Part shown: positions 1 through 64,000 of the stretch, in pieces | How the letters are laid out: each line of letters starts with the position of its first letter | Numbering within the stretch: position 1 is the first letter of the stretch | Source of the DNA: an uncultured Sphingomonadaceae bacterium | Lineage (GTDB): Bacteria > Pseudomonadota > Alphaproteobacteria > Sphingomonadales > Sphingomonadaceae | Assembly (NCBI GenBank): GCA_964247235.1 | Contig: CAXTTJ010000005.1 | Span: 9,065 to 73,064 of the forward strand | Direction: 5' to 3' | Length of the DNA: 64,000 nucleotides | Translations under genes and position numbers: made by a program | Notes under the pieces: model-generated | The model's database searches: none | What the model saw: the letters and a program-made list of their open reading frames with translations, nothing else | Told to the model about the DNA's origin: nothing

Positions 1-40
1 CGCAACGGCGCTTCGTAACGAATCTTTGGGAGTTCAATTG

Positions 41-1327
41 ATGGCTGACTCAACCGCAAGGCTGACGCTGGGCGACAATGACAACAATTATGCCGTGCTG
101 TCGGGAAGCGTCGGACCCGACGTCATCGATATCCGCAGGCTTTATGCACAGACGGGCACTTTCACATATGATCCCGGTTTCACCAGCACAGCAAGCTGCG
201 AATCGGCCATCACTTATATCGATGGCGACGCCGGTATCCTGCTCCACCGCGGCTATCCGATCGATCAGCTGGCAGATCAGTCGAGCTTCATGGAAGTCAG
301 CTACCTGCTCCTGAATGGTGAATTGCCTGATAAAACCGCACTCGACAGCTTTACCACGACGATCACGCGCCACACGATGCTGCACGAGCAGATGGCGACT
401 TTTTATCGCGGATTCCGGCGCGATGCACATCCGATGGCAATCATGTGCGGCGCCGTTGGCGCCCTGAGTGCCTTTTATCATGATTCGACTGATATCACCG
501 ATCCGAAACAACGGCTGATCGCGTCGCACCGCCTGATCGCCAAAATCCCGACAATCGCTGCCATGGCCTATCAATATAGCGTCGGGCGCCCGTTCCTTTA
601 TCCTCAGAACAACCTGTCCTATACCGGTAATTTCCTGAGAATGACTTTTGGGAACCCCGCAGAACCCTATGAAATCAATCCGATTGTCGAACGGGCAATG
701 GACAAGATTTTCATCTTGCACGCCGACCATGAACAAAATGCCTCGACGTCGACCGTGCGGCTTGCCGGATCATCGGGGGCCAACCCGTTTGCCTGCATTG
801 CGGCGGGCATTGCCTGCCTGTGGGGTCCGGCGCACGGCGGCGCCAATGAAGCGGCCCTCAACATGCTGCGTGAAATCGGCACCGTGGACCGGATCCCGGA
901 CTATATCGCGCGCGCCAAGAACAAGGATGACCCGTTCCGCCTGATGGGGTTCGGCCACCGTGTTTACAAAAACTTCGATCCCCGCGCAAAAGTGATGAAG
1001 GCGACGGCCGACGCGGTGTTAAAGGAACTTGGCGTCTCGGACCCCATTTTCGACGTTGCGCGCGAGCTGGAGCAGATCGCGCTCAACGATCCCTATTTCA
1101 TCGACAAAAAGCTTTATCCCAATGTCGATTTCTATTCTGGCGTGATCCTGTCTGCCATCGGGTTTCCGACAACGATGTTCACGGTGCTCTTTGCACTTGC
1201 CCGCACAGTCGGCTGGGTCGCGCAATGGAACGAGATGATCAGCGACCCGGAACAGAAAATCGGCCGCCCCCGTCAGCTTTATACCGGACCGACACAGCGC
1301 GATTACGTGCCCGTGAGCGAACGTTAA
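41..1327 (+). CDS. gltA: Citrate synthase (type II)
   Basis: Motifs [41 protein letters not shown] at 41 preferred over the ORF start at 26. Confidence 0.97.
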
Positions 1328-2652
1328 GCCACCGGCAGCGTCAGCACGAAGCGGGCGCCCTGCCCCGGCGCGCTGTCGACGGCGATGTCGCCCCCCATGG
1401 CGCGCGCCAGCCGCCGGGAAATATACAGGCCAAGGCCGCTTCCGACTGATTCCGCCGGGTCGACTCGCTCGAATTTTTCAAAGATGCGGCGCTGGTCATC
1501 GCGGTCGATTCCCTTGCCCTGATCCGCGACGATCAGCACGGCGGTGTCGGCATCGCGTTCGGTACGCAGCCAGATCATCGACCCTTCGGGCGAATAGCGC
1601 ACGGCATTGCCGATCAGATTGACAACGATTTGCAGGACACGACGGAATTCACCCCGCGCGGCCAGTGTCTCGTCGCTTGCCGGACGGTCGATCTTCACCT
1701 GTTTGTCGGCGGCACGAACTTGCAACAACCCTGCTGCGCGACGGGCGATATCCGCCAGATCGACCGGTTCAGTCTCGATCCGGAATTCGGGCTGTTCGAC
1801 TGTCTGCAGATCACCCAGATCGTCAACCAAGGCAAGCAAATGACGGGCCGCACTCGCAATATCCCCGGCATAATTGGCATAGTCACGACGCAACGGCCCG
1901 TCAGACTGAGCGCGGATCAGATCAGCATTGGCGACAATCCGGCTCAGCGGCGTCCTGAGCGCCTTGTCGAGGCGTGCGCCAAAGGCGGTATCGACCGGAA
2001 AATCAGGCTCATGGTCAATCACGGGCGGTTCCGACCCTGTTGCCTGACCGTCGAACCCGATCAGACGACCGTCCTCTGCAATTAGGGCTGTTGCCGAAAG
2101 CATGATTTCCTCGTCAGGACGATCCCGGTGGATGGCGCGCTGATCGACCACATCAGTCCTGCCAGCAACAGCGCCGATAATCGGCAAATCGCCCTGGTCA
2201 TCTTCGATCAGCCGGACAATCCGGGTGAGCGGCTGACCGATCAGATCCGCGCCGCCATAAGACAGGGCCGTCAGCCGCAAAGCGCCATCGGTCGCCCATG
2301 TCCAGCGTTCGGTTTTACTCTGTGGGGCAGCGGCTTGCTCGTTGGCCAGCGGCATCAGCCATGGCGCGCGCTGGGGACGCACCGTCCACCCCCCAACGGA
2401 CAGGATGACCGCATCACCGTCAGGGCGGGCACGGACCCATACGTCAAGATCATGATCGCCCTCGGCAATGACGACGCTGCGCGACACCAGGATGCCGAGC
2501 GTGCGGGCAAGGCGCGCCATCGACGCCAGCGGCGGCACGGCAAGCCCTTCGCCCAACCCGGCCCCGGCACGTTGCTGCAAACCGAGCAGGCGCGCGTCGG
2601 CACTAAGCAGCCGGCCACTGCCGTCAACGCGTGCGACGCTTGATTCAGCCAT
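1324..2652 (-). CDS. Histidine kinase-like protein (HisKA + HATPase_c) lacking the phospho-His
   Basis: N box [10 protein letters not shown]1 DQGKGI, F box IFEKF and G2 GSGLGL are intact. H box reads DKALRTPL instead of SHELRTPL. Confidence 0.85.
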
Positions 2653-2709
2653 GAACCAAACCCATGAAGAAAGCGGGATGCACCATGCAGCTGGTGTAGC
2701 GCAGGGCGG

Positions 2710-2725
2710 TTAAGGGCGTGCTAAC
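2710..2725. promoter_or_regulatory. CtrA-like binding site
   Basis: TTAA-GGGCGTG-CTAAC, one mismatch to TTAA-N7-TTAAC, about 60 nt upstream of the kinase start. Confidence 0.45.
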
Positions 2726-3882
2726 CCTGATCCGCCTTTTCGCATGACCCAGCCGAGACTGAACACCGCATGTGCCGCACTCATGATCAGTGCAGCGACT
2801 GGTGAGAACAGAGCAAACCCCGTCAGGCCGATGACCGCATGGCCGCCGGGATCGCTGCGCCATTTTGACAGACTCGCGTCCTCATGCGCCAGCGGCGCAG
2901 CGAGCCATGTCGCACCGATGATGATCATGGAAAGAACGAGACAACCCCATTGTGCCGTGCGCAGCGTCAATGTCGTGCCCATTGCCAGAATCACAATCAT
3001 TGCCGTCGCAGTCCCGACAGGACCGCGAAACTTTTCCCAGCGCAACGTGGCGGCACCTGCCCGGGTGCTCAGACAACTGGCCACATCGCATGTCTGTCCG
3101 AACAGAAAAAGCAGCAACGATGCAACGATCCAGCCTGCCATTGCGCATGCCGCCGCCGCTCCGAAAAGGACAATCCCTGCCAGCGTCACCCACTGTGGCT
3201 CAAGACCGAATTCGCCCGCACTGCGCGCGATCATGCGCGCAACAGGCGCAATCAGCCAGTGCATGGCCCCGCCCGCGTCTGCAACAGGAGTCGTGGCGAT
3301 CAGTCGCCGTCCTGCCGCTCTTGCCGCCGATCCGCTGTCGATCAGCATCAGGTCCGCCCCCGCCTGTTCGGGTATCAGCGTCTCGCGCGCGGCCCCTTCC
3401 TGCACAGCGCGGCGCATCAGCGTTGATGCAAAGTCCCAGTCGCCAACCATCGCGGCCGTGCGGCGCAGCAGGGCACCGTCGATGCGCGCAAAGCCCGTCC
3501 AGCGCGCGGTCGCATCGATCAGTTCAAATCGTTCATTCGCCGGTTCATCCCGCACACAGAGCAGAACCGGCTCGGCGGCGGTTGCGACGGATGTCAGGCG
3601 CGCCGACGACAGGATGAGGTCAGGTGAGAGTATCAACACGGCTTCGTCAGGATGAATCATTTCGGCCGCGTCGTTGACGGTCCGCGCAATATCGATGCTG
3701 AGCCCCTCACTGCGCAACCGCTCCGTCGACGCGAGAAGCGCCGATGTCATCCGGTCGACATGGATGACCACATGGCCAACACCGGCGGCCCTCGCGCGGC
3801 GAAGCTGGAATTCGAGCGGATGTGCCCCGAGCACGCGGGGCGCCGCCATATTTCCGGCAATTAACAGTGCGGCCAACGGCAA
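2710..3882 (-). CDS. Conserved hypothetical protein: degenerate nucleotidyltransferase-like N-terminus plus membrane C-terminus
   Basis: 390-aa ORF. Soluble alpha/beta N-terminal half and several hydrophobic helices in the C-terminal half. Confidence 0.7.
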   Translation of the reverse strand: MPLAALLIAGNMAAPRVLGAHPLEFQLRRARAAGVGHVVIHVDRMTSALLASTERLRSEGLSIDIARTVNDAAEMIHPDEAVLILSPDLILSSARLTSVATAAEPVLLCVRDEPANERFELIDATARWTGFARIDGALLRRTAAMVGDWDFASTLMRRAVQEGAARETLIPEQAGADLMLIDSGSAARAAGRRLIATTPVADAGGAMHWLIAPVARMIARSAGEFGLEPQWVTLAGIVLFGAAAACAMAGWIVASLLLFLFGQTCDVASCLSTRAGAATLRWEKFRGPVGTATAMIVILAMGTTLTLRTAQWGCLVLSMIIIGATWLAAPLAHEDASLSKWRSDPGGHAVIGLTGFALFSPVAALIMSAAHAVFSLGWVMRKGGSGLARP

Positions 3883-3952
3883 ATCTTATCCCCGTGCGGC
3901 CTCACCGCTCACCAAGGCCTGAGCATTAGCGCATCGTCGGGGAAAATGGTAC

Positions 3953-4252
3953 TTAAAGGTCGAGCGCGGCGATGGCGCGTTCGATTTTCCGCAACGCCAC
4001 GGCATCGATACGGTCGGCCTGTGTTGCCTCTGTCGCGACGTCCATCAACCGCAGCGCCCCGAAACTCGCCGCCAGACTGTGGAGACGCGCCGCCGCGCCG
4101 TGCCAGTCGTCAAGCGTCTTTGCGTGAGTTAAGGCCGCTACATGCACGTCGGCACTGGCAAAAAATGCCCCGCGCAATTCTGCAACCAGACCGGGTTCGT
4201 CACCCACTGCTGCGGCAAGGGCTGCTTCCAGCGCTCCAGGATCATAAGCCAT
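3953..4252 (-). CDS. Stand-alone Hpt-fold protein
   Basis: 99-aa all-helical ORF with AARLHSLAASFGA, resembling the Hpt motif AHxLKGSAxxxGA. Confidence 0.7.
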   Translation of the reverse strand: MAYDPGALEAALAAAVGDEPGLVAELRGAFFASADVHVAALTHAKTLDDWHGAAARLHSLAASFGALRLMDVATEATQADRIDAVALRKIERAIAALDL

Positions 4253-4275
4253 GGCCGGTCGTTATCATCGTTCCT

Positions 4276-4290
4276 TTAAGGAGTGGTTTA
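4276..4290. promoter_or_regulatory. CtrA-like binding site in the divergent Hpt/TipN-like intergenic region
   Basis: TTAA-GGAGTGG-TTTA, N7 spacing. Confidence 0.4.
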
Positions 4291-4346
4291 TACGCCGCAT
4301 GCGGGCGCGTTTCGCGATTCAAAAATAATATGGTAAACGCACCATT

Positions 4347-6638
4347 ATGAACGGGGTAACGCAAGTGGTCGGCCTGTGGCCGGATCCGGATCAGGACGCG
4401 CACGACGATGAAACGCTGCTCGACCTGCGTGGTTTTGCCATCGAAGACGAGGCGCCCGCAGCGGAGCCCCCGCGCGACTGGCGCGTCATTGCAACAACCA
4501 TAATCTGCGGGCTTGCAGGCCTGAGCTGGATCCTGTTGCTCGGTAGCATTTATGGTCCACGATGGATGACATCACCACCGACGCCTGAGATGATCATCCT
4601 GAACATCTCGATTGCCTCCGCGCCGATCGCGATGATCTGCCTCATTTATATCATCGCCACGCGGAACAGCCGTTCGATGTCACAGCGGATGACCGAAGCG
4701 TCGATGGCGATGCGCCGGGAACAGTCCCGGCTTGAAGCATCGCTCGCCGATGTCTCTGGTCAGCTTGCGCGCGAACGTCATGAACTGTCCGAAGCAAACG
4801 ACAGACTGATGACGCTTGGCGAAGAGGCCGTTCACCGCATGAAAGTGGCCAGCGTCGCCATGCGCGACGAAATTGAAACGCTGACCCGTTATGGTCAGTC
4901 GCTCAAATTTTCCGCGACATCGGCGCGTGCCGATCTTGCGATTCTGCTGGCGGACCTGCCAAAGGCGCAGCTTGAAACAAGGCATATGGTGTCTGCCCTT
5001 CAGGAAGCGGGCGTGACCGCACATGAACGGGCAGGCGCGCTTGATTCACAGCTCGCCTCGCTTACGGCACGCGGGCGTGAAGCCGATGAGATTGCCGGCG
5101 GTGCGGCCCAGAAACTGGCAGCCCATCTCTCGCGCGTCGAAAGCGTCAGCGAAAATGCCGGCATCCGCCTTGAAGAAGCTGCTGCAACGATGACTGGCGC
5201 CATCGATGCGGCACTCGACCGTGCAGCAACGGCCGGTGACACGGCACGTCAGAATATGGATGCGCAGGGTGCAGCGATGCTTGCACTGGTCGATCAGACA
5301 CAGGCCGCACTGGCCCGTACCGGTGCAGATTCGGCCGACGCGATCGCCATGCGTGTCGATGATGTCACGGAAAAGCTTGAAGCGCTGGGCGCATTGCTTG
5401 CGTCGCAAAGTGAAACGACGTCCAATCTGCTCAATGATGTTCGCGACAATCTGGACGGTGTCGATACGCGCCTCGAAGCGCTCGATGACAAGGGCATACA
5501 GCGTGCAGAGCGACTGACGAGCGCGCTGGCGCTGCTCGATGATCATGCCGCGGCATTGACCGGATCGCTGCAATCGGGGGCAACGAGCGCGGACACACTG
5601 ATTGCGCGGACCGAAACACTGATGACGGCGCTGGACGCATCGGTTCGCGAAATTGACGACACTCTACCAGCCGCATTGAACCGGCTTGAAACCAAAGCCG
5701 ATGCAAGTCGTGCGAAAGTCGCCGAAGCGGGGCCGGTCGTGGCGCAAATCGAACGTGATGCATCCGCGGCGCTCGACCGGTTGATCGAAGCCGAAGCCCT
5801 GATTGCCAAACAGCGCGCATCGCTCGACGCGATGGCGGGTGAGACCGACAGCCGGTTGCTGGCAAGCCGTGATGCCGCTGCACAGCTGGTTTCAGCCGTG
5901 GAAAGCGCCGACGCGACGACCCGCGCACTTGCCGACGGCGCCGGGGCGCAGCTTGTCGAAGCGATGGTCCGTGTTCGCGAAACGGCACATGCTGCTGCCG
6001 AGCGCGCACGCGAAGCCATAAGCGCGGTTATTCCAGAGGCCACGGCGCAATTTTCGGAAAGCGCGCGCGAGGCATTGACCCGGGCGGTCACCAGCCAAGT
6101 TCAGGCACAGATCGCCGACCTTGCGCAGACTGCGGAGCATGCGGTCGAAACCGCGAGCAAGGCGTCCGACAGGCTGATGCGGCAGATGCTGACCATATCC
6201 GAAACCAGTGCGGCCGTCGAAGCGCGCATTGCCGGCGCACGCGAAGAGGTCGAAAAAAGCGACCGCGATAATTTCGCGCGCCGCGTTGCGCTGCTGATTG
6301 AATCACTCAATTCGACCGCGATCGATGTCACCAAGGTTCTGTCCAACGATGTCACGGACAGCGCCTGGGCTTCGTATCTTCGCGGCGATCGCGGTGTCTT
6401 CACCCGCCGTGCCGTCCGGCTCCTCGATTCCGGTGAAGTCAAGGAAATCATACGTAAATATGACGAGGAAAGCGAGTTTCGCGATCAGGTCAACCGCTAT
6501 ATCCATGATTTCGAAGCGATGCTTCGCAACGTGCTTGCAACCCGCGACGGCTCCGCTCTGGGGGTGACTTTGCTCTCATCCGACATGGGCAAGCTCTATG
6601 TCGCACTTGCACAGGCGATTGAACGGCTGCGAAGTTAA
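4347..6638 (+). CDS. Membrane-anchored long coiled-coil protein, TipN/GPR(RgsE)-like polar landmark
   Basis: Two N-terminal TM helices, about 550 aa of Ala-rich heptads, and C-terminal WASYLRGDRGVFTRR...VNRYIHDFE...LLSSDMGKLYVALA recalled as similar to TipN/GPR-family C-termini. Confidence 0.65.
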   Translation: MNGVTQVVGLWPDPDQDAHDDETLLDLRGFAIEDEAPAAEPPRDWRVIATTIICGLAGLSWILLLGSIYGPRWMTSPPTPEMIILNISIASAPIAMICLIYIIATRNSRSMSQRMTEASMAMRREQSRLEASLADVSGQLARERHELSEANDRLMTLGEEAVHRMKVASVAMRDEIETLTRYGQSLKFSATSARADLAILLADLPKAQLETRHMVSALQEAGVTAHERAGALDSQLASLTARGREADEIAGGAAQKLAAHLSRVESVSENAGIRLEEAAATMTGAIDAALDRAATAGDTARQNMDAQGAAMLALVDQTQAALARTGADSADAIAMRVDDVTEKLEALGALLASQSETTSNLLNDVRDNLDGVDTRLEALDDKGIQRAERLTSALALLDDHAAALTGSLQSGATSADTLIARTETLMTALDASVREIDDTLPAALNRLETKADASRAKVAEAGPVVAQIERDASAALDRLIEAEALIAKQRASLDAMAGETDSRLLASRDAAAQLVSAVESADATTRALADGAGAQLVEAMVRVRETAHAAAERAREAISAVIPEATAQFSESAREALTRAVTSQVQAQIADLAQTAEHAVETASKASDRLMRQMLTISETSAAVEARIAGAREEVEKSDRDNFARRVALLIESLNSTAIDVTKVLSNDVTDSAWASYLRGDRGVFTRRAVRLLDSGEVKEIIRKYDEESEFRDQVNRYIHDFEAMLRNVLATRDGSALGVTLLSSDMGKLYVALAQAIERLRS

Positions 6639-6898
6639 AATTTGGTCACGTCGAGCATATCAAGCGTGACCCAGCCACAGACATAATTGGCATAAAACAG
6701 ACTGAAAACAAGCGTTGCGACGATGGTCGTGCGCATCACGATCCTGCCGGGCCGAAAATTTGCAGGCGCGCCGTCCGCCTGCCCCGGCACTATGGCGACA
6801 CCTGCCTCCGCATGCGATCTGATACCGAATGGCAGGACGAGAAATCCGGACATTACCCAGAACAGCACATAAATGGCGAGCGCGGTCTTCCAGTTCAT
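6635..6898 (-). CDS. Small membrane protein, DUF1467-like
   Basis: MNWKTALAIYVLFWVMSGFLVLPFG...VPGQADGAP. ATGA overlap with the rnj stop. Confidence 0.7.
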   Translation of the reverse strand: MNWKTALAIYVLFWVMSGFLVLPFGIRSHAEAGVAIVPGQADGAPANFRPGRIVMRTTIVATLVFSLFYANYVCGWVTLDMLDVTKF

Positions 6899-8532
6899 CC
6901 CTCGACTACCAGCACATCGATGACCGGTTTCTTGCCCGTCCATTCGGTCGCACAGCGCCGCACAGCGAGGCGCACGGCTTCACGTCGCCGTTCGGCATTT
7001 TTTTCAAGGCCCGCTGCGTCCGCCGCTGCGTCACGGACGTCAGCCAGAAACTGGTCACGATCCTCTTCGACGGGGATGCCCTGTATCCGGACGTCGGGCT
7101 GACCGAACAACTTTCCCGTCCGGTCAACGGCGATTGCCACCGATATCACACCATTGACCGAAATCCGCCGCCGCTCGCCGATGGTGGCGCCGTCGGCTGG
7201 CAGGATCACGTCACCGTCGAGCACAAGCCGTCCGGTGCGTTCGCTGCCAATAATGGCCGGACCATCGGGGGCAAGTCGCACAACATCACCGTTCGACTGG
7301 ACCAGCGCACGCGGCACCCCCTCACTCAGGCCAAAGCGCGCCTGTTCGGCCATATGCCGCCGCTCACCATGCACGGGGACCAGCATTTCAGGGCGAATCC
7401 ATTTGTACATGGCCGCAAGTTCGGGCCGCCCGGGATGACCCGATACATGCACATGCGCCTGCTTTTCAGTGATCATGATCACATTCTTGCGGGCAAGGGC
7501 ATTCTGGATGCGACCGATCGCGACTTCGTTGCCGGGAATCTGCTTTGATGAAAATATGACGGTGTCGCCTTCACCCATCTTGATCTGATGCTGATCGAAC
7601 GCAATCCGGGCAAGCGCCGCACGAGACTCGCCCTGCCCGCCTGTTGCGATAATCATGCTCTTGTGCGGCGGCAGTGCCATCGCCCCGTCGAAATCGACCG
7701 TGTCGGGAAAGTCCTTGAGATATCCGTTCGCCCGCGCCGCCGTGATGATCCGGTCGAGCGAACGGCCCGCCACAGCCAGCACCCGGCCATTCGCCTTTGC
7801 CACCTGGCCGAGCGTGGCAAGGCGCGCGGCGTTCGAAGCAAAGCTGGTGACGACCACACGCCCTTTTGCGGCCGCAACCGCGCCCATCAGGCCGTCACGC
7901 ACGCTGCCCTCTGTGCCCGAAGCTTCGGCATTGAACGCGTTGGTCGAATCGCAGACAATCGCAAGCACGCCCGTGTCGCCAATCGCTTTCATTTCAGCAG
8001 GCGTGGCATTCACCCCCATGACCGGGTCATCGTCAAGTTTCCAGTCGCCGGTGTGAAAGACGCGGCCATAAGACGTGTCGATTATCACCGCATCCATGTC
8101 AGGGATCGAATGGGCAAGCCGCACAAGTTGCACACCAAACGGACCAAGATCGATCTTGCGGCCAGGTTTCATCACATGAAGTTTAACCTGACTGGCGATC
8201 CCTTCTTCCTCCAGCTTGCCGCGGATCAGCGTTGCCGTAAAGGGGTTGGCATAAAGCGGTACGCCGAGATCAGCCGCAAGATAAGGCACGGCACCGATAT
8301 GATCTTCATGGCCGTGAGTCAGGACAATGCCGACAAGGTCGTTTTTTCGCGCCTCGATAAATTCAAGATCGGGCAACACCAGGTCAATCCCCGGATAATC
8401 CGCACCGGCAAATGTCAGCCCGAGGTCGACCATCAGCCATTTGCCGTCACAACCATATAGGTTTACATTCATGCCGATTTCATCGGACCCGCCAAGGGCG
8501 AGAAAAAGCAATTCTTTACCAGGTGTTGTCAC
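6895..8532 (-). CDS. rnj: Ribonuclease J
   Basis: LGGSDEIGMN, THGHEDHIG, HTGDWKLD, HVSGH (metallo-beta-lactamase/beta-CASP motifs). Confidence 0.93.
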   Translation of the reverse strand: MTTPGKELLFLALGGSDEIGMNVNLYGCDGKWLMVDLGLTFAGADYPGIDLVLPDLEFIEARKNDLVGIVLTHGHEDHIGAVPYLAADLGVPLYANPFTATLIRGKLEEEGIASQVKLHVMKPGRKIDLGPFGVQLVRLAHSIPDMDAVIIDTSYGRVFHTGDWKLDDDPVMGVNATPAEMKAIGDTGVLAIVCDSTNAFNAEASGTEGSVRDGLMGAVAAAKGRVVVTSFASNAARLATLGQVAKANGRVLAVAGRSLDRIITAARANGYLKDFPDTVDFDGAMALPPHKSMIIATGGQGESRAALARIAFDQHQIKMGEGDTVIFSSKQIPGNEVAIGRIQNALARKNVIMITEKQAHVHVSGHPGRPELAAMYKWIRPEMLVPVHGERRHMAEQARFGLSEGVPRALVQSNGDVVRLAPDGPAIIGSERTGRLVLDGDVILPADGATIGERRRISVNGVISVAIAVDRTGKLFGQPDVRIQGIPVEEDRDQFLADVRDAAADAAGLEKNAERRREAVRLAVRRCATEWTGKKPVIDVLVVEG

Positions 8533-8557
8533 GTAAGTTGGTGTTCCATTCAGTTGT

Positions 8558-9337
8558 TCAGGCCACCGTCAAGCGATGCCACAGGATCGCAAGACCGCGG
8601 ATGGTTAAATCAGGCTCCAGCGCATCGAAGACACTGCTATTCTGTTCGAAAAGAGTTGCAAGACCGCCCGTTGCGACGACTTTCACGGGGCGACCCACTT
8701 CGGCTTTCATCCGCAGGACAAGTCCTTCGATAAGCGCGATATAGCCCCAGTAGATGCCAATGACCATCTGATCCTCCGTCGTCCGCCCGATCACGCTCTT
8801 GCTGGCGGGTGCTTCGATCGCGATACGCGGCAGCTTTGCCGCTGCCGATACCAGGGCATCGAGCGACAGGTTGATCCCCGGGGCAATGATCCCGCCCTTG
8901 TAAGCGCCCGAATAATCGATCACGTCGAACGTTGTCGCGGTGCCGAAATCGATCACGATCAGGTCGCCACCATGAAGCGTGTGCGCGGCAATGGCATTGA
9001 CGACGCGGTCCGCGCCCACAGTCGCCGGCTCGACAACATCGAGATGAATGCCCCACGCCAGCGGTGGGCGCCCCGCAATCAATGGCGTGTGACCAAAATA
9101 TTTTTCGGAAAGGACCGTCAGGTTATGCAGTGCGCGCGGCACCACGGTTGCAATCGCGACCGCCACAATCGCCTTTGGATCATGACCGCCCAGCCCCATC
9201 AACTGGTGCAGCCACACTGCATATTCGTCCGCTGTCCGCCGGGCATCGGTCGCGATCCGCCAGCGCGCGACGACCATGTCTTTGGTCACGAGCGCGAAAA
9301 CGACATTGGTATTCCCGGCATCGATTGCGAGTAACAT
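8558..9337 (-). CDS. coaX: Type III pantothenate kinase
   Basis: [36 protein letters not shown]. Confidence 0.95.
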
Positions 9338-9346
9338 AGCCAGCTT

Positions 9347-10054
9347 TCAGAGAAGGAAGACGTCGCCTGCATGAATGACACGCACCGCGCCATCCGCCAA
9401 GCGCAACCGCAAGGCGCAGCCTTCGGTCAGGCCATCGAACAGGCCCTCGATCATGTCCCCATCGGGCAGACTGGCGACCAGCGCCGTCCCCGCCGGATGT
9501 GCACGATCAAGCCATGCCCTGCGAATTGCCGCCAGCCCGTCACCCCGCCATCGCATCAGCCAGCGCGCAAACAGATCGGCAACAGCGTCAAGAAACACGC
9601 GCGGTTCGGGCACTGCGGTCCCTAGCATGGCAAGGCTTGTTACCGGCCGGTTCAGCCCTTCGGGTATCATGACAAGGTTCACGCCAATGCCGATCACGAC
9701 CGCGTCACCGACCCGTTCCAGCAGAATTCCCGACATTTTTGCACCGCCGATCAGCAGATCATTCGGCCATTTGAGCTGGCACGGTGCGCCATCTGCCCAG
9801 ATCGTCACGGCGTCATGAACGGCAACTGCCGCGACCAGCGCCAGCGTTGCGGCATCAGGATCGCCCGGGTGCACACGTACAAGGCCGCTTGTGTGAAGAT
9901 TACCGAGCGGAGACTCCCATGTGCGACCCAATCGACCGCGCCCGGCGGTCTGGCGATCGGCCATCAGCCAGTCGCCCTCGGTCGCCCCTGCCGCTGCCAG
10001 ACGCAGCATGTCGGCATTGGTCGATGCGGTTTCAGCGACCCGGGTGATGCTCAG
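9347..10054 (-). CDS. birA: Biotin--[acetyl-CoA-carboxylase] ligase (no HTH domain); start uncertain, probably CTG
   Basis: STN, QTAGRGRLGRTW, KWPNDLL, KMSGIL, GIGVN. Confidence 0.9.
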   Translation of the reverse strand: MSITRVAETASTNADMLRLAAAGATEGDWLMADRQTAGRGRLGRTWESPLGNLHTSGLVRVHPGDPDAATLALVAAVAVHDAVTIWADGAPCQLKWPNDLLIGGAKMSGILLERVGDAVVIGIGVNLVMIPEGLNRPVTSLAMLGTAVPEPRVFLDAVADLFARWLMRWRGDGLAAIRRAWLDRAHPAGTALVASLPDGDMIEGLFDGLTEGCALRLRLADGAVRVIHAGDVFLL

Positions 10055-11475
10055 AAAAGCGCCCTCGCGGCGACGGCAGCTTCTGCTCCGATGGCGGGAA
10101 TCAGCAGATAGCCGAACAGGATAAACGCCGCACAAGCCGCAATCAGGCCATTTTCGAGCGAACTGCCGGCGACTGCGTAAGGCGTGGCCGGTTCATCAAA
10201 ATACATCGTCTTGATGATCTTGAGATAATAAAAGGCGCCGATGACAGATGCCGCGATGCCGATCGCCGCGAGCGGCAGCAGTCCCGCTGCGACAGCCGCG
10301 TCAAAAACCACGAACTTTGCCCAGAACCCGAACAGCGGCGGAATGCCGGCAAGACTGAACATGAAAATTGCGAGGGCTGCCGCCAGCCCTTTGCGGCTTT
10401 GTGACAGGCCCGACAGGCTGGCAATGCTTTCGACCGGCTGACCGGCGGCATCGCGCATCTGGAGCACACACAGGAAACTGCCAATTGTCATGACGACGTA
10501 AATCGCCAGATAGGTGAGCACGGCCGCCACGCCCTGTCTGCTCCCCGAGGCGAGACCGATCAGCGCAAAGCCGACATTGTTGATCGATGAGTAAGCGAGC
10601 AGCCGCTTGATATTCGTCTGCCCGATCGCGCCCGCCGCGCCAAGGACGATCGACGCCAGCGACGCGAAAATCACGATCTGTCGCCACTCCGGTGTCGCCG
10701 ATCCCATCGCTTCGACCGCAATGCGTGTCAGCATTGCCATTGCTGCGACCTTTTGCGCAGAGGCGAATAATGTCGTGACCGGCGTCGGCGCGCCTTCATA
10801 AACGTCGGGCGTCCACATGTGAAACGGCACGGCGGACACCTTGAAAGCGAGACCGGCAAAGACAAAAACCAGCCCGAACAATTGCCCGGTGGTCAGCCCC
10901 GCCGCAAACGCCCGCGCGATCCCGTCATACCCCGTCGTCCCGGTGAAGCCGTAAACAAGGCTCATCCCATATAATAATATCCCCGAGGCCAGCGCGCCAA
11001 GGACGAAATATTTCAACCCTGCTTCTGCAGAGCGGGCATCGCGGCGCATGAAGCTGGCGAGCACATAGGACGCCAGTGATTGCAATTCGAGACCGATATA
11101 CAGCGTGATCAGGTCAGTGGCCGACACCATCATGCCCGCCCCGACCGTGGCGAATAAAATCAGTATCGGATATTCGGCACGCAACCGGTCTCCCGTCGCA
11201 AAAAAACGCGGGGCAATGATGATCGAAACAGCAGTCGCGCCATAAATAAGCAGCTTGGCAAAGGCCGCAAAGGCATCCACGCGGTAAAGGCCGCCAGCGC
11301 CAGTCCCCTGCGCGTCGGTCATCACAAGCAATGCCGCCACGGCAATGAGCATGACCGACGTCCAGACGATCGCATGAAGCGCGTCATCGCCGCGCCATGC
11401 CGCAACCAGCATCAGGACGATCGCGCCGATCGACAAGACCAGCTCAGGCGCCGAAAGCATAAGAGACGCAGTCAT
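10051..11475 (-). CDS. nuoN: NADH-quinone oxidoreductase subunit N
   Basis: EAGLKYF, FKVSAVPFHMWTPDVYEG, KRLLAYSS. Confidence 0.97.
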   Translation of the reverse strand: MTASLMLSAPELVLSIGAIVLMLVAAWRGDDALHAIVWTSVMLIAVAALLVMTDAQGTGAGGLYRVDAFAAFAKLLIYGATAVSIIIAPRFFATGDRLRAEYPILILFATVGAGMMVSATDLITLYIGLELQSLASYVLASFMRRDARSAEAGLKYFVLGALASGILLYGMSLVYGFTGTTGYDGIARAFAAGLTTGQLFGLVFVFAGLAFKVSAVPFHMWTPDVYEGAPTPVTTLFASAQKVAAMAMLTRIAVEAMGSATPEWRQIVIFASLASIVLGAAGAIGQTNIKRLLAYSSINNVGFALIGLASGSRQGVAAVLTYLAIYVVMTIGSFLCVLQMRDAAGQPVESIASLSGLSQSRKGLAAALAIFMFSLAGIPPLFGFWAKFVVFDAAVAAGLLPLAAIGIAASVIGAFYYLKIIKTMYFDEPATPYAVAGSSLENGLIAACAAFILFGYLLIPAIGAEAAVAARALF

Positions 11476-12992
11476 TTGTGCGTCTCCGCATCGATGATGA
11501 TCCGTAAGGGCTTGCCGGACGCTGTCTGCGCATCACCACCCGGGTTTGCCCGCGCCATCCGCGCGACCAGCGCGCCGACGTCGCGGCGCATCGGTTTCAG
11601 GAAGCTTTCCGGATAAACTCCCATCCAGAAAACCACCGCGACAATTGGCACGAACATCGCGATTTCGCGTCTGTTAAGGTCGGGCATCGCCAGTGTATCG
11701 GCCCCCGCGGCCTTGCCGTAAATCATCCGCGCATACAGATAAAGCATGTAGGCCGCGCCAAGGATGATGCCCGTGGTGGCAACAAAGGCAACCCAGCTCG
11801 ACGCCTGATAGGCCCCGACCAGACTGAGGAACTCACCGACAAAACCGCTTGTACCAGGCAGGCCCACCGAAGCCATCGTGAATATCATGAAAAACATGGC
11901 ATAACCCGGCATCGTATCTGCAAGGCCGCCATAGCGATTGATCTCACGCGTATGCATGCGGTCGTAAACGACGCCGACGCACAGGAAGAGTGCACCCGAG
12001 ACCAGACCATGGCTAAGCATCACGAGCATCGCGCCCTCAAGCCCCTGCCGGTTGAACGCGAGCAGGCCGATCGTCACGAACGCCATGTGCGCGACACTCG
12101 AATAAGCAATCAGCCTTTTCATGTCAGACTGCACCAGCGCGATCAGCGACGCATAGACGACGGCGATCATCGACAGGCCCATGACGAGCCAGAACCAGTG
12201 CGCTGTCCCTTCTGGAAACATCGGGAGCAGGAAGCGGATGAAGCCATAGCCACCCATTTTGAGCAGCACACCCGCAAGGATCACCGACCCCGCCGTCGGT
12301 GCCTGAACATGCGCATCGGGTAACCAGGTATGCACAGGCCACATCGGCATCTTGACAGCGAATGATGCGAAAAAGGCGATCCACAGCCACGTCTGGGCCT
12401 TGGGCGCGAAGTCGAACTGCATCAGCGTCGGTATGTCGGTCGTCCCCGCCTGCTGCGCCATCCACAGCATCGCAATCAGCATCAGGACCGAGCCGAGCAG
12501 CGTGTACAGAAAAAATTTGTAGCTCGCATAAATCCGGTTCGCGCCGCCCCAGACACCGATGACAAGATACATCGGAATCAACCCCGCTTCGAAGAAAATA
12601 TAGAACAGGAACAGGTCCTGCGCCGCGAACACGCCGATCATCAGCGCTTCCATCAAGAGGAAGGCCGCCATGAATTCAGGAACCCGTCTGGTAATCGATT
12701 CCCACGAGGCTACGATACATATCGGCATCAGGAAAACACTGAGCATGATCAGCATCAGAGCAATGCCGTCAACACCAAGCGCCCAGCTGAACCGATCGAA
12801 CAGGTCGATCCGTTCGACAAACTGCCACTGTGCACCGCCCGGATCGAATTGGGTCCACAGGCTGATCCCGAGAACCAGATCGATTAACGTCGCCCCCAGC
12901 GCAACCCAGCGCGCGGTCGATGCTGACACGTAAAGACACAGCAGCCCCGCCAGCAACGGGATGGCGATCATGGTGGTCAGCACGCCGTTCAT
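11472..12992 (-). CDS. nuoM: NADH-quinone oxidoreductase subunit M
   Basis: [34 protein letters not shown] at 12992 overlaps the nuoL stop. Confidence 0.97.
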
Positions 12993-14959
12993 CGTGCCAT
13001 CACCCATGTCGCTGCCGCACTCAGGCCGACCAGCATGACCAGCGCATAGGTATAAAGATAGCCTGACTGCAATTTTACGGCAAAGCGGCTCCCCTGCGCA
13101 ACGATCGCCGCTGCGCCATTGGGGCCGAACCGGTCGATCACCCCCTCATCGCCGCCTTTCCAGAACAGGCGCCCGAACGCGAACGCCGGTTTGACAAGGA
13201 GCATGTCGTAAAGTTCGTCCCAATACCATTTGTTGCGCAGAAAATCGTAAAGCGGGTGGAATGTCGCGACGAAACGCTTGGAAATGCTCGTGTCACGCAT
13301 ATAGGCCCAATAGGCAATGCCGAGGCCGGTCATCATGACGATGGTCGCCGATAGTTTTACGAGTAACGGCACGCCGTGCATATGATGGGACAGTTCCTCG
13401 TCAAATGCGACGCTTCCCTGCCAGAACTCCGCTTCGAGGAAAGCGTGGTGGAATGCGAAACCTGCAAACACCGCGCCGATCGTGAGGAGTCCGAGCGGGA
13501 CGAGCATCGACATCGGGCTTTCATGCGGATGATATCCCGCTGTGCCGTCGCTACTGGGCGCTGGATGGCCGTGGGTGATATGATCGGACTGATCCCACCG
13601 CGGCTTGCCCCAAAAGGTCAGGAACATCAACCGCCACGAATAGAAACTGGTCAGCAACGCCGCAAACACGGCAACGAAAAATGCGATTCCGCCTTGTTCG
13701 CCGCCGCGCGCATAGGCCGCTTCGATGATGGCATCCTTCGAATAAAAACCGGCGAACCCGAACATTTCGATGATCCCGACGCCGGTAATCGCAAGCGTAC
13801 CTGCCAGCATCGCATAGAAAGTCAGCGGGATATGCGTCCGCAGGCCGCCATAATAGCGCATGTCCTGTTCATGGTGCATCGCATGGATGACGCTGCCCGC
13901 GCCAAGGAACAGCAGCGCCTTGAAAAACGCGTGCGTGAACAGATGGAACATCGCGCCACCAAAGGCGCCCACGCCCGCCGCCATGAACATGTAACCAAGC
14001 TGCGAACAGGTCGAATAGGCGATCACCCGCTTGATGTCAGTCTGCGTCGTACCGACAGTCGCGGCGAAAAACGCGGTCGCGGCACCGACATAGGTGACGA
14101 CATGCATCGCCGTTTCACTCGTCACGAACATCGGTGACAGGCGACAGACCATGAAGACGCCCGCAGTCACCATGGTGGCGGCATGGATCAGCGCAGAGAC
14201 GGGTGTCGGCCCCTCCATCGCGTCAGGAAGCCAGGTGTGCAGCCCGAGCTGCGCCGACTTGCCCATCGCGCCCACAAACAGCAGCAGACAGAGCAAAGTC
14301 ATCACATCGACGCGGTGCCCGAGAAAGCCGATCGTCATCCCTGCCATACCCGGTGCCGCCGCAAGGATCGCGGGGATAGACACAGTGCCGAACACAAGAA
14401 ATGTCCCGAAAATCCCGAGCGAAAAACCGAAATCACCGACACGGTTGACGACAAATGCCTTGATCGCCGCCGCGTTGGCGGAGGGCTTGTGATACCAGAA
14501 ACCGATGAGGAGATAGGACGCAAGCCCGACCCCTTCCCAGCCAAAGAACATCTGGACGAGATTGTCCGCAGTGACGAGCATCAGCATCGCGAAGGTGAAC
14601 AGCGAGAGATACGCAAAGAAGCGCGGCTGGCTCGGGTCTTCGGCCATATAGCCCCAGCTGTAGAGGTGGACGAGCGCCGACACCGACGTCACCACAACCA
14701 GCATGACCGCGGTCAGCGTGTCGACACGCAACGACCAGTCGACATGCATTGTCCCCGAATGAATCCAGTCGAGCACCGGCACGACCTGCGCTACAGAGTG
14801 CCCGCTGAGAAAGCCGATAAAGATTGGCCACGCCAGCGCGCAGCTGCCGAACAGCGCGCCGGTCGTCACGACCTTTGCCGCGGTGTAACCGATAATGCGC
14901 CCGCCAAGGCCAGCAATGATCGCTGCCACCAACGGCAAAAAGACGAGTGCCTGTATCAT
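12989..14959 (-). CDS. nuoL: NADH-quinone oxidoreductase subunit L
   Basis: [42 protein letters not shown]. Confidence 0.97.
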
Positions 14960-14968
14960 GCGCGCACC

Positions 14969-15033
14969 CTTCGCGGCTTCGCGGCTTCGCCTGAACCATT
15001 GCCATCCTCACGCGAAGCCGCGAAGACGCGAAG
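14969..15033. repeat. Palindromic (CGCGAAGC)n element 1, nuoK-nuoL junction
   Basis: 22-bp inverted arms at 14969-14990 and 15012-15033, one mismatch. Confidence 0.9.
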
Positions 15034-15056
15034 AAGAATACTGGCTGCGGCGCGCA

Positions 15057-15362
15057 TCATCCGCGCATCCTGTTCACATCGTCGACCGAAATCGTCGCAC
15101 GACCACGGAAATAAATGACCAATATGGCAAGGCCAATCGCCGCTTCGCCCGCCGCGACAGTCAGCACGAACATGGCAAACACCTGCCCCACCAGATCCCC
15201 CAGAAACGCGCTGAACGCGACGAGATTGATATTCACGCTCAGCAGGATGAGCTCGATCGACATCAGGATGACGATGAGATTCTTGCGGTTTATGAAAATG
15301 CCGAGCACGCCAAGCACGAACAGGATCGCACTGACCGCGATAAAATGGTGAAGGCCGATCAC
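15057..15362 (-). CDS. nuoK: NADH-quinone oxidoreductase subunit K
   Basis: [27 protein letters not shown]. Confidence 0.97.
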
Positions 15363-15973
15363 AATTCCACCCCTGCACCGACCGGCTGGTCCCTGACGAT
15401 CCGCACGGCATCCTGCGGACGGCGGCGGACCTGACGGTCGATATTCTGCGCTTTCAGGCCGCTGCGCTCGCGGTGCGTAAGGACAATCGCGCCGATCATC
15501 GCCACGAGCAGCACAAGCCCCGCCGCCTCAAACGCATAAAGATAGCGTGTATAGAGCAGCAGGCCGATGGCTTCGGTATTGGGCACGCCATTCGCAATGG
15601 GCGATGCCCGCTCCGCCAGCACGACCGGGCCAGCCGTCCATGCGAAAGTCGCAATCAGCGTTTCGGACACCAGAGCCGCCGCGATCACCAGCCCGAACGG
15701 CAGATATTTCGTAAATCCCTGCCGCATCTCCGAAAAATCGATGTCGAGCATCATGACGACGAACAGGAACAGCACCGCCACCGCACCAACATAAACAATG
15801 ACGAGCAGCATCGCGATGAATTCCGCGCCGACCAGCACCATCAGCCCCGCCGCGTTGAAAAAGGCGAGGATGAGCCACAGCACGCTATGCACCGGATTGC
15901 GCGCGGTGATCGTCATCAGCGCGGACATCACGACGATGCCGGCGAACAGATAAAAGGCAAAGACCTGGATCAC
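15359..15973 (-). CDS. nuoJ: NADH-quinone oxidoreductase subunit J
   Basis: [34 protein letters not shown]. Confidence 0.97.
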
Positions 15974-16023
15974 CCGACTACTCCAAATTGGCGCCGCAGG
16001 CCAATAAGCTTTCTTCCCTCTTC

Positions 16024-16086
16024 CTTCGCGGCTTCGCGGCTTTGCGTGAGTCCAGTTGATTCACGCGAAGCCGCGAAGCCGCGAAG
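16024..16086. repeat. Palindromic element 2, nuoI-nuoJ junction
   Basis: 29-bp inverted arms at 16024-16052 and 16058-16086, 5-nt loop, two mismatches. Confidence 0.9.
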
Positions 16087-16153
16087 AAGAAGCGAAAAAT
16101 ATGAAGCCACTGGCGCGGCAATTGTGGTAGACATCCGAATCACGCCCGCGCCC

Positions 16154-16636
16154 CTACCGATACGGCGCATCGGCGGCAAGGTTCGCGGCGATCGCGCGTT
16201 CCCAGCGGTCGCCGTTATCAAGCAGTTTGGACTTGTCGTAGATCAATTCCTCGCGCGTTTCGGTTGCATATTCGAAATTCGGCCCCTCGACGATGGCATC
16301 GACCGGACACGCCTCTGCACACAGCCCGCAGAAGATGCACTTGGTCATGTCGATGTCGTAACGCGTCGTGCGGCGGCTCCCGTCATCGCGCGGCTCGGCC
16401 TCAATCGTGATCGCCTGCGCCGGACACACCGCCTCGCACAGCTTGCACGCAATGCACCGCTCCTCACCATTGGGATAACGGCGCAGCGCATGCTCGCCCC
16501 GAAACCGCGGCGAGAGCGGGTTCTTCTCATACGGATAGTTGATCGTCGCCTTGGGCTTAAAGAAATATTTCAAGGTCAGCCAATGGGCCTTGAGGAATTC
16601 CCATAGGGTAAAGGTTTTGATGAGGTGGGGGATCAT
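16154..16636 (-). CDS. nuoI: NADH-quinone oxidoreductase subunit I
   Basis: Two 4Fe-4S motifs: [12 protein letters not shown] and [12 protein letters not shown]. Confidence 0.98.
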
Positions 16637-17679
16637 GCACTATACCTCGTCAGCATCAGATACCCGCTCACCAGCACCACCCATACCAGCGAAAGCGGCA
16701 GGAAAATCTTCCAGCCCAGCCGCATGAGCTGGTCATAGCGATAGCGCGGGACGGTGGCCTTCACCCAGCTGAACATGAAGAAGAAGATCAAAATCTTCAG
16801 GAACAGCCAGAAAATGCCGGGGATCACATAAAGCGGTGCCCAGTCAACTGGCGGCAGATACCCGCCCCAGAACAGGATCGCGTTCAATGCGCACATCAGG
16901 ATGACGTTGGCGTACTCACCCAGCCAGAACAGCGCGAACGACATAGACGAATATTCGGTCTGATACCCGGCGACGAGCTCGCTTTCGGCCTCGGTCAGGT
17001 CGAACGGCGCGCGCGCGGTTTCGGCGAGGCTCGAAATGAAGAACACCACCGCCATCGGCAGGAACAGCGGATTGAAGCCGAAGCCGTTGGTGATCCACAA
17101 ATGGCTGCGTTGCGCCTCGACAATGGCGGTCATGTTGAACGACCCGACCCACAAAACGACCGAAATCAGCACAAATCCGATGCTGACTTCGTAAGAAACC
17201 ATCTGCGCCGCGGCGCGCAGGGCTGAGTAAAACGGATATTTCGAGTTCGACGACCATCCCGCCATCATCACCCCGTAAACGCCAAGCGACGACGCCGCGA
17301 GAATATAGAGCAGCCCGACATTGATATCTGACAGCACCATCCCCGGCCCGAACGGCACCACCGCCCACACGATCAGCGCGACCGTGAAGGTGATGATCGG
17401 CGCGAGGAGGAACAGGCCCTTGTTCGCACTCGACGGGATGATCGTTTCCTGAAGAAAAACCTTCAGCCCATCGGCGAAGGACTGCAGCAAGCCGAACGGC
17501 CCGACGACATTGGGCCCCTTGCGCAACGCCATCGCCGCCCAGATTTTCCGGTCGGCGTAGATCAGCATCGCGACCGCGAGCATGACCGGCAGCGCGATGA
17601 GGAGAATCATCGCAATGTTCCACGCGAGCCAGCCTGTCGAATACCCCAAATGCAATTGCGCCCATTTCATCCAGGTCAT
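16633..17679 (-). CDS. nuoH: NADH-quinone oxidoreductase subunit H
   Basis: [43 protein letters not shown]. Confidence 0.97.
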
Positions 17680-17715
17680 CGCAGCGTCTCCCGACCGTAG
17701 GCCAGAAAGAGTGTT

Positions 17716-17795
17716 TCACGCGAAGCCGCGAAGCCGCGAAGGCTCTTGCGGGAAGTTTGCGACAGCAACCTTCGCGGCTTTGCGGCTTCGCGTGA
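17716..17795. repeat. Palindromic element 3, nuoG-nuoH junction
   Basis: 27-bp inverted arms at 17716-17742 and 17769-17795; arm order is reversed relative to elements 1 and 2. Confidence 0.9.
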
Positions 17796-17836
17796 GTCAA
17801 ACTTTCCTGCGCGCGAGCGCGCCATTTCCCGTAGCG

Positions 17837-19852
17837 TCATTCCGCTGCCTCCAGCATGTCGCTCCCGTGCAAAATTTCCGCCGAACATAGCTGCATCGTC
17901 GGGCTCGCGCGGCAGATGGCGTTGGTCAGGTAGAAATCCTTGATCGGATAACCCGCCATTTCGGCCCTTGGTGATTTCGGCAGTTTCGGCGGGTTCCAGC
18001 CATAATCGGCCAATCCCTCGACGCCAAGCGCCGGAACCTCGGCAAACATCGCGGCACGCAGGCCATCATAGCTATCGAACGGCAGCGTGTGGCCGAGCAC
18101 CTGCGACAGTGCCCGCAGGATCGTCCAGTCCTCACGCGCGTCTCCCGGCGGGAAGACGGCCCGCTCGCCGCGCTGCACACGCCCTTCAAGGTTCACATAA
18201 GTCCCCGGCTTTTCGGCGTAGCTCGCGCCCGGCAGCACGACATCCGCCGCTGCTGCGCCCCCCCGAACAGACGCGTCGCCATGATGGCCGATATAGACTT
18301 TGAACGAAGACTTGAACGCCGACCAGTCGACTTCGTCAGCGCCAAGTGCGAACACCAATCTGGTTCCCCGAAGCGCCGCGATCCCGCCCGGCTGCGCATA
18401 GCCGAGCATCAGCCCGCCCATCCGCGCGGCTGCCATATGCAGGACGTTGAACCCGTTCCAGCCGTCACGCACCAGCTTGTATTTGTCTGCTATGGCAAGC
18501 GCGGCGCCATGGACACCATCAACCGCCAGAGCACCGCCGCCAACGATGATCGCGGGCCGTTCGGCCACCGCCAAAGCATCCGACAGCACCTTGGGCAAGC
18601 GCGACAAAATGCCCAGCTCGCTTCCAAGCCAATGCGCCTTATAAGTGAGGTCAACCTCCGGCCCGATGGCAAAAACCTTCCCCCCACGCTTGATCGCCTT
18701 GCGCACGCGCGTGTTCACCAGGGGCGCTTCCCAGCGCAAATTCGTGCCGATCAGAAGAACCATATCGGCACGCTCGATGCCCGACATTGTGCTGTTGAAA
18801 TTCACTGCACTCAACGAAGAAACATCGTATTTCAAGCCATTTTGCCGCCCTTCAAACAAATCGCTACCCATCAAACGAACCAGATGCTTTGCCGCATACA
18901 TGGTTTCGCAGTCGACCAGATCGCCCGCAACCGCAGCGACGCTTGACCCTGCATCAACAGCCTGGATCGCCGCGAACGCTTCGTCCCATGTTGCCGCTTC
19001 CAGCTTGCCATTCCGCCGCACATACGGGCGATCGAGACGCTTCCTTACAAGGCCATCGACGGCATGGCGCGTCTTGTCCGACGCCCATTCCTCGTTTACG
19101 TCTTCGTTGATCCGCGGCAGCGCGCGCAGCACCTGCCGTCCGCGTGAATCGAGCCTGATGTTCGTCCCCACCGCGTCCATAACATCAATGGCGGGGGTCT
19201 TTTTCAACTCCCACGGCCGCGCCTCGAACGCATAGGGTTTGGACGTCAACGCACCTACCGGACACAGATCGACGACATTGCCCGACAATTCGGACTGGAT
19301 CGCATGTTCCAGATAGGTGGTGATCTGCATCGATTCACCGCGCCCGATTGCGCCGATATCCTCGACGCCCGCGACTTCCTCCGCAAAGCGGATGCAGCGC
19401 GTGCACTGGATGCACCGCGTCATCACCGTCTTGACGATCGGCCCCATATATTTCTCGGTCACGGCGCGCTTGTTTTCGTCATAGCGGCTGATGCCCTTGC
19501 CATAGGCGACCGACTGGTCCTGCAAATCGCATTCGCCGCCCTGATCGCAAATCGGGCAATCGAGCGGGTGGTTGATGAGCAGAAACTCCATCACCCCCTC
19601 GCGCGCCTTCTTCACCATCGCGCTGTCGGTGCGGATCGCCTGTCCCTCGGCGGCCGGAAGCGCGCACGACGCCTGCGGCTTGGGTGGCCCCGGCGCGACC
19701 TCGACCAGGCACATGCGGCAATTGCCCGCAATACTCAGGCGCTCATGATAGCAGAAACGCGGGATTTCCTTGCCCGCAAGTTCGCAGGCCTGAAGCACAG
19801 TAGCGCCAGCGGGAACTTCGATTTCGACGCCGTCGACAGTGAGTTTAGGCAT
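17837..19852 (-). CDS. nuoG: NADH-quinone oxidoreductase subunit G
   Basis: FCYHERLSIAGNCRMC, HPLDCPICDQGGEC, RCIQCTRC. Confidence 0.98.
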   Translation of the reverse strand: MPKLTVDGVEIEVPAGATVLQACELAGKEIPRFCYHERLSIAGNCRMCLVEVAPGPPKPQASCALPAAEGQAIRTDSAMVKKAREGVMEFLLINHPLDCPICDQGGECDLQDQSVAYGKGISRYDENKRAVTEKYMGPIVKTVMTRCIQCTRCIRFAEEVAGVEDIGAIGRGESMQITTYLEHAIQSELSGNVVDLCPVGALTSKPYAFEARPWELKKTPAIDVMDAVGTNIRLDSRGRQVLRALPRINEDVNEEWASDKTRHAVDGLVRKRLDRPYVRRNGKLEAATWDEAFAAIQAVDAGSSVAAVAGDLVDCETMYAAKHLVRLMGSDLFEGRQNGLKYDVSSLSAVNFNSTMSGIERADMVLLIGTNLRWEAPLVNTRVRKAIKRGGKVFAIGPEVDLTYKAHWLGSELGILSRLPKVLSDALAVAERPAIIVGGGALAVDGVHGAALAIADKYKLVRDGWNGFNVLHMAAARMGGLMLGYAQPGGIAALRGTRLVFALGADEVDWSAFKSSFKVYIGHHGDASVRGGAAAADVVLPGASYAEKPGTYVNLEGRVQRGERAVFPPGDAREDWTILRALSQVLGHTLPFDSYDGLRAAMFAEVPALGVEGLADYGWNPPKLPKSPRAEMAGYPIKDFYLTNAICRASPTMQLCSAEILHGSDMLEAAE

Positions 19853-19992
19853 TATTCCACCGCCTCCAGCAACTCACCACCATCACGCTCGTTGATCCGC
19901 CGCCCGATCTCAGGCCGGAAGTGCTTGATCAGCCCCTGGGTCGGCCACGTCGCGGCGTCGCCCCGCGCACAAATGGCATGACCTTCGGCTTG
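19852..19992 (-). pseudogene. Decayed duplicate of the nuoF 3' end
   Basis: Translates to [46 protein letters not shown], versus Nuo[46 protein letters not shown]. Ends in a TAATG overlap with the nuoG start. Confidence 0.9.
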
Positions 19993-20027
19993 CGGTCTAC
20001 AAATTGTTATATGAAGCATCGGCCCGC

Positions 20028-20255
20028 TCAGTGCGCTGTATCGGCGAGGCCGAGCCGCTTTTCAATTTGGTCAACGCGAACTTTCAAGTCCGAGATGTCA
20101 CTCTGCATCCCATAAACAGAGGTCATCAAGCCGCGCATATGTTCCTCGATCGAAGCCAGTCGGATGCCTTGCGACAATTGCTCGCGTTTGACACCACCCA
20201 AATCACCTTGAATTGATTTCAGTATTTCCAGCATCAAGTCGTCGCGGTCGGTCAT
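20028..20255 (-). CDS. 75-aa coiled-coil hypothetical protein (cargo A)
   Basis: Heptad pattern; similar to the ORF at 22434-22661. Confidence 0.8.
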
Positions 20256-20263
20256 TTTAATTC

Positions 20264-21559
20264 CTATTCAGCGGCTTGTAGCACAGGTTCGGCACGTTCG
20301 TTAATCCGCCGCTCTAATTCGGGCCGAAAATGCCTGATCAGCCCCTGGATCGGCCACGCCGCCGCGTCGCCCAGCGCGCAGATGGTGTGGCCTTCTACCT
20401 GTTTGGTCACTTCCTGCAGCAGGTCGATTTCGCCGATCTCCGCATCGCCGGTGCGCAGGCGTTCCATCATCCGCCACATCCATCCGGTGCCTTCGCGGCA
20501 CGGCGTGCACTGGCCACATGACTCATGCTTGTAGAAATAACTCAACCGCGAAATCGCGCGGACAATATCGGTCGATTTGTCCATTACGATAACCGCTGCG
20601 GTTCCCAGCCCTGATCCGACTGCCTTCAACCCGTCAAAGTCCATCGGGGCGTCCATGATCTGCGCGGCAGGGACGAGCGGCACGGACGATCCGCCGGGAA
20701 TGACCGCGAGCAGATTGTCCCACCCGCCGCGAATGCCGCCGCAATGCGTGTCGATGAGCTCACGAAACGGGATGCCCATCGCGTCCTCGACCACGCAAGG
20801 CTTGTTCACATGGCCGCTGATCTGGAACAGCTTGGTCCCTTCATTCTTCGGATTGCCGATCCCCGCAAACCATGGCGCACCGCGTCGCAGAATCGTCGGG
20901 ACGACGGCAATGCTCTCGACATTGTTGACTGTCGTCGGGCAACCATAAAGCCCCGCGCCCGCCGGGAACGGCGGTTTCAAACGCGGCTGGCCTTTCTTGC
21001 CTTCAAGACTTTCAAGCATCGCGGTTTCTTCGCCGCAGATATACGCGCCCGCGCCCCGGTGGACGAACACATCGAAATCATAGCCCGATTTGCAGGCGTT
21101 CTTGCCGATCAGTCCCTTGGCATAAGCCTCCGCCACGGCCGCGAACAGCACGTCGGTCTCACGGATATATTCGCCGCGGATGTAGATGTACGCGGCGCGC
21201 GCGCGCATGGCGTATCCGGCGATCAGCGCGCCTTCGATCAGCTTGTGCGGATCATGGCGGATGATCTCACGGTCCTTGCAGCTGCCGGGTTCGGATTCAT
21301 CGGCATTGATGACGAGGAAGTTCGGACGCCCCTCGGTCGGCGCCTTGGGCATGAAGCTCCACTTCATCCCCGTCGGGAAGCCAGCCCCGCCACGCCCGCG
21401 CAGGCCGCTCGCCTTGACCACATCGATGATTGCGTCCTGTCCGACAGCCATCAACGCCCTGGTCTTGTCCCAGTCACCGCGCTTCATCGCAGACGCGAGG
21501 TTCCACGGCTGAAAACCATAAAGGTTCGTGAAGATGCGGTCCTTGTCTTGCAAACTCAT
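20264..21559 (-). CDS. nuoF: NADH-quinone oxidoreductase subunit F
   Basis: [45 protein letters not shown]. Confidence 0.98.
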
Positions 21560-21588
21560 GCGCCGCTCCCAGCCCGAAGGGCAAGAAA

Positions 21589-21727
21589 TGACTCACGCGA
21601 AGCCGCGAAGTCGCGAAGAGCAAAGCACTCTCGGCAGCCTCTGCGTGAACCCGAGTCGATTTCATCCAGAGGGCGCAGAGGATGCCGACAAAATAATCTT
21701 CGCGGCTTCGCGCCTTCGCGTGAGTCA
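21589..21727. repeat. Palindromic element 4 with nested second inverted repeat, nuoE-nuoF junction
   Basis: 31-bp outer arms at 21589-21619 and 21697-21727; inner arms TCGGCAGCCTCTGCG / CGCAGAGGATGCCGA. Confidence 0.9.
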
Positions 21728-21761
21728 AATTTACTTGCGCGCACGTGCGCGAGCATTGGCG

Positions 21762-22430
21762 TCATGCCCAGTCCTTCCGGTAGTCATGGTTCTTGCCGAC
21801 CATTGCGATCAACGTCGTCGGCCGCCCTTCGGGGCAGCTGACCTGCCGCGCGATCTGCGAACCCGGCGTCACGGCACGCCCCTCGGCAAGCGCACTCAGG
21901 ATGGCTTCCATGCTGTCATAAGTCAGGTCTTCGAAATTATCGTCGTTGATCTGGACCATCGGCGCGTTCGCGCAGGCACCCAGACATTCGACTTCGGTGA
22001 GGGTGAACAAGCCGTCGGCGGTCGTCCGCCCCTTCGCCATCCCCCGGTTCGCGCAGGCGGCGAGGACATCGTCCGACCCGCGCAACATGCACGGCGTCGT
22101 TCCGCACACCTGCACATGATAGCGCCCGACCGGGGCCATATTGTACATCGTGTAAAAACTGACGACTTCATAGGCACGCATATAGGGCATGCCGAGTTGG
22201 GCCGCGACAAACTCGATGACGGGCACGGGCAGCCACCCTTGCGCGTTCGTTTCCGCCCCCACCTGTCGCTGGGCAAGGTCGAGCAGCGGCATCACCGCCG
22301 ATTGCTGCCGCCCCGCCGGATAGCGCGCGATGATCTCGGCGGCCTTGGTGGCATTCGCCTTGGTCCAGGCGAATTTGCCCCACCGCGCGCGGGTCTCCGC
22401 TTCCTCGGGGATGTGGGTGGTGTCAGCCAC
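21762..22430 (-). CDS. nuoE: NADH-quinone oxidoreductase subunit E
   Basis: [27 protein letters not shown] start. Confidence 0.97.
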
Positions 22431-22433
22431 AGA

Positions 22434-22661
22434 TTATCGCGCCTCCGACAATTCAAGCCGACGCTCGACACGACCGAGGCGTTCGTCGAACTTGTCCATG
22501 CGATTGTTCAAACCGGATAGGCTGATCAACATCCCGCCCATATGCTCGTCAAGTGCGGAAAGCCGTGATTTCACGACCTGCATGTCGTCTTCTATATTGG
22601 TCAACCGGTCATCGATGCGACGTAAGCGTTCGAGGATCAGATTTTCAACATTGTCAGTCAT
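22434..22661 (-). CDS. 75-aa coiled-coil hypothetical protein (cargo B)
   Basis: [13 protein letters not shown]...RLGRVERRLEL; paralogous to cargo A. Confidence 0.8.
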   Translation of the reverse strand: MTDNVENLILERLRRIDDRLTNIEDDMQVVKSRLSALDEHMGGMLISLSGLNNRMDKFDERLGRVERRLELSEAR

Positions 22662-22930
22662 GCCGAAGCTCCTTTCTGAACAGCACTATAGCCAAATTCA
22701 TGGTCACGCGCGCGAGTTTCGGCTTCGTCGGGCATGTGGGGGGTGTCGCCATTTGCGATTTCCCTCGAACGCCTTTCGAGAAACGCCTTCCAAAAGAGGG
22801 CTGCAAACCCGAGAAAATTCGTGAGTAGAATTTCGTCTAACACGTCCAAACCACGCGCAAACTTGAGCACTAGCAAAACTAATGACGCGCCGACGCTCAT
22901 CTTTTGGATGGTATCGAGCACCCCAATCAC
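22658..22930 (-). CDS. Chimeric small ORF: about 60-aa membrane peptide fused to a nuoE 5' relic
   Basis: Two hydrophobic segments followed by [18 protein letters not shown] overlap with the nuoD stop and ATGA overlap with cargo B. Confidence 0.55.
22688..22752 (-). pseudogene. Decayed duplicate of the nuoE 5' end with a 1-nt deletion
   Basis: Restoring one T gives [16 protein letters not shown] versus Nuo[17 protein letters not shown] (13/16 identical). Confidence 0.85.
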
Positions 22931-24177
22931 CGGTCACACTCCCCGAACACGATGTCCATCGCGCCGAGCACGGCGGTCGTGTCCGCGAGCATGTGGCCCT
23001 TCATCATGAAGTCCATCGCCTGCAAATGGCTGAACGCGGTCGGGCGGATTTTGCAGCGATAGGGTTTGTTCGTCCCGTCGCTGACCAGATAGACGCCGAA
23101 TTCGCCCTTGGGGCTTTCGGTCGCGACATAGACTTCGCCGGCGGGGACGTGGAAGCCCTCGGTATAGAGTTTGAAATGGTGGATCAGCGCTTCCATCGAT
23201 CGCTTCATTTCGGCGCGTTTGGGCGGCACCACCTTGCGGTCGTCGCTGGCGATCGGCCCCTCGGGCATTTGCGCCAGGCACTGTTTCATGATGCGCGCCG
23301 ATTGACGCACTTCCTCGACGCGGACCATGAAGCGGTCATAGCAATCGCCGCCACCTCTACCAATAACATTGCCCACCGGCACGTCGAAATCCATCCGGGC
23401 GTACACATCATAAGGCTGCGACTTGCGCAGATCCCACGCGATGCCCGAACCACGGATCATCGGCCCCGAAAAGCCCCAGCGCACCGCATCATCCTTGGTG
23501 ACCACACCGATGTCGACATTGCGCTGCTTGAAAATGCGGTTGTCGGCGACGAGGCTGATCGCATCCTCGAACAGTTGCGGCAGGCGCGTGTCGAGCCAGT
23601 CGGCAATGTCGGTGAGCAGCTTCAGCGGCACATCCTGATGCACGCCGCCGGGCCGGAAATAGGCGCAATGCATTCGCGCACCCGATGCGCGCTCGAAAAA
23701 GTTCATGCAGTCTTCGCGGATTTCGAACATCCACAAATTCGGCGTCATCGCACCGACGTCCATCACATGCGACCCGAGGTTGAGCATGTGATTGGAAATG
23801 CGCGTCAATTCGGCGAAAAACACTCGCAGATATTGCGCGCGCAACGGGACGTCGAGATCAAGCAGCTTCTCGATCGCGAGCACATATGAGTGCTCCATGC
23901 ACAGCGGCGAACAATAATCGAGGCGGTCGAAATAAGGCAGCGCCTGAAGATAGGTCTTATGCTCGATCAGCTTTTCGGTGCCGCGGTGGAGCAGCCCGAC
24001 ATGCGGGTCGCAGCGCTCGACGATTTCGCCGTCGAGTTCCATGACAAGCCGGAGAACGCCATGCGCGGCCGGGTGCTGCGGCCCGAAATTGATCGTGTAA
24101 TTCTGAATTTCGACATCGCCGGGGGTGGGCTTTTCGCCGTCGGTCTCCGTGCGAAATTGTTCGAGCGTTTCAGCCAC
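22927..24177 (-). CDS. nuoD: NADH-quinone oxidoreductase subunit D
   Basis: [47 protein letters not shown] at 24177. Confidence 0.97.
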
Positions 24178-24217
24178 AATAAATCTCCGCCGCGCTTGCG
24201 GCATTCAAAACCTTCAT

Positions 24218-24316
24218 CTTCGCGCCTTCGTGCCGTCGTGTGAAATCACGTCCTGTCTTCTCAACCTTGGCGAAGAAGGAGAAAAATGCCTCACACGAAA
24301 GCACGAAGGCACGAAG
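24218..24316. repeat. Palindromic element 5 (CACGAAGG variant), nuoC-nuoD junction
   Basis: 26-bp inverted arms at 24218-24243 and 24291-24316, three mismatches. Confidence 0.85.
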
Positions 24317-24333
24317 GTGGGAAGAAATGGCAG

Positions 24334-25071
24334 TCATGCACCTTCCTTCGTCTTGCGCACACGCTTCGGTTTGGCGGCTTCGTTCGCGGCAGGCCCTGCG
24401 CCGGTGTCCGACGGTTTTTCGGTCACTTTTGGCGTCGCTGGCGGAGCAACCGGCGGAGCGGGCGCCACATATTTCTCGTCACCGGGAAGGATGTAGTCCG
24501 CACCTTCCCAAGGGCTCATGAAATCGAATGTGCGGAAATCCTGTGCCAACCGCACCGGTTCGTAGACGACACGCTTGGCGTCTTCGGAATAGCGCAGTTC
24601 GACATAGCCGGTCAGCGGGAAATCCTTGCGCTGAGGGTGCCCGCGAAAACCGTAATCAGTAAGGATACGGCGCAAATCGGGGTTACCGCTAAACAGCACG
24701 CCATACATGTCGAACACTTCGCGTTCGAGCCACCCCGCGACCGGCCACAGCCCCGTGACCGACGGCACGGCCTGAACCTCATCGGTTATTAGCTTTACGC
24801 GGATACGATGGTTTCTTGTCAGCGACAGCAGATGATAAACCACCTCGAACCGTTCAGGCCGGTCGGGATAATCGACGCCGGCAATTTCCATGAGCTGCTG
24901 ATAGCCGCAGTCATCGCGCAGCGCGGTCATCACCGCGACGATGGCCTCGCGTTTCACTGTCAGCGTCACTTCACCGACCAGATCGACCGCGTCGAGCACA
25001 GCCTTGCCACAGGCCTTCTTCGCAGCGGCAATCACACCCTTGTTCGGTGCATAGGCGGGCGCACAATGCAT
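24334..25071 (-). CDS. nuoC: NADH-quinone oxidoreductase subunit C
   Basis: [28 protein letters not shown]; Pro/Ala/Lys-rich tail. TGATG overlap with nuoB. Confidence 0.96.
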
Positions 25072-25607
25072 CAGCGTTCGATGGTTCCGCTGCGACGGAT
25101 TTTCCGCTGCAGCTGCATGATGCCGTACAACAACGCCTCTGCCGTCGGCGGACAGCCCGGCACGTAAATATCGACGGGCACGATGCGATCGCATCCGCGC
25201 ACCACCGAATAGCTGTAATGATAATAGCCGCCGCCGTTCGCGCAGCTGCCCATCGATATCACATATTTCGGGTCCGACATCTGGTCGTACACCTTGCGCA
25301 GCGCGGGCGCCATCTTGTTGCACAGCGTCCCCGCCACGATCATCACGTCTGACTGGCGCGGAGACGCACGTGGTGCGACACCGAAGCGTTCGAGATCGTA
25401 GCGCGGCATGTTGACATGGATCATCTCGACCGCACAGCAGGCGAGGCCAAAGGTCATCCACCACAGCGATCCGGTGCGCGCCCAGTGAAACAGGTCCTCG
25501 GTCGACGCCACAAGAAACCCCTTGTCGGTCAGCTCGCCGTTGAGATCGTTGAAAAACCCGTCATTTTGCACCGACGTGCCGGGGGCGCGGGCAAGTTCTA
25601 CTCCCAT
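25071..25607 (-). CDS. nuoB: NADH-quinone oxidoreductase subunit B
   Basis: [37 protein letters not shown]. Confidence 0.97.
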
Positions 25608-25975
25608 TCGAGCGCTCCCTTTTTCCACGCATAGGCATAGCCGAGGATGAGTTCGAGCAGGAAGATGATCATCGCGCCCCAGCCAGCAATACCGATTCCG
25701 TGTAAGGACACCGCCCACGGAAACAGGAACGCCGCCTCCAGATCGAAAATGATGAACAGGATTGCCACGAGGTAGAAGCGCACGTCAAACTGGCTGCGGC
25801 TATCCTCGAATGCCGGAAAGCCGCATTCATATTCGCTGAGCTTTTCAGGCGAGGGTTTATACGCGCCCGTGAAACGCTGTGCGATCATCGGCAAAAACAC
25901 GAACGCGCTCGAAATGAACAGCGCAATCGCCAGAAACAGCAGGATTGGCAGATAACCGGCGGCGGACGACGCCAT
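25598..25975 (-). CDS. nuoA: NADH-quinone oxidoreductase subunit A
   Basis: [27 protein letters not shown]. Start is 25975 or 25981. Confidence 0.96.
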
Positions 25976-26019
25976 AATCATAACTCCCTGAGGCGGAAAA
26001 TACCGCCCCGTATGATTGC

Positions 26020-26048
26020 GCTTTAGGCGACCCCTGCCCCCTTCGCAA
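26020..26048 (-). promoter_or_regulatory. Putative sigma70 promoter of the nuo operon
   Basis: TTGCGA-17 nt-TAAAGC on the minus strand upstream of nuoA. Confidence 0.45.
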
Positions 26049-26082
26049 GCGCAGCAAACACCAATCTGACCGGGGTCAGGAC

Positions 26083-26895
26083 CTAGCGCAACGCCCCTGC
26101 GACCAGCTTGTGCAGCCGCGAGTGCAGCCCGTCGCTCGCGGCCAGGAATTCGTTGCGCTCCATCGCCCGGTCGCCGCCCCGGAAATCGGTGACAAAGCCG
26201 CCCGCTTCACGGACCAGCAGCACGCCAGCCGCGACGTCCCACGGCTGCAAATGGCTTTCCCAATACCCGTCGTAGCGCCCCGCCGCGACCCAGGCGAGAT
26301 CAAGCGCCGCCGATCCGAACCGCCGGATTCCCGCCACTTCGGGCGCAACCGCCCCGAAAATCCGGCTCCATTGCGCAAAATCGCCGTGCCCCAGAAACGG
26401 GATGCCGGTCGCAATCAGTGATTCCGACAGATCGGTTCGCGCCGACACGCGCAGGCGCCGGTCGGTCAGCCACGCGCCCCGCCCCTTTTCCGCCCAGAAC
26501 ATCTCGTCGGTCAGCGGCTGATAGGTCAGTGCCGAGGTAATCTCGCGCTTGCCGTTCGGCATTGGCTCCTCGACCGCGATCGAGATCGCGAAATGGGGAA
26601 TGCCGTGCAGGAAGTTCGACGTGCCGTCCAAGGGATCGACGATCCAGCGCGGCTTCGACGGGTCACCCGGGATTTCCCCCGATTCCTCCATCAGCAACGC
26701 CCAGTCGGGCCGCGCCTTGTTCAGTTCGTTGTAGATCGCATCTTCGGCGCGCTTGTCGGCCATCGACACGAAATCGGCCGGGCCCTTGCGCGACACCTGC
26801 AATTGCTGGACTTCATTGAAATCACGACGCAACCGCGGTGCCGCCTTGCGCACGGCACGATCCATGATCGTCATCAGGCCGGAATGGGAAACCAC
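26083..26895 (-). CDS. suhB: Inositol monophosphatase family protein
   Basis: [28 protein letters not shown]. Confidence 0.92.
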
Positions 26896-27462
26896 TTAAC
26901 CCTCGGCTCGTCGGACGTACGTCTGCTCATATACATCAACAACAATCCGCGTCCCCGCGCCGATATGCGGCGGCACCATCACGCGCACGCCGTTTTCAAG
27001 GACGGCGGGTTTATATGACGACGACGCCGTCTGTCCCTTCACCACTGCGTCGGCCTCGACGATCAGCGCCTCGATCGTGTCGGGCAGCTGGACCGAAATC
27101 GGCTTGTCATCATAAGTTTCCATGACGACATCCATGCCGTCCTGAAGGAACGCCGCGGCATCGCCAAGGATGCCGCGATCAAGCGTCACCTGGTCATAGG
27201 TTTCCTTGTCCATGAAGGTCAGGGCGTCACCATCGGCGAAGAGGAACTGAAAATCCTTGGTATCAAGGCGAACTTTTTCAACGCTTTCGGCCGAACGGAA
27301 ACGGATATTGGTCTTGCGCCCGTCGATCAGGTTTTTCAGCTCGACCTGCATATAAGCGCCGCCCTTGCCCGGCTGCGTATGCTGGATCTTCACTGCGCGC
27401 CACAGGCCGCCTTCATAGTCCAATATGTTGCCGGGACGGATTTCGACCGCGTTGATCTTCAT
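26896..27462 (-). CDS. efp: Elongation factor P (188 aa)
   Basis: [24 protein letters not shown]. Confidence 0.97.
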
Positions 27463-27511
27463 ATTTACCTGCCGATTGAAAGAGCGATACGCGCCGATAG
27501 CGGCTTGGGCC

Positions 27512-28189
27512 TTAGGGAGCAAGAACCGCCGCAAACACCTTCACCGCTGCCACTTCGTCGACGCCCCAGACGGCGTTGCACACCGCAATGAAATCAGCCC
27601 CCGCCTCGACCAGCGGCCGGGCATTGTCCGCTGTGATCCCGCCGATGGCAACGCAGGGCGTGCCGAACAGCGTCTGCCACCACGTCAGGATCGCCGGATC
27701 GGGGCGATAGTCGCTCGGCTTGGTCGTCGTCGGATAGAAGGCCCCGAACGCGACATAATCCGCCCCCGCCTCTCCCGCTTCCATCGCAAGGTGGCGGCTG
27801 TCGTGGCACGTCACGCCGATCTGCGCCTCACGCCCGAGGATTTGCCGTGCCTCACGCGGATCGCCATCCGACTGCCCGAGATGCAAGCCATCCGCGCCGA
27901 GCCGCTTGGCAAGACCGATTGAGTCATTGACGATGAACGCCACGTCCGCGTCTGCACAGATGCGCTGGAGCGGCTCGGCAAGCGCTGCAATGGCGTGATC
28001 GTCGACGCCCTTCAGCCGCAACTGAAACGCCGCAACGGGGCCAGCAGCGACGGCGCGCTTGAGGCGTTCAGCGAATGCGGCATCGATCACGGGCGGCGAA
28101 ATCAGATAAAGCTGACACGCCGGGCGCCGCTCACGGGCAAAACGTTCGCCGAAGGAGGCATCGAGGGGCGGCAGGTCGTCATCGATCAT
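27512..28189 (-). CDS. thiE: Thiamine-phosphate synthase
   Basis: [30 protein letters not shown]. Confidence 0.92.
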
Positions 28190-28216
28190 CGCGCGCCTAT
28201 AGCAAACCGAAAATCA

Positions 28217-28244
28217 TTGACCATCACCGATTTGTGTGTATGAT
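28217..28244 (+). promoter_or_regulatory. sigma70 promoter of hicAB, probably leaderless
   Basis: TTGACC-16 nt-TATGAT; ATG lies 7 nt after the -10 box with no SD sequence. Confidence 0.6.
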
Positions 28245-28251
28245 GCGCATA

Positions 28252-28437
28252 ATGACCAGTCGTGATCTGATCAGGCAGCTGACCGATGCAGGCTGGACGC
28301 TCGATAGGGTGCGCGGATCGCACCATGTTTTTGTACATGCGACGCGGCCCGGCCATGTCGTTGTCCCACATCCGAAAAAGGATCTGGGGCGCGGGCTAAT
28401 CGGGGCGATCCGCAAACAGGCAGGATTGGAAAAATGA
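28252..28437 (+). CDS. hicA: HicA family toxin
   Basis: GW..RVRGSHHVF...VVVPHPKKDL. Confidence 0.92.
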   Translation: MTSRDLIRQLTDAGWTLDRVRGSHHVFVHATRPGHVVVPHPKKDLGRGLIGAIRKQAGLEK

Positions 28438-28844
28438 CCATGCGCTATCCGATTGCCATCGAACCCGGCACCGAAACGACAGCATTTGGCGTCGTCGTGC
28501 CCGATCTGCCGGGATGTTTTTCGGCAGGGGACACGCTCGACGAAGCGATTGTCGGTGCCGAAGAAGCCGCCGCTGCATGGATCGACGCGACGCTTGACGC
28601 AGGGGCCGCCATCCCCCCGCCCTCGACGCTCGAAGCGGTGCAGGCCAATCCCGATTATCGCGGCTGGACTTACGGCGTGATCAACGTCGACCCCGCACTG
28701 CTCGACGACCGCGTCGAACGCGTCAATATCACCCTCCCCCGCCGCGTCCTGAAACGCCTTGACGCAATGGCAAGGGCAGCGGACGAAACGCGCTCGGGGT
28801 TCGTGGCGCAGTTGACGGTTGGGGATGGGAAGCGAGCGGCTTAG
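28434..28844 (+). CDS. hicB: HicB family antitoxin with C-terminal RHH
   Basis: VPDLPGCFSAGDTLDEA; RVNITLPRRVL. ATGA overlap with hicA. Confidence 0.92.
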   Translation: MTMRYPIAIEPGTETTAFGVVVPDLPGCFSAGDTLDEAIVGAEEAAAAWIDATLDAGAAIPPPSTLEAVQANPDYRGWTYGVINVDPALLDDRVERVNITLPRRVLKRLDAMARAADETRSGFVAQLTVGDGKRAA

Positions 28845-28883
28845 ATTATCAGTTTCAGAGCAAGTGCGTATCCAGATGCATCA

Positions 28884-29342
28884 CTAATCAAACCGGTCTC
28901 GCGACGCGGCGGGATGCGCTGGAACTGGAGCGGAACGCCACTGAAACATCCGCTCCTGACGCTCCTTTGGGGCGAGCTTCTTTGCGACTTTCCAATCTGC
29001 GTCCGTTACCTGACGCATTGTATATCCCTTGGATAGCATGCAGTCGTAAATGGTAAGGCTGAAGCGCTTGTATCCCGACATGATCGCCGACGCGCCGCTT
29101 GCCAGGCCGCCAGCGAGCCCCCCGCCGCCCGACTGGCCTTGGGGCAACGCGCCCTGCGTGTAGGGAAATAGCGCGGTTGGATCATGTTTCGCCTTGTCCG
29201 CATCGGCAAGGCATGCACCCTCCTCCTGGTTCATGACTGCTTCGGTAACGCCTGGCTTATGGGCGTAAATTGGCGTTCGAGCGAAGGTCGGCGTCGTTAG
29301 CATTGCCATGCCCAAAATCAATACGCGCGACATCGCTCTCAC
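28884..29342 (-). CDS. Hypothetical exported protein
   Basis: Signal-peptide-like N-terminus, Gly-rich segment, C...CMLSKGY. Confidence 0.65.
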   Translation of the reverse strand: MRAMSRVLILGMAMLTTPTFARTPIYAHKPGVTEAVMNQEEGACLADADKAKHDPTALFPYTQGALPQGQSGGGGLAGGLASGASAIMSGYKRFSLTIYDCMLSKGYTMRQVTDADWKVAKKLAPKERQERMFQWRSAPVPAHPAASRDRFD

Positions 29343-30247
29343 TCCTCACCCTTATAAATCCGCACCAGCTTCTCGAGCATCGCGAGTGCATCCGCCCGTG
29401 GCCGCTGGAACGTGTTTCGCCCGATGATCGAGCCGTTGCCGCCGCCGTCGCGAACGTCGCGCGCGTCCTGATAGACCGCGTCCGCGCCCTTCGCTGCTCC
29501 CCCTGAGAACACCACGATCCGCCGCCCGGCAAAGCACGCCTGCACGACATGCGCGACGCGTTTGGCCTGGGTGCTGCCGTCAAAGCCTTCATAAGCCTTT
29601 TTCGCGTCGGCCTGTTCGATATGGTCGGTGGGCAGCTTCACCTTGATGATATGCGCGCCGAGCAGCGCTGCCATGTGTGCCGCGTATGCGCCAACATCCA
29701 GCGCGAGTTCGCCCGACTTCGGCAATGCGCCGCCGCGCGGATAGCTCCAGATGACGGTCGCGATGCCGACTGACTTGGCTTCGGCGGACATCTCCCTGAT
29801 TTCTTCCATCAATTCAAAGCAATCGTCACTGCCCGGATAGATTGTGAACCCGATCGCCGCACAACCGAGGCGCAGCGCATCGTCGACGCCGCCGGTCATC
29901 GCCTGATTGGCCCCCGTCGCCCAGCTGTTCGAGCTGTTGACCTTCAGGATCGTCGGAATCTGCCCCGCAAAGGTCGCTGCCCCCGCTTCGAGCATGCCCA
30001 AAGGCGCGGCATAAGCCGACAGCCCCGCATCAATCGCGATCTCATAATGGTAATGCGGGTCATAGGCGTCGGGATTGACGGAAAACGACCGCGCCGGGCC
30101 ATGTTCGAATCCCTGATCGACCGGCAGGATGACCAGCTTTCCCGTCCCGCCGAGCTTGCCCTGCATCAGGATACGCGCAAGATTGCCCTTCACGCCGGGA
30201 TTGTCGGATTCATAGTTATTCAAAATGGCGCGGACGGTCGGTGTCAT
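29339..30247 (-). CDS. fbaB: Class I fructose-bisphosphate aldolase (DhnA type)
   Basis: LPVDQGFEHGP, WSYPRGG, GAHIIKVK, IIGRN. Confidence 0.92.
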   Translation of the reverse strand: MTPTVRAILNNYESDNPGVKGNLARILMQGKLGGTGKLVILPVDQGFEHGPARSFSVNPDAYDPHYHYEIAIDAGLSAYAAPLGMLEAGAATFAGQIPTILKVNSSNSWATGANQAMTGGVDDALRLGCAAIGFTIYPGSDDCFELMEEIREMSAEAKSVGIATVIWSYPRGGALPKSGELALDVGAYAAHMAALLGAHIIKVKLPTDHIEQADAKKAYEGFDGSTQAKRVAHVVQACFAGRRIVVFSGGAAKGADAVYQDARDVRDGGGNGSIIGRNTFQRPRADALAMLEKLVRIYKGEE

Positions 30248-30323
30248 CTGATGTCCCTGTGCATAGGAATATATGTCCCCGCCGATAGCGAAGCCCGTGC
30301 CGCGCCGCAATCCGGATAGGGGG

Positions 30324-30650
30324 TTAAAGGTCGAGCCAGCGGCGCAGGGCCGTATCTACTCGTGCCATATCCTCGCGATCCAACGAGCCTATGTAGCGGT
30401 CGAGCGACGACCGCCTGAAACTGAACAAACGATCAGTCTGAACGTCGGATGGGAGTTGAAGTCCGCTGGCCGCACTCGGCGCGATTCGGACTCGAAACCA
30501 GATTGACGGGGCGAGCGCTGACGAAATGAAGGCGATTGTCACCGAAGAATGCTCCGCTGCCACCGATGTTTGCACGACAAGCAGTGGTCGAGGTTTTTTC
30601 GTCATCAGACCTTTTTCGCTACCCCAATAGATTGCCCCCCGTTCAATCAT
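30324..30650 (-). CDS. PemK/MazF family toxin
   Basis: RGAIYW, KKPRPLLVVQ, SDVQTD, VDTALRRWLDL. Confidence 0.85.
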   Translation of the reverse strand: MIERGAIYWGSEKGLMTKKPRPLLVVQTSVAAEHSSVTIAFISSALAPSIWFRVRIAPSAASGLQLPSDVQTDRLFSFRRSSLDRYIGSLDREDMARVDTALRRWLDL

Positions 30651-30894
30651 CGGGTCGAGTCATGCGCCAGGCGAGCTCCTCCATTTCTTCCAGCTCGGCA
30701 CGCGCAACAGGATTATTTCGCTCAAACTCGGCAATCAACGCAAGCTCGCGGCGGAATTCCACGTCATCGTCGTCGTGCCGATCCATATACTCGACAATGG
30801 CCGCCCGACCGACATCGCTTTTACGCTGCCCGCGCCGACGAATGAAGCGTTCAAACCTCTGTTCAATGTCTGGCCCCAGCTTGATTCCCAGCAT
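30643..30894 (-). CDS. Ribbon-helix-helix antitoxin
   Basis: GIKL...KSDVGRAAIVEY RHH pattern with an acidic tail; 8-nt overlap with the toxin. Confidence 0.75.
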   Translation of the reverse strand: MLGIKLGPDIEQRFERFIRRRGQRKSDVGRAAIVEYMDRHDDDDVEFRRELALIAEFERNNPVARAELEEMEELAWRMTRPDD

Positions 30895-30904
30895 TGTTGC
30901 CTCC

Positions 30905-30920
30905 GTTTAACCTGTTAAAC
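30905..30920. promoter_or_regulatory. Inverted repeat, probable antitoxin operator
   Basis: GTTTAAC-CT-GTTAAAC just upstream of the antitoxin RBS. Confidence 0.6.
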
Positions 30921-30928
30921 CTATGCAG

Positions 30929-32116
30929 TCAGCCCGCGAATGTCAACGCCGCGACCCCCGGCAATTCGCGCCCTTCCATCCATTCGAGGAAGGCGCCGCC
31001 CGCTGTCGAGACGAATGTGAAATCGTCCGCACAACCCGCCTGATTGAGTGCCGCAACGGTGTCGCCGCCGCCCGCGACCGACACCAGCGACCCGTCGTGC
31101 GTCAGCGCCGCCGCCGTCCGCGCCAGTGCGACTGTTGCCGCATCGAACGGCGGTGTCTCGAACGCGCCGAGGGGACCGTTCCACACCAAAGTCCGGCAAT
31201 TTTTGAGCACATCGGCAAGCGCCTCAACCGCCGCGGGACCGATGTCGAGGATCATCTCATCCGCCGCCACCTCATGCACGTTGACCGTGCGCGTGGGCGG
31301 ATTTGCGCGAAATTCGCGTGACGTCACGACGTCATAGGGAAGGTGGATCGTGCACCCGGCCGCATCCGCTGCATCGAAAATCGCGTTGGCAGTGCCAAGC
31401 AGATCATGTTCGCACAATGATTTGCCGACATTGATGCCGCGCGCCGCAAGGAATGTATTGGCCATGCCCCCGCCGATGATGAGATGATCGACCTTGCCGA
31501 CGAGATGCCTGAGCACGTCGAGCTTGGTCGAAACCTTCGCACCGCCGACGACGGCTGCCACCGGATGCGCCGGACTGCCCAGCGCCGTTTCCAGCGCGGT
31601 CAGCTCGGCCTCCATTGCCCGACCTGCAAATGCCGGCAAGACATGCGCCAGCCCCTCGGTCGAGGCATGCGCCCGGTGCGCCGCCGAAAATGCGTCATTC
31701 ACATACAGATCACCCAGCGCCGCGAAACGCGCGACGACCGCAGGGTCATTCGTTTCCTCGCCCGCGAAAAACCGGGTGTTTTCGAGCACCGCAATCTGAC
31801 CGGGCAAAAGCGCGGCAACCCCGGCGACATCGCCCTCCCAATCGACGAAATAGACCGGACGCCCCAAAACTGCGCTGTAAGCCCCCGTCAGGCGCGAAAG
31901 TGAAAATTGGCTATCTGGTGAGACCGGCCGTCCAAAATGCGCCAGAACAAGCACTACAGCGCCTTTATCGGCCAACTCCGTCACAGTGGCAACGGTCGCA
32001 CGAAACCGGGTGTCGTCCGTGACGGCGTCATCCGTCATCGGGACATTCAGATCCTCACGGACAAGAATGCGCGTTCCGCGGACGTCACCCAGATCATCGA
32101 GCGTCCTGAAGCGCAT
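30929..32116 (-). CDS. pgk: Phosphoglycerate kinase
   Basis: [41 protein letters not shown] overlap with gap. Confidence 0.96.
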
Positions 32117-33126
32117 CAGATCAGCGTCCCGATGGCTCCCGCCGTATCGACCATGCGGTTCGAAAAGCCCCATTCATTGTCATACCAGCTGACGACGCGC
32201 ACGAGCTTGCCGCCGATGACCGCAGTTTCAAGGCTGTCGACGGTCGATGACGATGCATTATGATTAAGATCAATTGAAACAAGCGGTTCATCTGTATAGT
32301 TGAGAATTCCTGCCAGCGGTCCGCTTTCCGATGCGGCTTTCAGGATGGCATTGACCTCGTCCCTTGTCGTGTCACGCGACGGCGTGAAGGTCAGATCGAC
32401 CAGCGAGACGTTCGGCGTCGGCACGCGCACGGCAGACCCGTCGAGTTTGCCTTTCAGTTCCGGAAGCACTTCCCCCACGGCGCGCGCGGCACCGGTTGTC
32501 GTCGGGATGATCGACATGCCCGCCGCACGCGCCCGGCGCATGTCGGGATGAATCTGGTCCAGAATCTTCTGATCATTGGTATAGGCGTGGATCGTCGTCA
32601 TCAATCCCCGTTCGATTCCAATGGCATCGTTCAATATTTTCGCAACAGGGGCGAGGCAGTTGGTCGTGCACGACGCGTTCGAAACGATCATGTGTTCGGG
32701 CTTCAGCTTGTCATGATTGACACCGAACACGACAGTGAGATCAACGCCCTTTGCCGGGGCCGAGATGAGCACGCGCTTCGCCCCCGCATCGAGATGCTTC
32801 TGCGCTGAGTCACGATCGGTAAAAAACCCTGTGCATTCAAGCGCGATGTCGATATTGTTCGCGGCGTGTGGCAAGTTGGCAGGATCACGTTCTGCGGTCA
32901 CGTGAATGCGCTTTCCGTCAATGATGATGTCATTGCCATCGGCGGCAACCGTGCCGGGATAGGCGCCGTGCACGCTGTCGCGCTTGAACAGCATCGCGTT
33001 CGATTTCGCATCGGCAAGATCGTTGATCGCCACCAGTTCAAGCCCGCAATCGGGCCGTTCCAGGATCGCGCGCGCGACAAGGCGGCCGATCCGCCCGAAA
33101 CCATTGATTGCAACCTTCACAGCCAT
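32116..33126 (-). CDS. gap: Glyceraldehyde-3-phosphate dehydrogenase
   Basis: [30 protein letters not shown]. Confidence 0.98.
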
Positions 33127-33128
33127 CG

Positions 33129-35093
33129 TCAGTCCTTTTGTAATTCATCAAGAATTTTTGGTATGATCGCGTCGGCGGTCAGCCCGAAATGCGCATACAG
33201 GGCATCGATAGGCCCCGACGCGCCGAAACTGTCGATGCCAAAGCGCAAGCCACCGCCGACATAGCGTTCCCAGCCCATCGTCGTCCCCGCCTCGATCGAT
33301 ATGCGCAGTGGCCCATGTGGCAGGACATCCGCCCGGTACGCCGCCGTCTGCGCATCGAAACGCGTCCAGCAGGGCATGGAAACGACGTCCGCGCCAATGC
33401 CGTGGCGTTCGAGGCCGTCAGCCACTGACATCGCCAGCGACACCTCTGACCCGGTCGCGATCAGGATCACGCGCCGCGCTGCGGTGGCAGGACGCAGCCT
33501 GTAACCGCCCCGCGCCGACCAGTTTTCGCTCATATCTCTGCGCAATTGCGGCAGAGTCTGTCGCGACAAGGCCAGCAGCGACGGTCCGCCAGCCTTTTCG
33601 ATTGCCAGCGCCCAGCATTCGGCTGTCTCGATCGCGTCGCATGGCCGGTACACGTCAAGATTGGGGATAAGCCGCAGCGACATGATCTGTTCGACCGGCT
33701 GGTGCGTCGGGCCGTCCTCGCCGACGCCGATCGAATCATGCGTCATCACATAGGCGACGCGTGCATTCTGCAACGCCGAAAGCCGGATTGCGGCGCGGCA
33801 GTAATCCGAGAAGATCAGGAAAGTGCCGCCATAAGGGATGACCCCGCCGTGCAGCGCCATGCCGTTCATCGCCGCCGCCATGCCGAATTCGCGGATGCCA
33901 TAGTTTACATAACGCCCGGCGTAGTTCGTCACATCAAGCGTGTCTGTCGATGCCGTCCGGGTAAAATTCGAACCGGTCAGATCGGCCGATCCCCCCAGCA
34001 AGTCAGGCAGCGCCGCAGTCGCCGCCGTCAGCGCCATTTCGGATGCCTTGCGCGTCGCAACTTTCTGTGGCGCGGCGATCAGTGTGTCGATATGCGGTTG
34101 CAGCCATGCGCTGCCCGGCGTTCCGGCCAGACGACGCTGAAATTCATCGGCATGCGGCGATGCCAGCAGCCGTGCCGCCCATGCCCTGTGCGTGTCAGCC
34201 CCGCGCGATCCGGCGGCGCGCCATTCGGTCAGGATATCTTCGGGAATTTCGAAGGGTGCGTAAGGCCAGTCGAGCGCGGCCCGCGTCGCCGCCACTTCGT
34301 CCTTGCCCAGCGGGCTGCCGTGCGGCGCCTTGGTCCCCTGCTTGGTCGGCGCGCCTTTGCCGATGAGTGTGCGGCATGCGATCAACGTCGGCCGGTCATC
34401 CTCCAGCACTAACTTGATAACGCGGTCTATATCGTTGAAATCATGTCCATCACATGCTTCGACACGCCAGCCGCTTGCCCGGTATCGCGCCGGAATATCC
34501 TCACTGGTCGACAATGTCGTCGCGCCGTCGATCGTGATGCGATTGTCGTCCCAGAATATAATCAGGCGCCCCAGACCGAGATGCCCGGCAAGGCCGACGG
34601 CTTCATGATTGATGCCCTCCATCAGGCATCCGTCTCCGGCTACGACCCACGTGCGGTGATCGACCAGGGCATCGCCGAACAGCGCGTTCAGATGACGTTC
34701 GGCAATCGCCATGCCGACTGCCATCGCCAGCCCCTGCCCCAGTGGTCCGGTGGTGCATTCGACCCCCGCCAGCTCGAAATTTTCCGGATGCCCGGCGCAC
34801 GGACTGCCGAGTTGACGGAAATTGCGGATGTCGTCGATGGTCGGCTTTTCATAGCCGGTCAGGTAGAGCGTGGAATAAGCCAGCATCGAGCCATGTCCGG
34901 CCGACAGGACGAACCGGTCACGATCCGCCCATCTGGGCGCCGCGGCATCGAATTTGAGGTATCTGGTGAACAGCACCGTCGCCACATCCGCCATTCCCAT
35001 CGGCATGCCGGGGTGCCCCGAACTGGCCGCCTCGACCGCATCCATCGACAGCGCGCGGATGGCATTTGCAAGGCGGTCCGGCGTAACGGTCAT
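33129..35093 (-). CDS. tkt: Transketolase
   Basis: [28 protein letters not shown]. Confidence 0.98.
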
Positions 35094-35218
35094 GAAATCT
35101 TCCCAGGTCGATGAGTCGCTGTGTGAAGCGATGGTCCGCCCCTTTGTCGCGGGGGGGCGCAGCCGTCAATGTTACAGCGGCAGTTGATGCGACGGACAGG
35201 CGTGCTATTCACCCGATC

Positions 35219-35407
35219 ATGACCGATGACTCGACGACGCACGCGCTTGACCGCATCAATCGGGCGCTGACCCGTATCGAAGCGGCTGCTGCACGAACAC
35301 CCCCTTCCTCCGGGGGTGAAGCGCGGTATCAGGCCCTGCGGTCGCGCACGCAGGCCGCACTCGCCAGCCTTGAAACGGTGATCCGTCAAGCGGGGGGACC
35401 GCAATAA
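35219..35407 (+). CDS. Small coiled-coil protein upstream of zapA
   Basis: 62-aa helical ORF coupled to zapA by a TAATG overlap. Confidence 0.7.
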   Translation: MTDDSTTHALDRINRALTRIEAAAARTPPSSGGEARYQALRSRTQAALASLETVIRQAGGPQ

Positions 35408-35709
35408 TGGCCGACGTCGACGTGGTCGTGGGCGGGCGCCATTACAGCATTGCCTGCCGCGACGGGGGCGAGGACCATCTTCGCACCATCGCCGCGCATG
35501 TCGACCGCAAGGCCGCAGAAGCCAAGGCCGCCGTGGGCGATGTCAACGAAACGCGGCAATTGCTGTTCGCAGCGCTCCTGCTCGCCGACGAAATCGCGGA
35601 AAACGCTGGCAGCGTGCCCGCAGCGCCCACCGATCCGCGCGTGGCAACTGCGCTGACCCAGCTTGCAAATCGTATCGAAGCCGTTGCCGATACGCTCGAA
35701 CATCCCTAA
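35407..35709 (+). CDS. zapA: Cell division protein ZapA
   Basis: GRHYSIACRDGGEDHL, LLFAALLLADE; zapA-6S-ygfA gene order. Confidence 0.9.
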   Translation: MADVDVVVGGRHYSIACRDGGEDHLRTIAAHVDRKAAEAKAAVGDVNETRQLLFAALLLADEIAENAGSVPAAPTDPRVATALTQLANRIEAVADTLEHP

Positions 35710-35711
35710 AC

Positions 35712-35882
35712 AGGTGTTGGCGGGTACTGCCCGGTACGAGCTCGTTGAACATCCCTGAGGCGATTATTCATCCTGGGGGACTGTCCCTGTTCAGGCCCTG
35801 GCCTGCGTATATGGTTCCCACCTGACGTTTCTGGCGTCAGAGGATATTCGGAGCAAACGACCATGGTGGTCCCGCCAACATC
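35712..35882 (+). ncRNA. ssrS: 6S RNA
   Basis: About 170 nt closed by the terminal stem TGTTGGCGGG / CCCGCCAACA, located between zapA and ygfA. Confidence 0.85.
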
Positions 35883-36435
35883 GCTGAATTTATTGCGTAA
35901 AAAACTAAGGCAGCAGCGACAGTATAGTGCAGATAACGCAGAAAATCGGAACGAAGCCGCATTCAGGCGGTCGGCCCTGTTCGACGACGTGCTGAACGCC
36001 GCATCTTCGGTGGGCAGTTATCTTCCCTGTGGCGGAGAGCCTGATCCCGCCCGGCTGACGTCAAAGGCCACGTCATTCCCCGTTGTCGCGCCGGGTCATC
36101 GCATGATGACGTTTCATCGCTGGTCTGCGGGTGATCCGCTCGACACGACGCTGTGGGGCGGACAGCAACCCGCCGCGACGGCTGAGCGGGTTGAACCGGA
36201 CCTCATCCTCGTGCCGATGCTGGGGTTCGATCATGCCTTCAACCGCATCGGTCAGGGTGGCGGTTATTACGACCGCTATCTGGCCGCACATCCGCGTGCG
36301 CTGCGCATCGGCATTGCCTGGGACGTGCAACGGCTCGATCATATCGATGCCCGGCCGTGGGACGTGGCGATGGATGCCATCCTGACCGAAACCAGTTTCC
36401 ATGTGAAGGACTTGACCCGATGCCGACCCCGTTAG
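35863..36435 (+). CDS. ygfA: 5-formyltetrahydrofolate cyclo-ligase (start uncertain)
   Basis: DLILVPMLGFD, RIGQGGGYYDR, PWDVAMD. Confidence 0.9.
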   Translation: MVVPPTSLNLLRKKLRQQRQYSADNAENRNEAAFRRSALFDDVLNAASSVGSYLPCGGEPDPARLTSKATSFPVVAPGHRMMTFHRWSAGDPLDTTLWGGQQPAATAERVEPDLILVPMLGFDHAFNRIGQGGGYYDRYLAAHPRALRIGIAWDVQRLDHIDARPWDVAMDAILTETSFHVKDLTRCRPR

Positions 36436-36641
36436 GCCCGCCGAGCTGGCGCAAACCCGCTGGCATGGGCATCATCCTGCTCCTGATCACGGGATGGGCC
36501 GTCATCGCACTCATCGCCACGCCCGTCGTGATCCGGATGGCCTGGCCATTGCAAGCCTTGTTTTTCGGAGTTTTCGGAACAGTCTGGATCATCCCGCTCA
36601 AACCGCTGCTTCGCTGGATGGAACTGGGGCCACATGAATAG
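36420..36641 (+). CDS. Small two-TM protein, DUF2842-like
   Basis: PSWRKPAG...WIIPLKPLLRWME. Confidence 0.75.
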   Translation: MPTPLGPPSWRKPAGMGIILLLITGWAVIALIATPVVIRMAWPLQALFFGVFGTVWIIPLKPLLRWMELGPHE

Positions 36642-36664
36642 AGTCAGGACCTGGCCAGAAAAAG

Positions 36665-36741
<77 letters not shown>

Positions 36742-36761
36742 ATCAATGCGTGAAGGCGCGG

Positions 36762-36790
36762 CTGTTAAGCGACCCCCCGGTGACTGTCAA
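36762..36790 (-). promoter_or_regulatory. sigma70 promoter of tRNA-Asp
   Basis: TTGACA-17 nt-TAACAG. Confidence 0.6.
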
Positions 36791-37066
36791 GGCGCGGCTG
36801 GAAACCGGCCATTGCACCTGGCCCCACCGAATTTTGACGTCAGAATGGCGAAAATCGGGCCTTTCACATTAACAAATTCATGGCAGTCAGCAATCGTTTG
36901 CAGGCAGCAACCGCTCTCTGTCTCCATCGACCGAGGCTGACGTCATTTTGTCAGATTGGCGTTAACGAATTTTTGGTTAGTTGGCGCGCATACCCCATTT
37001 CGAAGCAAAATTCCTATGGGGACTGCAATGACTTTGGGGGCCGGCTGGTCGATTTTGAACGTACGG

Positions 37067-38038
37067 ATGGGGCATATCGCGCCACTCGTCGTCGCGACTG
37101 CGTCCATCGTCTTTGCCCACCCCGCACATGCCGTCGGGACTGCGGCAGGCACCACGATCAGCAATACCGCAACCGCGACCTATACCGACGGCAGCGGCAA
37201 TCTCGTCAACGTGCCATCGAACAAAGTCGACATCCGCGTCGATGAGTTGCTTGACGTCAAGGTCGCGTCGGCCGACCCCGGTGATGTCGCGGCCCTGCCC
37301 GGCGCCACCAACCAGGTCCTGACTTTTTCCGTCACCAATACCGGCAATGGATCGGAAGCATTCCGGCTTGCCCCGATCAATGCCATCGGTGGCGATGCAT
37401 TTGACCCGACGACGACCTCGCTTGTCATCGACAGCAATGGCAATGGCGTTTATGATCCTGGAGTCGACACGGTGTACAACGCCGGATCGAACGATCCTGT
37501 GCTTGCGCCTGATACGTCGGTAAAAATATTTGTCCTGTCGACGGTCCCTGTCGGAGCCACAGATGGCCAGCGCGGCCAGACCGACCTGACGGCAACCGCC
37601 ATTACCGGAAGCGGCACACCCGGCACGACATTTGCCGGCCAGGGACAGGGCGGCGGCGATGCCATTGTCGGCAGCACCACAGCGCTTGGCCGCGACAAGG
37701 GCTTTTACATCATCAACACCGCGACCGTCAGCTTTGTGAAAAGCGCCGCGGTTGCCGATCCTTTTGGCGGAACCAAGTCAGTCCCCGGATCCATCATCAC
37801 CTACACGCTGGTCGCTACCGTGACGGGATCAGGATCGCTGGCCAATCTTGCCGTCGGCGATCCGGTTCCCGCTGGCACAACCTATGTTCCCGGGACGATC
37901 ACGTCGCAATCAGCGCCGGTCACCGACATCACTGATGCCGACAGCGGCGAATTTGCGACGAACCGCGTGGCGGTCCGTTTCGGCACCGTTGTCGGCGGTC
38001 AGACCCGCACTGTGACCTTCAAAGTAAAAATCAACTGA
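37067..38038 (+). CDS. Secreted DUF11/isopeptide-domain protein, subunit 1 (start 37028 or 37067)
   Basis: Signal peptide ending AHA, GTAAGTTISNTAT, DSNGNGVYD, VKS...PGSIITY...GDPVP...FKVKIN*. Confidence 0.8.
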   Translation: MGHIAPLVVATASIVFAHPAHAVGTAAGTTISNTATATYTDGSGNLVNVPSNKVDIRVDELLDVKVASADPGDVAALPGATNQVLTFSVTNTGNGSEAFRLAPINAIGGDAFDPTTTSLVIDSNGNGVYDPGVDTVYNAGSNDPVLAPDTSVKIFVLSTVPVGATDGQRGQTDLTATAITGSGTPGTTFAGQGQGGGDAIVGSTTALGRDKGFYIINTATVSFVKSAAVADPFGGTKSVPGSIITYTLVATVTGSGSLANLAVGDPVPAGTTYVPGTITSQSAPVTDITDADSGEFATNRVAVRFGTVVGGQTRTVTFKVKIN

Positions 38039-38061
38039 CTCTGATGGAAAGGATTCCCCCC

Positions 38062-38523
38062 ATGAAACTCCTTCTCGCCCTTTTCGCGCTTATGGTTCCA
38101 GTTGCGGCGCAGGCGACCAATGATGTCGCGCTGACGAGCAGTGTGTTTGTCGAGAAATCGGTGCCGCAAGCCGACGGCCATGCGCGCCTCATTCTCGAAG
38201 AACCGCGCGTCGTGGTTCCCGGTGACAAGCTGGTCTTTGTTCTTGCCTACAAGAATCTGGGCGGAAAGCCCGCAACCGATTTCGTCGTCACCAATCCGAT
38301 GCCGGGTGCCGTTGCCTATCAGGGCACGGGCGACGCGGGCGCGCTCGTGTCGATCGACGGCGGCCGGACGTGGGGCACACTCGCCACGCTGAAGGTTCGC
38401 AAGGCCGACGGCAGCGTGCGGGCCGCATATCCCGAAGATGTCACGCACGTCCGCTGGGCCATGAAATCGCCAATCCCGGTCGGAGCGGCCGGCAAGTTAA
38501 GTTTTCGCGGCGTCGTTCGCTAG
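38062..38523 (+). CDS. Secreted single-domain DUF11-like protein
   Basis: Signal peptide ending AQA; VVPGDKLVFVLAYKN...TNPMP. AAAGGA RBS. Confidence 0.8.
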   Translation: MKLLLALFALMVPVAAQATNDVALTSSVFVEKSVPQADGHARLILEEPRVVVPGDKLVFVLAYKNLGGKPATDFVVTNPMPGAVAYQGTGDAGALVSIDGGRTWGTLATLKVRKADGSVRAAYPEDVTHVRWAMKSPIPVGAAGKLSFRGVVR

Positions 38524-38592
38524 CTGCAACCCGTTTTCAGTGCCGACGGGTGGGGAAAGGCACTTTTGAGACCAGGAAGTGAGTAGAGTAAG

Positions 38593-39672
38593 ATGACCAG
38601 GACCATGACATTGCTGGCAGGCGCCAGTGGTATCGCACTGTCGGCCTTTGGTGCCACGTCCGCACTTGCGGCCGGTACGGCGTCGGGATCGGTTATTTCC
38701 AACGTTGCGACTGTCAGCTATTCGGTTGGCGGCACCGCACAGCCCGCGATTTCAAACGTCGCCAACACATTCACGGTCGACCGCAAAGTCGTGTTCCGTG
38801 CCGACGAAACCGCACCGATCGCCACGACGACCGTCGCGCCGGGTCAGGCGGTTGCCGTCACCACCTTCACGGTGTCGAACACGTCGAACGCGACGATGGA
38901 CTTTGGCCTGGCTGTCACGCAGCAGGCCGGCGGCCCTGGCGCGCACAGCAACACCGACAATTTCGACGTGACCACGCCGACGACCTATGCCGACACGAAC
39001 GGCAACGGCGTTTATGATGCCGGGACCGATCTTGCCATCACTTATCTCGACGAAGTTCTGCCTGACACCTCACGCACCGTGTTTGTCGTCGCAGCCATTC
39101 CGTCGGGCCGGGTCACGGGCGATGTCGCCGCTGTCACGCTGACAGCACAGGCGCGCGACGGTGGCGTGAGCGGAACGCAGGGTGCGGTCGCCGCCAACAC
39201 TGCGGGTGCGAACACTGCGGGTGTCGACACTGTCCTTGCCGACAGCGCCTATGATGCTCTGAACACCGCATCGGACGGATTTGCCGTGGCCAAGGACGAC
39301 TACACCGTTTCGGCCGCCGCAATCACCGTCAACAAGGTCAACCGCGTCATCGAGGATCCGATCAACACGATCGCCAGCGGCAATGCCGCCAATGCCAAGA
39401 TGATTCCCGGCGCCACGATCGAATATTGCATCATCGTTGCCAACGCAGCGGGCGGCGGGACAGCGACGGGCGTGTCGATCACCGATCCGGTTCCCAGCAC
39501 ATTGACGATCATTCCGGCATCGCTGCGCATCAACGGCACGGCATCGGGCAGCACCTGCTCGGGCGGCGTCGCAGGCGGCAGTGTTGCGGGCCAGACGGTA
39601 TCGTCGGGCACGCTCAACAATATTGCTGCCGGCGCCAATGTCGCCGTCTATTTCCAGGCAACGATAAACTGA
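38593..39672 (+). CDS. Secreted DUF11/isopeptide-domain protein, subunit 2
   Basis: Signal peptide, AGTASGSVISNVAT, DTNGNGVYD, IPGATIEYCIIVAN, ITDPVP, FQATIN*. Confidence 0.85.
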   Translation: MTRTMTLLAGASGIALSAFGATSALAAGTASGSVISNVATVSYSVGGTAQPAISNVANTFTVDRKVVFRADETAPIATTTVAPGQAVAVTTFTVSNTSNATMDFGLAVTQQAGGPGAHSNTDNFDVTTPTTYADTNGNGVYDAGTDLAITYLDEVLPDTSRTVFVVAAIPSGRVTGDVAAVTLTAQARDGGVSGTQGAVAANTAGANTAGVDTVLADSAYDALNTASDGFAVAKDDYTVSAAAITVNKVNRVIEDPINTIASGNAANAKMIPGATIEYCIIVANAAGGGTATGVSITDPVPSTLTIIPASLRINGTASGSTCSGGVAGGSVAGQTVSSGTLNNIAAGANVAVYFQATIN

Positions 39673-39679
39673 TGCGTCG

Positions 39680-39753
39680 CACATCCGAAATCGGGGGATT
39701 TTCGGGTGTGTGTCTGCTCGCGGCGTTCCTGTCTCTGCGGAGACGGGGACGCC
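39680..39753 (+). other. Two tandem stem-loops between subunit genes 2 and 3
   Basis: 39680-39710 (imperfect) and 39722-39753 (14 bp with G-U pairs, TGCG loop). Confidence 0.7.
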
Positions 39754-39781
39754 GTTTGGCCGTTTCAAAGGGGAGCCGATC

Positions 39782-40837
39782 ATGCGCACTATGACACTGC
39801 TGGCGGGGACCAGCCTGCTGACGCTATTGGTGCCAGTGGCGGCGCGCGCTGCGGGAACGGTCTCTGGATCGACGGTGTCCAACACGGCGACAGTCACTTA
39901 TGCAGTTGGTGGCGTGACGCAACCGACGGTTTCGAACACCCCCAACACATTCGTGGTCGACCGCAAGATCGTCTTTCGCGTCGATGAAAGCGCACCAATT
40001 GCCACGACAACGGTCGCGCCAGGCCAGTTGCTTGCCGTCACTACATTCACGGTCAGCAACACGTCGAACACAACGCTCGATTTCGGACTTGGCCTGACGC
40101 AACAGGTCGGTGGACCGGGCGCGCACAGCAATACCGACACGTTCGATGTCACGACTCCCGGACTTTTCGCCGATACCAACCTGAACGGCGTCTATGATGC
40201 GGGCATCGATCAGGCCATCACCTATCTCGACGAAGTGCTGGCCGACACGTCGCGCACGGTCTTTGCCGTCGCAAATATACCGGGCGGACAGGTGACCGGT
40301 GATGTTGCCGCCGTAACGTTAACCGCGCAGGCGCGTGATGGCGGGTCCGCTGGTGCGCAGGGCGCCATTTCTGCGAACACGACCGGCGCGAATACCGCAG
40401 CCGTCGACACGGTCTTTGCCGACACGGCCTATGACACGCTCAATGTCGCGGCAGATGGGCTGGGCGTGGCCAAGGATGATTATACCGTTTCCACCGCCGC
40501 CTTGTCAGTGACCAAAGTCAACCGCGTCATTTCCGACGGTTTCAACAGCGCGGTCAACGCCAAATTCATTCCCGGCGCGACAATCGAATATTGCATCATC
40601 GTTGCCAATGCCGTTGGCGGCGCCACCGCAACGGGTGTTTCGATAACCGATCCGGTTCCCGCAACGCTCAGCATTGTCGCAGGATCGCTCAGGATCAACG
40701 GCACGGCGGTCGTAAGCGTGTGTTCGGGGGGCGCCGCAGGCGGGACAATCACGGGACAGAATGTTGCATCGGGTACGCTGAACCCGATCCTGGCGGGGAC
40801 AAATAATGCCGTTTATTTTCAGGCAATCGTAAACTGA
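39782..40837 (+). CDS. Secreted DUF11/isopeptide-domain protein, subunit 3 (tandem paralog of subunit 2)
   Basis: Colinear with subunit 2 throughout; ends FQAIVN*. Confidence 0.85.
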   Translation: MRTMTLLAGTSLLTLLVPVAARAAGTVSGSTVSNTATVTYAVGGVTQPTVSNTPNTFVVDRKIVFRVDESAPIATTTVAPGQLLAVTTFTVSNTSNTTLDFGLGLTQQVGGPGAHSNTDTFDVTTPGLFADTNLNGVYDAGIDQAITYLDEVLADTSRTVFAVANIPGGQVTGDVAAVTLTAQARDGGSAGAQGAISANTTGANTAAVDTVFADTAYDTLNVAADGLGVAKDDYTVSTAALSVTKVNRVISDGFNSAVNAKFIPGATIEYCIIVANAVGGATATGVSITDPVPATLSIVAGSLRINGTAVVSVCSGGAAGGTITGQNVASGTLNPILAGTNNAVYFQAIVN

Positions 40838-40838
40838 C

Positions 40839-40895
40839 GGGTGGCGTGACGGGTTCGCAATCCTGTGACCCGCCATCCACTCTGGTACTTTTTTT
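40839..40895 (+). terminator. Imperfect hairpin plus T-tract (attenuator-like) before the platform gene
   Basis: GGGTGGCG...CGCCATCC, followed about 10 nt later by T7. Confidence 0.45.
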
Positions 40896-43800
40896 ATGCG
40901 TTTTGGGGTTAACCATCTGAAGGCCATCATGGCCCCCCTTGCCGCCCTGCTTGCAGTGGCGGCATTGCCCGTTCATGCCCAGACGATCAGCAACACTGCG
41001 ACGATCGCATGGCAGGTCGGTGCCACCACGCTGGTCAAGGATTCGAACAAGGTCGACCTTGTCGTCGAACGTCCGCCGACCACATTGTCATTGTCGACAT
41101 TCCAGTTTTCGGGCGATGCCGGCGCAACCCTGCTCCCTGTGCCGACCACGATCTGTCGCGGCAGCGGCGGGGACGTGCCCGTCATTCTTGAAGGCGCATT
41201 CGCCAACACCCGCCGCGACCCCGCCAGTGTCGAGCAGACAGACCAGATCCGTGCCGGTGAACCACTTGTCGTCGGCATCACATCAGCGGCTGACAATATC
41301 CGCGCCGACGCCGTTGATTTTCTTTCCGTCACGCTGACGACGCCGACCGGCGACGCCGAAACCCTGATCTTGCAGGAAACTGGCGCCAATACGAACCTGT
41401 TTGTTGGCGTAATTCGTACCGCTGCGGTTCCTCCTGAGGCTGTCAAGGGTGATTGCCAGTTGTCGCTGCACCCCGGCGACAACCTGACACTCGCCACGAC
41501 GCGCGTGCAGGACGGAACCTCGATCGCCAGCACACCCATCGACGTCCTCATCGACCCCTATGGCGTCGTTTTCGACAGTGCGGACGGCAAGCCGGTCGGC
41601 GGCGTGCGCGTGACATTGGTCGACGATGCCACTGGCCTGCCCGCCACGATATTCGGTGATGACGCGATTTCGAGCTTTCCGTCGACGATCACGACCGACG
41701 GCCTGCCCATCACCGACGCGAGCGGTACGGTCTATCGCTTTCCGGTCGGAGATTATCGCTTTCCCTTTGTCAGGCCCGGGCGATACCGGCTTTTGGTCCA
41801 GCCCCCGACGCCCTACACTGCACCGTCGCTTTCGTCACCGGCCGAACTGGCCGGTTTGCTGCGTCCTGACGGTTTGCCCTTCACGCTGATCGCCGGGTCT
41901 TACGGACAGCCATTTGTCGTCAATGATCCTGCGCCGGTGCGTGTCGATGTGCCCGTCGACAAGCCCGGTGCGGCACTGCAACTGCGCAAGACCGCGTCGT
42001 CGGCGGTGGCGGTCCCCGGCGATGCCGTGCAGTACCGCATCGTCGTGACCAATGGCGACGCCCTTCGCGCAACCGGAATCGTGACCGTGACGGATCATTT
42101 GCCCGCGACCATGCGCCTGAAATTGAATTCGGTTCGCTATAATGGAACAATACAATCCTATTCGGTTAGTAGCGACGGTCATGACCTGACAATTACCTTG
42201 CCACCGCTGGCTGCCCGCGCATCTGGTACGGTCACCTATCTTCTCGAAGTGCGTCCCGACGCACCTGCCGGGCAGACCATGAACCGGGCACAGGCGCGCG
42301 ACAGCCGGGGCACGGTCAGCGCGGTCGCAGACGCCATGGTCCGCATCGCCCGTGACACGCTGGGTGACCGGATGACGATCATCGGCCGCATCACTGATGG
42401 CGGTTGCACGGTCGATCCCGACAGCGCGAACGGCATCGGCGGTGTCCGGGTCATGCTCGAAGATGGCAGCTATGCCGTCACCGATCCCGATGGACGCTAT
42501 CATTTCGAAGGGGTCCTGCCCGGCACCCATGTCGTCCAGATGGACCCGTCGACACTGGGGCCGAGCCTGATCCCCGCCAATTGCACGCTGAATGCGCGCG
42601 CGGGTGGCAGCCCGATCTCGCGCTTTGTCGAGGGACAGGGCGGTGCGCTGATCCGTGTCGATTTCCGGGCACAGGCGGGCGTCAACCCGGCGCTGGGTGC
42701 GGCAAAGGCCCCTGCCCGTCCCAAACCCGCTGGCGAGGCCGCAGCGGCCGGTGCGGACCGCGACTGGTTCGACGGGCAGACCCCCGGTGTCGCCTGGCTG
42801 TTTCCGGCACCCGATCATAATCCGCGGACAAAGGCGGTGCGCGTCGTAATCAAGCATCTGCCCGGTCAGACCGTCACCCTGTTCTCGAACGGCAAAGCTG
42901 TCAGCCCGCTCACGCTCGACGGGACGCGCAAGAATGGCGATGGCAGCATTGCCGTGACAGTGTGGCGCTCGCTCGACCTTGGCGATCATGACACGCGGTT
43001 CACCGCCGAAGTGCGCGATGCCAATGGCGTCGTTGTCGACCGGCTCGACCGCACCGTGCACTATGCCTCGAACCCGATGAATGCCGCGCTTGTCCGGGAA
43101 AAATCGGTGCTGATCGCAGACGGCGTGACGCGCCCTGTCATTGCCGTGCGCCTGACTGATCGTGACGGCCACCCCGTGCACCACGGCCTGGTCGGTGACT
43201 TCGCAGTCCCCGCTCCCTATTTCCCCGCTGTCGAAGCCGATGCACAGGCCGCGCGCCAGCTCGCCGGTCTGGAACGTGCCCGCCCCGTCTGGCATGTGGA
43301 GGGCGAAGACGGCATTGCCTATATCGAACTCGAACCGACCACAGCGTCGGGGGCCTTGTCGATCACCCTGCCGTTCCGCGACGGCCAGGTGGCCCGCACG
43401 CAGCGCATCGACAGCTGGCTCGAACCCGGCAATCGCCCATGGACCGTCGTCGGCTTTGCGGCGGGCACTGTCGGTTTCAATACACTCAAGGGTCGGCTTG
43501 AAGGGGTTGGCGCGAACGGCAGCCACTGGCTGACCGACGGCCGCATCGCGCTGTATGCCAAGGGCCGGCTCAAGGGCAAATGGCTGCTGACTCTTGCTTA
43601 CGACAGCGACAAGCGTCAGGACGAAAGCCGTTTCGGTGGCGTCATTGATCCGCAAAGCTATTACACAATCTATGCCGATCGCAGCGAACGCCGCTACGAT
43701 GCCGCATCGGTCCGCAAACTTTATGTCCGGCTGGAACGCCCGCAATTCTATGCCCTGTTCGGCGATTTTGAAACCGGCATGGTCGAACCGCAACTGACGC

Positions 43801-45983
43801 GTTATGTGCGCAGTTTCAACGGCGTGAAGGCGCAATATCGCAACGAACATGTTGCCGCGACTGCATTTGCCGCCGACACGCCCTACCGCCACCGTCGTGA
43901 AGAAATCCAGGGCAACGGCCTGACCGGTCCCTATCAGCTTGGTGCGCGTGACATCCTGCCCAACAGCGAGCGCATCACGATTGAAATCCGTGACCGGCTG
44001 CGTTCGAACCGGATTGTCGAAACCCGTGCGCTGACCCGCCATATCGATTATGACATCGATTATGTCGCGGGCACGTTGCGGTTTCGCGATCCCGTGCTCA
44101 GCCGCTCTTCGCTGCTCGACCCGCAGGTCATCATTGTCGATTATGAAGTCGACGGCATCGGTCAGCGCGTCACCAACGCCGGCGGGCGCGCCACCTGGAC
44201 CAACAGCGCCAAGACACTTGTTGTCGGCGCCAGTGCGATCCACGACGAAAGCGATGCCGCCAGAACCAATGTCGGCGGCGTCGACATGCGCTACACACCC
44301 AATGCCCAGACCGAAGTCCGCGCCGAATTCGCACACAGCACCGCCAGTGCACGCAGCGGCGCAATCGCACCGACGACAGGTGACGCCAGCGCCAGCGCCT
44401 GGCTGGTCGAAGCCGAACATCACGGCCCCAAATATGATATTCTCGCCTATGCCCGCGAACAGCAGTCCGGGTTCGGGGTGGGTCAGCTCAACACGTCGGA
44501 AACCGGCACGCGCAAATATGGGTTTGACGGGCGGCTTCGCTTTGGTCCGGACCTGTCGCTTGTCGGCAGCGCGTGGCAGGAAGATTATCTGGCCAGCATC
44601 GCGCGGCGCCAGGCCGGGCAGGCGCGCATCGAATACCGGGCAAAAGGTGTTGACCTGCGCGCCGGGATCACATTTGCCAATGACCGTCTGGCCGATGGCC
44701 GCACGGCCCAGTCGCGCATTGCCCAGCTTGGCGCGACCAGACGTTTCATGGACAACCGGCTCGAACTCGACGCCCAGACCGAATTCGCAATCGGCGGCAA
44801 GGACGAAAGCATCGACGTGCCTGCCCGTCACCGTGCCAGCGCGCGCTTTGCCGTGACGCCTGCCGTCGCCATTGTCGGCAGTTATGAAATCGCCAAGGGC
44901 CAGACCATCGACGCCCGCACCGCACGGGTCGGCTTTGACGTGAAGCCATGGGCCGGGGGCCACATCGTCACCAGCCTCAATCAGCAAAGCATCGCCGAAT
45001 ATGGCCCGCGCAGCTTTGCGGCGTACGGCCTGTCGCAATCGCTGCCGATCGGCAAGCGCTGGACTGTCGATGTCACGCTCGACGGCAACAAGACTCTGAA
45101 CGGCATTGATCGCACCCGGGTGCTGACCACGGCCCAGCCGGTCAGCTCGGGCGGCTTCATCGGCAGCGACGGCACGCTGACCGAAGATTTCACGGCTGTC
45201 ACCGCCGGGGCCAGCTATCGCGGTGACCGCTGGAGCCTTGCTGGCCGCATCGAGGCACGTGCCGGAAACCGGACTGATCGCTATGGCCTCAACCTGTCCG
45301 TCCTGCGCCAGCTTGGCGAGGGTCAGGCCTTTGGCGGCGCCTTCGGCTGGTTCCGCGCCAATGAAGCCGCTGGCCAGACATCGGAATCGACATCGCTTGC
45401 CCTGAGCTGGGCCAATCGCCCGGACGACAGCCGCTGGGCCTGGCTCGAAAAGCTTGAGCTGCGCCGCGATGCCGTCACCAACGCCGTTACGGGACTGCCC
45501 GGCGCCATTGGTGGCGCGCCGTCGCTCGTCACGGGCAACGCCAGTGCGTCACGCATCATCAACAGTATCAGTGTCAACTGGTCCCCCGTCACCAAAGCCG
45601 AAGGACGTTACCTCGGGCGCAGCGAAGTCTCGCTGTTCTGGGGCAGCCGCTACACGTCGGACCGGATCGACCGGGACGACCTGTCGGGCTGGTCGAACGT
45701 CGTGGGTGCAGACATCCGCTTTGACCTGGGCGAAACAGTGGATATCGGCCTCGCCGGCACCGTGCGCGAAAGCACGGGTGGCCGCGCCATCAGCTATTCG
45801 GGTGGCCCCTCGATCAGCCTGTCACCGTTCGAAAACAGCTATATCACCGTGGGCTACAACGTCGTCGGTTTCAACGACCGCGACTATGGCGATACCCGCT
45901 ACACACGCAGCGGCCCCTATCTGACGCTCCGCCTGAAATTCGACCAGAATTCACTCGGCGCACTGGGCCTCGGACGCCGGTAA
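40896..45983 (+). CDS. 1695-aa exported protein: Ig-like/DUF11/SdrD-B-like domains plus a large C-terminal beta-barrel-like region
   Basis: Signal peptide; LRKTA..VPGDAVQYRIVVTN..VTDHLP; GVRVMLEDGSYAVTDPDGRYHF; alternating amphipathic strands in the C-terminal half. Confidence 0.8.
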   Translation: MRFGVNHLKAIMAPLAALLAVAALPVHAQTISNTATIAWQVGATTLVKDSNKVDLVVERPPTTLSLSTFQFSGDAGATLLPVPTTICRGSGGDVPVILEGAFANTRRDPASVEQTDQIRAGEPLVVGITSAADNIRADAVDFLSVTLTTPTGDAETLILQETGANTNLFVGVIRTAAVPPEAVKGDCQLSLHPGDNLTLATTRVQDGTSIASTPIDVLIDPYGVVFDSADGKPVGGVRVTLVDDATGLPATIFGDDAISSFPSTITTDGLPITDASGTVYRFPVGDYRFPFVRPGRYRLLVQPPTPYTAPSLSSPAELAGLLRPDGLPFTLIAGSYGQPFVVNDPAPVRVDVPVDKPGAALQLRKTASSAVAVPGDAVQYRIVVTNGDALRATGIVTVTDHLPATMRLKLNSVRYNGTIQSYSVSSDGHDLTITLPPLAARASGTVTYLLEVRPDAPAGQTMNRAQARDSRGTVSAVADAMVRIARDTLGDRMTIIGRITDGGCTVDPDSANGIGGVRVMLEDGSYAVTDPDGRYHFEGVLPGTHVVQMDPSTLGPSLIPANCTLNARAGGSPISRFVEGQGGALIRVDFRAQAGVNPALGAAKAPARPKPAGEAAAAGADRDWFDGQTPGVAWLFPAPDHNPRTKAVRVVIKHLPGQTVTLFSNGKAVSPLTLDGTRKNGDGSIAVTVWRSLDLGDHDTRFTAEVRDANGVVVDRLDRTVHYASNPMNAALVREKSVLIADGVTRPVIAVRLTDRDGHPVHHGLVGDFAVPAPYFPAVEADAQAARQLAGLERARPVWHVEGEDGIAYIELEPTTASGALSITLPFRDGQVARTQRIDSWLEPGNRPWTVVGFAAGTVGFNTLKGRLEGVGANGSHWLTDGRIALYAKGRLKGKWLLTLAYDSDKRQDESRFGGVIDPQSYYTIYADRSERRYDAASVRKLYVRLERPQFYALFGDFETGMVEPQLTRYVRSFNGVKAQYRNEHVAATAFAADTPYRHRREEIQGNGLTGPYQLGARDILPNSERITIEIRDRLRSNRIVETRALTRHIDYDIDYVAGTLRFRDPVLSRSSLLDPQVIIVDYEVDGIGQRVTNAGGRATWTNSAKTLVVGASAIHDESDAARTNVGGVDMRYTPNAQTEVRAEFAHSTASARSGAIAPTTGDASASAWLVEAEHHGPKYDILAYAREQQSGFGVGQLNTSETGTRKYGFDGRLRFGPDLSLVGSAWQEDYLASIARRQAGQARIEYRAKGVDLRAGITFANDRLADGRTAQSRIAQLGATRRFMDNRLELDAQTEFAIGGKDESIDVPARHRASARFAVTPAVAIVGSYEIAKGQTIDARTARVGFDVKPWAGGHIVTSLNQQSIAEYGPRSFAAYGLSQSLPIGKRWTVDVTLDGNKTLNGIDRTRVLTTAQPVSSGGFIGSDGTLTEDFTAVTAGASYRGDRWSLAGRIEARAGNRTDRYGLNLSVLRQLGEGQAFGGAFGWFRANEAAGQTSESTSLALSWANRPDDSRWAWLEKLELRRDAVTNAVTGLPGAIGGAPSLVTGNASASRIINSISVNWSPVTKAEGRYLGRSEVSLFWGSRYTSDRIDRDDLSGWSNVVGADIRFDLGETVDIGLAGTVRESTGGRAISYSGGPSISLSPFENSYITVGYNVVGFNDRDYGDTRYTRSGPYLTLRLKFDQNSLGALGLGRR

Positions 45984-46034
45984 CGGACCCTATTACGGGG
46001 ACACGATACTTAATTCCGGATATGCGAGACTGAC

Positions 46035-47042
46035 TTAGGTCAAATCGCGAAATCGGGGCGCGCGCGCGGCCTTGAGACCGGAATCGTGACGATCATAGAC
46101 GTTGCGCGCGACCATATGCGGATGCTGCGCGGCATTGGCAGGCGACAAGACGGGCGCAAAGCAGATGTCGGTGCCTTCCATCATCGCGCACCATTCGTCC
46201 TGACTCCGGGTCCTGAAAATAGCAGCAAGGCGCGCCGTGAGCGCAGGCCAGTCCGACCGGTTCATCTGATCGGCAAATGCCGCGTCCCCAGTGAGGCCGA
46301 GCGCATCGAGCAGCAGTGCGTAAAAGTGCGGTTCGAGTGAACCGATCGTCACATATCTGCCGTCACTGCACAGATAACTATTGTACCAATGAGGTCCGTC
46401 AAGCAGGCCCTGACCACGTTCGGCCTCCCTTCCAACCGGCGCGACCGAATGCAGCAGGTTCATCATATGCGCCGAGCCGTCGACGATGGCAGCATCGATG
46501 ACCTGCCCCTGTCCCGTCGCGCGGACATGCAGCAACGCAGAGAGGATCCCGATCATCAGATAAAGCGAACCCCCGCCAATATCCCCGATCAGCGTCGGTG
46601 GGGTAAGCGGTGGCGAACCGGGCTGGCTCGCATACCAGAGGGCACCTGACAAAGCGATATAGTTGATGTCATGACCCGCAGCCTGCGCGAGCGGCCCGTC
46701 CTGTCCCCAGCCCGTCATCCGTCCATAAATAAGCTTCGGGTTCACGGCGGCGACGGCATCGGGTCCGAGACTGAGGCGTTCCATCACGCCGGGGCGCATC
46801 CCCTCGATCAGGACATCGGCCGTGGCGACGTGCGACAGCAATTCGGCACGGCCTGCGTCGCTCTTGAGATCAAGGATGACGATCGTCTTGCCATGCGTCA
46901 TCATGCCATTTTGCGCATTGGCTCCGGGACGCTGCACAAGCGTGACGTCGGCACCCAGTTCGACAAGGAACGCACCGGCGAACGGCGCAGGGCCAAGTCC
47001 CGCGATTTCGATCACTTTGATGCCGCGCAATGGCTCGATCAC
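46035..47042 (-). CDS. CaiB/BaiF family CoA-transferase / alpha-methylacyl-CoA racemase
   Basis: GLGPAPF, LDLKS, EGMRPGVMERL, GHDINY, GDIGGG. Confidence 0.9.
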   Translation of the reverse strand: MIEPLRGIKVIEIAGLGPAPFAGAFLVELGADVTLVQRPGANAQNGMMTHGKTIVILDLKSDAGRAELLSHVATADVLIEGMRPGVMERLSLGPDAVAAVNPKLIYGRMTGWGQDGPLAQAAGHDINYIALSGALWYASQPGSPPLTPPTLIGDIGGGSLYLMIGILSALLHVRATGQGQVIDAAIVDGSAHMMNLLHSVAPVGREAERGQGLLDGPHWYNSYLCSDGRYVTIGSLEPHFYALLLDALGLTGDAAFADQMNRSDWPALTARLAAIFRTRSQDEWCAMMEGTDICFAPVLSPANAAQHPHMVARNVYDRHDSGLKAARAPRFRDLT

Positions 47043-47211
47043 GGGGAACCCCTTTTATAACGAGTCACCGCAAGGCCCGTTGCGCCGTATCGCTAAAGCA
47101 ATCGGGTTCGAAATGCACTGGTCAACATATCGGCCCATCACATGATGGATATACGGTTATTTATAAATAATAAATAATCCCATATCGGCGTTATTATGCG
47201 GCCATGTAACA

Positions 47212-48576
47212 TCAACTTTCGCGGAATGCGCGCCGGAAACTGTCAACGACCGGTTGCATCAGATACTGAAGTAAGGATCGCGACCCAAGGTTGATGAACA
47301 CTTCGGCAGGCATGCCGGAGACGAGCCGGATGTCCTTGAGCTGCCTCAGTTCTTTCACGTCCAGAACAATCTGTGTTTCGTAATAGAGCGTGTTGGTCTT
47401 GTCATCATACGTAGCATCGGGGCTGACTTCACGGACCGTGCCATGCAGCATCGGCATGGTCCGTGCCTTGTACGGAGTCAGCCGGATTTCCGCGGGCAGA
47501 TCCTGATACACGACATCAACGTCATTTGCCTTCAATCGTGCAACGACGACGATTTTTTCGTTCGCAGGGACAATATCGAGGATCGGTTGTCCGGGACCGA
47601 CGACGCCGCCGGGCGTCACCATGCGCAAATTGACGACAGTGCCATCGACCGGGGCCACGATCTGCCGCCGCCTGCTGATATCGCGGCTGACGTTCAGTTT
47701 TTCCACCATGTCAGCAAGACTGGCCTGGACATCGCGCTGTTGCGCTGCGGCGTCGGTGACCATCTGACTGCGCAGAAACGCCATCTGGGCATGGGTTTCG
47801 CCAACGGTATCACGGATCCGGGCCTGATTTCCCATCAGTTGCCCCTGCTGTCCGATCGTCGCCGCCTGCTGCCGCTGCAATGCGAGCAGGCGCGATTTGC
47901 GTTCCAGCCCCTCATCGACCAGCGTCTGGACGCCCCGGGCTTCTTCGTCGAGCAATTTGCTCTGACTGCCAAGCGCCTCGACCTGCGCGCCTGTGCTTGC
48001 CATTTCCGCACTGGACTGGCCGACACGCTGCCGCAGGATCGAGATTTGTTCGCCCATGGCACGACGCCGTGCACGAAAGACGGCATCGGATGCGGCGATG
48101 ATTGATTTCACGCTGTCATCCTTGCCGCGGTTGAGCAGTTCGGACGGATAAGTCACATGCGCACTGCCCGTGCGTTCTGCGGTCAGCCGCGCGTCCTGGG
48201 CAAGGAGCGTGTCATATGTCGTTTGCAGCGCCGTATCGCGTGCGCCGCTGGCCGTATTGTCGAGATAGACCAGCACCTGCCCCGCTTTGACACGCTGGCC
48301 TTCCTTGACGGCGATGCGCTGGATGATGCCGCCTTCGAGATGCTGGACAACTTTGCGGCCGCCGCCGTCGGATCGCAGCACGCCCTGTGCGATTGCCGCG
48401 CTGTTGAGCGGGGCAAAAATGGCCCAGAGACTGAAAAAGCCGACAAACAGACCAAGTGCCCAATAGGCTGTCCGCAAAATATGGTTAACCGCCGGCGCAT
48501 CGGGGAAATGCACGGGCACCACAGCGTTGCGCGGGACATCAATGTCCGTGGGGCGAATAGTGATAGGCGCATTCAT
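47212..48576 (-). CDS. HlyD/PrtE-type T1SS membrane fusion protein
   Basis: TM helix, VQHLEGGII, APVDGTV, SGMPAEVFI, YLMQP. Confidence 0.93.
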   Translation of the reverse strand: MNAPITIRPTDIDVPRNAVVPVHFPDAPAVNHILRTAYWALGLFVGFFSLWAIFAPLNSAAIAQGVLRSDGGGRKVVQHLEGGIIQRIAVKEGQRVKAGQVLVYLDNTASGARDTALQTTYDTLLAQDARLTAERTGSAHVTYPSELLNRGKDDSVKSIIAASDAVFRARRRAMGEQISILRQRVGQSSAEMASTGAQVEALGSQSKLLDEEARGVQTLVDEGLERKSRLLALQRQQAATIGQQGQLMGNQARIRDTVGETHAQMAFLRSQMVTDAAAQQRDVQASLADMVEKLNVSRDISRRRQIVAPVDGTVVNLRMVTPGGVVGPGQPILDIVPANEKIVVVARLKANDVDVVYQDLPAEIRLTPYKARTMPMLHGTVREVSPDATYDDKTNTLYYETQIVLDVKELRQLKDIRLVSGMPAEVFINLGSRSLLQYLMQPVVDSFRRAFRES

Positions 48577-48589
48577 GACTGTCAGTCCC

Positions 48590-50398
48590 TTATTCGGCGG
48601 GGATGGAATGAACGACCGGGCGGCTTTTCCCATTTGCAAGCGGCGGTGGCTGTTTGGATGGAGATTGCGGACGTCGCGGCGGCTGCTGTCCGGCCAGCTG
48701 TGCCATGACGTCGCGCGTCGGCCCGAAGTTCGTGACACGACCTTCCTGCAGGACGACAATCTTGTCAGCCAGGCGCAGCAGATTGGGCCGATGCGAAACA
48801 ACCGCCGTCGTAACCTGCTGCTGCTTGAGCATCCGCAGCGTTTCCATCAGCGCCGCATCGCCGCGATTGTCGAGGCTGGAATTCGGTTCATCGAGGACAA
48901 TGATTTTCGGATTGCCAAACAGCGCCCGCGCCAGGCCGATCCGTTGCCGCTGCCCCCCCGACAGCTGCAAGGCGCCGTCGCCCAGCCGGAATTCATAGCC
49001 ATCTTCAAGCTGCAGGATCATTTCATGACAGTCGGCACGTTTGGCCGCCGCAATAACCTCTGCATCCGTGGCATCGCGGCGGAACCGCGCGATATTCGCC
49101 CGGATCGATCCGGGCAACAGTTCGATATCCTGCGGCAGATACCCGACATGCGGCCCGAAATCCGACCGTTTCCAGTCGAACGTGTCGGCACCGTCCAGCC
49201 GGACATGCCCGCCCGATGGCTTGAGAACACCGACGAGCAGGCGCGACAATGTTGTCTTGCCCGATGCCGACGGGCCGACGATCGCCAGCATTTCACCGGC
49301 AGCGATGTGCAGGCTGACGTTGCGAAGAACCGCTGTCTTCATGCCCGGGGGAACATAGCTGAGCGCCTGAATCGCAAGGGCACCCGTCGGGGCGGGCAAC
49401 GCCATTTCCGATGGCCGCGGGCGTGGCAAGGTCAAGAATTCGGACAGGCGCTGCCAGGCGTGACGCGCCAGCACAAACTGCTTCCAATAGCTGATCGACG
49501 CCTCGATCGGCGCCAGCAGACGTGCGACGATGATCGACCCCGCAATCATGGCGCCACCGGTCAGCTGCAGGTCGAGGATCAGCAGCGCACCAGTGGCGAG
49601 CAATATGATCTGAATGACATAGCGGATGAACTTGCTGGTCGCGAGCACACGGCTGGCCCGTCTCTGCGTTTCATCGACCGCATCGGTTTCTTCAAGATAA
49701 CCGCGCGCCCAATGGTCGACCGTGTCCCCTGCCATGCCCATGGCGTCGATGACTTCGCTGTTGCGGACAAGGCTTTCGGCATATTGCATGTTGGCGCTCG
49801 CCTGCGCCTGATTGGCACGGATTGCGCCGCGCGTCCGCCGTTCGTTGAAAAAGGTAAGTCCGAACAGGGCCCCTGCCCCCACGCCCCCGATCAGTCCGAA
49901 CAATGGGTGCAAAAGAAAAATCACGATGAGGTACAGCGGCACCCACATCATATCGACGACACTGAAAACAGTCGGCGTGGATATGAAATTCTTGACCGTC
50001 GCGAGCTCGCGCAACGCTTCCAGCCGGGTGTTCGGCATCGTCAGGCGCAGTTCGAGCGATCGCGTCAGCAGCCGGGGCCCAAGCTGCTGGGCAACCCAGG
50101 TGCCGACACGATTTGCAACTTGCTGACGCACACCTTCGAGCATCGCGCTCAACGCCACACCCGTCAGCGTTGCCACGGTCAGAAAGAATAATGTGTCCTT
50201 GCTCTGGCTTGTGAGCACACGGTCATAAACCTGCATCATGTAAAGCGACACGGTTAGCGTCATGATGTTGATGATGCCGCTGAAAATGACGAGCTTGCCG
50301 GCCAGCGACCGGTGCGGGGTCAGCATTTCGGTCAGCAGCGAAGGCTGCGGCTGGCCCCGACCGGGGCGAAAGGGTTTTGCAAATGCCATGGGGAACAT
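48590..50398 (-). CDS. PrtD/AprD-type T1SS ABC transporter (no C39 domain)
   Basis: YMMQVYDRV, Walker A GPSASGKT, LSGGQRQRI, LDEPNSSLD. Confidence 0.93.
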   Translation of the reverse strand: MFPMAFAKPFRPGRGQPQPSLLTEMLTPHRSLAGKLVIFSGIINIMTLTVSLYMMQVYDRVLTSQSKDTLFFLTVATLTGVALSAMLEGVRQQVANRVGTWVAQQLGPRLLTRSLELRLTMPNTRLEALRELATVKNFISTPTVFSVVDMMWVPLYLIVIFLLHPLFGLIGGVGAGALFGLTFFNERRTRGAIRANQAQASANMQYAESLVRNSEVIDAMGMAGDTVDHWARGYLEETDAVDETQRRASRVLATSKFIRYVIQIILLATGALLILDLQLTGGAMIAGSIIVARLLAPIEASISYWKQFVLARHAWQRLSEFLTLPRPRPSEMALPAPTGALAIQALSYVPPGMKTAVLRNVSLHIAAGEMLAIVGPSASGKTTLSRLLVGVLKPSGGHVRLDGADTFDWKRSDFGPHVGYLPQDIELLPGSIRANIARFRRDATDAEVIAAAKRADCHEMILQLEDGYEFRLGDGALQLSGGQRQRIGLARALFGNPKIIVLDEPNSSLDNRGDAALMETLRMLKQQQVTTAVVSHRPNLLRLADKIVVLQEGRVTNFGPTRDVMAQLAGQQPPRRPQSPSKQPPPLANGKSRPVVHSIPAE

Positions 50399-50399
50399 C

Positions 50400-51596
50400 C
50401 TAATCGGCAGGTTGCTGACAAATTTGGCGAAGCGGCGGCACCAGTCCGTAGATCAGCTGGGCCAGTTCCATCTGGCGATGGACGCCAAGCTTGGCCCGGA
50501 CCCGCTTCAGGTAGGTGCGCGCGGTTTCCTCGGACAGGCCGGTTTCCTCCGCAGCTTCGTTCAAACTGCTGGCGCGGAGGAAATTGCTGAGGAACCTCTG
50601 TTCGGACGGCAGCAGCCCAAGCGCTTCGAGCACCGTCGCCGGTGCCGCCGCAGCGTGCGGGGCATGGACAAGCACCATTGCACAGCGCGACAGCGTATCC
50701 CCGCTGCGCGACACCGCCGGCACGACAAAAGCGAGACGGCATTCGCCCAGCCGCGTATCAAGACGCAGGACAATTTCCGTCTGATCCGGGTCCATTGCTG
50801 TCGCTGCGGACCGGATCGCTGCGCGCAAGTCGCGCGTTCCCGTTGTCGTGCTGCACACGATCGTCCCGTCGGCCGACCGCGACAGCGGGGTTCGCGCCGA
50901 CAGCATCGTACTGGCGGCTGCATTGCAGAATAACGGCCGCCCCGTCGCATCGACAAGGAACGTGGCAAGCGACACCCGGTCAAACATGGTTTCAAGCAAT
51001 TTGGCATGGCGTTCGTTGCGCGCAGCGGCGACATCACCCGCCGCCGACCGCGCAAGAACGGGCAGCACGTCCGACAGGACGCGCTTGCATGCCGGCGTGA
51101 AGGCCCCGGCATCGGGTGTCCGGAACAGCAGGATGCTGAATATTGCACCGCCGATCGTCGTGCGGATGGCGGCGACATGATCGAACCGGGCCAAGGCCAC
51201 CGAACTGATGGACTCAGGCGATATGCCATGAGGTTCGGCCGCTTCGCAGACTGGCCCCGTCCGGATGCGAAAAGTGAAAACATCGCCGTCCCGGCACGCT
51301 TTCCAGGCATATTCTGCATAAGCGATCAGGGCATCGGCAAGCGGCGCACTTTCACGCGCCTCGTCAAAGCCGATAAGATAGGCATGACGCCCCGCAACTG
51401 GCGCGGCCGTGACATAAGAGACGATGGCAGCCTCGATACCCAGATTTTTCAAATAGGTCCGCCAGCCCAGATCAGAACTCAGCGAATGAAAGGGTTCAGG
51501 CGTCTTTTCGCCGACCAGCGGCGCAGGCGTTGCAAAATATGACTTCGCAGACTCCGGTTCGCAAACGGCATAATCTACGTTCATGGAAAAGGACAT
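50400..51596 (-). CDS. LuxR-type HTH regulator with sensory/PAS-like domains
   Basis: C-terminal LLPSEQR...LNEAAEETGLSEETARTYLKRVRAKLGVHRQMEL. Confidence 0.8.
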   Translation of the reverse strand: MSFSMNVDYAVCEPESAKSYFATPAPLVGEKTPEPFHSLSSDLGWRTYLKNLGIEAAIVSYVTAAPVAGRHAYLIGFDEARESAPLADALIAYAEYAWKACRDGDVFTFRIRTGPVCEAAEPHGISPESISSVALARFDHVAAIRTTIGGAIFSILLFRTPDAGAFTPACKRVLSDVLPVLARSAAGDVAAARNERHAKLLETMFDRVSLATFLVDATGRPLFCNAAASTMLSARTPLSRSADGTIVCSTTTGTRDLRAAIRSAATAMDPDQTEIVLRLDTRLGECRLAFVVPAVSRSGDTLSRCAMVLVHAPHAAAAPATVLEALGLLPSEQRFLSNFLRASSLNEAAEETGLSEETARTYLKRVRAKLGVHRQMELAQLIYGLVPPLRQICQQPAD

Positions 51597-51812
51597 TCTG
51601 ATTCACTTTGGCTGGAGTAACACTTAAACCCAAGCGACCAGTTTTTTGTTTTTTGTGTCAAATAAACCCGGCTCTGCACCGGGTATCGGAAATGGTGAGT
51701 TTGAATTCCGACCCGATGAAACCATCCGGACGGAACATGAAACGGACGTTCACCACTTCCCGATACCAGAGATTTATGTCTTGGCCCGGCGCGAGTCTAC
51801 ACCCCTGTTTGT

Positions 51813-51832
51813 ATGTCCCCATTTGAGGATAT
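51813..51832. promoter_or_regulatory. Operator-like site ATGTCCC-N6-AGGATAT upstream of tolC / divergent regulator
   Basis: Degenerate copy of the palindrome at 53221. Confidence 0.55.
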
Positions 51833-51894
51833 TCCCATTCGCCGCCCCTCCAGTTACCCACAAATCCCATTCGCAAAGGACAAGGGGATACAGC

Positions 51895-53205
51895 GTGCGG
51901 CATTTCGCCATGGTTTCAGCGACGGTTGCCGCGACATTCATTGCCCTTGCCCCGGTTGCGCGCGCCGATGGCACGACAATGCCAGAGCTTGCGGCAATCG
52001 TTGTCGACACGAACCCCCAGATCGAAGCACAGCGCGCCGCCGTCCGCGCGCTCGAAGCACGTGTCTCGGCCGCGCACAGTGGTTATCTGCCCTCGATTGA
52101 AGCCAATGCCCTGTCACAGCGCCGTCATCTGAACCTTATCGGCAATACGGGCGATACGACATTTACAGCCGCAGAAGCGAGCGTCGAAGCGCGCCTGAGG
52201 CTTTTCGACGGATTTCGCACGTCAAACGCAATTGACTCGTCCAAGGCCGAGCTTTCGTCAGGAAAGGCGGTATTGCAAGGGACGATTTCGGACGTGCTGC
52301 TCGACTTGTTGCGGTCCGCGTCCGATGTGCATCGCGATCGTCTCATCCGTGGCTATGCGCAACAACAATATGATGCCATCGCTGACCAGCTCCGCGGGAC
52401 AAGCCGTCGCCTGTCTTTTGGCGAAGCCACCAGGACCGACGAAAGCCAGGCGACGGCACGTCTTGCCACATCGTCCACGGGCGTGCTGTCGGCAACCGAG
52501 GCACTTGAACAAAGCGCGGCCGAGTTTGAAGCGGTCAGCGGCCGGCCTGCCGATTCGGTGCCGCCGCTCCCGGAACTGGGCCTGATGCCGGTCTCGCTTG
52601 AGGATGCGAATGCGACAGCACAGGCCGAAAGCCCGCGTATCGCCGCTGCCAAGTCCACGGCCGAAGCGGCGCAAAAGAACATTGCCTTTGCCCGCGGCGC
52701 ATTGCTGCCTTCGGTCGATGTTGTCGGCGGCTATGATTATATCACGGGCGGCATTGCCAATCTTTTCACGGGTCGCCTGCCGGAGGATCGTTCGGCGGTT
52801 TATGCGGGTGTCGAAATGCGCGTTCCCATATTTCAGGGCGGGCGCGACTATGCCGAAATCCGCCGTGCCCGGGCCGTCAGCGACCAGCGCATGTCACAAG
52901 TCAACCAGGCCGCGCGCGACGTCGTTCAGGAAGTCACTGTGGCCTGGGCGCGCTGGAAATCCGCAACGGCGATTATCGACGCCGCGCGCACTGCCGTCGC
53001 CGCCAATGAGCGCGCTGCATCTGGCGTCAGCAAGGAAGCCGTCGGCGGTTCGCGCACCGTGCTCGATGTGCTTGACGCGCAGAATGAATTGCTGGCCGCA
53101 CGTGTCGCCCTCGAACGTGCCTTGCGCAATGAATTTGTGGCGCGCGCCACCGTTCTGGCGACCATTGGCAGCCTGACGCCGCAAACGATCAAAGCCGCAC
53201 CCTGA
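51895..53205 (+). CDS. TolC family outer-membrane efflux protein
   Basis: Signal peptide, SGYLPSI, GSRTVLDVLDAQNEL. GTG start with GGGGA RBS. Confidence 0.92.
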   Translation: MRHFAMVSATVAATFIALAPVARADGTTMPELAAIVVDTNPQIEAQRAAVRALEARVSAAHSGYLPSIEANALSQRRHLNLIGNTGDTTFTAAEASVEARLRLFDGFRTSNAIDSSKAELSSGKAVLQGTISDVLLDLLRSASDVHRDRLIRGYAQQQYDAIADQLRGTSRRLSFGEATRTDESQATARLATSSTGVLSATEALEQSAAEFEAVSGRPADSVPPLPELGLMPVSLEDANATAQAESPRIAAAKSTAEAAQKNIAFARGALLPSVDVVGGYDYITGGIANLFTGRLPEDRSAVYAGVEMRVPIFQGGRDYAEIRRARAVSDQRMSQVNQAARDVVQEVTVAWARWKSATAIIDAARTAVAANERAASGVSKEAVGGSRTVLDVLDAQNELLAARVALERALRNEFVARATVLATIGSLTPQTIKAAP

Positions 53206-53220
53206 TCTTCAGCCGTGACC

Positions 53221-53280
53221 ATGTCCCCACCAAGGGACATGTTCTTTATCAATAACTTGCATGTCCCCAAGCAGGGATGT
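53221..53280. promoter_or_regulatory. Two operator-like palindromes upstream of RTX gene 1
   Basis: ATGTCCC-CACCAA-GGGACAT (53221-53240) and ATGTCCC-CAAGCA-GGGATGT (53261-53280), 40 nt apart. Confidence 0.7.
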
Positions 53281-53400
53281 TGGCAGCGATCCTCACCCGT
53301 TAACCTTTGCTTTGTGGCGGGCATATTTCCGCCATGCGGGGGGCGCGTCGAGCAGAGCGAAGCGTGAGTCAACCGCCCAATAAAAAGCGAGGAAATCAAA

Positions 53401-55623
53401 ATGGCAACTCCTACAACGCCAAAAGCGGCAATTGCCCGCGCCCAGGTACTGGGTACCAATGCGGTTGACACGATCGACCTTCAGACGGTCGTTTCGACCG
53501 CAAACCTGCCTTACAACGTCCGTGCCGGTGGCGGTAACGACTTTGTCTTCGGCAATAATTACGACAACGACATGTACGGTGACAACGGCAATGACGTTGT
53601 CGTCGGCCGTCAGGGCAATGACCGCCTTGAAGGTGGCAGCGGCAATGACACGCTGATCGGCGACAATTCCGCCGTCGTCGTCACCGGACCGGGCGCCGCG
53701 ACCTTCACGGGTCTCGACCAGTCTGGCGACGGGAACGACACCCTGCTGGGCGGGTCGGGAAATGACACGGCCTGGGGCGGCGGTGGAAACGACTTTATCC
53801 ACGGCGGTTCGGGCAATGACACCCTTTATGGCCAGTCGGGTGACGACAAGGTCGTTGGCGGCACCGGTGACGACACGATGACGGGCGGAACCGGCAATGA
53901 CGACATGTTTGGTCAGGACGGCATCGACAATATTTCGGGCGATGCCGGCAACGACTATGTCGAAGGCGGCATGGGGTCCGACACGATCAATGGCGGCACC
54001 GGTGACGACATCCTGTTTGGTGACAACGGCCACAGCTTTGGTGACACCACCACAAGCGGCATGGGCTCCGGCAACGGCGCAAATCCCGTTGGTGGTCGCG
54101 AAGGTGATGCCGATTATGCCTATAACCTGTCTGGTGAATATGACACCGAAGAAGGTGACGCAGACGTCATCAACGGCGGCGACGGCAACGACCAGGTCTA
54201 TGGCCAGGGCGGCGATGACATCATCACCGGCGGCAACGGCAACGACTTGCTGTTTGGCGATGCTGGCAACGACACCATCAGCGGCGGTGCCGATGATGAC
54301 CAGCTTGATGGCGGCGAAGGCAATGACACGCTGAACGGTGACGACGGTCAGGACGAAATCGACGGTGATGCCGGCGAAGACGTCATTCGCGGCGGTGCCG
54401 GGAACGACTTCGTCCAGGGCGGTGCCGACAACGACAACATCGGCGGCGGAACCGGCGATGACGTCCTGAACGGCAACGACGGCGACGACACCGTCAACGG
54501 CGATGCCGGCAACGACATCATCGCGGGTCAGACCGGCAACGATCTGCTCAACGGTGGCGACGGCGACGACGTCATCCAGGGCAATGGCGACACGTTCTCC
54601 GATCCGTCCGATCCCGACGACATCCAGACCGATGACGATACGATCAATGGCGGCAACGGCAACGACATCATCAACGGCAACGAAGGCCAGGACCTCATCC
54701 ACGGTGATGCCGGCAACGACACCATCATGGGCGATGACGGTAACGACACCGTTTATGGCGATGCCGGTGACGACAACCTGCAGGGCAATGCCGGGGACGA
54801 CTCGCTGTCGGGCGGCACGGGCAATGACGTGATCTCCGGTGGCACCGGAAATGACGTGGCGCATGGCGATGCCGGCAACGACGTCATCAACGGCGATCTT
54901 GGCAATGACACGCTGTACGGGGATGCTGGCGACGACAGCATCGCCGGTGATCGTGGCAATGACACCATCTATGGCGGTGCCGGCAATGACGTGATCGACG
55001 GGGACACCCGTGGTGACGTCATCGGTTTGTCCACCGATGGTCGCGATACCATCTATGGTGAAGCGGGAAACGACACGATCCATGGCAATGGCGGCAACGA
55101 CTATATCGATGGCGGTGCCGACAATGACACGATCTATGGCGACACTGGCAACGACACCATCTTTGGTGGCAGCGGCGACGACTATATCGAAGGCGAATCG
55201 GGCAATGACTCGATCACCGGCGGTGCCGGCGACGACCGTCTGTCGGGCGGATCAGGCAAAGACCTGTTCAACTACAACGAAACCGAAGATGGTGCCAACT
55301 ATGGTGACGACACGATCCAGTCACCCGACGGTGGTCGTGACTTCAGCCTAGCCAACCGCGACACGATTGTCATCGATGTCGACAACCCCGGCAGCTTCGA
55401 TCATAACGACATCAGCGTTGTGACCGCAGACTGGGATGGCGACGGCGATGCCCTCGACGTCATGATCACCGGTGCCAATGGCAGCGTCCTGATCGAAGAC
55501 TTCTGGGAAGGCGCCGACGCACTCAATACGTCGCTTGCCGAAGGTGGTTTCTACGACTCGGTCGATGCCATCAACACCTACAGCCAGGGCAACGCATCTT
55601 ACGACATGATCACGTTCGTCTGA
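53401..55623 (+). CDS. RTX calcium-binding repeat protein 1 (T1SS substrate)
   Basis: Dozens of GGxGxDxLx nonapeptides; no signal peptide; C-terminus YDMITFV. Confidence 0.92.
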   Translation: MATPTTPKAAIARAQVLGTNAVDTIDLQTVVSTANLPYNVRAGGGNDFVFGNNYDNDMYGDNGNDVVVGRQGNDRLEGGSGNDTLIGDNSAVVVTGPGAATFTGLDQSGDGNDTLLGGSGNDTAWGGGGNDFIHGGSGNDTLYGQSGDDKVVGGTGDDTMTGGTGNDDMFGQDGIDNISGDAGNDYVEGGMGSDTINGGTGDDILFGDNGHSFGDTTTSGMGSGNGANPVGGREGDADYAYNLSGEYDTEEGDADVINGGDGNDQVYGQGGDDIITGGNGNDLLFGDAGNDTISGGADDDQLDGGEGNDTLNGDDGQDEIDGDAGEDVIRGGAGNDFVQGGADNDNIGGGTGDDVLNGNDGDDTVNGDAGNDIIAGQTGNDLLNGGDGDDVIQGNGDTFSDPSDPDDIQTDDDTINGGNGNDIINGNEGQDLIHGDAGNDTIMGDDGNDTVYGDAGDDNLQGNAGDDSLSGGTGNDVISGGTGNDVAHGDAGNDVINGDLGNDTLYGDAGDDSIAGDRGNDTIYGGAGNDVIDGDTRGDVIGLSTDGRDTIYGEAGNDTIHGNGGNDYIDGGADNDTIYGDTGNDTIFGGSGDDYIEGESGNDSITGGAGDDRLSGGSGKDLFNYNETEDGANYGDDTIQSPDGGRDFSLANRDTIVIDVDNPGSFDHNDISVVTADWDGDGDALDVMITGANGSVLIEDFWEGADALNTSLAEGGFYDSVDAINTYSQGNASYDMITFV

Positions 55624-55629
55624 GCAGGC

Positions 55630-55657
55630 AGTTCCCCCAATTGCGATTGGGGGAACT
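55630..55657 (+). terminator. 12-bp perfect hairpin after RTX gene 1
   Basis: AGTTCCCCCAAT-TGCG-ATTGGGGGAACT; no U-tract, so it may be stabilising rather than terminating. Confidence 0.55.
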
Positions 55658-55745
55658 AACTCAACGGACCTCTGCACTGGGGGTGAGCGGACCGCTGCTC
55701 ACCCCCTTTTTGTGTCCGGGGACTATCGGTATGACGGGCACGAAC

Positions 55746-55804
55746 ACTGCCCCGAAATGGGGCATGTGCCAGGCACCACGCGCAATGTCCCCAACAGGGA
55801 ATAT
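55746..55804. promoter_or_regulatory. Two operator-like sites upstream of RTX gene 2
   Basis: TGCCCC-GAAAT-GGGGCA (55748-55764) and ATGTCCCCAACAGGGAATAT (55785-55804). Confidence 0.55.
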
Positions 55805-55903
55805 GGGTCCCCCGCTTTGTGTCACACTCTGACAACATCACGGCTTTGTAAGGGTACGTGAAAACAATGCCGGATCGGCGTCAATGATCCGGTGAGCAGA
55901 GAA

Positions 55904-58204
55904 ATGAACCAAAACATGGTCACCGATCCTATCGTGGTCGGCCCCGTGACGCTCGTCAGCCTGGTGAGCATCACAGCCAAGCCCAAGATGCCGGGGGGGC
56001 GGTCACCCGGCACAGGCGCGCCTGCCGATGCAGATGTTGCGCCCTCTGCCGCGCTTGGCCGCGATGCAGCGACACTCGCGCCCGGACCGTCACCCGATCC
56101 TTTTGTCTTTCCAAGATCAGCAGCCGCATCATCGGCACTGCATGTCGGCCCCGATGGTGCATCGATCCGGCTCGACCCCGGCGCGAGTTATCCGCACGAC
56201 GGCGGTTTGCCATCCGATACCGGTCCGCCCGACGCCACGGTCGATCCGGACACCACCCCCGCGCCAACGCCCCCGCCCGTCATCGGCGGTGACACGGTGC
56301 CCAAGGATCCGTCACCACCCGATCCCGTGCCTGGCCCGGGCCCCACGAACGGCGACCCGAACGGATCAGGCGGTACAGGCACCGGTGCTGGTACTGGTAC
56401 CGGCGGCAGTGGGACAGGCACCGGCGGGACTGGTGCGGCTGGTGGCGGGTCGACGGGAGGCGGCCATGATACGGGTGGCACCAGTGGCGGCGGAACGGGC
56501 GGGTCGGGTGGTGGCACAAGCAGCGGCGGGGGCAGCGGCACGGGGGGTAGCGGCACTGGCGGAGGAACCGGCACGGGGGGCAGTGGAACTGGCACTGGCG
56601 GCGGAGGGACTGGCACCGGCGGCGGCAGTGGCTCTGGCGGAGGAACCGGCTCTGGCGGCAGCGGGACCGGCAGTGGCGGTGATACAGGCAGCGGTAACGG
56701 CACGGGGGGGAACGGCACGGGGGGCACCGGCGGTGGCAGCACCCCGCCTCCGCCACCACCACCTCCCCCGCCCCCGCCGCCCGATCCCAATCTTGCCGAA
56801 GACACGCCGACGACGGAACCGGTCATTGATCAGCCCGACCGGATCGACATATTCGGGACAGCGGACAGCGACGACCTGAACAGCGTCGTTGGCGCGTCGA
56901 TTTTCGGGCTTGGTGACGCTGACCGGATCACGGGATCGGCCTATGACGACCTGATCGACGGGGGCGAGGGGGATGACATCATCGCAGGCGCTGCGGGCGC
57001 CGATTATCTGATCGGAGATGCGGGCGCCGACCGGATTGATGGCGGATCCGGCGCAGACACCATCCTCGGCATGGCGGATGATGACCAGCTTTCCGGCGGT
57101 GACGGGGATGACGTCGTGGACGGCGGCGACGGCAATGACGTGATCAGCGGCGGCGCCGGACTCGACGTCCTGTTCGGCGGCAGCGGTGACGACATGCTGT
57201 CCGGTGGCGCCGGCGCTGACATGCTTGATGGCGGTGACGGCGATGACATGCTGGACGGCGGCAGCGGTCGGGACCTTCTGTTCGGCGGTGCGGGCGACGA
57301 TGTCCTTGTCGGTGGTGCCGGGCATGACAATGCAGGGCTGACTCTTGCCGAGCTCGATGCGATCCAGACGCCCGACGTGTCGATCATCGGCGGTTTGTTC
57401 GGCGGCGACGGCAATGACACTTTGTGGGGCGGACTTGGCGATGACGCCTTGAGCGGTGGGGAAGGAAATGATCGACTCGACGGCGGTGACGGCAATGATC
57501 TATTGTCCGGTGGCGCAGGCGACGACTGGCTGAGCGGCGGCACAGGTGATGACGAGATGAGCGGCGGTGATGGCAATGACACGCTGTCTGGCGATGACGG
57601 CAATGACCGTCTGCTCGGCGGCCGTGGCGATGACATGCTTGCCGGTGGTGCGGGCAACGACACCATCGACGGCGGGGATGGCAATGATCACCTGAGCGGT
57701 GACAGCGGCGCAGACCGGCTTCAGGGCGGTGCCGGCAATGACGTGATTGCCGGTGGCGCGGGGGACGACGTCCTGGCCGGCGGTGACGGCGACGACGTGC
57801 TGGGTGGGGGCGACGGCAATGACATCATCCGGGGGGGCGACGGCAATGACTGGCTGTTCGGCGGGGCAGGCAACGACATATTGTCAGGCGGCACTGGAAA
57901 AGACCGCTTTGTCTTTGATGGCAACAGCAATTTTGGCGACGACCATATCGTCAGCTTCAGCCCGCCCAACCGCGATACCGTCATCTTCGATGTCGATGAT
58001 CCCGCACATTTCGACAGCGACGAAATCTGGGTCACATTTGATCCGGTCGAATCGACGATGACTCTTCATTTTGGTGACCATGGCAGCGTCACGATGCCAG
58101 ATATTTCGGACGGTCTGTTCGAAACGATCGGCGCGCATTCGATCGATGACCTGAACGCCTTTTCGCAGGGCATTGCCGGTTATGACATGATCACGTTTAT
58201 TTGA
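55904..58204 (+). CDS. RTX calcium-binding repeat protein 2 with Pro-rich and Gly/Thr/Ser-rich N-terminal half (start 55892-55916)
   Basis: GGSGTG-type linker, poly-Pro run, GGxGxD repeats; C-terminus YDMITFI. Confidence 0.9.
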   Translation: MNQNMVTDPIVVGPVTLVSLVSITAKPKMPGGRSPGTGAPADADVAPSAALGRDAATLAPGPSPDPFVFPRSAAASSALHVGPDGASIRLDPGASYPHDGGLPSDTGPPDATVDPDTTPAPTPPPVIGGDTVPKDPSPPDPVPGPGPTNGDPNGSGGTGTGAGTGTGGSGTGTGGTGAAGGGSTGGGHDTGGTSGGGTGGSGGGTSSGGGSGTGGSGTGGGTGTGGSGTGTGGGGTGTGGGSGSGGGTGSGGSGTGSGGDTGSGNGTGGNGTGGTGGGSTPPPPPPPPPPPPPDPNLAEDTPTTEPVIDQPDRIDIFGTADSDDLNSVVGASIFGLGDADRITGSAYDDLIDGGEGDDIIAGAAGADYLIGDAGADRIDGGSGADTILGMADDDQLSGGDGDDVVDGGDGNDVISGGAGLDVLFGGSGDDMLSGGAGADMLDGGDGDDMLDGGSGRDLLFGGAGDDVLVGGAGHDNAGLTLAELDAIQTPDVSIIGGLFGGDGNDTLWGGLGDDALSGGEGNDRLDGGDGNDLLSGGAGDDWLSGGTGDDEMSGGDGNDTLSGDDGNDRLLGGRGDDMLAGGAGNDTIDGGDGNDHLSGDSGADRLQGGAGNDVIAGGAGDDVLAGGDGDDVLGGGDGNDIIRGGDGNDWLFGGAGNDILSGGTGKDRFVFDGNSNFGDDHIVSFSPPNRDTVIFDVDDPAHFDSDEIWVTFDPVESTMTLHFGDHGSVTMPDISDGLFETIGAHSIDDLNAFSQGIAGYDMITFI

Positions 58205-58214
58205 TGGTGAATGT

Positions 58215-58229
58215 GTCCCTTTTTGGGAC
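58215..58229. promoter_or_regulatory. Operator-like site upstream of the M23 gene
   Basis: GTCCC-TTTTT-GGGAC. Confidence 0.5.
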
Positions 58230-58265
58230 TGTCGACTCCGTAACGACTCTTTATGGGAAGCCTGA

Positions 58266-59255
58266 ATGACATACCGGCAACTCCTTTGGGTCGCACTTGC
58301 CGGATCAGCCACGGGAAACGTCCGTGCCGATGCGCCTGCGCTGCGCCTCGGCCTTCCGGTCATTTGCGCAATGCAGGCAGAGTGCCTGATTCAGAAACTT
58401 GTCGACATCGATCCGGGTCCGAAACGCGTCGATTATCGTTGCGGCACTCTGACTACCGATGGCCATGACGGCATCGATATTCGCGTACGGACGATGGCCG
58501 AGATGCGCAAAGGTGTCGCTGTCGTCGCCGCCGCGTCTGGCCGGGTGCTGCGCGTCCGCGATGGCGAACCCGATATGAATGTCCGCGACCGTGGCAACCT
58601 TGACGGGCGTGACGCCGGCAATGCCGTTGTCATCGATCATGGACACGGATGGGAAACCCAATACAGCCATTTACGCAACGGTACGGTGCGTGTCCGGCCC
58701 GGTGCTGTTGTCAGCGCGGGTGACCCGATCGGCAGTATCGGCATGTCGGGAAATGCAGAATTCCCGCATCTGCATTTCACGGTACGTCATGATGGTCATG
58801 CCATCGACCCCTTTACAGGGCGTGCGCCACCGTCCGCCTGTTCCGCGGACAAAACACCGGATGGGCTCTGGTCGTCAGATGCGGCGCGGGTCCTCACCTA
58901 TCGCCCGACAGCGATTATCGCCGTTGGCTTTGCAAGCGCGCCGCCATCGGCATCGCTGGTCGATCGCGACCGCAGTGTCCCACCGTACACGCCCACCACG
59001 CCCATATTGTTGTGGGCCGATGTTCTGGGGGCAATGCCGGGCGATCGTCAGCGCTTCGAAATTCGCGCGGCCTCGGGCACGCTCCTGTTCGAGCGCATAT
59101 CGATTATCGAACGGGGCGGGCTGTCATGGCTGGCCTATGCAGGACGCAAACCACCGCCCGGCGGATGGCCGAAAGGTGAAGTCACCGGACGTTATGAATT
59201 GAGCCGTTTGGGCAGGATTGTCGAGACGCGCGACACACGCGTGACGATCGGATAG
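58266..59255 (+). CDS. M23 family metallopeptidase, exported
   Basis: HDGID (HxxxD), TQYSHL, PHLHF (HxH); signal peptide. Confidence 0.9.
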   Translation: MTYRQLLWVALAGSATGNVRADAPALRLGLPVICAMQAECLIQKLVDIDPGPKRVDYRCGTLTTDGHDGIDIRVRTMAEMRKGVAVVAAASGRVLRVRDGEPDMNVRDRGNLDGRDAGNAVVIDHGHGWETQYSHLRNGTVRVRPGAVVSAGDPIGSIGMSGNAEFPHLHFTVRHDGHAIDPFTGRAPPSACSADKTPDGLWSSDAARVLTYRPTAIIAVGFASAPPSASLVDRDRSVPPYTPTTPILLWADVLGAMPGDRQRFEIRAASGTLLFERISIIERGGLSWLAYAGRKPPPGGWPKGEVTGRYELSRLGRIVETRDTRVTIG

Positions 59256-60025
59256 ATTTCCGGAAAATTGAACGGCAGGCGACTTGTCAGGAACAGGCGA
59301 ATGAGCATCGCCTGCCGCTTGACACCGGTCTTTGCAAATATCTGCTTGAGATAAACGAGCACGGTCGACGGTTTCAGATTCATGATTTCCGCAATTTCGG
59401 CAAGGGTGAAACCGTCGATCAGATGTTCGGTCAGGCGCGTCTCTCCCGGTGTCAGGCGATACAGCTCGCACAGCATCCGCACACTTTCGTGAAGCGGGCG
59501 ATCCGGGTCCGAAATCATGACCAGTGCCGCAAGGTCACAAAAGGCTGCATCCCCATCCGGTCGCCCGCTCGGTATGACGGCAACCAGCAACGACGATGTG
59601 CGTGCCCGCGAAATCCGCAGCACCGACACCGGGCTGGCCTTGGACGCTGCCCGCTTTGGATCATCGAGGATCGCGCGGATCGCCTCGGCCAGCGCAGCGC
59701 TGTCCGCTGGCGACGAAGCTTCAAGTGACCGTCCTGTCACATTCAGCCCGTCCTTGCTCGCGATCAGTTCACGCGCTGCCAGGTTCATCTCGATAACAAG
59801 ACCCGAACGATCAAGCGCGATGATGCCAAGTTCCGCTGATCGCGCCAGCCACATCACCTGATCAAGCTTTGGCAGGTAAAATTGCGCTGCTGGCTCTGTG
59901 GGGACCAGGTAGATGGGGGCCGGAGACCGGACCGCAGGCGACCCGAGGGTCAATGGCCAGCTTTTCGCTCTGCTATCTGCTTTTTTCATTTGTATATCCT
60001 TCGAGTTTGCGACCTCGAGGAACAC
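59192..60025 (-). CDS. PAS-like + LuxR-type HTH regulator
   Basis: LTPGETR...GFTLAEIAEIMNLKPSTVLVYLKQIFAKTGVKRQAML. Confidence 0.85.
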   Translation of the reverse strand: MFLEVANSKDIQMKKADSRAKSWPLTLGSPAVRSPAPIYLVPTEPAAQFYLPKLDQVMWLARSAELGIIALDRSGLVIEMNLAARELIASKDGLNVTGRSLEASSPADSAALAEAIRAILDDPKRAASKASPVSVLRISRARTSSLLVAVIPSGRPDGDAAFCDLAALVMISDPDRPLHESVRMLCELYRLTPGETRLTEHLIDGFTLAEIAEIMNLKPSTVLVYLKQIFAKTGVKRQAMLIRLFLTSRLPFNFPEIYPIVTRVSRVSTILPKRLNS

Positions 60026-60223
60026 GCATCATTATCGTTGGCACGCTACAAAAGCGACTGTCTCGCGTACATGCGAGTGAACGTCTATGCACATCTAACC
60101 ATCATTGGCGTTGCGAATCAATACGGATGATCAATGATCGCCTATCGAGACAAAAGCGTTACATCAGTTATGCTGGCCATGTGACTTTCTGACAGGTCGT
60201 GACATGATGCGTTGATTGCCTGA

Positions 60224-61600
60224 TTATTGTCCGAAACGCGATCTGATCGGTCGAAATCGGCTTGATCGCCAGGCGATAGCCCGGGTCAGACGACCATGCA
60301 TGGCCCGGTCGATGGGATAAAAGAACATGAACGCGGCCCCCGCCATTGCAAACGAAAGCGGGGCCACGCCCATCAGCAGCTTGAGACTGGCAAGCGTCTC
60401 GGGCGTCTGTGCGCGGTTGGCGGTATAGCCGATCATCGACAGGCTTTCGCCCAAAGCCCCCACGGCCAGGCCCAGCGCCGCTTTCTGGTTGAACGAGACC
60501 AGGCCAAAGACCATGCCATCCGCTCGCACCCGCGTGCGCCACTGGCCATATTCGACAGTGTCGGGAACCATCGCCCAGAACGTCAGATAGCTTGCCCCCG
60601 CGGCAAAGCCAACGAAAGCGAGATCCGCAATCAGGAGGTCGGGGCGGGTCACCGGCAGGACCTGAAACAACGCATAGCCGACGACGGCAAAGGCTGTCCC
60701 GCTGAGCGACGTGATCCGCTTTGATGTGCGCCGCATCACCAATGTCCAGACCGGAATGCTCAGCATCGCAGCGCCCGTCAGCGACGCCAGCGCCGGGCCG
60801 ATCAGGTCAGCGCGCCCAACCGCATATTTGAAATAATAAGGGATCGACTTGCCAAAGAATGTCGACGCCATCGACCCCATCAGCAGCGATCCGCTGACGA
60901 GCCAGAACGGCGTGTTCGATCGCATCATCGTCCCCATCGCGCGGATGTCCGGCCGATGTTCCGCGGTGTCCAGCATCACTTCGTGCGTCGTCGCGAACGT
61001 TGTCCAGAACAGCATCGTCGCAATCGACGCGAACAGGATCGCCGTCCACAAAAACCCCCGGGCCTGATCACCACCGCCAAACAGGCCGACCAGTTTCAGC
61101 GTGAAAAAGGCAATGATCAGGCCGCCCGACGTTGCCGCAACCATGCGGAACGCGGCCAGCACGCCGCGCTCATGGCTGTCACTTGTCATGACTGCCGACA
61201 GCGAGAGATAGGGCATCGACACGATTGTATAGAAGGTTCTGAACATCATGTGCGCCGCCAGCACCGCCATGGTGAGCGCGACACCAGACAGCCCCGTCGG
61301 AACGAAGATCAGCACCCATGACGCAGCAAGCGGAATGGCGCCGAACAGGATGTAGGGCCGGTACCGTCCCCAGCGCGTGCTCGTACGGCTGGCGATATAG
61401 CCCATCAGCGGATCGATCGCCGCATCCCAGATCAGCGCTGTGGCAAAAATCCAGCCTCCCGTCGCCGGCGAGAGTTCGAGCACATCGGTATAGAACAGCA
61501 GCAGATAGAGATTGGCCGTTGTGAAATAGAGATTGAACGCAAAATCCCCGATGCCGTAACCGAGAAGGCGACCCAGCGGCAGCGCCAGCGCATTTGCCAC
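60224..61600 (-). CDS. GPH family MFS transporter (probable xyloside/xylose symporter)
   Basis: GYGIGD, WDAAIDPLMG, TRWGRYRPY, MVPDTVEYG; adjacent to xylA. Confidence 0.88.
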   Translation of the reverse strand: MANALALPLGRLLGYGIGDFAFNLYFTTANLYLLLFYTDVLELSPATGGWIFATALIWDAAIDPLMGYIASRTSTRWGRYRPYILFGAIPLAASWVLIFVPTGLSGVALTMAVLAAHMMFRTFYTIVSMPYLSLSAVMTSDSHERGVLAAFRMVAATSGGLIIAFFTLKLVGLFGGGDQARGFLWTAILFASIATMLFWTTFATTHEVMLDTAEHRPDIRAMGTMMRSNTPFWLVSGSLLMGSMASTFFGKSIPYYFKYAVGRADLIGPALASLTGAAMLSIPVWTLVMRRTSKRITSLSGTAFAVVGYALFQVLPVTRPDLLIADLAFVGFAAGASYLTFWAMVPDTVEYGQWRTRVRADGMVFGLVSFNQKAALGLAVGALGESLSMIGYTANRAQTPETLASLKLLMGVAPLSFAMAGAAFMFFYPIDRAMHGRLTRAIAWRSSRFRPIRSRFGQ

Positions 61601-61601
61601 T

Positions 61602-62915
61602 TCAACAGAACCGGTTGACGAGGTTTTCGAGCATTTCCTGCCGGCCCGATCTTGGTTTGGGGTCGAGCTTTTCGGTCAGGACATGGTCGGCTGCATCGGA
61701 CAATGACATCGTGCCGTTCAACACGTGCTGACCCAGCGGCCCCGCCCACCCGGCATAGCGATCGGCGACGAAGCGATCGAGCGATTCATCTTCGATGATC
61801 GCAGCCGCATTCAGCAATGCGCGCGCCAGGACATCGACCCCACCGATATGGGCATGGAACAGGTCATCGGCATCCATCGACTGTCGCCGCACCTTGGCAT
61901 CGAAATTGAAACCGCCCGTCGTAAATCCGCCGCCTTTGATCAGGTGATACAGCGCAAGTGTCATTTCGGCGACATTGTTGGGAAACTGGTCCGTGTCCCA
62001 CCCGTTTTGCGGGTCACCACGATTCATGTCGATCGACCCCAATATGCCGAGCGCATTGGCTGTCGCGATTTCATGCTCGAAACTATTGCCCGCAAGTGTC
62101 GCGTGGTTCGCCTCGATATTCACCGCGATTTCCTTTTCAAGACCATAGCGCTTGAGGAAGCCGTACACCGTCGCAGTGTCGCGGTCATATTGATGCTTGG
62201 TCGGTTCATGCGGCTTCGGCTCGATGAGAATCAGGCCGGAAAAGCCGATGCGATGCTTGTGTTCGACGACCATCGTCATGAACCGGCCCATCTGGTCGAG
62301 TTCGCGCGACAGGTCGGTATTGAGGATCGTGTCATAGCCTTCGCGCCCGCCCCAGAGCACGTAATTCTGCCCGCCGAGCGCCTGCGTCGCTTCGAGCATC
62401 GAGCGGACCTGAAGGCAAGCCCAGGCGAAAACCTCCGGATCAGGATTGGTCGCGGCACCCGCTGCATAACGGGGATGGCCGAACAGATTGGCCGTTCCCC
62501 ACAGCAGCCCGACCCCGGTTTCTTCCATTTTCGCGCGCATGCGATCGACAGTCAGTGCGAGTTCGCTGACATAGTCGGCCGCCGAGCCGAAATCGGCCAT
62601 CGCATCGACATCGTGAAAGCAGAAATAGGGGGCACCAAGCCGGTCGAAGAAGTCGAACGCCGCGTCCATCTTCAGCCTGGCGCGATCGCGCGTCACGGGC
62701 TGCCCCGGCGACCAGGGACGGTCGAACGTGCCCTGGCCAAAGACATCGGACCCCGGCCATGCAAAGCTGTGCCAATAGCAAACCGCCCAGCGCAGGTGAT
62801 CCGCCATCGACTTTCCAAGCACCAGCCGGTCCTTGTCATACCAGCGATAGGCAAGCGGGTCCGTGCTTGCGGGTCCGGCATAAGAGATATGGGGAACAGA
62901 CGAGAAGTAAGTCAT
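61602..62915 (-). CDS. xylA: Xylose isomerase
   Basis: [36 protein letters not shown]. Confidence 0.97.
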
Positions 62916-62936
62916 CGGGTGATCTCCATTTTAAAC

Positions 62937-64000
62937 TTAAAGGCTTTGCTGAAATGCACCGAAAAGTGGTCGGACATCCGCGTACAACTGTCGGTAAACG
63001 GCTTTCCGCTGCCCGAGCCTGTCCGCCAGCGCGGGCGACGGTGCAATCGTGGCAAGCAGAGCGGGTGACGCACAGACCGCGTCGACCCCCTCACCCGTGA
63101 CGGCCAGACGAGCGAGCCGTGCAGCCCCAAGCGCCGGACCCGCCTCTCCCTCTGCGATGATGTCAAGTGCACATCCGGTCACCGTCGCAATGAGTTCGGC
63201 CCAATATGTCGAGCGGCCGCCGCCGCCGATCAGCGTCAGCCGGTCGATGGTCGTCCCTGCTGCGCGCAGGGCATCGGCCCCGTCGGCAAACGCAAAGGCC
63301 ACCCCTTCCAGGACGGCCTGCACCAACGCGGCAGGATCGCTGTCATGCGACAGGCCGAACAACACGCCTCGGGCATCCGGATCGTTATGCGGTGTGCGCT
63401 CACCTGACAGATAGGGGAGGAACACCGGCACGGCGGTCAACCTTTCGGACGATTGCGCCGCGGACAACGCTTCTGCAACGCTCGCAAAGCCCGTGACACC
63501 CGCTATCCAGTCGATCGCACTTGCGGCCGATAAGGTGACGGCCATCTGATGCCAGCGGTCTGGAATGGCGTGGCAAAAGGAATGCACGCCCTGTGCCGTA
63601 TTGGGACAATAGCCGTCGCTGACCGCAAAAATGACACCGGACGTGCCCAGGCTGAGAAACCCGTCACCCGGGTTTACAGCCCCGACACCGATCGCACCTG
63701 CGGCATTGTCACCCCCGCCACCGGCAACCGGCACGACCGGCAGGCCGAGGCGCGCAGCGACATCAGGCCGAAGCGCTGCCGTGACGACATTACCCTCAAA
63801 TAATTCCGGCATCTGACTCTCGTCGAGGCCGCAGGCACCAAGCATCGCGTCAGACCATTTTCGCAGCGCCACGTCGAGCCACAGCGTGCCCGCACTGTCG
63901 GACATGTCGCTGGCATGGCAGCCGGTCAGCCTGAGACGCAGATAATCCTTTGGCAGCAGGACTTTTGCGATCCGACCAAAAATGTCAGGTTCGTTTGCGG
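62937..64000 (-). CDS. xylB: Xylulokinase, 5' end outside the window
   Basis: SDMSDSAGT, GGGDNAAGA, SLGTSG, PYLSGERTPH, LEGVAF. Confidence 0.93.
   Translation of the reverse strand, partial: ANEPDIFGRIAKVLLPKDYLRLRLTGCHASDMSDSAGTLWLDVALRKWSDAMLGACGLDESQMPELFEGNVVTAALRPDVAARLGLPVVPVAGGGGDNAAGAIGVGAVNPGDGFLSLGTSGVIFAVSDGYCPNTAQGVHSFCHAIPDRWHQMAVTLSAASAIDWIAGVTGFASVAEALSAAQSSERLTAVPVFLPYLSGERTPHNDPDARGVLFGLSHDSDPAALVQAVLEGVAFAFADGADALRAAGTTIDRLTLIGGGGRSTYWAELIATVTGCALDIIAEGEAGPALGAARLARLAVTGEGVDAVCASPALLATIAPSPALADRLGQRKAVYRQLYADVRPLFGAFQQSL

Follow-up and report, generated by a model that had tools for sequence, protein, structure and literature searches.

Organisation of the nuo operon

In the window analysed here, a 64,000-nucleotide stretch of DNA from an uncultured Sphingomonadaceae bacterium, the nuo genes form an operon on the minus strand, as follows.

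10051-25981, minus strand, nuoA-N operon
25598-25981, minus strand, nuoA
25071-25607, minus strand, nuoB
24334-25071, minus strand, nuoC
22927-24177, minus strand, nuoD
21762-22430, minus strand, nuoE
20264-21559, minus strand, nuoF
17837-19852, minus strand, nuoG
16633-17679, minus strand, nuoH
16154-16636, minus strand, nuoI
15359-15973, minus strand, nuoJ
15057-15362, minus strand, nuoK
12989-14959, minus strand, nuoL
11472-12992, minus strand, nuoM
10051-11460, minus strand, nuoN

The native junctions consist of a 10-nt overlap at A/B, TGATG at B/C, ATGA at H/I, GTGA at J/K, ATGA at L/M and a gap of 11 nt at M/N. Seven junctions are invaded, five by hairpin elements that fold strongly (-61 to -80 kcal/mol; K/L, I/J, G/H, E/F and C/D) and two by cassettes (F/G and D/E). 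The original prediction held that each insert is an open frame that links the neighbouring genes. Three-frame read-outs and a minimum-gap chain search bore this out, with an unbroken chain of minus-strand open reading frames (ORFs) at 7/7 interrupted junctions, and reproduced every predicted bridge coordinate. Links within the seven chains measure -4, -8, -1, +3, +8 or +10 nt, and the largest untranslated gap from nuoA to nuoN is at most 11 nt. The bridges are of more than one kind: five are hairpin bridges, and those at F/G and D/E have simpler origins in a displaced nuoF 3' end and in a small ORF with a relic nuoE 5' end, respectively.

Hairpin bridges

The arms of the hairpin elements are tandem CGCGAAGC 8-mer repeats, which form near-perfect stems of 25-40 bp. 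Splitting of the native overlap has left the upstream stop with a duplicate start codon and the native Shine-Dalgarno sequence (SD) that goes with it, and the displaced downstream start with a duplicate TGA; each of the five bridges runs from this relic start to this relic TGA.

14956-15060, minus strand, K/L relay ORF, 34 aa; ATG overlaps nuoK TGA, TGA overlaps nuoL ATG (links -4, -4)
14969-15033, unstranded, K/L hairpin element; arms 14969-14994 and 15008-15033, of CGCGAAGC 8-mers
15970-16143, minus strand, I/J relay ORF, 57 aa; GTG at 16143 to TGA at 15970 (links +10, -4)
16011-16099, unstranded, I/J hairpin element; arms 16011-16052 and 16058-16099
17676-17840, minus strand, G/H relay ORF, 54 aa; ATGA at both ends
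17705-17806, unstranded, G/H hairpin element; arms 17705-17742 and 17769-17806
21556-21765, minus strand, E/F relay ORF, 69 aa; ATGA at both ends
21589-21727, unstranded, E/F hairpin element; arms 21589-21619 and 21697-21727
24170-24337, minus strand, C/D relay ORF, 55 aa; begins in ATGA at the nuoC stop and overlaps the nuoD start (24177) by 8 nt, GTGGCTGA
24215-24319, unstranded, C/D hairpin element, diverged copy; arms 24215-24243 and 24291-24319

At K/L, the native SD (AGGA) lies 7 nt upstream of the relay ATG, and the hairpin RNA folds at -61.4 kcal/mol (z -5.4), with an outer stem that pairs the insert start with the nuoL AUG, i.e. the AUG is sequestered in the fold. The I/J relay (hairpin -73.8 kcal/mol, z -8.6) starts in a duplicated GTGAT, 10 nt past the nuoI stop, and ends in GTGA on the nuoJ start. 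At G/H (-78.1 kcal/mol, z -6.4), the native nuoH SD (GGAGG) now stands ahead of the relay ATG, and the displaced nuoH ATG is preceded by GGGAG inside the insert end. The G/H and E/F inserts (the latter -79.6 kcal/mol, z -6.7) are full-length homologues right up to ATGA; the C/D hairpin folds at -64.7 kcal/mol (z -7.0). Every displaced gene has an SD (GGAG, GGGAG or GAAGG) 6-8 nt upstream of its start.

The bridge ORFs are very likely translated, because they lie on native SD-plus-start sites, and the adjoining 75-aa genes at F/G and D/E are real and conserved. Both points would suit bridge ORFs that encode micro-proteins, such as complex I accessory peptides, a reading that we consider highly improbable. 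Codon usage in the relay ORFs is non-coding, with log-likelihood ratios (LLR) of -0.21 to +0.01 per codon (-0.01 at K/L, -0.21 at E/F) and GC3 of 0.49-0.65 (0.59 at K/L), compared with +0.23 to +0.43 and 0.73-0.82 in the nuo genes. We found no Pfam or NCBIfam match for these bridge ORFs, their peptides are read-outs of the palindrome arms (FAASRE / SREAAKPRR), and inserts at one junction are unrelated in sequence between sister species. Conservation does not extend to the peptide, since the reading frame through the arms changes from one locus to another.

Cassette junctions

19852-20019, minus strand, F/G relay ORF, 55 aa; displaced, diverged nuoF 3' end with the ancestral TAATG overlap with nuoG
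20028-20255, minus strand, 75-aa coiled-coil gene at F/G; paralogue of the D/E 75-aa gene
22434-22661, minus strand, 75-aa coiled-coil gene at D/E; member of a Sphingomonas family that is conserved and constant in length
22658-22930, minus strand, D/E 90-aa ORF; small membrane-type ORF joined to a relic nuoE 5' end

Each cassette pairs a 75-aa gene with the duplicated end of a nuo gene. The order at F/G is an 8-nt gap, the 75-aa ORF (20255-20028), a second 8-nt gap and the 55-aa ORF (20019-19852) ending TAATG on nuoG. This relay ORF matches Pfam NADH_4Fe-4S (E=1.6e-5), and a direct repeat between it and nuoF (19884-19986 and 20293-20395) is 82% identical. At D/E, the 90-aa ORF (22930-22658), which meets the nuoD stop in GTGA and the next gene in ATGA, is followed by the 75-aa ORF (22661-22434), whose stop lies 3 nt ahead of the nuoE GTG; the relic (15 residues compared) was read against the nuoE N-terminus (16 residues). 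We identified 86 homologues of the D/E 75-aa gene, and in a Sphingomonas contig a homologue occupies the nuoD/nuoE junction, overlapping its two neighbours (-4 and -1).

Chance, openness and phase

Long open frames are common in DNA of 61% GC, so that chance alone might be expected to yield bridges, and the chain criterion is permissive, with 25-40% of random sequences or shuffled spacers passing it. The original prediction judged seven of seven improbable and proposed a null from shuffled inserts, and our computation agrees with it. Length-preserving dinucleotide shuffles of the seven window inserts gave per-junction probabilities of 0.26-0.74 (product 0.002); with random phase added, these fell to 0.08-0.51, for a joint P of about 7e-5 and 2.0/7 chained junctions expected against the 7/7 found. 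When inserts were reverse-complemented in place, chains were found at 1/7 junctions in the window and 16/41 in the genus set described below. Elsewhere in this genome, 26% of 469 co-directional spacers 60-500 nt long were chained against 24% expected, a baseline that about equals the shuffle expectation. In-silico frameshifts of the K/L, G/H or E/F insert abolished the chain in 94-100% of cases, and most of those simulated at C/D, D/E and I/J were rescued by alternative starts.

One open frame alone is weak evidence, because in each hairpin arm two of the three frames are free of stops. The K/L, G/H and E/F inserts are open in two of three frames on both strands. Sense and antisense frames of the element are open to about the same degree, and copies sitting between convergent genes fall only slightly below that; the lack of stops is in large part a property of the element itself. 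The bridges could be a mechanical by-product of elements that target and duplicate stop-start overlaps, with stop-poor copies of fixed length bridging automatically and translation not under selection. Besides the stop-poor arms, this unlikely alternative draws on overlap-bearing direct repeats flanking the inserts (ATGAT, ATGAC, GCATGA, GTGAT, TGATGG), on the homology of the G/H and E/F copies up to ATGA, and on the many copies of this low-copy element at 4-nt overlaps, which suggest a target preference. Against it, we saw no consistent target-duplication length, and copies of the element also occur between convergent genes, so it is not restricted to overlaps.

ATGA at both ends, previously read as a sign of selection, does not serve as one: as empty sites show, splitting an overlap supplies the relic ATG and the relic TGA free. 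The upstream gene needs a stop and the downstream gene a start, and ATGA at both ends is therefore expected from a duplicated stop-start overlap. What carries information is the phase linking relic start and relic stop; distances between duplicated junctions in the window are 101, 170, 161 and 206 nt, all 2 mod 3. The object of selection is probably phase and the absence of stops, not the ATGA ends.

Conservation in relatives and at other loci

We investigated nine same-genus nuo operons and 40 other Sphingomonadaceae genera. Frequent frame-breaking of orthologous inserts had been named as evidence against the original prediction; instead, counting junctions of related genomes that are partly dependent events, we found chains at 41/41 inserted junctions in the genus (11.6 expected) and 136/147 in the other genera (57 expected). 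The 11/147 junctions without a chain in other genera were mostly I/J or multi-kb F/G inserts. Hairpin-dominated inserts were chained in 35/37 cases over both sets, and in 22/24 in the other genera (9.8 expected). Links were exactly -4 in 247/427 cases across all chains of both samples. Shuffle, phase, genome-baseline and relatives' counts together rule out chance, to which we give practically no weight.

These data also bear on the by-product reading. Phase is kept although the inserts differ widely in length (97, 100, 130, 133, 157, 166, 202 nt and others). In relatives it is kept by palindromic repeats of four or more unrelated families, which differ in length, and ordinary genes at the same junctions follow the same chain rule. 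The original prediction proposed to test whether indels in orthologous inserts are multiples of three; in one orthologous pair (L052 and L066) the net difference is 4 nt, but a new internal ATGA overlap compensates and saves the chain. From the comparative data we infer that a pattern so far beyond chance, and maintained across species, is probably kept by selection.

The element additionally forms -4/-4 relay ORFs at pntAB/pntB (duplicated-junction distance 197 nt, 2 mod 3) and murB/ddl in this genome, and at 6/8 co-directional sites outside nuo in relatives. One copy lies in frame inside truB, in a loop that holds other in-frame palindromes in sister species. Strong hairpins are unbridged in some other operons of this genome, e.g. 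in the 136 nt that separate a pair of genes, each of about 1400 aa, which by their size we take to be rpoB and rpoC. The element is absent beside both Y1_Tnp genes of this genome.

A model of ribosome relay

Judged from sequence, the inserts are probably relayed by in-phase mini-ORFs, with ribosomes handed across the hairpins. The native operon of this Sphingomonas-type bacterium would be a series of translationally coupled cistrons joined by ATGA, GTGA or TGATG overlaps, at seven of which foreign DNA has lodged, as the hairpin element with CGCGAAGC arms at five and as cassettes at two. Inserts would persist only where the relics are in phase (junction distance 3n+2) and no stop lies between them, creating a relay mini-ORF. 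Ribosomes ending the upstream gene would re-initiate on this ORF, melt the -60 to -80 kcal/mol hairpin while translating it, and terminate at the next start, with its SD 6-8 nt upstream; termination-reinitiation and RNA unfolding would restore downstream expression, and the relay peptide would be functionless. The position of the nuoL AUG inside the modelled K/L stem fits ribosomes carried across the hairpin.

A less likely possibility, though one we take seriously, is that translation of the inserts is selected for reasons other than coupling or stoichiometry, namely that it keeps the stems from RNase III, from Rho loading or from changing segmental mRNA stability. The stems are of the duplex type that RNase III cuts, and Rho loads poorly on highly structured, GC-balanced RNA, which weakens that part of the argument. 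Links that are mostly exactly -4 at both ends match what termination-reinitiation needs and exceed what protection needs, and the nuoL AUG within the K/L stem also speaks against protection. Rho polarity on untranslated RNA is itself established (PMC12548453). With an SD of its own, each displaced gene may start translation without help from the relay ORF, and re-initiation would perhaps be unneeded. Complex I stoichiometry, shielding from Rho or RNase III, and plain delivery of ribosomes would fit equally well as what selection acts through in the relay.

Comparison with known systems

Extra frames between alphaproteobacterial nuo genes, at E/F, F/G, G/H and I/J, resemble the nuo bridges; such unidentified reading frames (URFs) were reportedly described by Xu, Matsuno-Yagi and Yagi in 1993 in the Paracoccus denitrificans nqo cluster and by Dupuis et al. 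in 1995-98 in the Rhodobacter capsulatus nuo cluster. They were described as unknown ORFs, and we know of no analysis of their palindromic nature or coupling role.

REPs usually lie untranslated on the 3' side and are moved by RAYT transposases, and the neutrality of the Chunjie MITE is said to have been described by operon structure and not by a relay ORF. REP/BIME elements and Chunjie are nonetheless similar to the nuo elements as small palindromic repeats tolerated in transcription units; Chunjie is inserted in a Geobacter operon without disruption (Chen et al. 2008, as listed in PMC10969869). Rickettsia palindromic elements (RPEs) are selfish palindromes that survive in translated sequence, in frame and stop-free (Ogata et al. 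2000, as summarised in PMC10969869). On that description they share with the nuo elements an alphaproteobacterial host and in-frame insertion, as in our copy within truB. RPEs join host proteins and have a conserved peptide, whereas the nuo copies are mostly separate mini-cistrons and their frame is not constant.

Models of translational coupling invoke RNA unfolding and re-initiation or scanning, and coupling at overlapping stop-start sites shares with the nuo junctions its -4/-1 spacings, an SD that falls within the upstream ORF, and an upstream ribosome that melts inhibitory structure near the downstream start (reviewed in PMC12548453). The nuo case differs from ordinary coupling in that the partner would be a functionless ORF of selfish DNA, acting as a relay between two real genes.

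Mycobacterial interspersed repetitive units (MIRUs), found in actinobacteria, are direct units of 40-100 bp, often in tandem, whereas the nuo elements are single 100-200 nt hairpins with 8-mer-repeat arms in an alphaproteobacterial host. MIRUs are described as mobile repeats within operons at start codons (Supply et al. 1997, Mol Microbiol 26:991, as summarised in PMC12548453), whose internal ORF is coupled at -4 nt to the gene beside it, read as insertion with minimal effect on expression. By that description they are like the nuo elements, as repeats in an operon with an ORF of their own coupled at -4. MIRUs are the closest precedent, and the bridging principle was already proposed for them. 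The predicted selection for ribosome carriage is supported in part, by the pattern and its upkeep across species, but the principle is not new. At the nuo junctions, in contrast to MIRUs, one rule holds for several hairpin families of unrelated sequence and for ordinary small genes alike.

Chained junctions of the nuo operon

In this 2.46-Mb genome (61% GC; window at C5:9065-73064), assigned to Sphingomonas or its vicinity by the names that its protein relatives carry, nuoA-N occupy minus-strand positions 25981 to 10051, and seven of the junctions between neighbouring genes carry inserts of 97-496 nt each. Using three-frame read-outs and a minimum-gap chain search, we reproduced all of the insert and bridge coordinates of the original prediction. 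Each of the seven junctions is chained, i.e. crossed by an unbroken series of co-directional ORFs, and the longest untranslated gap between nuoA and nuoN is no more than 11 nt.

Junctions of the nuo operon (window positions 25981 to 10051, minus strand), in gene order. Links are distances in nt between successive ORFs.
A/B: native, 10-nt overlap
B/C: native, TGATG
C/D: insert, links -4, -8
D/E: insert, links -4, -4, +3
E/F: insert, links -4, -4
F/G: insert, links +8, +8, -1
G/H: insert, links -4, -4
H/I: native, ATGA
I/J: insert, links +10, -4
J/K: native, GTGA
K/L: insert, links -4, -4
L/M: native, ATGA
M/N: native, +11 nt

All seven inserts are bridged, as the original prediction stated, but F/G and D/E differ in origin, containing a nuoF 3' end and a nuoE 5' relic, respectively. 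The nuoC gene (window 24334-25071) has a proline/lysine-rich C-terminal tail of about 45 aa past the Complex1_30kDa domain, common to the same-genus relatives.

A hairpin element at five junctions

One inverted-repeat family occupies K/L, I/J, G/H, E/F and C/D, the C/D copy being diverged. Its arms consist of tandem CGCGAAGC octamers ending in GTGAGTCA, and are 26-44 nt long and 83-94% complementary, each hairpin insert forming a single inverted-repeat unit of 97-202 nt. The RNA folds of the five inserts reach -61 to -80 kcal/mol (z-scores -5.4 to -8.6), and at K/L the beginning of the insert is predicted to pair with the nuoL AUG in the outer stem. The element is low-copy, with about 10-13 copies in this genome and 0-7 pairs in sister species.

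Where sister species lack the insert, the site is a plain ATGA or TGATG overlap, whereas filled sites show the overlap on both flanks, within short direct repeats (ATGAT, ATGAC, GCATGA, GTGAT). This doubling is necessary, because the upstream gene needs a stop and the downstream gene a start, and a relic ATG and a relic TGA therefore come free. The predicted ATGA at both ends is thus present, but is accounted for by the doubled stop-start overlap. The relay ORF, the mini-ORF that spans the insert, begins at the relic start codon and finishes at the relic TGA. The relic start retains its native SD, which is located within the upstream gene (AGGA, GGAGG, GAAGGA, AAGGAAGG), and every displaced gene start has GGAG, GGGAG or GAAGG 6-8 nt upstream, within the insert end. 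For a bridge to form, the junction-to-junction distance must equal 3n+2; the distances are 101, 170, 161 and 206 nt in the window, and 197 nt at pntAB/pntB. Target-site duplication is rejected as the sole cause: it would yield ATGA at both ends, but not a constant phase over variable lengths and unrelated families.

The relay ORFs are not gene-like in codon usage, with log-likelihood ratios of -0.21 to +0.01 per codon (nuo genes, +0.23 to +0.43) and GC3 of 0.49-0.65 (nuo genes, 0.73-0.82). Functional micro-proteins are rejected on this codon usage and on inconsistent reading frames.

Former coding sequence at F/G and D/E

The 55-aa bridge at F/G is the old nuoF 3' end, which matches Pfam NADH_4Fe-4S, shares 82% identity over 103 nt with the working nuoF copy and retains the ancestral TAATG junction with nuoG. 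It has been displaced by a cassette bringing a 75-aa gene and a replacement nuoF end. At D/E, a 90-aa ORF joins a small ORF of membrane type to a relic of the nuoE 5' end, in which ATGGC-GACACC corresponds to GTGGCTGACACC in nuoE, and is followed by a paralogous 75-aa gene. Since both junctions contain former coding sequence, their openness stems in part from recent coding ancestry.

The 75-aa coiled-coil protein forms a conserved family of constant length (86 matches), often mislabelled as "archaellum component FlaC". Its genes were found in the window at 22434-22661 (D/E) and 20028-20255 (F/G), in other genomes at L067:3001-3228 and at the E/F junction of a sister species (L037), and in Methylococcaceae after a class I methyltransferase. 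On one Sphingomonas contig, it occupies the nuoD/E junction, with overlaps of -4 and -1. Possibly it is a respiratory accessory gene that is lineage-specific, or else one that moves from junction to junction.

Chance, openness and phase

That seven bridged junctions of seven would be unlikely by chance, as originally proposed, is borne out by a null computed from shuffled inserts. For the seven window junctions, length-preserving dinucleotide shuffles gave a chain probability of 0.26-0.74 per insert (product 0.002); with random phase in addition, i.e. 0-2 nt removed from the shuffled insert, this was 0.08-0.51 (product 7e-5), and 2.0 chained junctions of the seven were expected. When each insert was reverse-complemented in place, keeping composition and palindromes, one of the seven remained chained. 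As a genome-wide baseline, a codon-usage gene caller was built for the whole genome; 123 of the 469 other co-directional spacers of 60-500 nt were chained (26%) against 113 expected, which shows a calibrated null and makes nuo an outlier. Chance in GC-rich DNA is ruled out by the shuffles, the in-place reverse complements and this baseline together.

All of the bridges are stop-free in one frame, as the original prediction stated, but this says little by itself, as each hairpin arm has TGA in just one frame. The K/L, G/H and E/F inserts are open in two of three frames on both strands, and element copies flanked by convergent genes show only somewhat lower openness. Selection on the openness of the arms themselves is unsupported, antisense frames being equally open. 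The informative property is phase, not openness in a frame; simulated frameshifts in K/L, G/H and E/F lost the chain in 94-100% of cases.

Copies of the element outside nuo

At pntAB/pntB (G000 C3:39661-39861, in the window's own genome), the element splits a TGATG overlap, with TGATGG repeated on both sides, and the relay ORF of 66 aa runs from GTGA/TGATG to TGATG. At murB/ddl (G000 C22:9254-9955), two element arms enclose a GxxExxY gene (TIGR04256, E=3e-38), the only gene found between element arms and not a known transposase. This unit reads as one ORF with ATGA/GTGA overlaps with both neighbours, and the same cassette occupies the same junction in a sister species (L063:1587-2087). In the GxxExxY cassette, we may be seeing the gene-less hairpins in their complete form.

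One further copy lies in frame within truB (G000 C13:1208-1275; ...RVFASWRETADLTRSREAAKE...; ...LRVFASWRETADLTRSREAAKEDVTLTAHVSKGTYIRSL...), in a loop that in seven sister species (L111-L117) carries other in-frame inserts of variable length with several palindrome-like read-outs, and that appears to be an RPE-like hotspot. Another is in frame inside a 1003-aa ORF of a relative (L050); such in-gene copies are a minority. In relatives, six of the eight co-directional copies are perfect -4/-4 relays, and convergent genes flank five to six others. The element therefore occurs beyond nuo and beyond translated sites, and the convergent-gene copies rule out an element specialised for translated sites only.

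Where the element splits a coupled junction, the junction is bridged. The arms read as FAASRE / SREAAKPRR in nuo and truB, and as HAKPRSRE / FAASRLRV at pnt and mur; since the frame differs by locus, the peptide is not the conserved thing. Some strong hairpins between other co-directional genes of this genome are unbridged, for example in a 136-nt spacer flanked by two genes of about 1400 aa each, which from their size we take to be rpoB and rpoC. The rule thus applies to natively overlapping junctions.

Conservation of the chain across Sphingomonadaceae

The comparative test called for by the original prediction was run on inserted nuo junctions of relatives. In the same-genus sample (eight operons and the window), all 41 inserted junctions are chained against 11.6 expected, and the 97 links include 57 at -4, 14 at -8 and 10 at -1, none exceeding +10. 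The inserts themselves differ between these species, comprising at least four unrelated palindromic repeat families (read-outs IPAKAGIS/IPAFAGMT, PAQAGAQ/PACAGVT, HPGLDPGS/TPDQVRGD and PLAGEGRERG) and many orphan small genes. Across 40 further genera of the family, 136 of 147 inserted junctions are chained against 57 expected, with 190 links of exactly -4; most of the 11 exceptions fall at I/J, which natively lacks an overlap, and at multi-kb F/G inserts. Among hairpin-dominated inserts, defined by a length of 61-260 nt and an MFE/nt below -0.47, chains cross 35 of 37, and in 25 of these a single ORF overlaps both neighbours; for the other genera only, 22 of 24 are chained where 9.8 would be expected. 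In other families of the order, native spacers are short.

Indels in multiples of three had also been proposed as a test. In one orthologous pair, from two species (L052/L066), several indels sum to a net 4 nt, but a new internal ATGA overlap keeps the chain.

We additionally identified nuoD/E, nuoF/G and nuoH/I as hypervariable slots across the family (L031-L038, L070-L109). Small ORFs of 74-118 aa, unrelated to each other and many of them resembling membrane proteins, fill the D/E slot. The F/G slot contains from one to several ORFs of 190-260 aa, whose N-termini resemble signal peptides and which belong to no Pfam family, and the H/I slot has orphan ORFs about 165 aa long. Further occupants of these slots are seven retropepsin-like genes and five that are SnoaL-like. 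Among 85 inserted ORFs (85-330 aa) at nuo junctions of 48 relatives, none was a GxxExxY or other nuclease cassette, all being retropepsin-like, SnoaL-like, cupin or orphan proteins.

Proposed mechanism and implications

Insert anatomy and phase, maintenance of the chain across species, hairpin strength and SD positions are shown by the analysis, and a relay probably operates on this arrangement. Ribosomes would re-initiate at the relic start, unwind the hairpin as they translate and terminate at the next gene's start codon, so that coupling would be restored by termination-reinitiation, RNA unfolding or both; models of each kind are reviewed in PMC12548453. Candidates for what selection acts on are subunit stoichiometry, ribosome delivery, and protection from RNase III/Rho.

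We tentatively suggest that the Sphingomonadaceae nuo operon could be both filter and safe harbour, in which strong selection for an unbroken relay would admit any DNA, whether hairpin-cassette remnants or orphan genes, at stop-start overlaps, only as phased coupled ORFs. The 8-mer-arm hairpins might then be gene-less remnants of a widespread cassette family, with arms elsewhere enclosing a small GxxExxY nuclease-like gene, pre-adapted for translational transparency by a scarcity of stops on either strand and by an exit SD. We consider this scenario possible rather than probable.

Put forward in 1997 for mycobacterial MIRUs, the logic of relay ORFs is extended here to unrelated palindromic hairpins of Alphaproteobacteria; the comparative statistics cover about 49 operons. 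For annotation, short "hypothetical proteins" between operon genes that are palindrome-arm read-outs overlapping both neighbours should be treated as relay ORFs rather than as protein-coding genes. Sister species provide natural test material, in that one and the same junction occurs in them both with hairpins of -60 to -80 kcal/mol and without; this could separate re-initiation from RNA-unfolding models of translational coupling and measure the polarity tolerated by an essential respiratory operon. The Sphingomonadaceae nuo operon is a hotspot, in which orphan genes would gain expression by joining the chain.

Comparison with known element families

The element is distinct from REP/REPIN-RAYT systems, being low-copy and having no flanking Y1 transposase link. 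The genome has two Y1_Tnp (RAYT/IS200-like) homologues (G000 C12:27247-27573 and C2:127685-128011), both lying in open frames of 230 aa; up to 900 nt away from them, we found no CGCGAAGC element or arm-like sequence and no perfect palindrome of at least 10 bp. Rfam gave no match at gathering score, only generic miRNA-precursor hairpins at 25-43 bits versus gathering scores of 79-200. No long arm-to-arm hairpin with a U-run was found on the mRNA strand, as would mark an intrinsic terminator; the scan returned only short sub-stems with weak T-tracts in three inserts (E/F, C/D, I/J), and its total of 26 is near the shuffle level (18.3 +/- 4.7). MITE-like traits are the terminal inverted repeats, small size, lack of a transposase and presence in several copies; the direct repeats of 4-6 nt at its sites include the overlap, which intact flanking genes require anyway.

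RPEs provide a precedent for translated palindromes (PMC10969869). As in RPEs, the palindrome can lie in frame within coding genes (truB; the L050 ORF), in a minority of copies; unlike RPEs, it has no conserved peptide in a constant frame, as the nuo/truB and pnt/mur read-outs differ. URFs in the nuo clusters of Paracoccus and Rhodobacter are known from older literature, and our literature search found nothing specific on a prior description in Sphingomonads or nuo operons.

MIRUs are direct, tandemly repeatable units of 40-100 bp with their own consensus, found in mycobacteria. This family is the closest precedent. MIRUs are described as inserting at start codons, with an internal ORF coupled at -4 nt and a minimised impact on expression (Supply et al. 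1997, as cited in PMC12548453). As with MIRUs, the repeats here lie between co-oriented operon genes (five nuo copies, pntAB/pntB, murB/ddl) and contain an internal ORF overlapping the flanking stop and start, at -4/-4 in K/L, G/H and E/F, at -4/-8 in C/D and at +10/-4 in I/J. In contrast to MIRUs, they are single inverted-repeat hairpins, not direct tandem units, in a Sphingomonas-type genome of a different phylum, and several unrelated element families and orphan genes pass the same filter. The element thus appears to work like a MIRU without being a member of that family, from which its architecture and host set it apart.

Follow-up and report, generated by a model that had tools for sequence, protein, structure and literature searches.

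Palindromic repeat elements at five nuo operon junctions of a Sphingomonadaceae bacterium as probable gene-less arms of GxxExxY nuclease cassettes

The window analyzed here is a 64-kb stretch of DNA from an uncultured Sphingomonadaceae bacterium. It contains a nuo (complex I) operon in which nuoL, K, J, I, H, G, F, E, D and C are neighbours, all on the minus strand and all assigned by Pfam matches. Five inverted-repeat elements had been placed in this operon by an earlier note on the DNA, and they are present at those positions, exactly at nuoC/D, nuoE/F, nuoG/H, nuoI/J and nuoK/L. The features are as follows, with L and R denoting the two arms of an element.

12989..25464, minus strand: host operon context (Pfam)
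12989-14959, minus strand: nuoL
14956..15060, minus strand: element 1 (nuoK/nuoL), R-L, arms 14969-14994 and 15008-15033; the 34-aa bridge ORF runs between two ATGA overlaps, one with the nuoK stop and one with the nuoL start
15057-15362, minus strand: nuoK
15359-15973, minus strand: nuoJ
15970..16143, minus strand: element 2 (nuoI/nuoJ), R-L, arms 16024-16049 and 16061-16086; bridge ORF of 57 aa, GTGA to GTGA
16154-16636, minus strand: nuoI
16633-17679, minus strand: nuoH
17676..17840, minus strand: element 3 (nuoG/nuoH), L-R, arms 17716-17741 and 17770-17795 separated by 28 nt; 54-aa bridge ORF, ATGA to ATGA
17837-19852, minus strand: nuoG
20264-21559, minus strand: nuoF
21556..21765, minus strand: element 4 (nuoE/nuoF), L-R, arms 21593-21618 and 21698-21723; bridge ORF of 69 aa, ATGA to ATGA
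21762-22430, minus strand: nuoE
22927-24177 or 24204, minus strand: nuoD
24170..24337, minus strand: element 5 (nuoC/nuoD), R-L, arms 24218-24243 and 24291-24316, built of CACGAAGG-type units; the 55-aa bridge ORF opens at the ATGA of the nuoC stop and closes at the TGA within GTGGCTGA, likely the true nuoD start
24334-25464, minus strand: nuoC

The earlier description of the elements holds up well. Each arm consists of three 8-nt units and is capped by TCAC or GTGA; elements 1, 2 and 5 have the order R-L, with GTGA...TCAC inside, and elements 3 and 4 have the opposite order, L-R, with TCAC...GTGA outside. The flanks common to elements 3 and 4 are also as described, and read ...RAGKFDSRE... 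and ...RASKFDSRE... in translation. In element 2 the entire 174-nt insert is one long palindrome, with the tail GGCCTGCGGCGC, and the 79-nt interior of element 4 holds a nested pair of CGCAGAG-type units (about 21636-21690). The window contains 21 matches to CGCGAAGNCGCGAAG with up to two mismatches, versus 2.6 expected, a number reached by none of 100 shuffles. The five inserts are predicted to fold very stably as RNA (-58 to -110 kcal/mol; z -5.4 to -8.3). On its own an arm (TCAC + 3 x CGCGAAGC) has no self-complementarity, and folding needs the arm pair.

On either side of the inserts stands a copy of a stop/start overlap, ATGA or GTGA (RTGA), and comparison with empty sites shows the RTGA to be duplicated at KL, IJ, GH, EF and at a further junction, murB/ddl. 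Of 28 inserts placed after an RTGA stop, 25 have no stop codon in the coupling frame, versus 19 of 56 for the other two sense frames, and all five window elements are stop-free bridge ORFs (34-69 aa). Unrelated palindromes at these nuo junctions have RTGA brackets and bridge frames too, so that these features inform on the tolerance of nuo more than on the insertion chemistry of the element.

Beyond the nuo junctions the window contains no further copy, and it contains no GxxExxY gene, both as claimed earlier. Confinement to nuo junctions, also proposed, holds within the window but fails genome-wide, where copies also occur outside nuo. Three further gene-less doublets were found in the genome (contig C3, between pntA and pntB; contig C13, inside truB; contig C65), as were about seven solo two-unit arms, of which the three examined (C2, C31, C8) lie at co-directional gene junctions, and two gene-carrying copies, on contigs other than that of the window (C22 and C45). 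Nuo nevertheless accounts for 5/8 of the gene-less doublets, a strong enrichment (binomial p = 7e-10). The truB copy is in frame and 63 nt long, adding 21 codons to a surface loop of TruB, and the pntA/pntB copy is flanked by a duplication of ~15 nt, not 4 nt. The idea that orphans always occupy co-directional junctions was ruled out with a sample of 20 doublets from the congener G020, of which 11 are co-directional, 6 convergent and 3 divergent (orientation judged with a GC3-based ORF classifier). The repeat family extends beyond nuo and beyond operon junctions. On the question of whether the elements belong to a described family dispersed at random, the first part finds no support: searches of Rfam 15 by E-value and gathering thresholds gave only sub-threshold generic hairpin matches to miRNA precursor models, a described RNA family was dropped as a candidate for want of any match at gathering score, and L001 and L002 gave nothing in Rfam. 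Genome-wide, the elements do behave like dispersed intergenic repeats.

The suggestion in the earlier note that such repeats flank GxxExxY genes, of the PD-(D/E)xK nuclease type, proves right for C22 and C45 and also generally. These two contigs carry the genome's only GxxExxY (PF13366/TIGR04256) genes, and each gene lies between these arms. They match TIGR04256 with E values of 1e-35 to 1e-38 and 121-131 bits (cut-off 35), and the PF13366 profile match of the partner gene scores 130 bits. The full unit is built as TCAC, three 8-nt units, a gene of ~125 aa, three units in reverse complement and GTGA. In the congeners all 25 GxxExxY genes lie between such arms (the genes occur in 15 of 24 congeners). 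Inverted repeats of the TCAC + CRCRRAGN x 3 kind also flank 56 of 77 cross-phylum relatives, from Chloroflexota, Verrucomicrobiota, Planctomycetota, Desulfobacterota, Bacteroidota, Acidobacteriota and others, versus 1 of 77 in the control. The impression that the elements were cut from a longer alternating array likewise has a counterpart, since L-R-L-R arrays flank a GxxExxY relative in a Roseiflexus genome (L109). A cassette ORF that ends in a stop/start overlap is not universal, being found at 13 of the 76 cross-phylum loci. Within the genus, the gene-carrying cassettes occupy murB/ddl, fabD/fabG and a site upstream of ilvA. The catalytic residues E21, D61, E71 and K73 (an E...D...ExK core) are invariant in 25/25 genus proteins, and the predicted structure (pLDDT 95) has Cas4 SSO0001 (4ic1) as its best PDB match; no solved structure was detectable by sequence. 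PF13366/GxxExxY is a very widespread prokaryotic family that is listed as ‘function unknown’ in a superfamily survey (PMC3424549), and a literature search on the GxxExxY name found nothing on the biology of the family.

Arms and gene go together across genomes. There are 6-66 pattern matches per genome with the gene (n=15) and 0-8 without it (n=10), and over the 25 genomes arm count follows gene presence with a Spearman rho of 0.89 (Mann-Whitney p = 2.5e-5); the co-occurrence could reflect only joint inheritance and loss. The sequences of arms and cassettes also correspond. The CGCGAAGC units of the C22 cassette are present in elements 1-4 and in the C3 and C13 copies, with 0-1 mismatches per arm in elements 1-4 and C3, and 3 in the L arm of C13. 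The CACGAAGG units of the C45 cassette are present in element 5 and C65, including the odd CACGACGG unit, which is the first L unit of element 5 and is common to the L arm of the C45 cassette. Orphan arms at nuo in G022, G020 and G010 match their own resident cassettes as well. The cognate match is incomplete, in that G017 and G013 have CGCGGAG-type orphans without a matching cassette and G020 has four unit types but only two cassettes. We also considered the loop of element 2, which resembles the outer flanks of the C22 cassette as a circle junction might, and the resemblance is too short to serve as evidence.

The earlier note had suggested a comparison of orthologous nuo junctions, looking for empty sites or for versions with a nuclease gene between the arms. 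Both exist, the latter at other operon junctions. Each nuo junction is filled in some congeners and empty in others. At KL, an empty ATGA overlap is found in G011, G001, G023, G013 and G021, and the site is filled in G000, G010 and G022, G013 being the sister of G010. Empty sites of 15-19 nt occur at IJ in nine congeners, and GH is an empty ATGA overlap in G023. The murB/ddl cassette similarly lies between ATGA...ATGA, with a single ATGA in G007, G014, G004, G015 and G009. Among close relatives, the same nuo junction may be empty or hold an 8-mer element of another unit type, an unrelated palindrome or a small ORF, and the nuo junctions of three outgroup genera have no elements. At fabD/fabG of G000 an L arm is followed by the opening ~10 codons of the gene, a deletion of ~370 nt and an R arm, and this relic can be aligned with the intact cassette that G022 has at that site. 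The decayed cassette shows the way in which gene-less L-R copies originate.

We consider it probable (about 0.6) that the five nuo elements are orphan doublets of the arms found on either side of GxxExxY nuclease genes, without the gene and propagated in a repeat-nuclease partnership. The earlier label of non-autonomous REP-like relics agrees with the evidence. The best reading is a REPIN/RAYT-like or NTS/Ssn-like partnership, here built on a Cas4-like nuclease. The gene-carrying units would be low-copy, long-term residents of a few fixed sites; the arms would multiply as gene-less doublets whose sequence follows that of the resident cassette, and would vanish from genomes after gene loss. Copies would last only at places that tolerate a stop-free palindrome of 60-200 nt, and in this small genome these would be operon stop/start overlaps and the TruB surface loop. 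At nuo, each insert retains the old start codon (RTGA), stays open through both arms and closes with a TGA overlapping the next start, so that translational coupling would be preserved; the elements would owe their survival in nuo to read-through of each insert as a tiny bridge in frame. The association of arms with the gene, the cognate match, the presence or absence at orthologous sites, the one deletion derivative and the bridge frames are shown by the data. We infer both that the nuclease acts on the arms, by binding or cutting, and so propagates or homogenizes them, and the way in which R-L doublets form.

Other explanations account for parts of these data. If arms and gene made up an active, autonomous transposon or homing element, whose nuclease cut RTGA-like targets with a 4-nt duplication, the nuo copies would be MITEs mobilized in trans. 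The ATGA or GTGA around the murB/ddl cassette (versus empty sites) and around the gene-less KL, IJ, GH and EF copies agrees with this idea, as does the resemblance of the GTGA arm cap to the target; the genes at IJ do not overlap, which leaves the left RTGA copy with no obvious selective role, and the association of one arm type with a protein subfamily across phyla implies whole-unit transfer. However, the same brackets surround unrelated palindromes, the pntA/pntB duplication is ~15 nt instead of 4 nt, and just 13/76 cross-phylum cassettes end in a stop/start overlap. The GxxExxY protein tree, moreover, clusters by insertion site, so that the cassettes appear to be passed on vertically at a few sites and not to hop. 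Finally, homology between copies is limited to the ~30-nt arms (blastn among elements), so there is no conserved MITE body, and we dropped a classical MITE consensus for this reason. We regard active transposition as unlikely. Pure decay is another idea, in which a full cassette once stood at each nuo junction and separate deletions left the five elements behind, without any gene-less propagation. The fabD/fabG relic shows that internal deletion happens, and elements 3 and 4 show the expected L-R topology, but R-L doublets, the commoner form at nuo (3/5 elements and most congener nuo copies), cannot be produced by internal deletion. No full cassette was found at nuo junctions among 17 congeners, and an HMM of the GxxExxY proteins of the genus found no gene remnants in the gene-less elements, so that decay from local full cassettes is unsupported for nuo. 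Further, the arms are near-identical to those of the C22 cassette even though the C22 protein is only 68% identical to its G022 ortholog, which points to recent copying or conversion. We therefore find decay as the sole source quite improbable.

A host function would make the hairpins selected parts of the nuo transcript, such as RNase III sites, or stability or translation-coupling devices that set subunit ratios. The stems are indeed very stable, the enrichment in nuo is strong, the frame is preserved and every second junction is occupied with regularity (CD, EF, GH, IJ, KL); RNase III is known to act on Correia elements in operon transcripts (PMC10969869). Even so, such a role is very improbable, given that close relatives do not conserve the sites, that the outgroup genera lack the elements, and that the same repeats occur in unrelated contexts, including the inside of truB.

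Returning to the repeat-nuclease partnership, a broader form of it is possible, though hardly to be expected. GxxExxY genes and arms may constitute a so far undescribed cross-phylum repeat-propagation system, in which a minimal Cas4-like nuclease would recognize three-unit TCAC/GTGA-capped arrays (as hairpin or cruciform) and would copy or insert them at RTGA overlaps with a 4-nt duplication, the repeats being built for read-through translation. Three 8-nt units are always a multiple of three nt, and the arms have no stop codon in any frame; these properties would permit life in operon junctions, and even in essential ORFs, as coupled mini-cistrons. We found no published description of this repeat-nuclease partnership.

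Of known systems, REP/REPIN-RAYT is similar in several respects: short units form inverted doublets, repeats stand on both sides of the enzyme gene as well, that gene is present in few copies and stays at its sites whereas gene-less doublets are numerous, and repeats vanish where the gene is absent. It differs in that the RAYT is a Y1/HUH transposase, whereas the enzyme here is a ~125-aa PD-(D/E)xK (Cas4-like) nuclease, and in that the arm here is a tandem array of three 8-nt units with no self-folding, whereas a REP unit is an imperfect palindrome in its own right. An association with RAYTs in this genome was rejected, because its two PF01797 Y1-transposase genes (C12:27247, C2:127685) have AAAAGTGTCAGACACTTTT-type and other repeats at their flanks instead of the 8-mer arms. 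The Ssn/NTS-SRM system also combines a small nuclease gene with hairpin-forming repeats on both sides and many orphan copies (PMC11893778), and its repeat sequence diverges along with the protein; the fold there is GIY-YIG (cd10448) rather than PF13366 PD-(D/E)xK, and the repeats are built differently. Cleavage by Ssn of its own repeat has been shown in vitro (PMC11893778), whereas the action of GxxExxY on the arms is something we only infer. In E. coli, BIME clusters contain REPs in alternating orientations. The present elements share with them head-to-head and tail-to-tail pairs and, in some genomes (L109), long alternating arrays, but differ in unit sequence and associated enzyme, and arrays are rare in this genus.

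Bacterial MITEs such as Chunjie and Correia (PMC10969869) likewise end in inverted repeats, have short direct repeats at their flanks, are present or absent at orthologous sites and can lie inside operons, in the case of Chunjie without disruption of the operon. Here, in contrast, the arms are found in either order relative to each other and enclose no conserved body, and the gene-carrying parent encodes only a PD-(D/E)xK nuclease and no known transposase. Rickettsia palindromic elements are alphaproteobacterial palindromic repeats found in frame in protein-coding genes (PMC10969869), as is the truB copy, but they have no associated enzyme gene and are not made of tandem short units. Integron attC cassettes resemble the present ones as small, promoterless cassettes with a hairpin-forming imperfect inverted repeat and expression from host transcription; here there is no integrase and no attI array, arms stand at both ends, and insertion is at operon stop/start overlaps.

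These observations provide the GxxExxY family with a concrete candidate partner, the ~26-nt arm of three 8-nt units. The genus offers a natural experiment, in which congeners with and without the gene, empty and filled sites and a deletion intermediate can be compared, and one 2.5-Mb genome holds two cognate arm/gene sets. For gene calling, the 34-69-aa bridge ‘ORFs’ are not genes in the usual sense. More generally, a long stoichiometric operon can absorb many very stable hairpins if each insert is a translationally coupled open frame, which bears on the colonization of compact genomes by selfish repeats.

The nuo (complex I) operon lies on the minus strand of the window, where nuoL, K, J, I, H, G, F, E, D and C were identified with Pfam, and five inverted repeats sit at exactly the K|L, I|J, G|H, E|F and C|D gaps (elements 1 to 5). 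Each arm consists of TCAC followed by three 8-nt units; we use L for the TCAC...AAG arm and R for its complement. Elements 3 and 4 have the order L-spacer-R, with the caps outermost, and elements 1, 2 and 5 the order R-loop-L, with the caps next to the loop. The pattern CGCGAAGNCGCGAAG, with at most two mismatches, matches 21 times in the window versus 2.6 expected, a number that no shuffle reaches. Folding of the inserts as RNA gives -58 to -110 kcal/mol (z from -5.4 to -8.3), and no Rfam family matches them. We consider these elements to be orphan arm doublets (arm pairs without a gene) of GxxExxY nuclease cassettes (arm, gene, arm), which persist at the junctions because they are still coupled open frames.

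Arm-bearing features (C-numbers are contigs of G000, the genome holding the window, which is C5:9065-73064; frame lengths are those of the open frames)
Element 1, nuoK|L: CGCGAAGN units, 34 aa
Element 2, nuoI|J: CGCGAAGN units, 57 aa
Element 3, nuoG|H: CGCGAAGN units, 54 aa
Element 4, nuoE|F: CGCGAAGN units, 69 aa
Element 5, nuoC|D: CACGAAGG-like units, 55 aa
C22 and C45: arms ~400 nt apart, with a gene in between
C3 (pntA|pntB), C13 and C65: further arm copies from the genome-wide search
Solo two-unit arms, ~7 in the genome: three examined, on C2, C31 (sufC|sufD) and C8 (glyQ|glyS)

The spacer of element 4 (window ~21636-21690) holds a nested R'-L' pair, CCTCTGCGTGAAC ... GGGCGCAGAGG, of a different unit type (CGCAGAG). 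The five elements occupy alternate junctions (window 14956-24337), a pattern spotted post hoc; in G000, H|I, J|K and L|M are simple overlaps, and they are filled in other species. Other insertions are visible in the same operon. Two features lie in the nuoG-nuoF gap (window 19853-20263): on the minus strand at 20028-20255 an ORF for a 75-aa coiled coil, and at ~19853-20020 a second, diverged copy of the 3' end of nuoF, whose overlap with the nuoG start persists. The gap has the look of an insertion through which a nuoF end was brought in or duplicated. The 499-nt nuoD|nuoE gap (22434-22930) contains two small ORFs, one of 90 aa (22658-22930) and the other, of 75 aa (22434-22661), again a coiled coil, with weak sub-threshold Pfam matches such as XhlA; similar 75-aa ORFs occur at E|F and F|G of two congeners (G004 and G017, respectively). 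The nuoC frame (24334-25464) encodes 376 aa with the Complex1_30kDa domain at residues 168-287 only, and has a long N-terminal extension and a basic C-terminal tail; its length differs among congeners.

The genes enclosed at C22 and C45 match TIGR04256 ‘GxxExxY’ at 121-131 bits (cut-off 35) as well as PF13366 (PDDEXK_3), and are the only GxxExxY genes in the 2.46-Mb genome (79 contigs, 61% G+C). The suggestion in the earlier note that similar repeats flank such genes was thus right for both. GxxExxY genes occur at 1-3 per genome in 15 of 24 congeners and are absent from all 16 other genera of the order searched. Within the genus, L...R arms of the same build flank 25 of 25 genes, and the unit varies among cassettes (CGCGAAGN, CACGAAGG, CGCGGAGN, CGCAAAGG, CGCAGAGNN, CACAAAGN and CACCTAAG). 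The design was also looked for in 77 relatives with 50-63% identity from Chloroflexota, Verrucomicrobiota, Planctomycetota, Desulfobacterota, Bacteroidota, Acidobacteriota and other phyla: 56 of these have an inverted repeat on their flanks with a score of 16 or more, versus 1 of 77 in the reversed-sequence control, and the arms are likewise TCAC plus three CRCRRAGN units (period 8 in 33, period 9 in 3). Some depart from the L-gene-R arrangement, as in LR-gene-LR, the nested LLL-gene-RRRR of a Chloroflexota MAG (locus L049), and a Roseiflexus MAG (L109) whose gene lies within a long alternating array, LRLR-gene-LRLRLRLR, with ~40-nt spacing; these echo the earlier remark that the nuo elements look cut from a longer alternating array. 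A literature search turned up no earlier account of a gene combined with arms in this way and no paper with ‘GxxExxY’ as its subject, the name being mentioned only in passing; PF13366 is classed as function unknown (PMC3424549).

The 25 proteins share invariant H, GPG, E..YE, D, ExK, QxLTYL and GLxxNF motifs. A sequence search of the PDB detected no relative, but the AlphaFold model (mean pLDDT 95) has as its top structural match the Cas4 protein SSO0001 (4ic1; probability 0.99-1.0), followed by far weaker matches to an archaeal Holliday-junction resolvase, splicing endonucleases and a homing endonuclease domain.

Arm number follows the gene. The two-unit degenerate pattern CRCRRAGNCRCRRAG has 6-66 matches in 15 gene-bearing congeners and 0-8, the level of the reversed-pattern control, in 10 gene-less ones (Mann-Whitney p = 2.5e-5; Spearman rho against gene number 0.89). 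The orphans of G000 form two sets, each matching one resident cassette: CGCGAAGC units of the C22 type are in elements 1-4, C3 and C13 (0-1 mismatches per arm against the C22 arms for elements 1-4 and C3, and 3 for the C13 L arm), and C45-type units are in element 5 and C65, including the aberrant first unit of C45, CACGACGG. The nuo copies of G022, G020 and G010 also agree with a cassette resident in the same genome; no such match exists for those of G013 or for several of those in G017 and G020. In the protein tree, cassettes cluster by insertion site (upstream of ilvA, fabD|fabG and murB|ddl), and arm type agrees with protein clade. Units with a gene thus have the appearance of long-standing residents that pass down at fixed sites, are sometimes swapped between species and are often lost, and the multiplying part is the gene-less arms. 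The ilvA-upstream cassette has near-identical proteins in G013, G010 and G001 (L021, L022 and L025), and the nuo tree places G001 with G023, yet the G023 cassette is of a different lineage; these sequences suggest exchange between species.

Comparison of the nuo operons of 17 congeners and three outgroup genera, which have short gaps only, shows every junction to be polymorphic in the genus, ranging by species from an overlap or a few nt to 100-2000 nt. The empty sites that the earlier note proposed to look for thus exist at all junctions. Elements of the 8-mer type, nearly all in R-L order, are also present in G022 (E|F, I|J and K|L), G010 (I|J and K|L), G013 (I|J) and G020 (E|F), and the unit type at a given junction differs among species. 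On the nuoI-L tree, G000, G010 and G022 have an insert at K|L, and G013, which is the sister of G010, has the ATGA overlap intact, as do four other clade members; this requires several gains or several precise losses. A version holding the nuclease gene between the arms, which the earlier note proposed to look for at nuo junctions, is found at another operon junction, murB|ddl, where five congeners (G007, G014, G004, G015 and G009) have the empty form ...ATGA AAGTC and G000 has ...ATGA (arm-gene-arm ... ATGA) AAGTC.

The arm order of the gene-less doublets bears on their origin. A relic at fabD|fabG in G000 (C47:1735-1852) aligns to the full G022 cassette at the same site as L arm, first ~10 codons, a ~370-nt gap, R arm and right flank; its arms are degenerate and of the CGCGGAG type, and full cassettes stand there in G019, G008 and G022. 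This deletion intermediate means that internal deletion accounts for L-R orphans. Internal deletion cannot explain the R-L orphans, whose order would result from joining the two ends of a circle or from a tandem pair; an HMM search found no gene remnant in any nuo element. In R-L copies of differing unit type the L arm is followed by a common tail, a purine tract and then (T)TGGSCTGCGGCGC; apart from this, homology between copies ends at the ~30-nt arms.

All five inserts are open frames in which both arms are read through, ending in a TGA that overlaps the downstream start. Elements 1, 3, 4 and 5 start with an ATGA overlapping the upstream stop, and element 2 with a GTGA 10 nt past the nuoI stop, approximately the old nuoJ start position, which is retained even though the I|J genes do not overlap. 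The C22 cassette is built in the same way, its frame running from the ATGA at the murB stop through L arm, gene and R arm (...FAASRLRVN...) to the ATGA of ddl. Among 28 inserts of 45-330 nt after an RTGA stop in 17 congeners, the coupling frame is stop-free in 25, and the two other sense frames in 19 of 56. Unrelated palindromes at the same junctions (GTCACCCCGG..., GTCATCCCAGC... and AATTGGGGAC... types) obey the same rule equally; the RTGA...RTGA bracket and the bridge frame thus reflect, in part at least, a filter set by the operon, which only inserts keeping translational coupling pass. The 4-nt RTGA duplication may also be a true target-site duplication; the pntA|pntB copy has a ~15-nt duplicated stretch instead.

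The elements had been described as confined to nuo junctions. Enrichment there is indeed strong in G000 (5 of 8 gene-less doublets, p = 7e-10, with ~8 of ~754 RTGA overlaps belonging to nuo), but confinement to junctions is a trait of this small genome and not of the family: in G020, nuo holds 1-2 of ~33 doublets, a much weaker enrichment, and 20 sampled doublets lie between genes that are co-directional (11), convergent (6) or divergent (3). Inserts are tolerated by a similar logic within a gene: the C13 copy (C13:1213-1275, L129) is an R-L, 63-nt in-frame insert of 21 codons in a TruB loop, directly preceding VSKGTYIR. In G001 and G013 this loop carries R-L elements of the CGCAGAG type, in G004, G011, G007, G003, G008 and G015 other palindrome families, and in G002, G009, G006 and G012 nothing, making it the genus's second hot spot for palindromic repeats of all kinds.

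An origin as RAYT repeats was ruled out, since the two Y1-transposase (RAYT-like) genes of G000 (C12:27247-27573, L175; C2:127685-128011, L176) carry other repeats, of the AAAAGTGTCAGACACTTTT type and of the form TTTCGGGGACA...TAATTA. A AAAAGTGTCAGACACTTTT-type repeat also fills nuoI|J in G023.

From the association, the match of orphans to cognate cassettes and the parallels with RAYT and Ssn, we infer that the Cas4-like nuclease would bind or cut the arms, thereby copying or homogenising them. The 8-nt period is unlike the DNA helical repeat, and recognition of a single strand or hairpin seems at least as plausible as duplex binding; three units of any length total a multiple of three nt, and the units here are stop-free in all frames, which would suit read-through. 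REPIN/RAYT shows the same pattern of a site-faithful gene and multiplying gene-less repeats, and the NTS/Ssn pairing described in 2025 (PMC11893778) a similar one. For the GxxExxY family, the comparisons supply orthologous sites both with and without an insert, duplication of a landing site, a deletion intermediate, arm counts that depend on the gene inside a single genus, and the bridge-frame rule.

Follow-up and report, generated by a model that had tools for sequence, protein, structure and literature searches.

Integrase-encoding elements that target the 3' ends of housekeeping genes bring a replacement gene end with them, as do e14 and phage 21 in the icd gene of Escherichia coli, where the displaced end is left as the icdC pseudogene; islands targeting tRNA or tmRNA genes represent the same class of 3'-end integration. 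Campbell-type insertion-duplication (ends-in gene targeting), in which a non-replicating circle carries a 3'-terminal gene fragment, is established as a set of laboratory methods. Unidentified reading frames (URFs) are known from alphaproteobacterial complex I operons, including the nqo cluster of Paracoccus denitrificans and the nuo cluster of Rhodobacter capsulatus, as small non-subunit ORFs on the same strand as the nuo genes, co-transcribed, tightly packed and variable in content between species. We know of no description of duplicated gene-end relics, or of evidence for arrival, for these URFs, and a search of the open-access literature found no paper describing them.

We have analyzed a 64,000-nt stretch of DNA (the window) from an uncultured Sphingomonadaceae bacterium (contig CAXTTJ010000005.1, positions 9,065 to 73,064), whose draft genome of 79 contigs is referred to as G000. 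The minus-strand order of its nuo locus is nuoF, 8 nt, a 75-aa ORF (orf75a), a 41-nt linker, a second NuoF C-terminus (the relic) and nuoG (Table 1), with all coordinates as described in an earlier model-made interpretation of the letters alone (the sequence-only reading). The functional nuoF product shares 88–95% amino-acid identity with NuoF of the genus, and nuoG has a native-type 5' end, with 91% nucleotide identity to G013, the nearest species. The relic TAA overlaps the nuoG ATG (TAATG), with GGTGG 4 nt upstream of the latter, and AGGA is found upstream of the orf75a ATG. The insert is flanked by direct repeats homologous to the nuoF end (19884–19986 vs. 20293–20395: 103 nt, 82% identity and a spacing of 409 nt in a repeat search), of which the upstream one is complete and the downstream one 5'-truncated. 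The absence of an integrase from an insert of only about 400 bp, also pointed out in that reading, extends to integrases and transposases within ~10 kb of the locus, where the neighbours are housekeeping genes; the genes around the locus include nuo genes, birA, coaX, efp, thiE, a suhB-like and a hicB-like gene. The insert contains the 75-aa ORF only and no recombinase gene. No promoter, terminator, unusual fold or structured RNA was found at the linker or insert, nor were inverted repeats or an att-like core found at the insert, and linker plus relic, examined for an attC-like palindrome, has no significant fold (z +1.46). The longest exact runs shared by the two repeats fall in strongly conserved codons and, thus, are uninformative on an att core.

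Table 1. Features of the nuoF/nuoG junction and of the nuoE side (window positions).
Feature	Position	Strand	Basis
Functional nuoF, 431 aa	20264-21559	(-)	Complex1_51K, SLBB and NADH_4Fe-4S Pfam matches
Duplicated segment H, functional copy (nuoF codons 389-431 + stop)	20264-20395	(-)	Direct repeat
'..PVLQAAE-TAG' tail, last 42 nt of nuoF, apparently foreign to the organism's clade	20264-20305	(-)	
nuoF stop TAG	20264-20266	(-)	
8-nt spacer GAATTAAA, nuoF TAG to orf75a ATG	20256-20263	(-)	Read from sequence
orf75a (cargo), 75 aa	20028-20255	(-)	ORF list
41-nt linker	19987-20027	(-)	Read from sequence
ATG of the 55-codon ORF running through the relic, inside the linker	20017-20019	(-)	
Relic: second NuoF C-terminus, 44 codons + stop, ends GGELLEAVE*	19852-19986	(-)	
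GGAGG, Shine-Dalgarno-like, inside the relic, 10 nt upstream of nuoG ATG	19863-19867	(-)	
nuoG, 671 aa	17837-19852	(-)	ORF list and sequence comparison
orf75b, orf75a paralog, immediately upstream of nuoE	22434-22661	(-)	30% identity to orf75a, E 6e-10
90-aa ORF, coupled to nuoD stop (GTGA) and orf75b start (ATGA)	22658-22930	(-)	
nuoE 5' relic (first ~19 codons), C-terminal part of the 90-aa ORF	~22688-22752	(-)	tblastn E 0.004, translation

As with e14 and phage 21, the incoming DNA would have supplied a new 3' end with many synonymous differences that keeps the target gene intact, while the old end stays downstream, truncated and decaying, and direct gene-end repeats flank the insert. Unlike these elements (kilobases long, with a tyrosine integrase and a short att core), the nuoF insert spans 409 bp and holds one 75-aa gene but no recombinase, its "attachment" sequence would be ~135 nt of homologous coding sequence, and the donor would be another copy of the same operon. 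The resemblance to the Paracoccus and Rhodobacter URFs lies in orf75a being a non-core ORF between nuo genes that lacks its own promoter or terminator and keeps its position in related genomes. With integron gene cassettes the locus and its relatives share small promoterless ORFs stacked in an expressed array and cargo that turns over between relatives; they differ in having no attC and no IntI in the neighbourhood, and the "separators" are nuoF coding relics, present in some arrays only. In common with homology-facilitated illegitimate recombination (defined in PMC3240628), the proposed event has one homologous anchor, one illegitimate join and no mobile-element functions. Unlike that process, which usually replaces or deletes recipient DNA, the nuoF join would lie upstream of the anchor end, so that recipient sequence is duplicated.

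The two nuoF ends have separate origins. A gene-end tree, built on the last 44–46 codons of nuoF and the relics, groups the functional end of G000 with four other "..QAAE-TAG+8 nt" ends (94/97 support) and places its relic among "(GGE)MLEAAE" ends, with the relics falling outside the QAAE clade. An AU test rejects the two G000 ends as sisters (p-AU 0.013), and their divergence (dS 0.88, dN 0.17) is synonymously at species level, beyond that expected of a young local duplicate; for a local duplicate with a neutral relic, a dN of about half of dS would be expected. The tails of the two copies are identical at 18 of 33 positions, and the relic tail matches the tails of G023, G001, G021 and G011 at 27 of 36. 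A scan for private differences marks as foreign-looking only the final 42 nt of functional nuoF, with 62% identity to near species and 93% to the metagenome locus L036. All nearest species by transketolase and RNase J (G010, G013, G052, G023, G046, G007, G004, G051, G021 and G001) carry the relic-type, (A/M)GGEMLEAAE-type tail where nuoF was recovered, and the relic tail with its TAATG matches the clade-typical GGEMLEAAE tail and junction of G021. The functional-end tail type is shared with distant lineages, among them the QAAE-tail genome G016 (74% transketolase and 81% RNase J identity); the TAG+8 nt+ATG layout recurs in L034, L036 and L037 and, in G016, directly before nuoG. The view that the relic is the displaced native-type NuoF end, and the functional end a different tail type, is largely supported by these sequence comparisons. 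The signal separating the two ends resides mostly in ~35 nt of tail, since the other 99 nt are uninformative owing to a star-like genus phylogeny, and for the nuoF body a clade of G000 with the other QAAE-tail sequences is not rejected when G041 is included (p-AU 0.28). The converse arrangement, in which the QAAE tail would be vertical and the relic imported, was rejected solely on the two housekeeping markers and the native-looking nuoG.

The suggestion of the sequence-only reading that the two ends came from different lineages is, thus, borne out by the tail types, the AU test and dS, and its counter-scenario of sister copies from a tandem duplication is contradicted by the same AU test; a donor and a recipient origin of the two repeats is supported by these values together with the contrast between tails and species markers. 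A modified form of that scenario, an old local duplication of the organism's own nuoF end around orf75a with the functional tail or the relic later overwritten by gene flow, gains from the functional and relic tails being of the same type in L068, L072 and L071 (the L071 copies are close, dS 0.22) and from the region right of the relic, which has demonstrably been exchanged between genomes, so that overwriting does happen. We nevertheless regard it as quite improbable for G000, in view of the rejected sister relationship and high dS of the copies and of the QAAE tail occurring with orf75 but no relic in L037 and without either in G016; moreover, the module is absent from all ~10 nearest species with a recovered F/G junction, which for an old local event would imply many losses.

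Among 41 species genomes, orf75a is found at the F/G junction only in G000 and the distant G017 (52% identity), which does not fit vertical inheritance of the cargo, a possibility the earlier interpretation had raised for the family and which we followed within the genus; the empty nuoF-TAATG-nuoG junctions that it proposed to look for are present in G021, a near relative, and in G019. The metagenome contig L036 repeats the G000 architecture of nuoF, 8 nt, ORF, linker and relic. Its linker is homologous to that of G000 (~71% identity; the L034 linker in part), and the linker/relic junction is shared; the relic tail and the downstream gene differ, and the two relics have no decay substitutions in common. 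Relic divergence between the two (dS 0.82, close to 0.68 for the nuoF body; dN 0.16) has a dN near the sum of private changes, and module dS (0.39–0.53) is not significantly below that of the nuoF body, leaving the number of separate transfers uncertain. The independent occurrence in L036 makes an assembly or binning artefact from the collapse of two strains unlikely; the draft state of G000 speaks for such a collapse, and we give it hardly any weight because analogous architectures are known from other species, in records of both isolates and MAGs, because unique sequence separates two copies of only 82% identity, and because the 106-kb contig is collinear with relatives on both sides.

NuoF-end relics were found in at least seven lineages, with orf75a or with other cargo (the latter in G013, G054 and G047). 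L068, L072 and L073 are collinear at ~90% through nuoF, orf75 and relic, each with a different ORF between relic and nuoG, and the relic and functional tails are unlike in L073 and L103 (GGGxETMQEAAE and GDAGEAMLEAAE, respectively).

The explanation we hold to be rather probable is that the duplication arose in one illegitimate event involving divergent nuo operons, that homologous recombination spread it, and that the relic persists as a translational bridge; the recombination mechanism, the direction of transfer and the role of translational coupling are what we infer from comparing sequences. In the organism's lineage, TAATG probably joined nuoF directly to nuoG at the outset. The incoming DNA, with another nuo operon as the expected donor given the long residence of orf75a in such operons, would have entered this native-type operon carrying a nuoF 3' end with the "..QAAE-TAG" tail followed by orf75a, with one junction within the homologous nuoF 3' end and the other an illegitimate one ~135 nt before the native nuoF stop (alternatively, a circularised fragment may have entered by insertion-duplication). 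Given the overlap of nuoF with nuoG, both genes would keep working only if the join fell upstream of the nuoG ribosome-binding site, and such a join would yield a product with two nuoF ends, the incoming one completing nuoF and the native one stranded downstream. Subsequently, the unit of nuoF end, orf75a, linker and relic may move between related species by double-crossover homologous recombination, with nuoF as the left arm and the donor relic, paired with the recipient's own nuoF end, as the right arm; this would keep the linker/relic junction constant, while the new relic would be the recipient's own in its 3' part, as would all sequence downstream of it. Of the originally proposed integration by a fragment bringing its own gene end, the foreign-type end and the native relic 409 nt downstream are retained, whereas a dedicated mobile element is not needed.

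Spread could also have involved a mobile cassette of nuoF 3' end, orf75a and linker, excising as a ~410-bp circle and re-integrating at the resident nuoF end through one Campbell-type crossover; every integration would recreate the same boundaries and leave the resident end as a fresh relic. The product anatomy (intact upstream copy, insert, 5'-truncated downstream copy, with only host homologous recombination needed) parallels that of laboratory insertion-duplication with a 3'-terminal gene fragment; unlike the laboratory case, the nuoF unit is natural and 0.4 kb long, and its circle and RecA dependence are hypothetical. The shared junction of G000 and L036 with independent relic decay, relic tails and downstream context would be expected from such a cassette, as would the scatter of relic-bearing loci over the orf75a tree (three or more separate clusters, beside relic-less sisters) and the similar relic lengths in independent cases, starting at codons 380–389. 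However, a double crossover with the relic as right arm yields every such observation with no circle, 135-nt repeats at ~80% identity are now poor recombination substrates, and the relic boundaries are similar but not demonstrably identical; we, thus, find the circle unlikely.

Similar boundaries might also point to site-specific insertion by a recombinase or nuclease encoded elsewhere, with a target near nuoF codons 380–389 (e.g., GGTGACC): relic 5' boundaries from at least three cargo/lineage combinations fall within ~30 nt, and in L068, L072, L073 and L071 homology reaches, or passes by a few codons, GTGACC at codon 384. We judge this very unlikely, since no recombinase gene occurs in or near any insert, the boundaries differ (~codon 380, 384, 387 and 389, and further 5' in G013 and G054), neither inverted repeats nor an att-like core is seen, and the mirror case at nuoE described below has unrelated sequence at its boundary. 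Similar relic lengths are, moreover, explicable by minimal homology length and by selection, which could favour them given the stability of short repeats and the absence of the CxxCxxC Fe-S cluster motif from the relic. Homology reaching further upstream, beyond GAAGG at the relic 5' boundary, has no statistical support in G000 (p 0.96) and marginal support in L036 (p 0.03), the boundary being blurred by decay, and no microhomology is evident at the linker/relic join.

The relic retains 78% amino-acid identity to the NuoF C-terminus (tblastn E 7e-17) and passes the Pfam cut-off for PF10589 NADH_4Fe-4S (25.2 vs. 23.5 bits). The substitutions noticed at first sight (L>R, A>T, I>T) are present and affect sites invariant in an alignment of 36 functional nuoF genes (26 from the organism's genus), including one within ICALGD, one giving AATW and PIQ>PTQ; the relic, thus, no longer encodes NuoF function, and the 55-aa "NADH_4Fe-4S" ORF should be annotated as a relic instead of an Fe-S protein gene. 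The notion of an old end left decaying holds for these invariant residues but is incomplete, as the segment also lies in an open ORF coupled at both ends and contains the putative nuoG Shine-Dalgarno sequence. The ORF starts 8 nt after the orf75a stop, ends in TAATG and is open for 55 codons, a length of open frame that is common in G+C-rich DNA (estimated chance ~0.24). The CTGGAGGCGGCGGAG motif (nuoG GGAGG) is conserved in functional nuoF tails of the genus, and its copy in the relic putatively serves as the nuoG ribosome-binding site. All nine relics (9/9) sit in ORFs that begin at, or a few nt from, the stop before them or that overlap the preceding ORF's end, and all nine overlap the next start with their own end; the relic of G047 has lost its original frame, and another frame stays open. 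As this recurrent coupling suggests, the relic probably persists as a translational bridge feeding ribosomes into nuoG.

The cargo itself is a real gene under strong purifying selection (dN/dS 0.01–0.06 vs. homologs), starting 8 nt after the nuoF stop on the same strand. Its product is predicted to form a single long coiled-coil helix (AlphaFold2 pLDDT 93, helix over residues 2–68), and searches of Pfam and NCBIfam returned no curated family, only weak coiled-coil noise. Thirty homologs have 59–95% identity, and a further 48 Sphingomonadales loci carry a homolog between nuoF and nuoG, most of them lacking a relic; this position is held in all 22 genome loci and in 22 of 27 metagenome loci, as well as in L034, L036, L037 and G017 (L033 is the same record as L061 in these counts), and no nuo genes were found near the remaining five of the 27 (42–46% identity). 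In most of the 48 loci, orf75a has an (A/G)TGA overlap with nuoF and a 1-nt gap to nuoG. Judged by this distribution, orf75a has long been established, and widely so, at the nuoF/nuoG junction of Sphingomonadales and is neither exotic nor foreign there.

Operons of essential complexes with overlapping stops and starts are usually thought closed to insertion; the nuoF/nuoG locus and its relatives keep an insertion scar. They suggest that small genes can join an essential, tightly packed operon without an integrase, the old nuoF end staying behind because it holds the start signals of the next gene. These loci may offer a natural, recurrent system for gene gain without a recombinase, via recombination between diverged copies of the same operon, as well as for asking whether translational coupling alone keeps a pseudogene fragment open and what small conserved ORFs do in alphaproteobacterial complex I operons. 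More speculatively, and with considerable doubt, the last ~45–50 codons of nuoF could act as a portable homology "attachment site" at which integrase-free cassettes (orf75, a ~240-aa signal-peptide-like protein, a retropepsin-like protein) stack in the complex I operon, spreading among Sphingomonadales by host recombination alone and turning displaced ends into translated bridge ORFs; if true, this would be a general route for hitch-hiking genes into essential operons of overlapping genes.

A second arrangement of this kind occurs on the nuoE side of the same operon, where the nuoE 5' relic beside orf75b (Table 1) is, by sequence comparison, the mirror image of the F/G junction.

The nuo operon of the window lies on the minus strand (see the table below), and the second NuoF C-terminus that the sequence-only reading had placed beyond a 75-aa ORF (orf75a) at the nuoF/nuoG (F/G) junction is borne out by a direct repeat of the nuoF end (103 nt, 82% identity, 409 nt spacing in the repeat search), by 78% protein identity between this displaced copy (hereafter, the relic) and the working end (E 7e-17, at the tblastn level), and by a match of the relic above the Pfam threshold for PF10589. 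The nuoF TAG is separated from the orf75a start by 8 nt (GAATTAAA), NuoF homology resumes 41 nt past the orf75a TGA at GAAGGT (the codon matching E389), and the relic stop TAA overlaps the nuoG ATG (TAATG). The three substitutions named in that reading (L>R, A>T, I>T), as well as T>A and E>G, all fall at sites invariant in 36 aligned functional genes, and the NuoF-type constraint on the relic is lost. No integrase, as had also been stated, and no transposon was found, either inside the insert or up to about 10 kb from it; likewise, no promoter, terminator, structured RNA or unusual RNA fold was detected in the insert.

Features of the nuo operon and its surroundings in the window
Feature	Position	Strand	Remarks
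REP-like element copies	14966-15038, 16011-16099, 17701-17822, 21587-21750, 24215-24325		
nuoG	17837-19852	minus	
GGAGG for nuoG	19863-19867	minus	inside the nuoF-type tail
55-codon ORF	19852-20019	minus	last 44 codons are the second NuoF C-terminus
orf75a	20028-20255	minus	stop TGA
nuoF	20264-21559	minus	stop TAG
nuoE	21762-22430	minus	
orf75b	22434-22661	minus	paralog of orf75a
90-aa ORF	22658-22930	minus	
nuoD	22927-24204	minus	
120-aa ORF	28075-28437		overlaps the start of the HicB-like antitoxin gene
HicB-like antitoxin gene	28434-28844	plus	PF15919, E 5e-50

The relic could be a local tandem duplicate of the working end or, as first proposed, the two ends could come from different lineages, and the comparison of the ends supports the latter. 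NuoF tails fall into two classes: one, "...(GGE)MLEAAE", overlaps the next start (TAATG, GTGA or ATGA) and is found in nearly all members of the genus and in all relics, and the other, "...QAAE", is followed by TAG, 8 nt and ATG and is found in the functional ends of the window's genome (G000), the metagenome loci L034, L036 and L037, and the genome G016. When the last 44-46 codons are analysed by maximum likelihood, these five QAAE ends group as a clade (94/97) that excludes the relics, and a sister relation of the two G000 ends is rejected (AU test, p 0.013). The working end and the relic of G000 differ by dS 0.88 and dN 0.17; over the 99 nt that precede the tail we counted about 12 synonymous and 7 non-synonymous differences vs. 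the roughly 5 synonymous per 7 non-synonymous that our arithmetic gives for a local duplication of recent date whose relic evolves neutrally. The AU test and this ratio both reject a local tandem duplication in G000.

The tree of the nuoF body is a near-polytomy and gave no resolution as a test of donor vs. native end: the five QAAE rows as one clade are rejected (p 5e-61), but this is owed solely to G041, which groups with two of these rows, and a clade of the QAAE rows plus G041 is not rejected (p 0.28). Two housekeeping markers, transketolase and RNase J, were therefore used instead. By identity of these markers, the species nearest to G000 are G010, G013, G052, G014, G023, G046 and G007, followed by G004, G051, G021, G001 and G015; the relic-type tail is present in every one of them with nuoF recovered. 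The genomes G016 and G041 are distant from G000 (73-74% transketolase and 81-82% RNase J identity). The foreign-looking part of the functional nuoF is limited to its last 42 nt (62% identity to the near species vs. 93% to L036); a sliding-window search for the left breakpoint also found only these 42 nt to stand out, at low power with all species about 85% identical. The 5' end of nuoG is closest to that of the nearest species G013 (91%). An empty site (nuoF-TAATG-nuoG), which the sequence-only reading had proposed to look for in close relatives, is present in G021 of the near clade and also in G019, and its sequence matches the relic/nuoG junction. Since the nuoF body tree is a near-polytomy, the assignment of the relic as the probable native end is supported by the tails, the two marker genes and nuoG. 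The F/G junction of G016 (L015) has a QAAE-type tail and TAG, 8 nt and ATG as in the module (nuoF end, orf75a, linker and relic), but this ATG is that of nuoG and no orf75 is present, which could be a precise loss or the pre-insertion state of the donor lineage.

The cargo gene has no match among curated protein families beyond sub-threshold coiled-coil noise, and AlphaFold2 predicts with high confidence a single long helix (pLDDT 93). Purifying selection on the gene is strong (dN/dS 0.01-0.06 vs. homologs of 78-95% amino-acid identity). A large protein collection holds 30 homologs, and orf75 lies between nuoF and nuoG in 22 of 22 genome loci from the collection scan, including Sphingomonas baiyangensis, S. 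natans BIUV-7, S. aerolata, S. solaris, S. lenta, Sphingobium spp. and MAGs of Erythrobacter and Novosphingobium; the usual junctions are an (A/G)TGA overlap with nuoF and a 1-nt gap to nuoG. A metagenome scan with a single-protein query gave no match, and an alignment query gave loci with orf75 at the same place in 22 of 27 cases. Because the family is almost always found there, orf75a is a "URF" that has long been established at the nuoF/nuoG junction in Sphingomonadales. Vertical inheritance of the cargo across the family is not what we found within the window's genus, where among 41 species genomes orf75 at F/G is restricted to G000 and to G017, a distant species whose homolog is 52% identical. 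More distant paralogs occur at the nuoD/nuoE (D/E) junction of the window (30% identity) and at the E/F junction in G021 and G004.

Other family members lie directly behind sucC (G013, G010) and behind a DUF808-like gene near rpsL (G001, G023), these two kinds of site being covered by L058 2996-3238, L059 3006-3248 (minus), L056 3011-3232 and L057 3003-3230. Thus, the family tends to settle just downstream of housekeeping genes with high expression; beside the copies after sucC or the DUF808-like gene, neither relics nor duplicated gene ends were seen. Downstream of the closest orf75a homolog (95%) lies an A+T-rich ORF (L034 1412-1861, L035 665-1114) with a length of 150 aa or more, which resembles nothing at other loci; the contigs end before any relic or nuoG. 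In the near species G046 (L040 99-317), a different 72-aa coiled-coil-like ORF (MISDLDYIRNDVADLKVDL...) between nuoF and nuoG may be a very distant family member.

Relics recur. A search of the genus with the NuoF C-terminus as query found second copies in G013 (nuoF, a 246-aa ORF, relic, 82-aa ORF, nuoG), in G054 (nuoF, a 242-aa homolog of that ORF with a signal-peptide-like N-terminus, a 152-aa retropepsin-like ORF, relic, 197-aa ORF, nuoG) and in G047 (nuoF, retropepsin-like ORF, a heavily decayed relic, nuoG). The same loss of 6-7 codons marks the relics of G013 and G054, which therefore go back to one origin. Elsewhere in Sphingomonadales, a relic comes after orf75 in L068 (same organism as L093), L072, L073 (same organism as L097), L103 and L071, all beginning at about codons 380-387, and in the orf75a tree relic-bearing rows fall into at least three separate clusters, each beside relic-less sisters. 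One exact relic boundary common to all cases was not established, and an 8-mer shared by G000 and L071 (CGGGCCGA) is not positionally homologous. The D/E junction mirrors F/G: nuoD is followed via a GTGA overlap by the 90-aa ORF, via an ATGA overlap by orf75b, and after TAA and 3 nt by nuoE. This 90-aa ORF fuses a hydrophobic N-terminal part to a relic of approximately NuoE residues 1-19, so that here the relic is upstream of orf75b, which abuts the working nuoE.

Comparison of loci informs on how the module spreads. G000 and L036 have the module and the linker/relic junction in common and differ to the right of it (TAATG-nuoG in G000 vs. GTGA and another ORF in L036). Their relics share zero decay substitutions (T4A, L8R, A13T, I16T and E28G in G000; H3Q, C6S and R29Q in L036), with dS of 0.82 (0.68 for the nuoF body) and dN of 0.16, about the sum of the private changes; most of each relic was therefore recently in a working gene. 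The loci L068, L072 and L073 are about 90% collinear over nuoF, orf75 and the relic and then carry three different ORFs ahead of nuoG, a group that, judged from sequence, appears to show the spreading process directly. In L073 and L103, the relic tail is GGGxETMQEAAE vs. a functional tail GDAGEAMLEAAE; a cassette swap between these two loci was dropped, as they are collinear at 91%.

The simplest mechanism covering all cases would be ordinary double-crossover recombination between diverged nuo operons, with nuoF as the left arm and the relic, paired with another genome's nuoF end, as the right arm. Such an exchange would put the module into a naive operon, turning the recipient's own end into a new relic, and would later permit exchange of cargo downstream of the relic. 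The founding duplication may have been one illegitimate join or the insertion-duplication of a circularised fragment, an event beyond reconstruction because the relic boundary is blurred. Presumably, only joins upstream of the nuoG GGAGG leave nuoF and nuoG both working, and survivors would carry a duplicated nuoF end because the two genes overlap and the GGAGG sits inside the nuoF tail.

All nine relics lie in ORFs whose start is at the previous stop, a few nt away from it (the junctions being TGATG, TAATG, or 8 nt past the stop) or inside the end of the upstream ORF, and whose stop in each case overlaps the start that follows. In G047, where the original relic frame is broken, another frame is open across the same span. 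These open frames, along with the lack of a promoter, terminator or fold, would fit selection for translation that runs on without a break into the following gene, an argument of modest statistical weight because open frames this long are common in G+C-rich DNA.

The elements e14 and phage 21 in icd are integrase-mediated and replace the gene 3' end, leaving the icdC relic. The F/G insert resembles them in the anatomy of a replaced 3' end and a displaced relic and differs in having no recombinase, a size of 0.4 kb and, as donor, another copy of the same operon. The closest mechanistic analogues are homology-facilitated illegitimate recombination (PMC3240628) and laboratory insertion-duplication, and, compared with the URFs of alphaproteobacterial complex I operons, the F/G locus adds a footprint of how URFs arrive. 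Overall, the sequence-only reading is supported, with corrections: among others, the cargo is an old F/G resident of Sphingomonadales, and the relics are open ORFs and not only decaying ends. The nuoF-end insert is real, recurrent and mechanistically informative, and is not a new class of element.

Several further features were observed in the window and at other loci. A palindromic REP-like element (TCACGCGAAGCCGCGAAGCCGCGAAG ... CTTCGCGGCTTCGCGGCTTCGCGTGA) occupies five nuo junctions (L/K, J/I, H/G, F/E and D/C), so that the operon also carries inserts of another type, unrelated to the first. Across the 41 species, F/G spacer lengths lie between -1 and 2775 nt. The cargo seen most often at F/G within the genus is a roughly 240-aa protein that lacks a Pfam match and whose N-terminus resembles a signal peptide (19 copies in 15 genomes, up to four in tandem in G050; e.g., L042 1178-1918 in reverse orientation, L039, L050). 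Another recurrent F/G cargo, a 137-152-aa ORF with a DSGA motif (L039 2599-3057, minus; G008, G047, L071), matches retropepsin-like aspartyl protease families weakly and below threshold (PF13650, PF13975, E 3e-4). The tblastn match to NuoF stops short of the C-terminus in L044 (G042) and L054 (G055), and a frameshift, an insertion into the gene or a faulty assembly could each account for this. Finally, upstream of the nuo operon a HicB-like antitoxin gene lies amid housekeeping genes, its start overlapped by a 120-aa ORF.

Follow-up and report, generated by a model that had tools for sequence, protein, structure and literature searches.

Small ORFs of no known function, known as URFs, are reportedly interspersed among the complex I genes of the nqo/nuo clusters of Paracoccus denitrificans and Rhodobacter capsulatus and co-transcribed with them. 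The nuo operon analyzed here, which lies in a 64,000-nucleotide stretch of DNA from an uncultured Sphingomonadaceae bacterium (the window), likewise carries small ORFs of no known function between nuo genes and on the same strand; the gene order on the minus strand is nuoD, a 90-aa ORF, cargo B (a 75-aa gene with a predicted coiled coil) and nuoE (Table 1). In contrast to the URFs, the occupant of the nuoD/nuoE junction differs from species to species, such occupants (lodgers) can be stacked, and leftovers of the nuoE start mark the joints and begin bridging mini-ORFs. To our knowledge, species-variable occupants, stacking and relic-marked joints have not been described for the nqo/nuo URFs, and we found nothing specific in the literature on lodger ORFs at nuoD/nuoE.

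Two further systems provide a frame for this locus. Overlapping stop and start codons of the ATGA type couple trpE-trpD and trpB-trpA of Escherichia coli by termination-reinitiation. The window locus resembles these pairs in its overlaps (GTGA, ATGA and, in related loci, ATGGCTGA) and in having a Shine-Dalgarno sequence within the upstream ORF, but what is joined here is a set of inserted accessory ORFs plus a gene relic, not stoichiometric subunits, and translational coupling across these overlaps is predicted from the sequence. In addition, dusA-specific integrase islands are said to insert in the 5′ end of a housekeeping gene and to supply a replacement 5′ end. As in those islands, a displaced 5′ end remains upstream as a relic in the window and the working nuoE has a different (GTG-type) 5′ end beside the insert, but the locus lacks both an integrase and an att site, the insert is a single gene of about 0.3 kb, and little points to a foreign origin of the working 5′ end. 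The idea of a foreign nuoE 5′ end was dropped, as no clear recombination breakpoint emerged when nuoE was compared, by sliding-window identity, with relatives that have or lack cargo B.

Table 1. Features of the nuoD-nuoE region, in window coordinates.
Feature	Coordinates	Strand	Remarks
nuoD	22927..24177	-	416 aa; Pfam Complex1_49kDa; gene call in L047 gives the same 416-aa product
90-aa fusion ORF	22658..22930	-	61-aa lodger gene plus 29-aa tail encoded by relic and leader; same ORF in L047
Part homologous to the free-standing 61-aa ORF	22748..22930	-	92% nt identity to L023
Relic nuoE 5′ end	22707..22752	-	46 nt; ATGGC-GAC...GCGCGCG; nt similarity to nuoE starts
Cargo B leader	22662..22706	-	GCTAT motif and Shine-Dalgarno AAGGAG; in the window translated (predicted) as the end of the 90-aa ORF
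Cargo B	22434..22661	-	75 aa, predicted coiled coil
nuoE (functional)	21762..22430	-	222 aa; PF01257, E = 1.6e-53; GTG start 3 nt past the cargo B stop

Analysis of the joints revealed that the genes of this region are tightly packed. The 3′ end of nuoD reads GACCGGTGA (...GAGTGTGACCGGTGA over a longer stretch), and its TGA stop (22929-22927) overlaps the GTG at 22930 that begins the 90-aa ORF (GTGA, 22930-22927). The stop of this ORF at 22658 in turn overlaps the cargo B ATG at 22661 (ATGA, 22661-22658), and both joints therefore have the overlapping stop/start pairs that structurally characterize coupled genes. At its other end, nuoD starts from a GTG within the 8-nt sequence GTGGCTGA (24177-24170), overlapping the stop of an upstream 55-aa ORF, an overlap that the initial annotation had reported and that is real. 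The promoter scan gave no minus-strand match in the cargo B leader, the RNA fold showed no unusual structure at the joint (z = -0.13), and Rfam returned no known RNA family in 21500-24500, its sole matches being chance miRNA-hairpin hits on two REP-like inverted repeats. These repeats, rich in CGCGAAG, occupy the nuoC/nuoD (24215-24319) and nuoE/nuoF (21596-21720) gaps on the minus strand, and each sits within an open ORF (55 and 69 aa, respectively) that overlaps the neighboring genes.

The segment following the 61-aa part of the 90-aa ORF is a copy of the nuoE 5′ end (ATGGCGACACCCCCCACATGCCCGACGAAGCCGAAACTCGCGCGCG). Over 41 nt it matches the nuoE start of the window at 85% identity, and its identity to the genuine nuoE starts of 22 congeneric species is 85-94%, with all matches stopping at 22707; it thus shows significant similarity to the end of its parent gene, is truncated and adjoins an insertion, as a relic of a gene end should. 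The relic matches the genus-type start more closely (up to 94%) than the GTG-type start of the window itself (85%), which suggests, from a difference of a few bases, that most of the relic derived from a real nuoE start of the type found in L023, a relative described below. Real nuoE starts in the genus read ATGGCTGAC, and relative to these the relic, reading ATGGC-GAC, is short of one base, the T of ATGGCTGA, between 22748 and 22747. The present upstream frame (...GCA AAT GGC GAC ACC...) carries on in the frame of nuoE until the TGA of GCATGA; restoring the T would close it after 61 codons, at the TGA of ATGGCTGA. Loss of the T has therefore removed the stop of the 61-aa ORF and fused the ORF into the relic frame up to the ATGA overlap with cargo B. 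A relic start with one T missing, a stop for the upstream AT-rich ORF if the T were present, and a fusion running on to cargo B had all been proposed in the initial annotation and were all borne out.

Two of the three frames across the relic and the leader are open, and both end on overlaps with the cargo B start. The second of these, read from the T-less relic ATG (22752) and lying within an open frame at 22654-22806 on the minus strand, ends at ATGACTGA, an 8-nt overlap with that start. Two possible additions to the relic were rejected: derivation of the sequence TGACCATGA after it from the end of nuoD (GTGACCGGTGA), by analogy with the L013 scar described below, was considered, but the similarity proved too short, and a faint likeness of the leader to nuoE +48 to +70 (FGYS vs FAWT) was not distinguishable from chance.

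Comparison with a second assembly indicated that the missing base is genuine. The window genome is a 79-contig draft, which leaves room for a sequencing or assembly error with ATGGCTGAC as the true sequence. However, a contig of an independent assembly with the same gene order as the window (L047, ENA ERZ22857857; 128.5 kb, coverage 24) has the same T-less sequence, despite 64 mismatches and no gaps against the window over 6273 nt (98.98% identity), and the site is not a homopolymer. The presence of the T-less state in two diverged, independent assemblies and at such a site makes an error very unlikely. The 90-aa sequence of L047, recovered in the protein search, differed at one residue, A88T. 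Within 22400-22960 the sole difference between L047 and the window is base 22669; this is the last G of the cargo B AAGGAG ribosome-binding site, and the same change gives A88T in the fusion tail.

The protein search also recovered a 61-aa protein that matches residues 1-61 of the 90-aa ORF at 93% identity, and with it the relative for which the initial annotation had called, in which the 61-aa ORF is coupled directly to nuoE. In this JGI metagenome contig (L023) the order is nuoD-GTGA-61-aa ORF-...GCAAATGGCTGACGCC...-nuoE, with the ORF stopping at ATGGCTGA (8-nt overlap), exactly as it would in the window with the T restored, and joined to a full nuoE. Between L023 and the window the ORF DNA is 92% identical, compared with 85% for the adjacent 900 nt of nuoD and 84% for the first 294 nt of nuoE, and in this one pair of sequences the codon differences are nine synonymous to four non-synonymous. 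The higher conservation of the ORF than of its flanks, together with the excess of synonymous changes, is consistent with a real coding sequence that has been exchanged between lineages. The 61-aa part encodes two moderately hydrophobic segments (helices) and has a GC content of 49.7%, compared with 59.6% for nuoD and 64.4% for nuoE. The protein search found three sequences in all, none of the 40 further species representatives of the genus carries the DNA of the ORF, Pfam and NCBIfam assign the 90-aa ORF to no family, and exact-pattern metagenome scans for the relic/leader joint and for a conserved 27-mer of the 61-aa ORF gave no match. The same scans did not recover a T-containing allele with both the 61-aa ORF and cargo B.

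Examination of about 20 congeneric genomes (L004-L022 among these) showed that the nuoD/nuoE junction is hypervariable. The gap between the two genes ranged from 0 to 750 nt and held a different ORF each time, of 52-198 aa and in most cases with a hydrophobic or signal-like N-terminus. Nearly all of these ORFs begin at the GTG of the nuoD GTGA, and their ends lie at the nuoE start or overlap it (ATGGCTGA or TGATGGCTGA); a few end in TAATG or TAAATG. Across more than 20 genomes the slot ORFs are mutually non-homologous and almost all lack a family, one being a superinfection-immunity protein (PF14373). In two genomes the junction is free of a lodger (GACCGGTAATGGCTGAC). In another sphingomonad lineage (L039, L041), a Cupin_2 gene (123 aa; 1259-1630 in L039) is lodged between nuoC and nuoD.

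Lodgers can also be found in tandem, with a remnant of nuoE at the joint. In L013 (G036:C3; about 947-1498, nuoD-to-nuoE orientation) two different cassettes, the second being the PF14373 superinfection-immunity gene, are joined by a scar in which a TGCTCG microhomology connects 150 nt of the nuoE 5′ end to the final ~45 nt of nuoD; the scar itself is an open, bridging 62-aa ORF. Its structure bears the mark of two alleles having undergone unequal or illegitimate recombination. A relic of the nuoE start upstream of the cargo B leader occurs in two metagenomic loci (L045/L046), a Sphingorhabdus MAG (L050), a Sphingopyxis MAG (L056) and a locus from the window's own genus with a MITE in the joint (L055), and the module of relic, leader and cargo B therefore crosses sphingomonad genera, while the ORF upstream of it differs in every genome. 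A second relic follows cargo B in L058, and in L020 and L022 the order is relic, MITE and full nuoE. The MITE/REP-like element of L020, L022 and L055 is ~100 nt long (CCTCGTCATTGCGAGCGGAGCGAAG...CGCAATGACGGAGG) and directly follows the relic, and an open frame bridges it to the next gene.

In each of the loci with the cargo B module, the homology of the relic to nuoE ends at +43 to +47, in a GCGCGCG run. Homology-facilitated illegitimate recombination, which has reportedly been described, or unequal recombination would explain the L013 scar and a short duplicated gene end beside an insert, but a near-identical breakpoint in several lineages is not usual for such events and points to shared ancestry or a hot spot. 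The clustering of breakpoints may stem from common ancestry followed by shuffling, or from a hot spot within the GCGCGCG run.

The architectures of these relatives bear directly on what the loss of the T achieved. The initial annotation had read the 1-nt deletion as compensatory, restoring coupling. On this reading, the second insertion brought in cargo B and duplicated the nuoE start, thereby uncoupling the 61-aa ORF from what follows, and the deletion was selected because it coupled the ORF to cargo B and nuoE again. The deletion does yield a single frame from the nuoD GTGA to the cargo B ATGA, and read-through of the fusion would bring every ribosome to the ATGA; termination-reinitiation at overlaps such as ATGGCTGA is usually less than fully efficient. 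The slot ORF of L039 is, moreover, likewise fused into the leader frame. However, with the T in place the window would read 61-aa ORF, ATGGCTGA, 31-aa mini-ORF, ATGA and cargo B; the relic ATG would overlap the stop, and its frame would be open to the ATGA, so that coupling would never have been interrupted and the deletion would have merged two already coupled ORFs, with nothing to restore. This unfused arrangement persists elsewhere: in L050, L056 and L045 the stop of the upstream ORF lies at the ATGGCTGA start of the relic or overlaps it, followed by a relic mini-ORF of 24-65 aa, ATGA and cargo B, and L048 and L049 have a cognate form, a mini-ORF (MAR...) that begins at ATGGCC after a TGATG overlap and is followed by cargo B. 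A compensatory mutation presupposes a defective prior state, and the persistence of T-containing architectures in other lineages, with the unfused state kept in at least five and retained over a long time in several, gives no sign of a pressure to fuse. The cargo B gene also has its own conserved Shine-Dalgarno sequence, and with two of three frames over relic and leader already ending on its start, no special mutation was needed. We therefore consider a compensatory role unlikely. With continuity of translation unchanged by the deletion, we read it, on balance, as probably a fusion of two frames that were already coupled, tolerated and near-neutral, rather than as a repair, while fusion may have brought a modest benefit, for example by delivering more ribosomes to the cargo B start than would arrive after termination-reinitiation.

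Bridging frames were open and in phase at every comparable locus, including L020, L022 and L013, where the MITE or the scar is bridged in this way. When the non-homologous part of each bridge was shuffled, the probability of an open frame was 0.16-0.57, which multiplied by 1/3 for phase gave 0.05-0.19 per locus; taken as independent, six loci together give ~3e-6, though they share a homologous leader and are not fully so. This regularity also weighs against the possibility that the stretch between nuoD and cargo B makes nothing functional, the 90-aa frame being an accident in decaying inserted DNA and the deletion inconsequential. The absence of family matches, the existence of just three sequences, the moderate hydrophobicity of the segments and the unremarkable RNA fold would all fit such decay. 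On the other hand, between the window and L023 the ORF is better conserved than the flanking core genes and changes mainly at synonymous positions, and it starts and ends exactly on overlaps in two different contexts. We regard an accidental frame as quite unlikely, and translation of the 90-aa ORF and of the mini-ORFs is expected from their open frames and overlaps. We infer that open bridging frames have been kept because untranslated gaps in a long essential operon would be harmful through polarity.

These results suggest a history in which the nuoD-nuoE junction of this Sphingomonas-like genus would serve as a slot for promoterless lodger genes, read by the ribosomes moving along the operon. 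The window allele would hold two lodgers, one being the 61-aa hydrophobic ORF, which elsewhere ends on the nuoE start (ATGGCTGA), and the other an older module consisting of the 46-nt nuoE leftover, a leader with a ribosome-binding site, cargo B and a GTG-start nuoE. The two parts join within the leftover nuoE start, as recombination in that short shared sequence would yield, the left part coming from an L023-type allele and the right part from a relic-leader-cargo B-GTG-nuoE allele; alternatively, an insertion may have duplicated the nuoE-start sequence. The immediate ancestor presumably carried the T and would have read 61-aa ORF, ATGGCTGA, 31-aa relic mini-ORF, ATGA, cargo B and nuoE, with continuous translation, until loss of the T merged the 61-aa ORF and the mini-ORF into one 90-aa protein with a hydrophilic 29-residue tail. 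As an explanation of the whole locus, a two-lodger allele in such a slot with a near-neutral fusion by T loss appears likely.

The two-step history put forward in the initial annotation, with a first insert coupled to nuoE and a second that duplicated the nuoE 5′ end, is upheld as far as the two lodgers and the intermediate with the 61-aa ORF on nuoE (L023) are concerned. The order of the two inserts, in contrast, does not follow from these data, as the module is shared by several genera and a double crossover with nuoD or the 46-nt segment as one arm would give the same product whichever parent was the recipient. The window allele may just as well have arisen by a recombination that brought the 61-aa ORF in ahead of the older module, on its upstream side.

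A broader and more tentative reading treats the first ~46 nt of nuoE as a docking and re-initiation module that promoterless lodger genes use again and again. Cassettes between copies of it would be acquired, lost and reshuffled in sphingomonads by RecA-type recombination (loop-out, Campbell-type or double-crossover events), and selection against untranslated gaps, through Rho polarity, would keep every joint, relics and MITEs included, open and in phase. We hold this reading to be possible but doubtful. If true, the locus would be an integrase-free analogue of an integron inside an essential operon, and the loss of the T one visible outcome of a constraint that has been met in more than one way. 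The cassettes are not of the integron type, as there is no integrase in the operon and the cassette ends are copies of the nuoE start rather than palindromes; an attC-type palindrome test found the RNA and DNA folds of the joint unremarkable.

The 1-nt deletion itself is an ordinary, small event, and the interesting part is its setting, a hypervariable slot for lodgers that is bridged by translation. The locus would represent a dated snapshot of a tightly packed essential operon taking up and stacking foreign genes without breaking, with lodgers sitting exactly on stop/start overlaps and leftover gene starts reused as the starts of short bridging frames. Uninterrupted translation would be reachable in two ways, by a stop/start overlap or by fusion. 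If this constraint is confirmed, it would provide a simple rule for the insertions that an essential operon tolerates and a natural site for the expression of passenger genes.

Finally, comparison of cargo B with its relatives showed a family common in the nuo operons of Sphingomonadales. In S. melonis, S. kyungheensis and others cargo B is itself the slot ORF, starting on the nuoD GTGA, and in other genomes the family occupies the E/F or F/G junction. The window genome has a paralogue, cargo A, between nuoF and nuoG (30% identical, E = 6e-10), and no copies of the family beyond these two; profile searches with cargo B gave sub-threshold coiled-coil matches only. The cargo B Shine-Dalgarno sequence AAGGAG (22674-22669) lies 7 nt before the ATG, inside the upstream ORF, and is kept across leaders; a GCTAT motif and an AAGGAG-type ribosome-binding site are common to the leaders of the window, L048, L049, L050 and L055, indicating that the leaders are homologous. 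A GTG start of nuoE correlates with the presence of cargo B directly upstream. The divergence of cargo B between lineages is about that of nuoD, nuoE and nuoF (against L039, 82% identity for cargo B and 85, 78 and 79%, respectively, for the three nuo genes), and a recent horizontal arrival was rejected since cargo B is no more similar between lineages than these genes are.

Cargo A is followed by a relic of its own. At 19852-20266 of the window, the gene precedes an open 55-aa leftover of the nuoF 3′ end, which is 78% identical to the genuine end at the aa level and has a PF10589 match. The stop of this leftover overlaps the nuoG start, an arrangement that mirrors the nuoE relic. Outside Sphingomonadales, in Caulobacterales, Hyphomonadaceae, Hyphomicrobiales and Rhodobacterales, neighbor clustering placed the cargo B coiled-coil family in the ATP synthase operon, with atpG (F1 gamma) on one side and atpD (F1 beta) on the other, in at least 18 of the 24 loci checked (loci from among L065-L085, L091, L093, L099, L100 and L104, with the cargo gene at about 2501-2722 in each), and the family thus resides inside two different essential bioenergetic operons.
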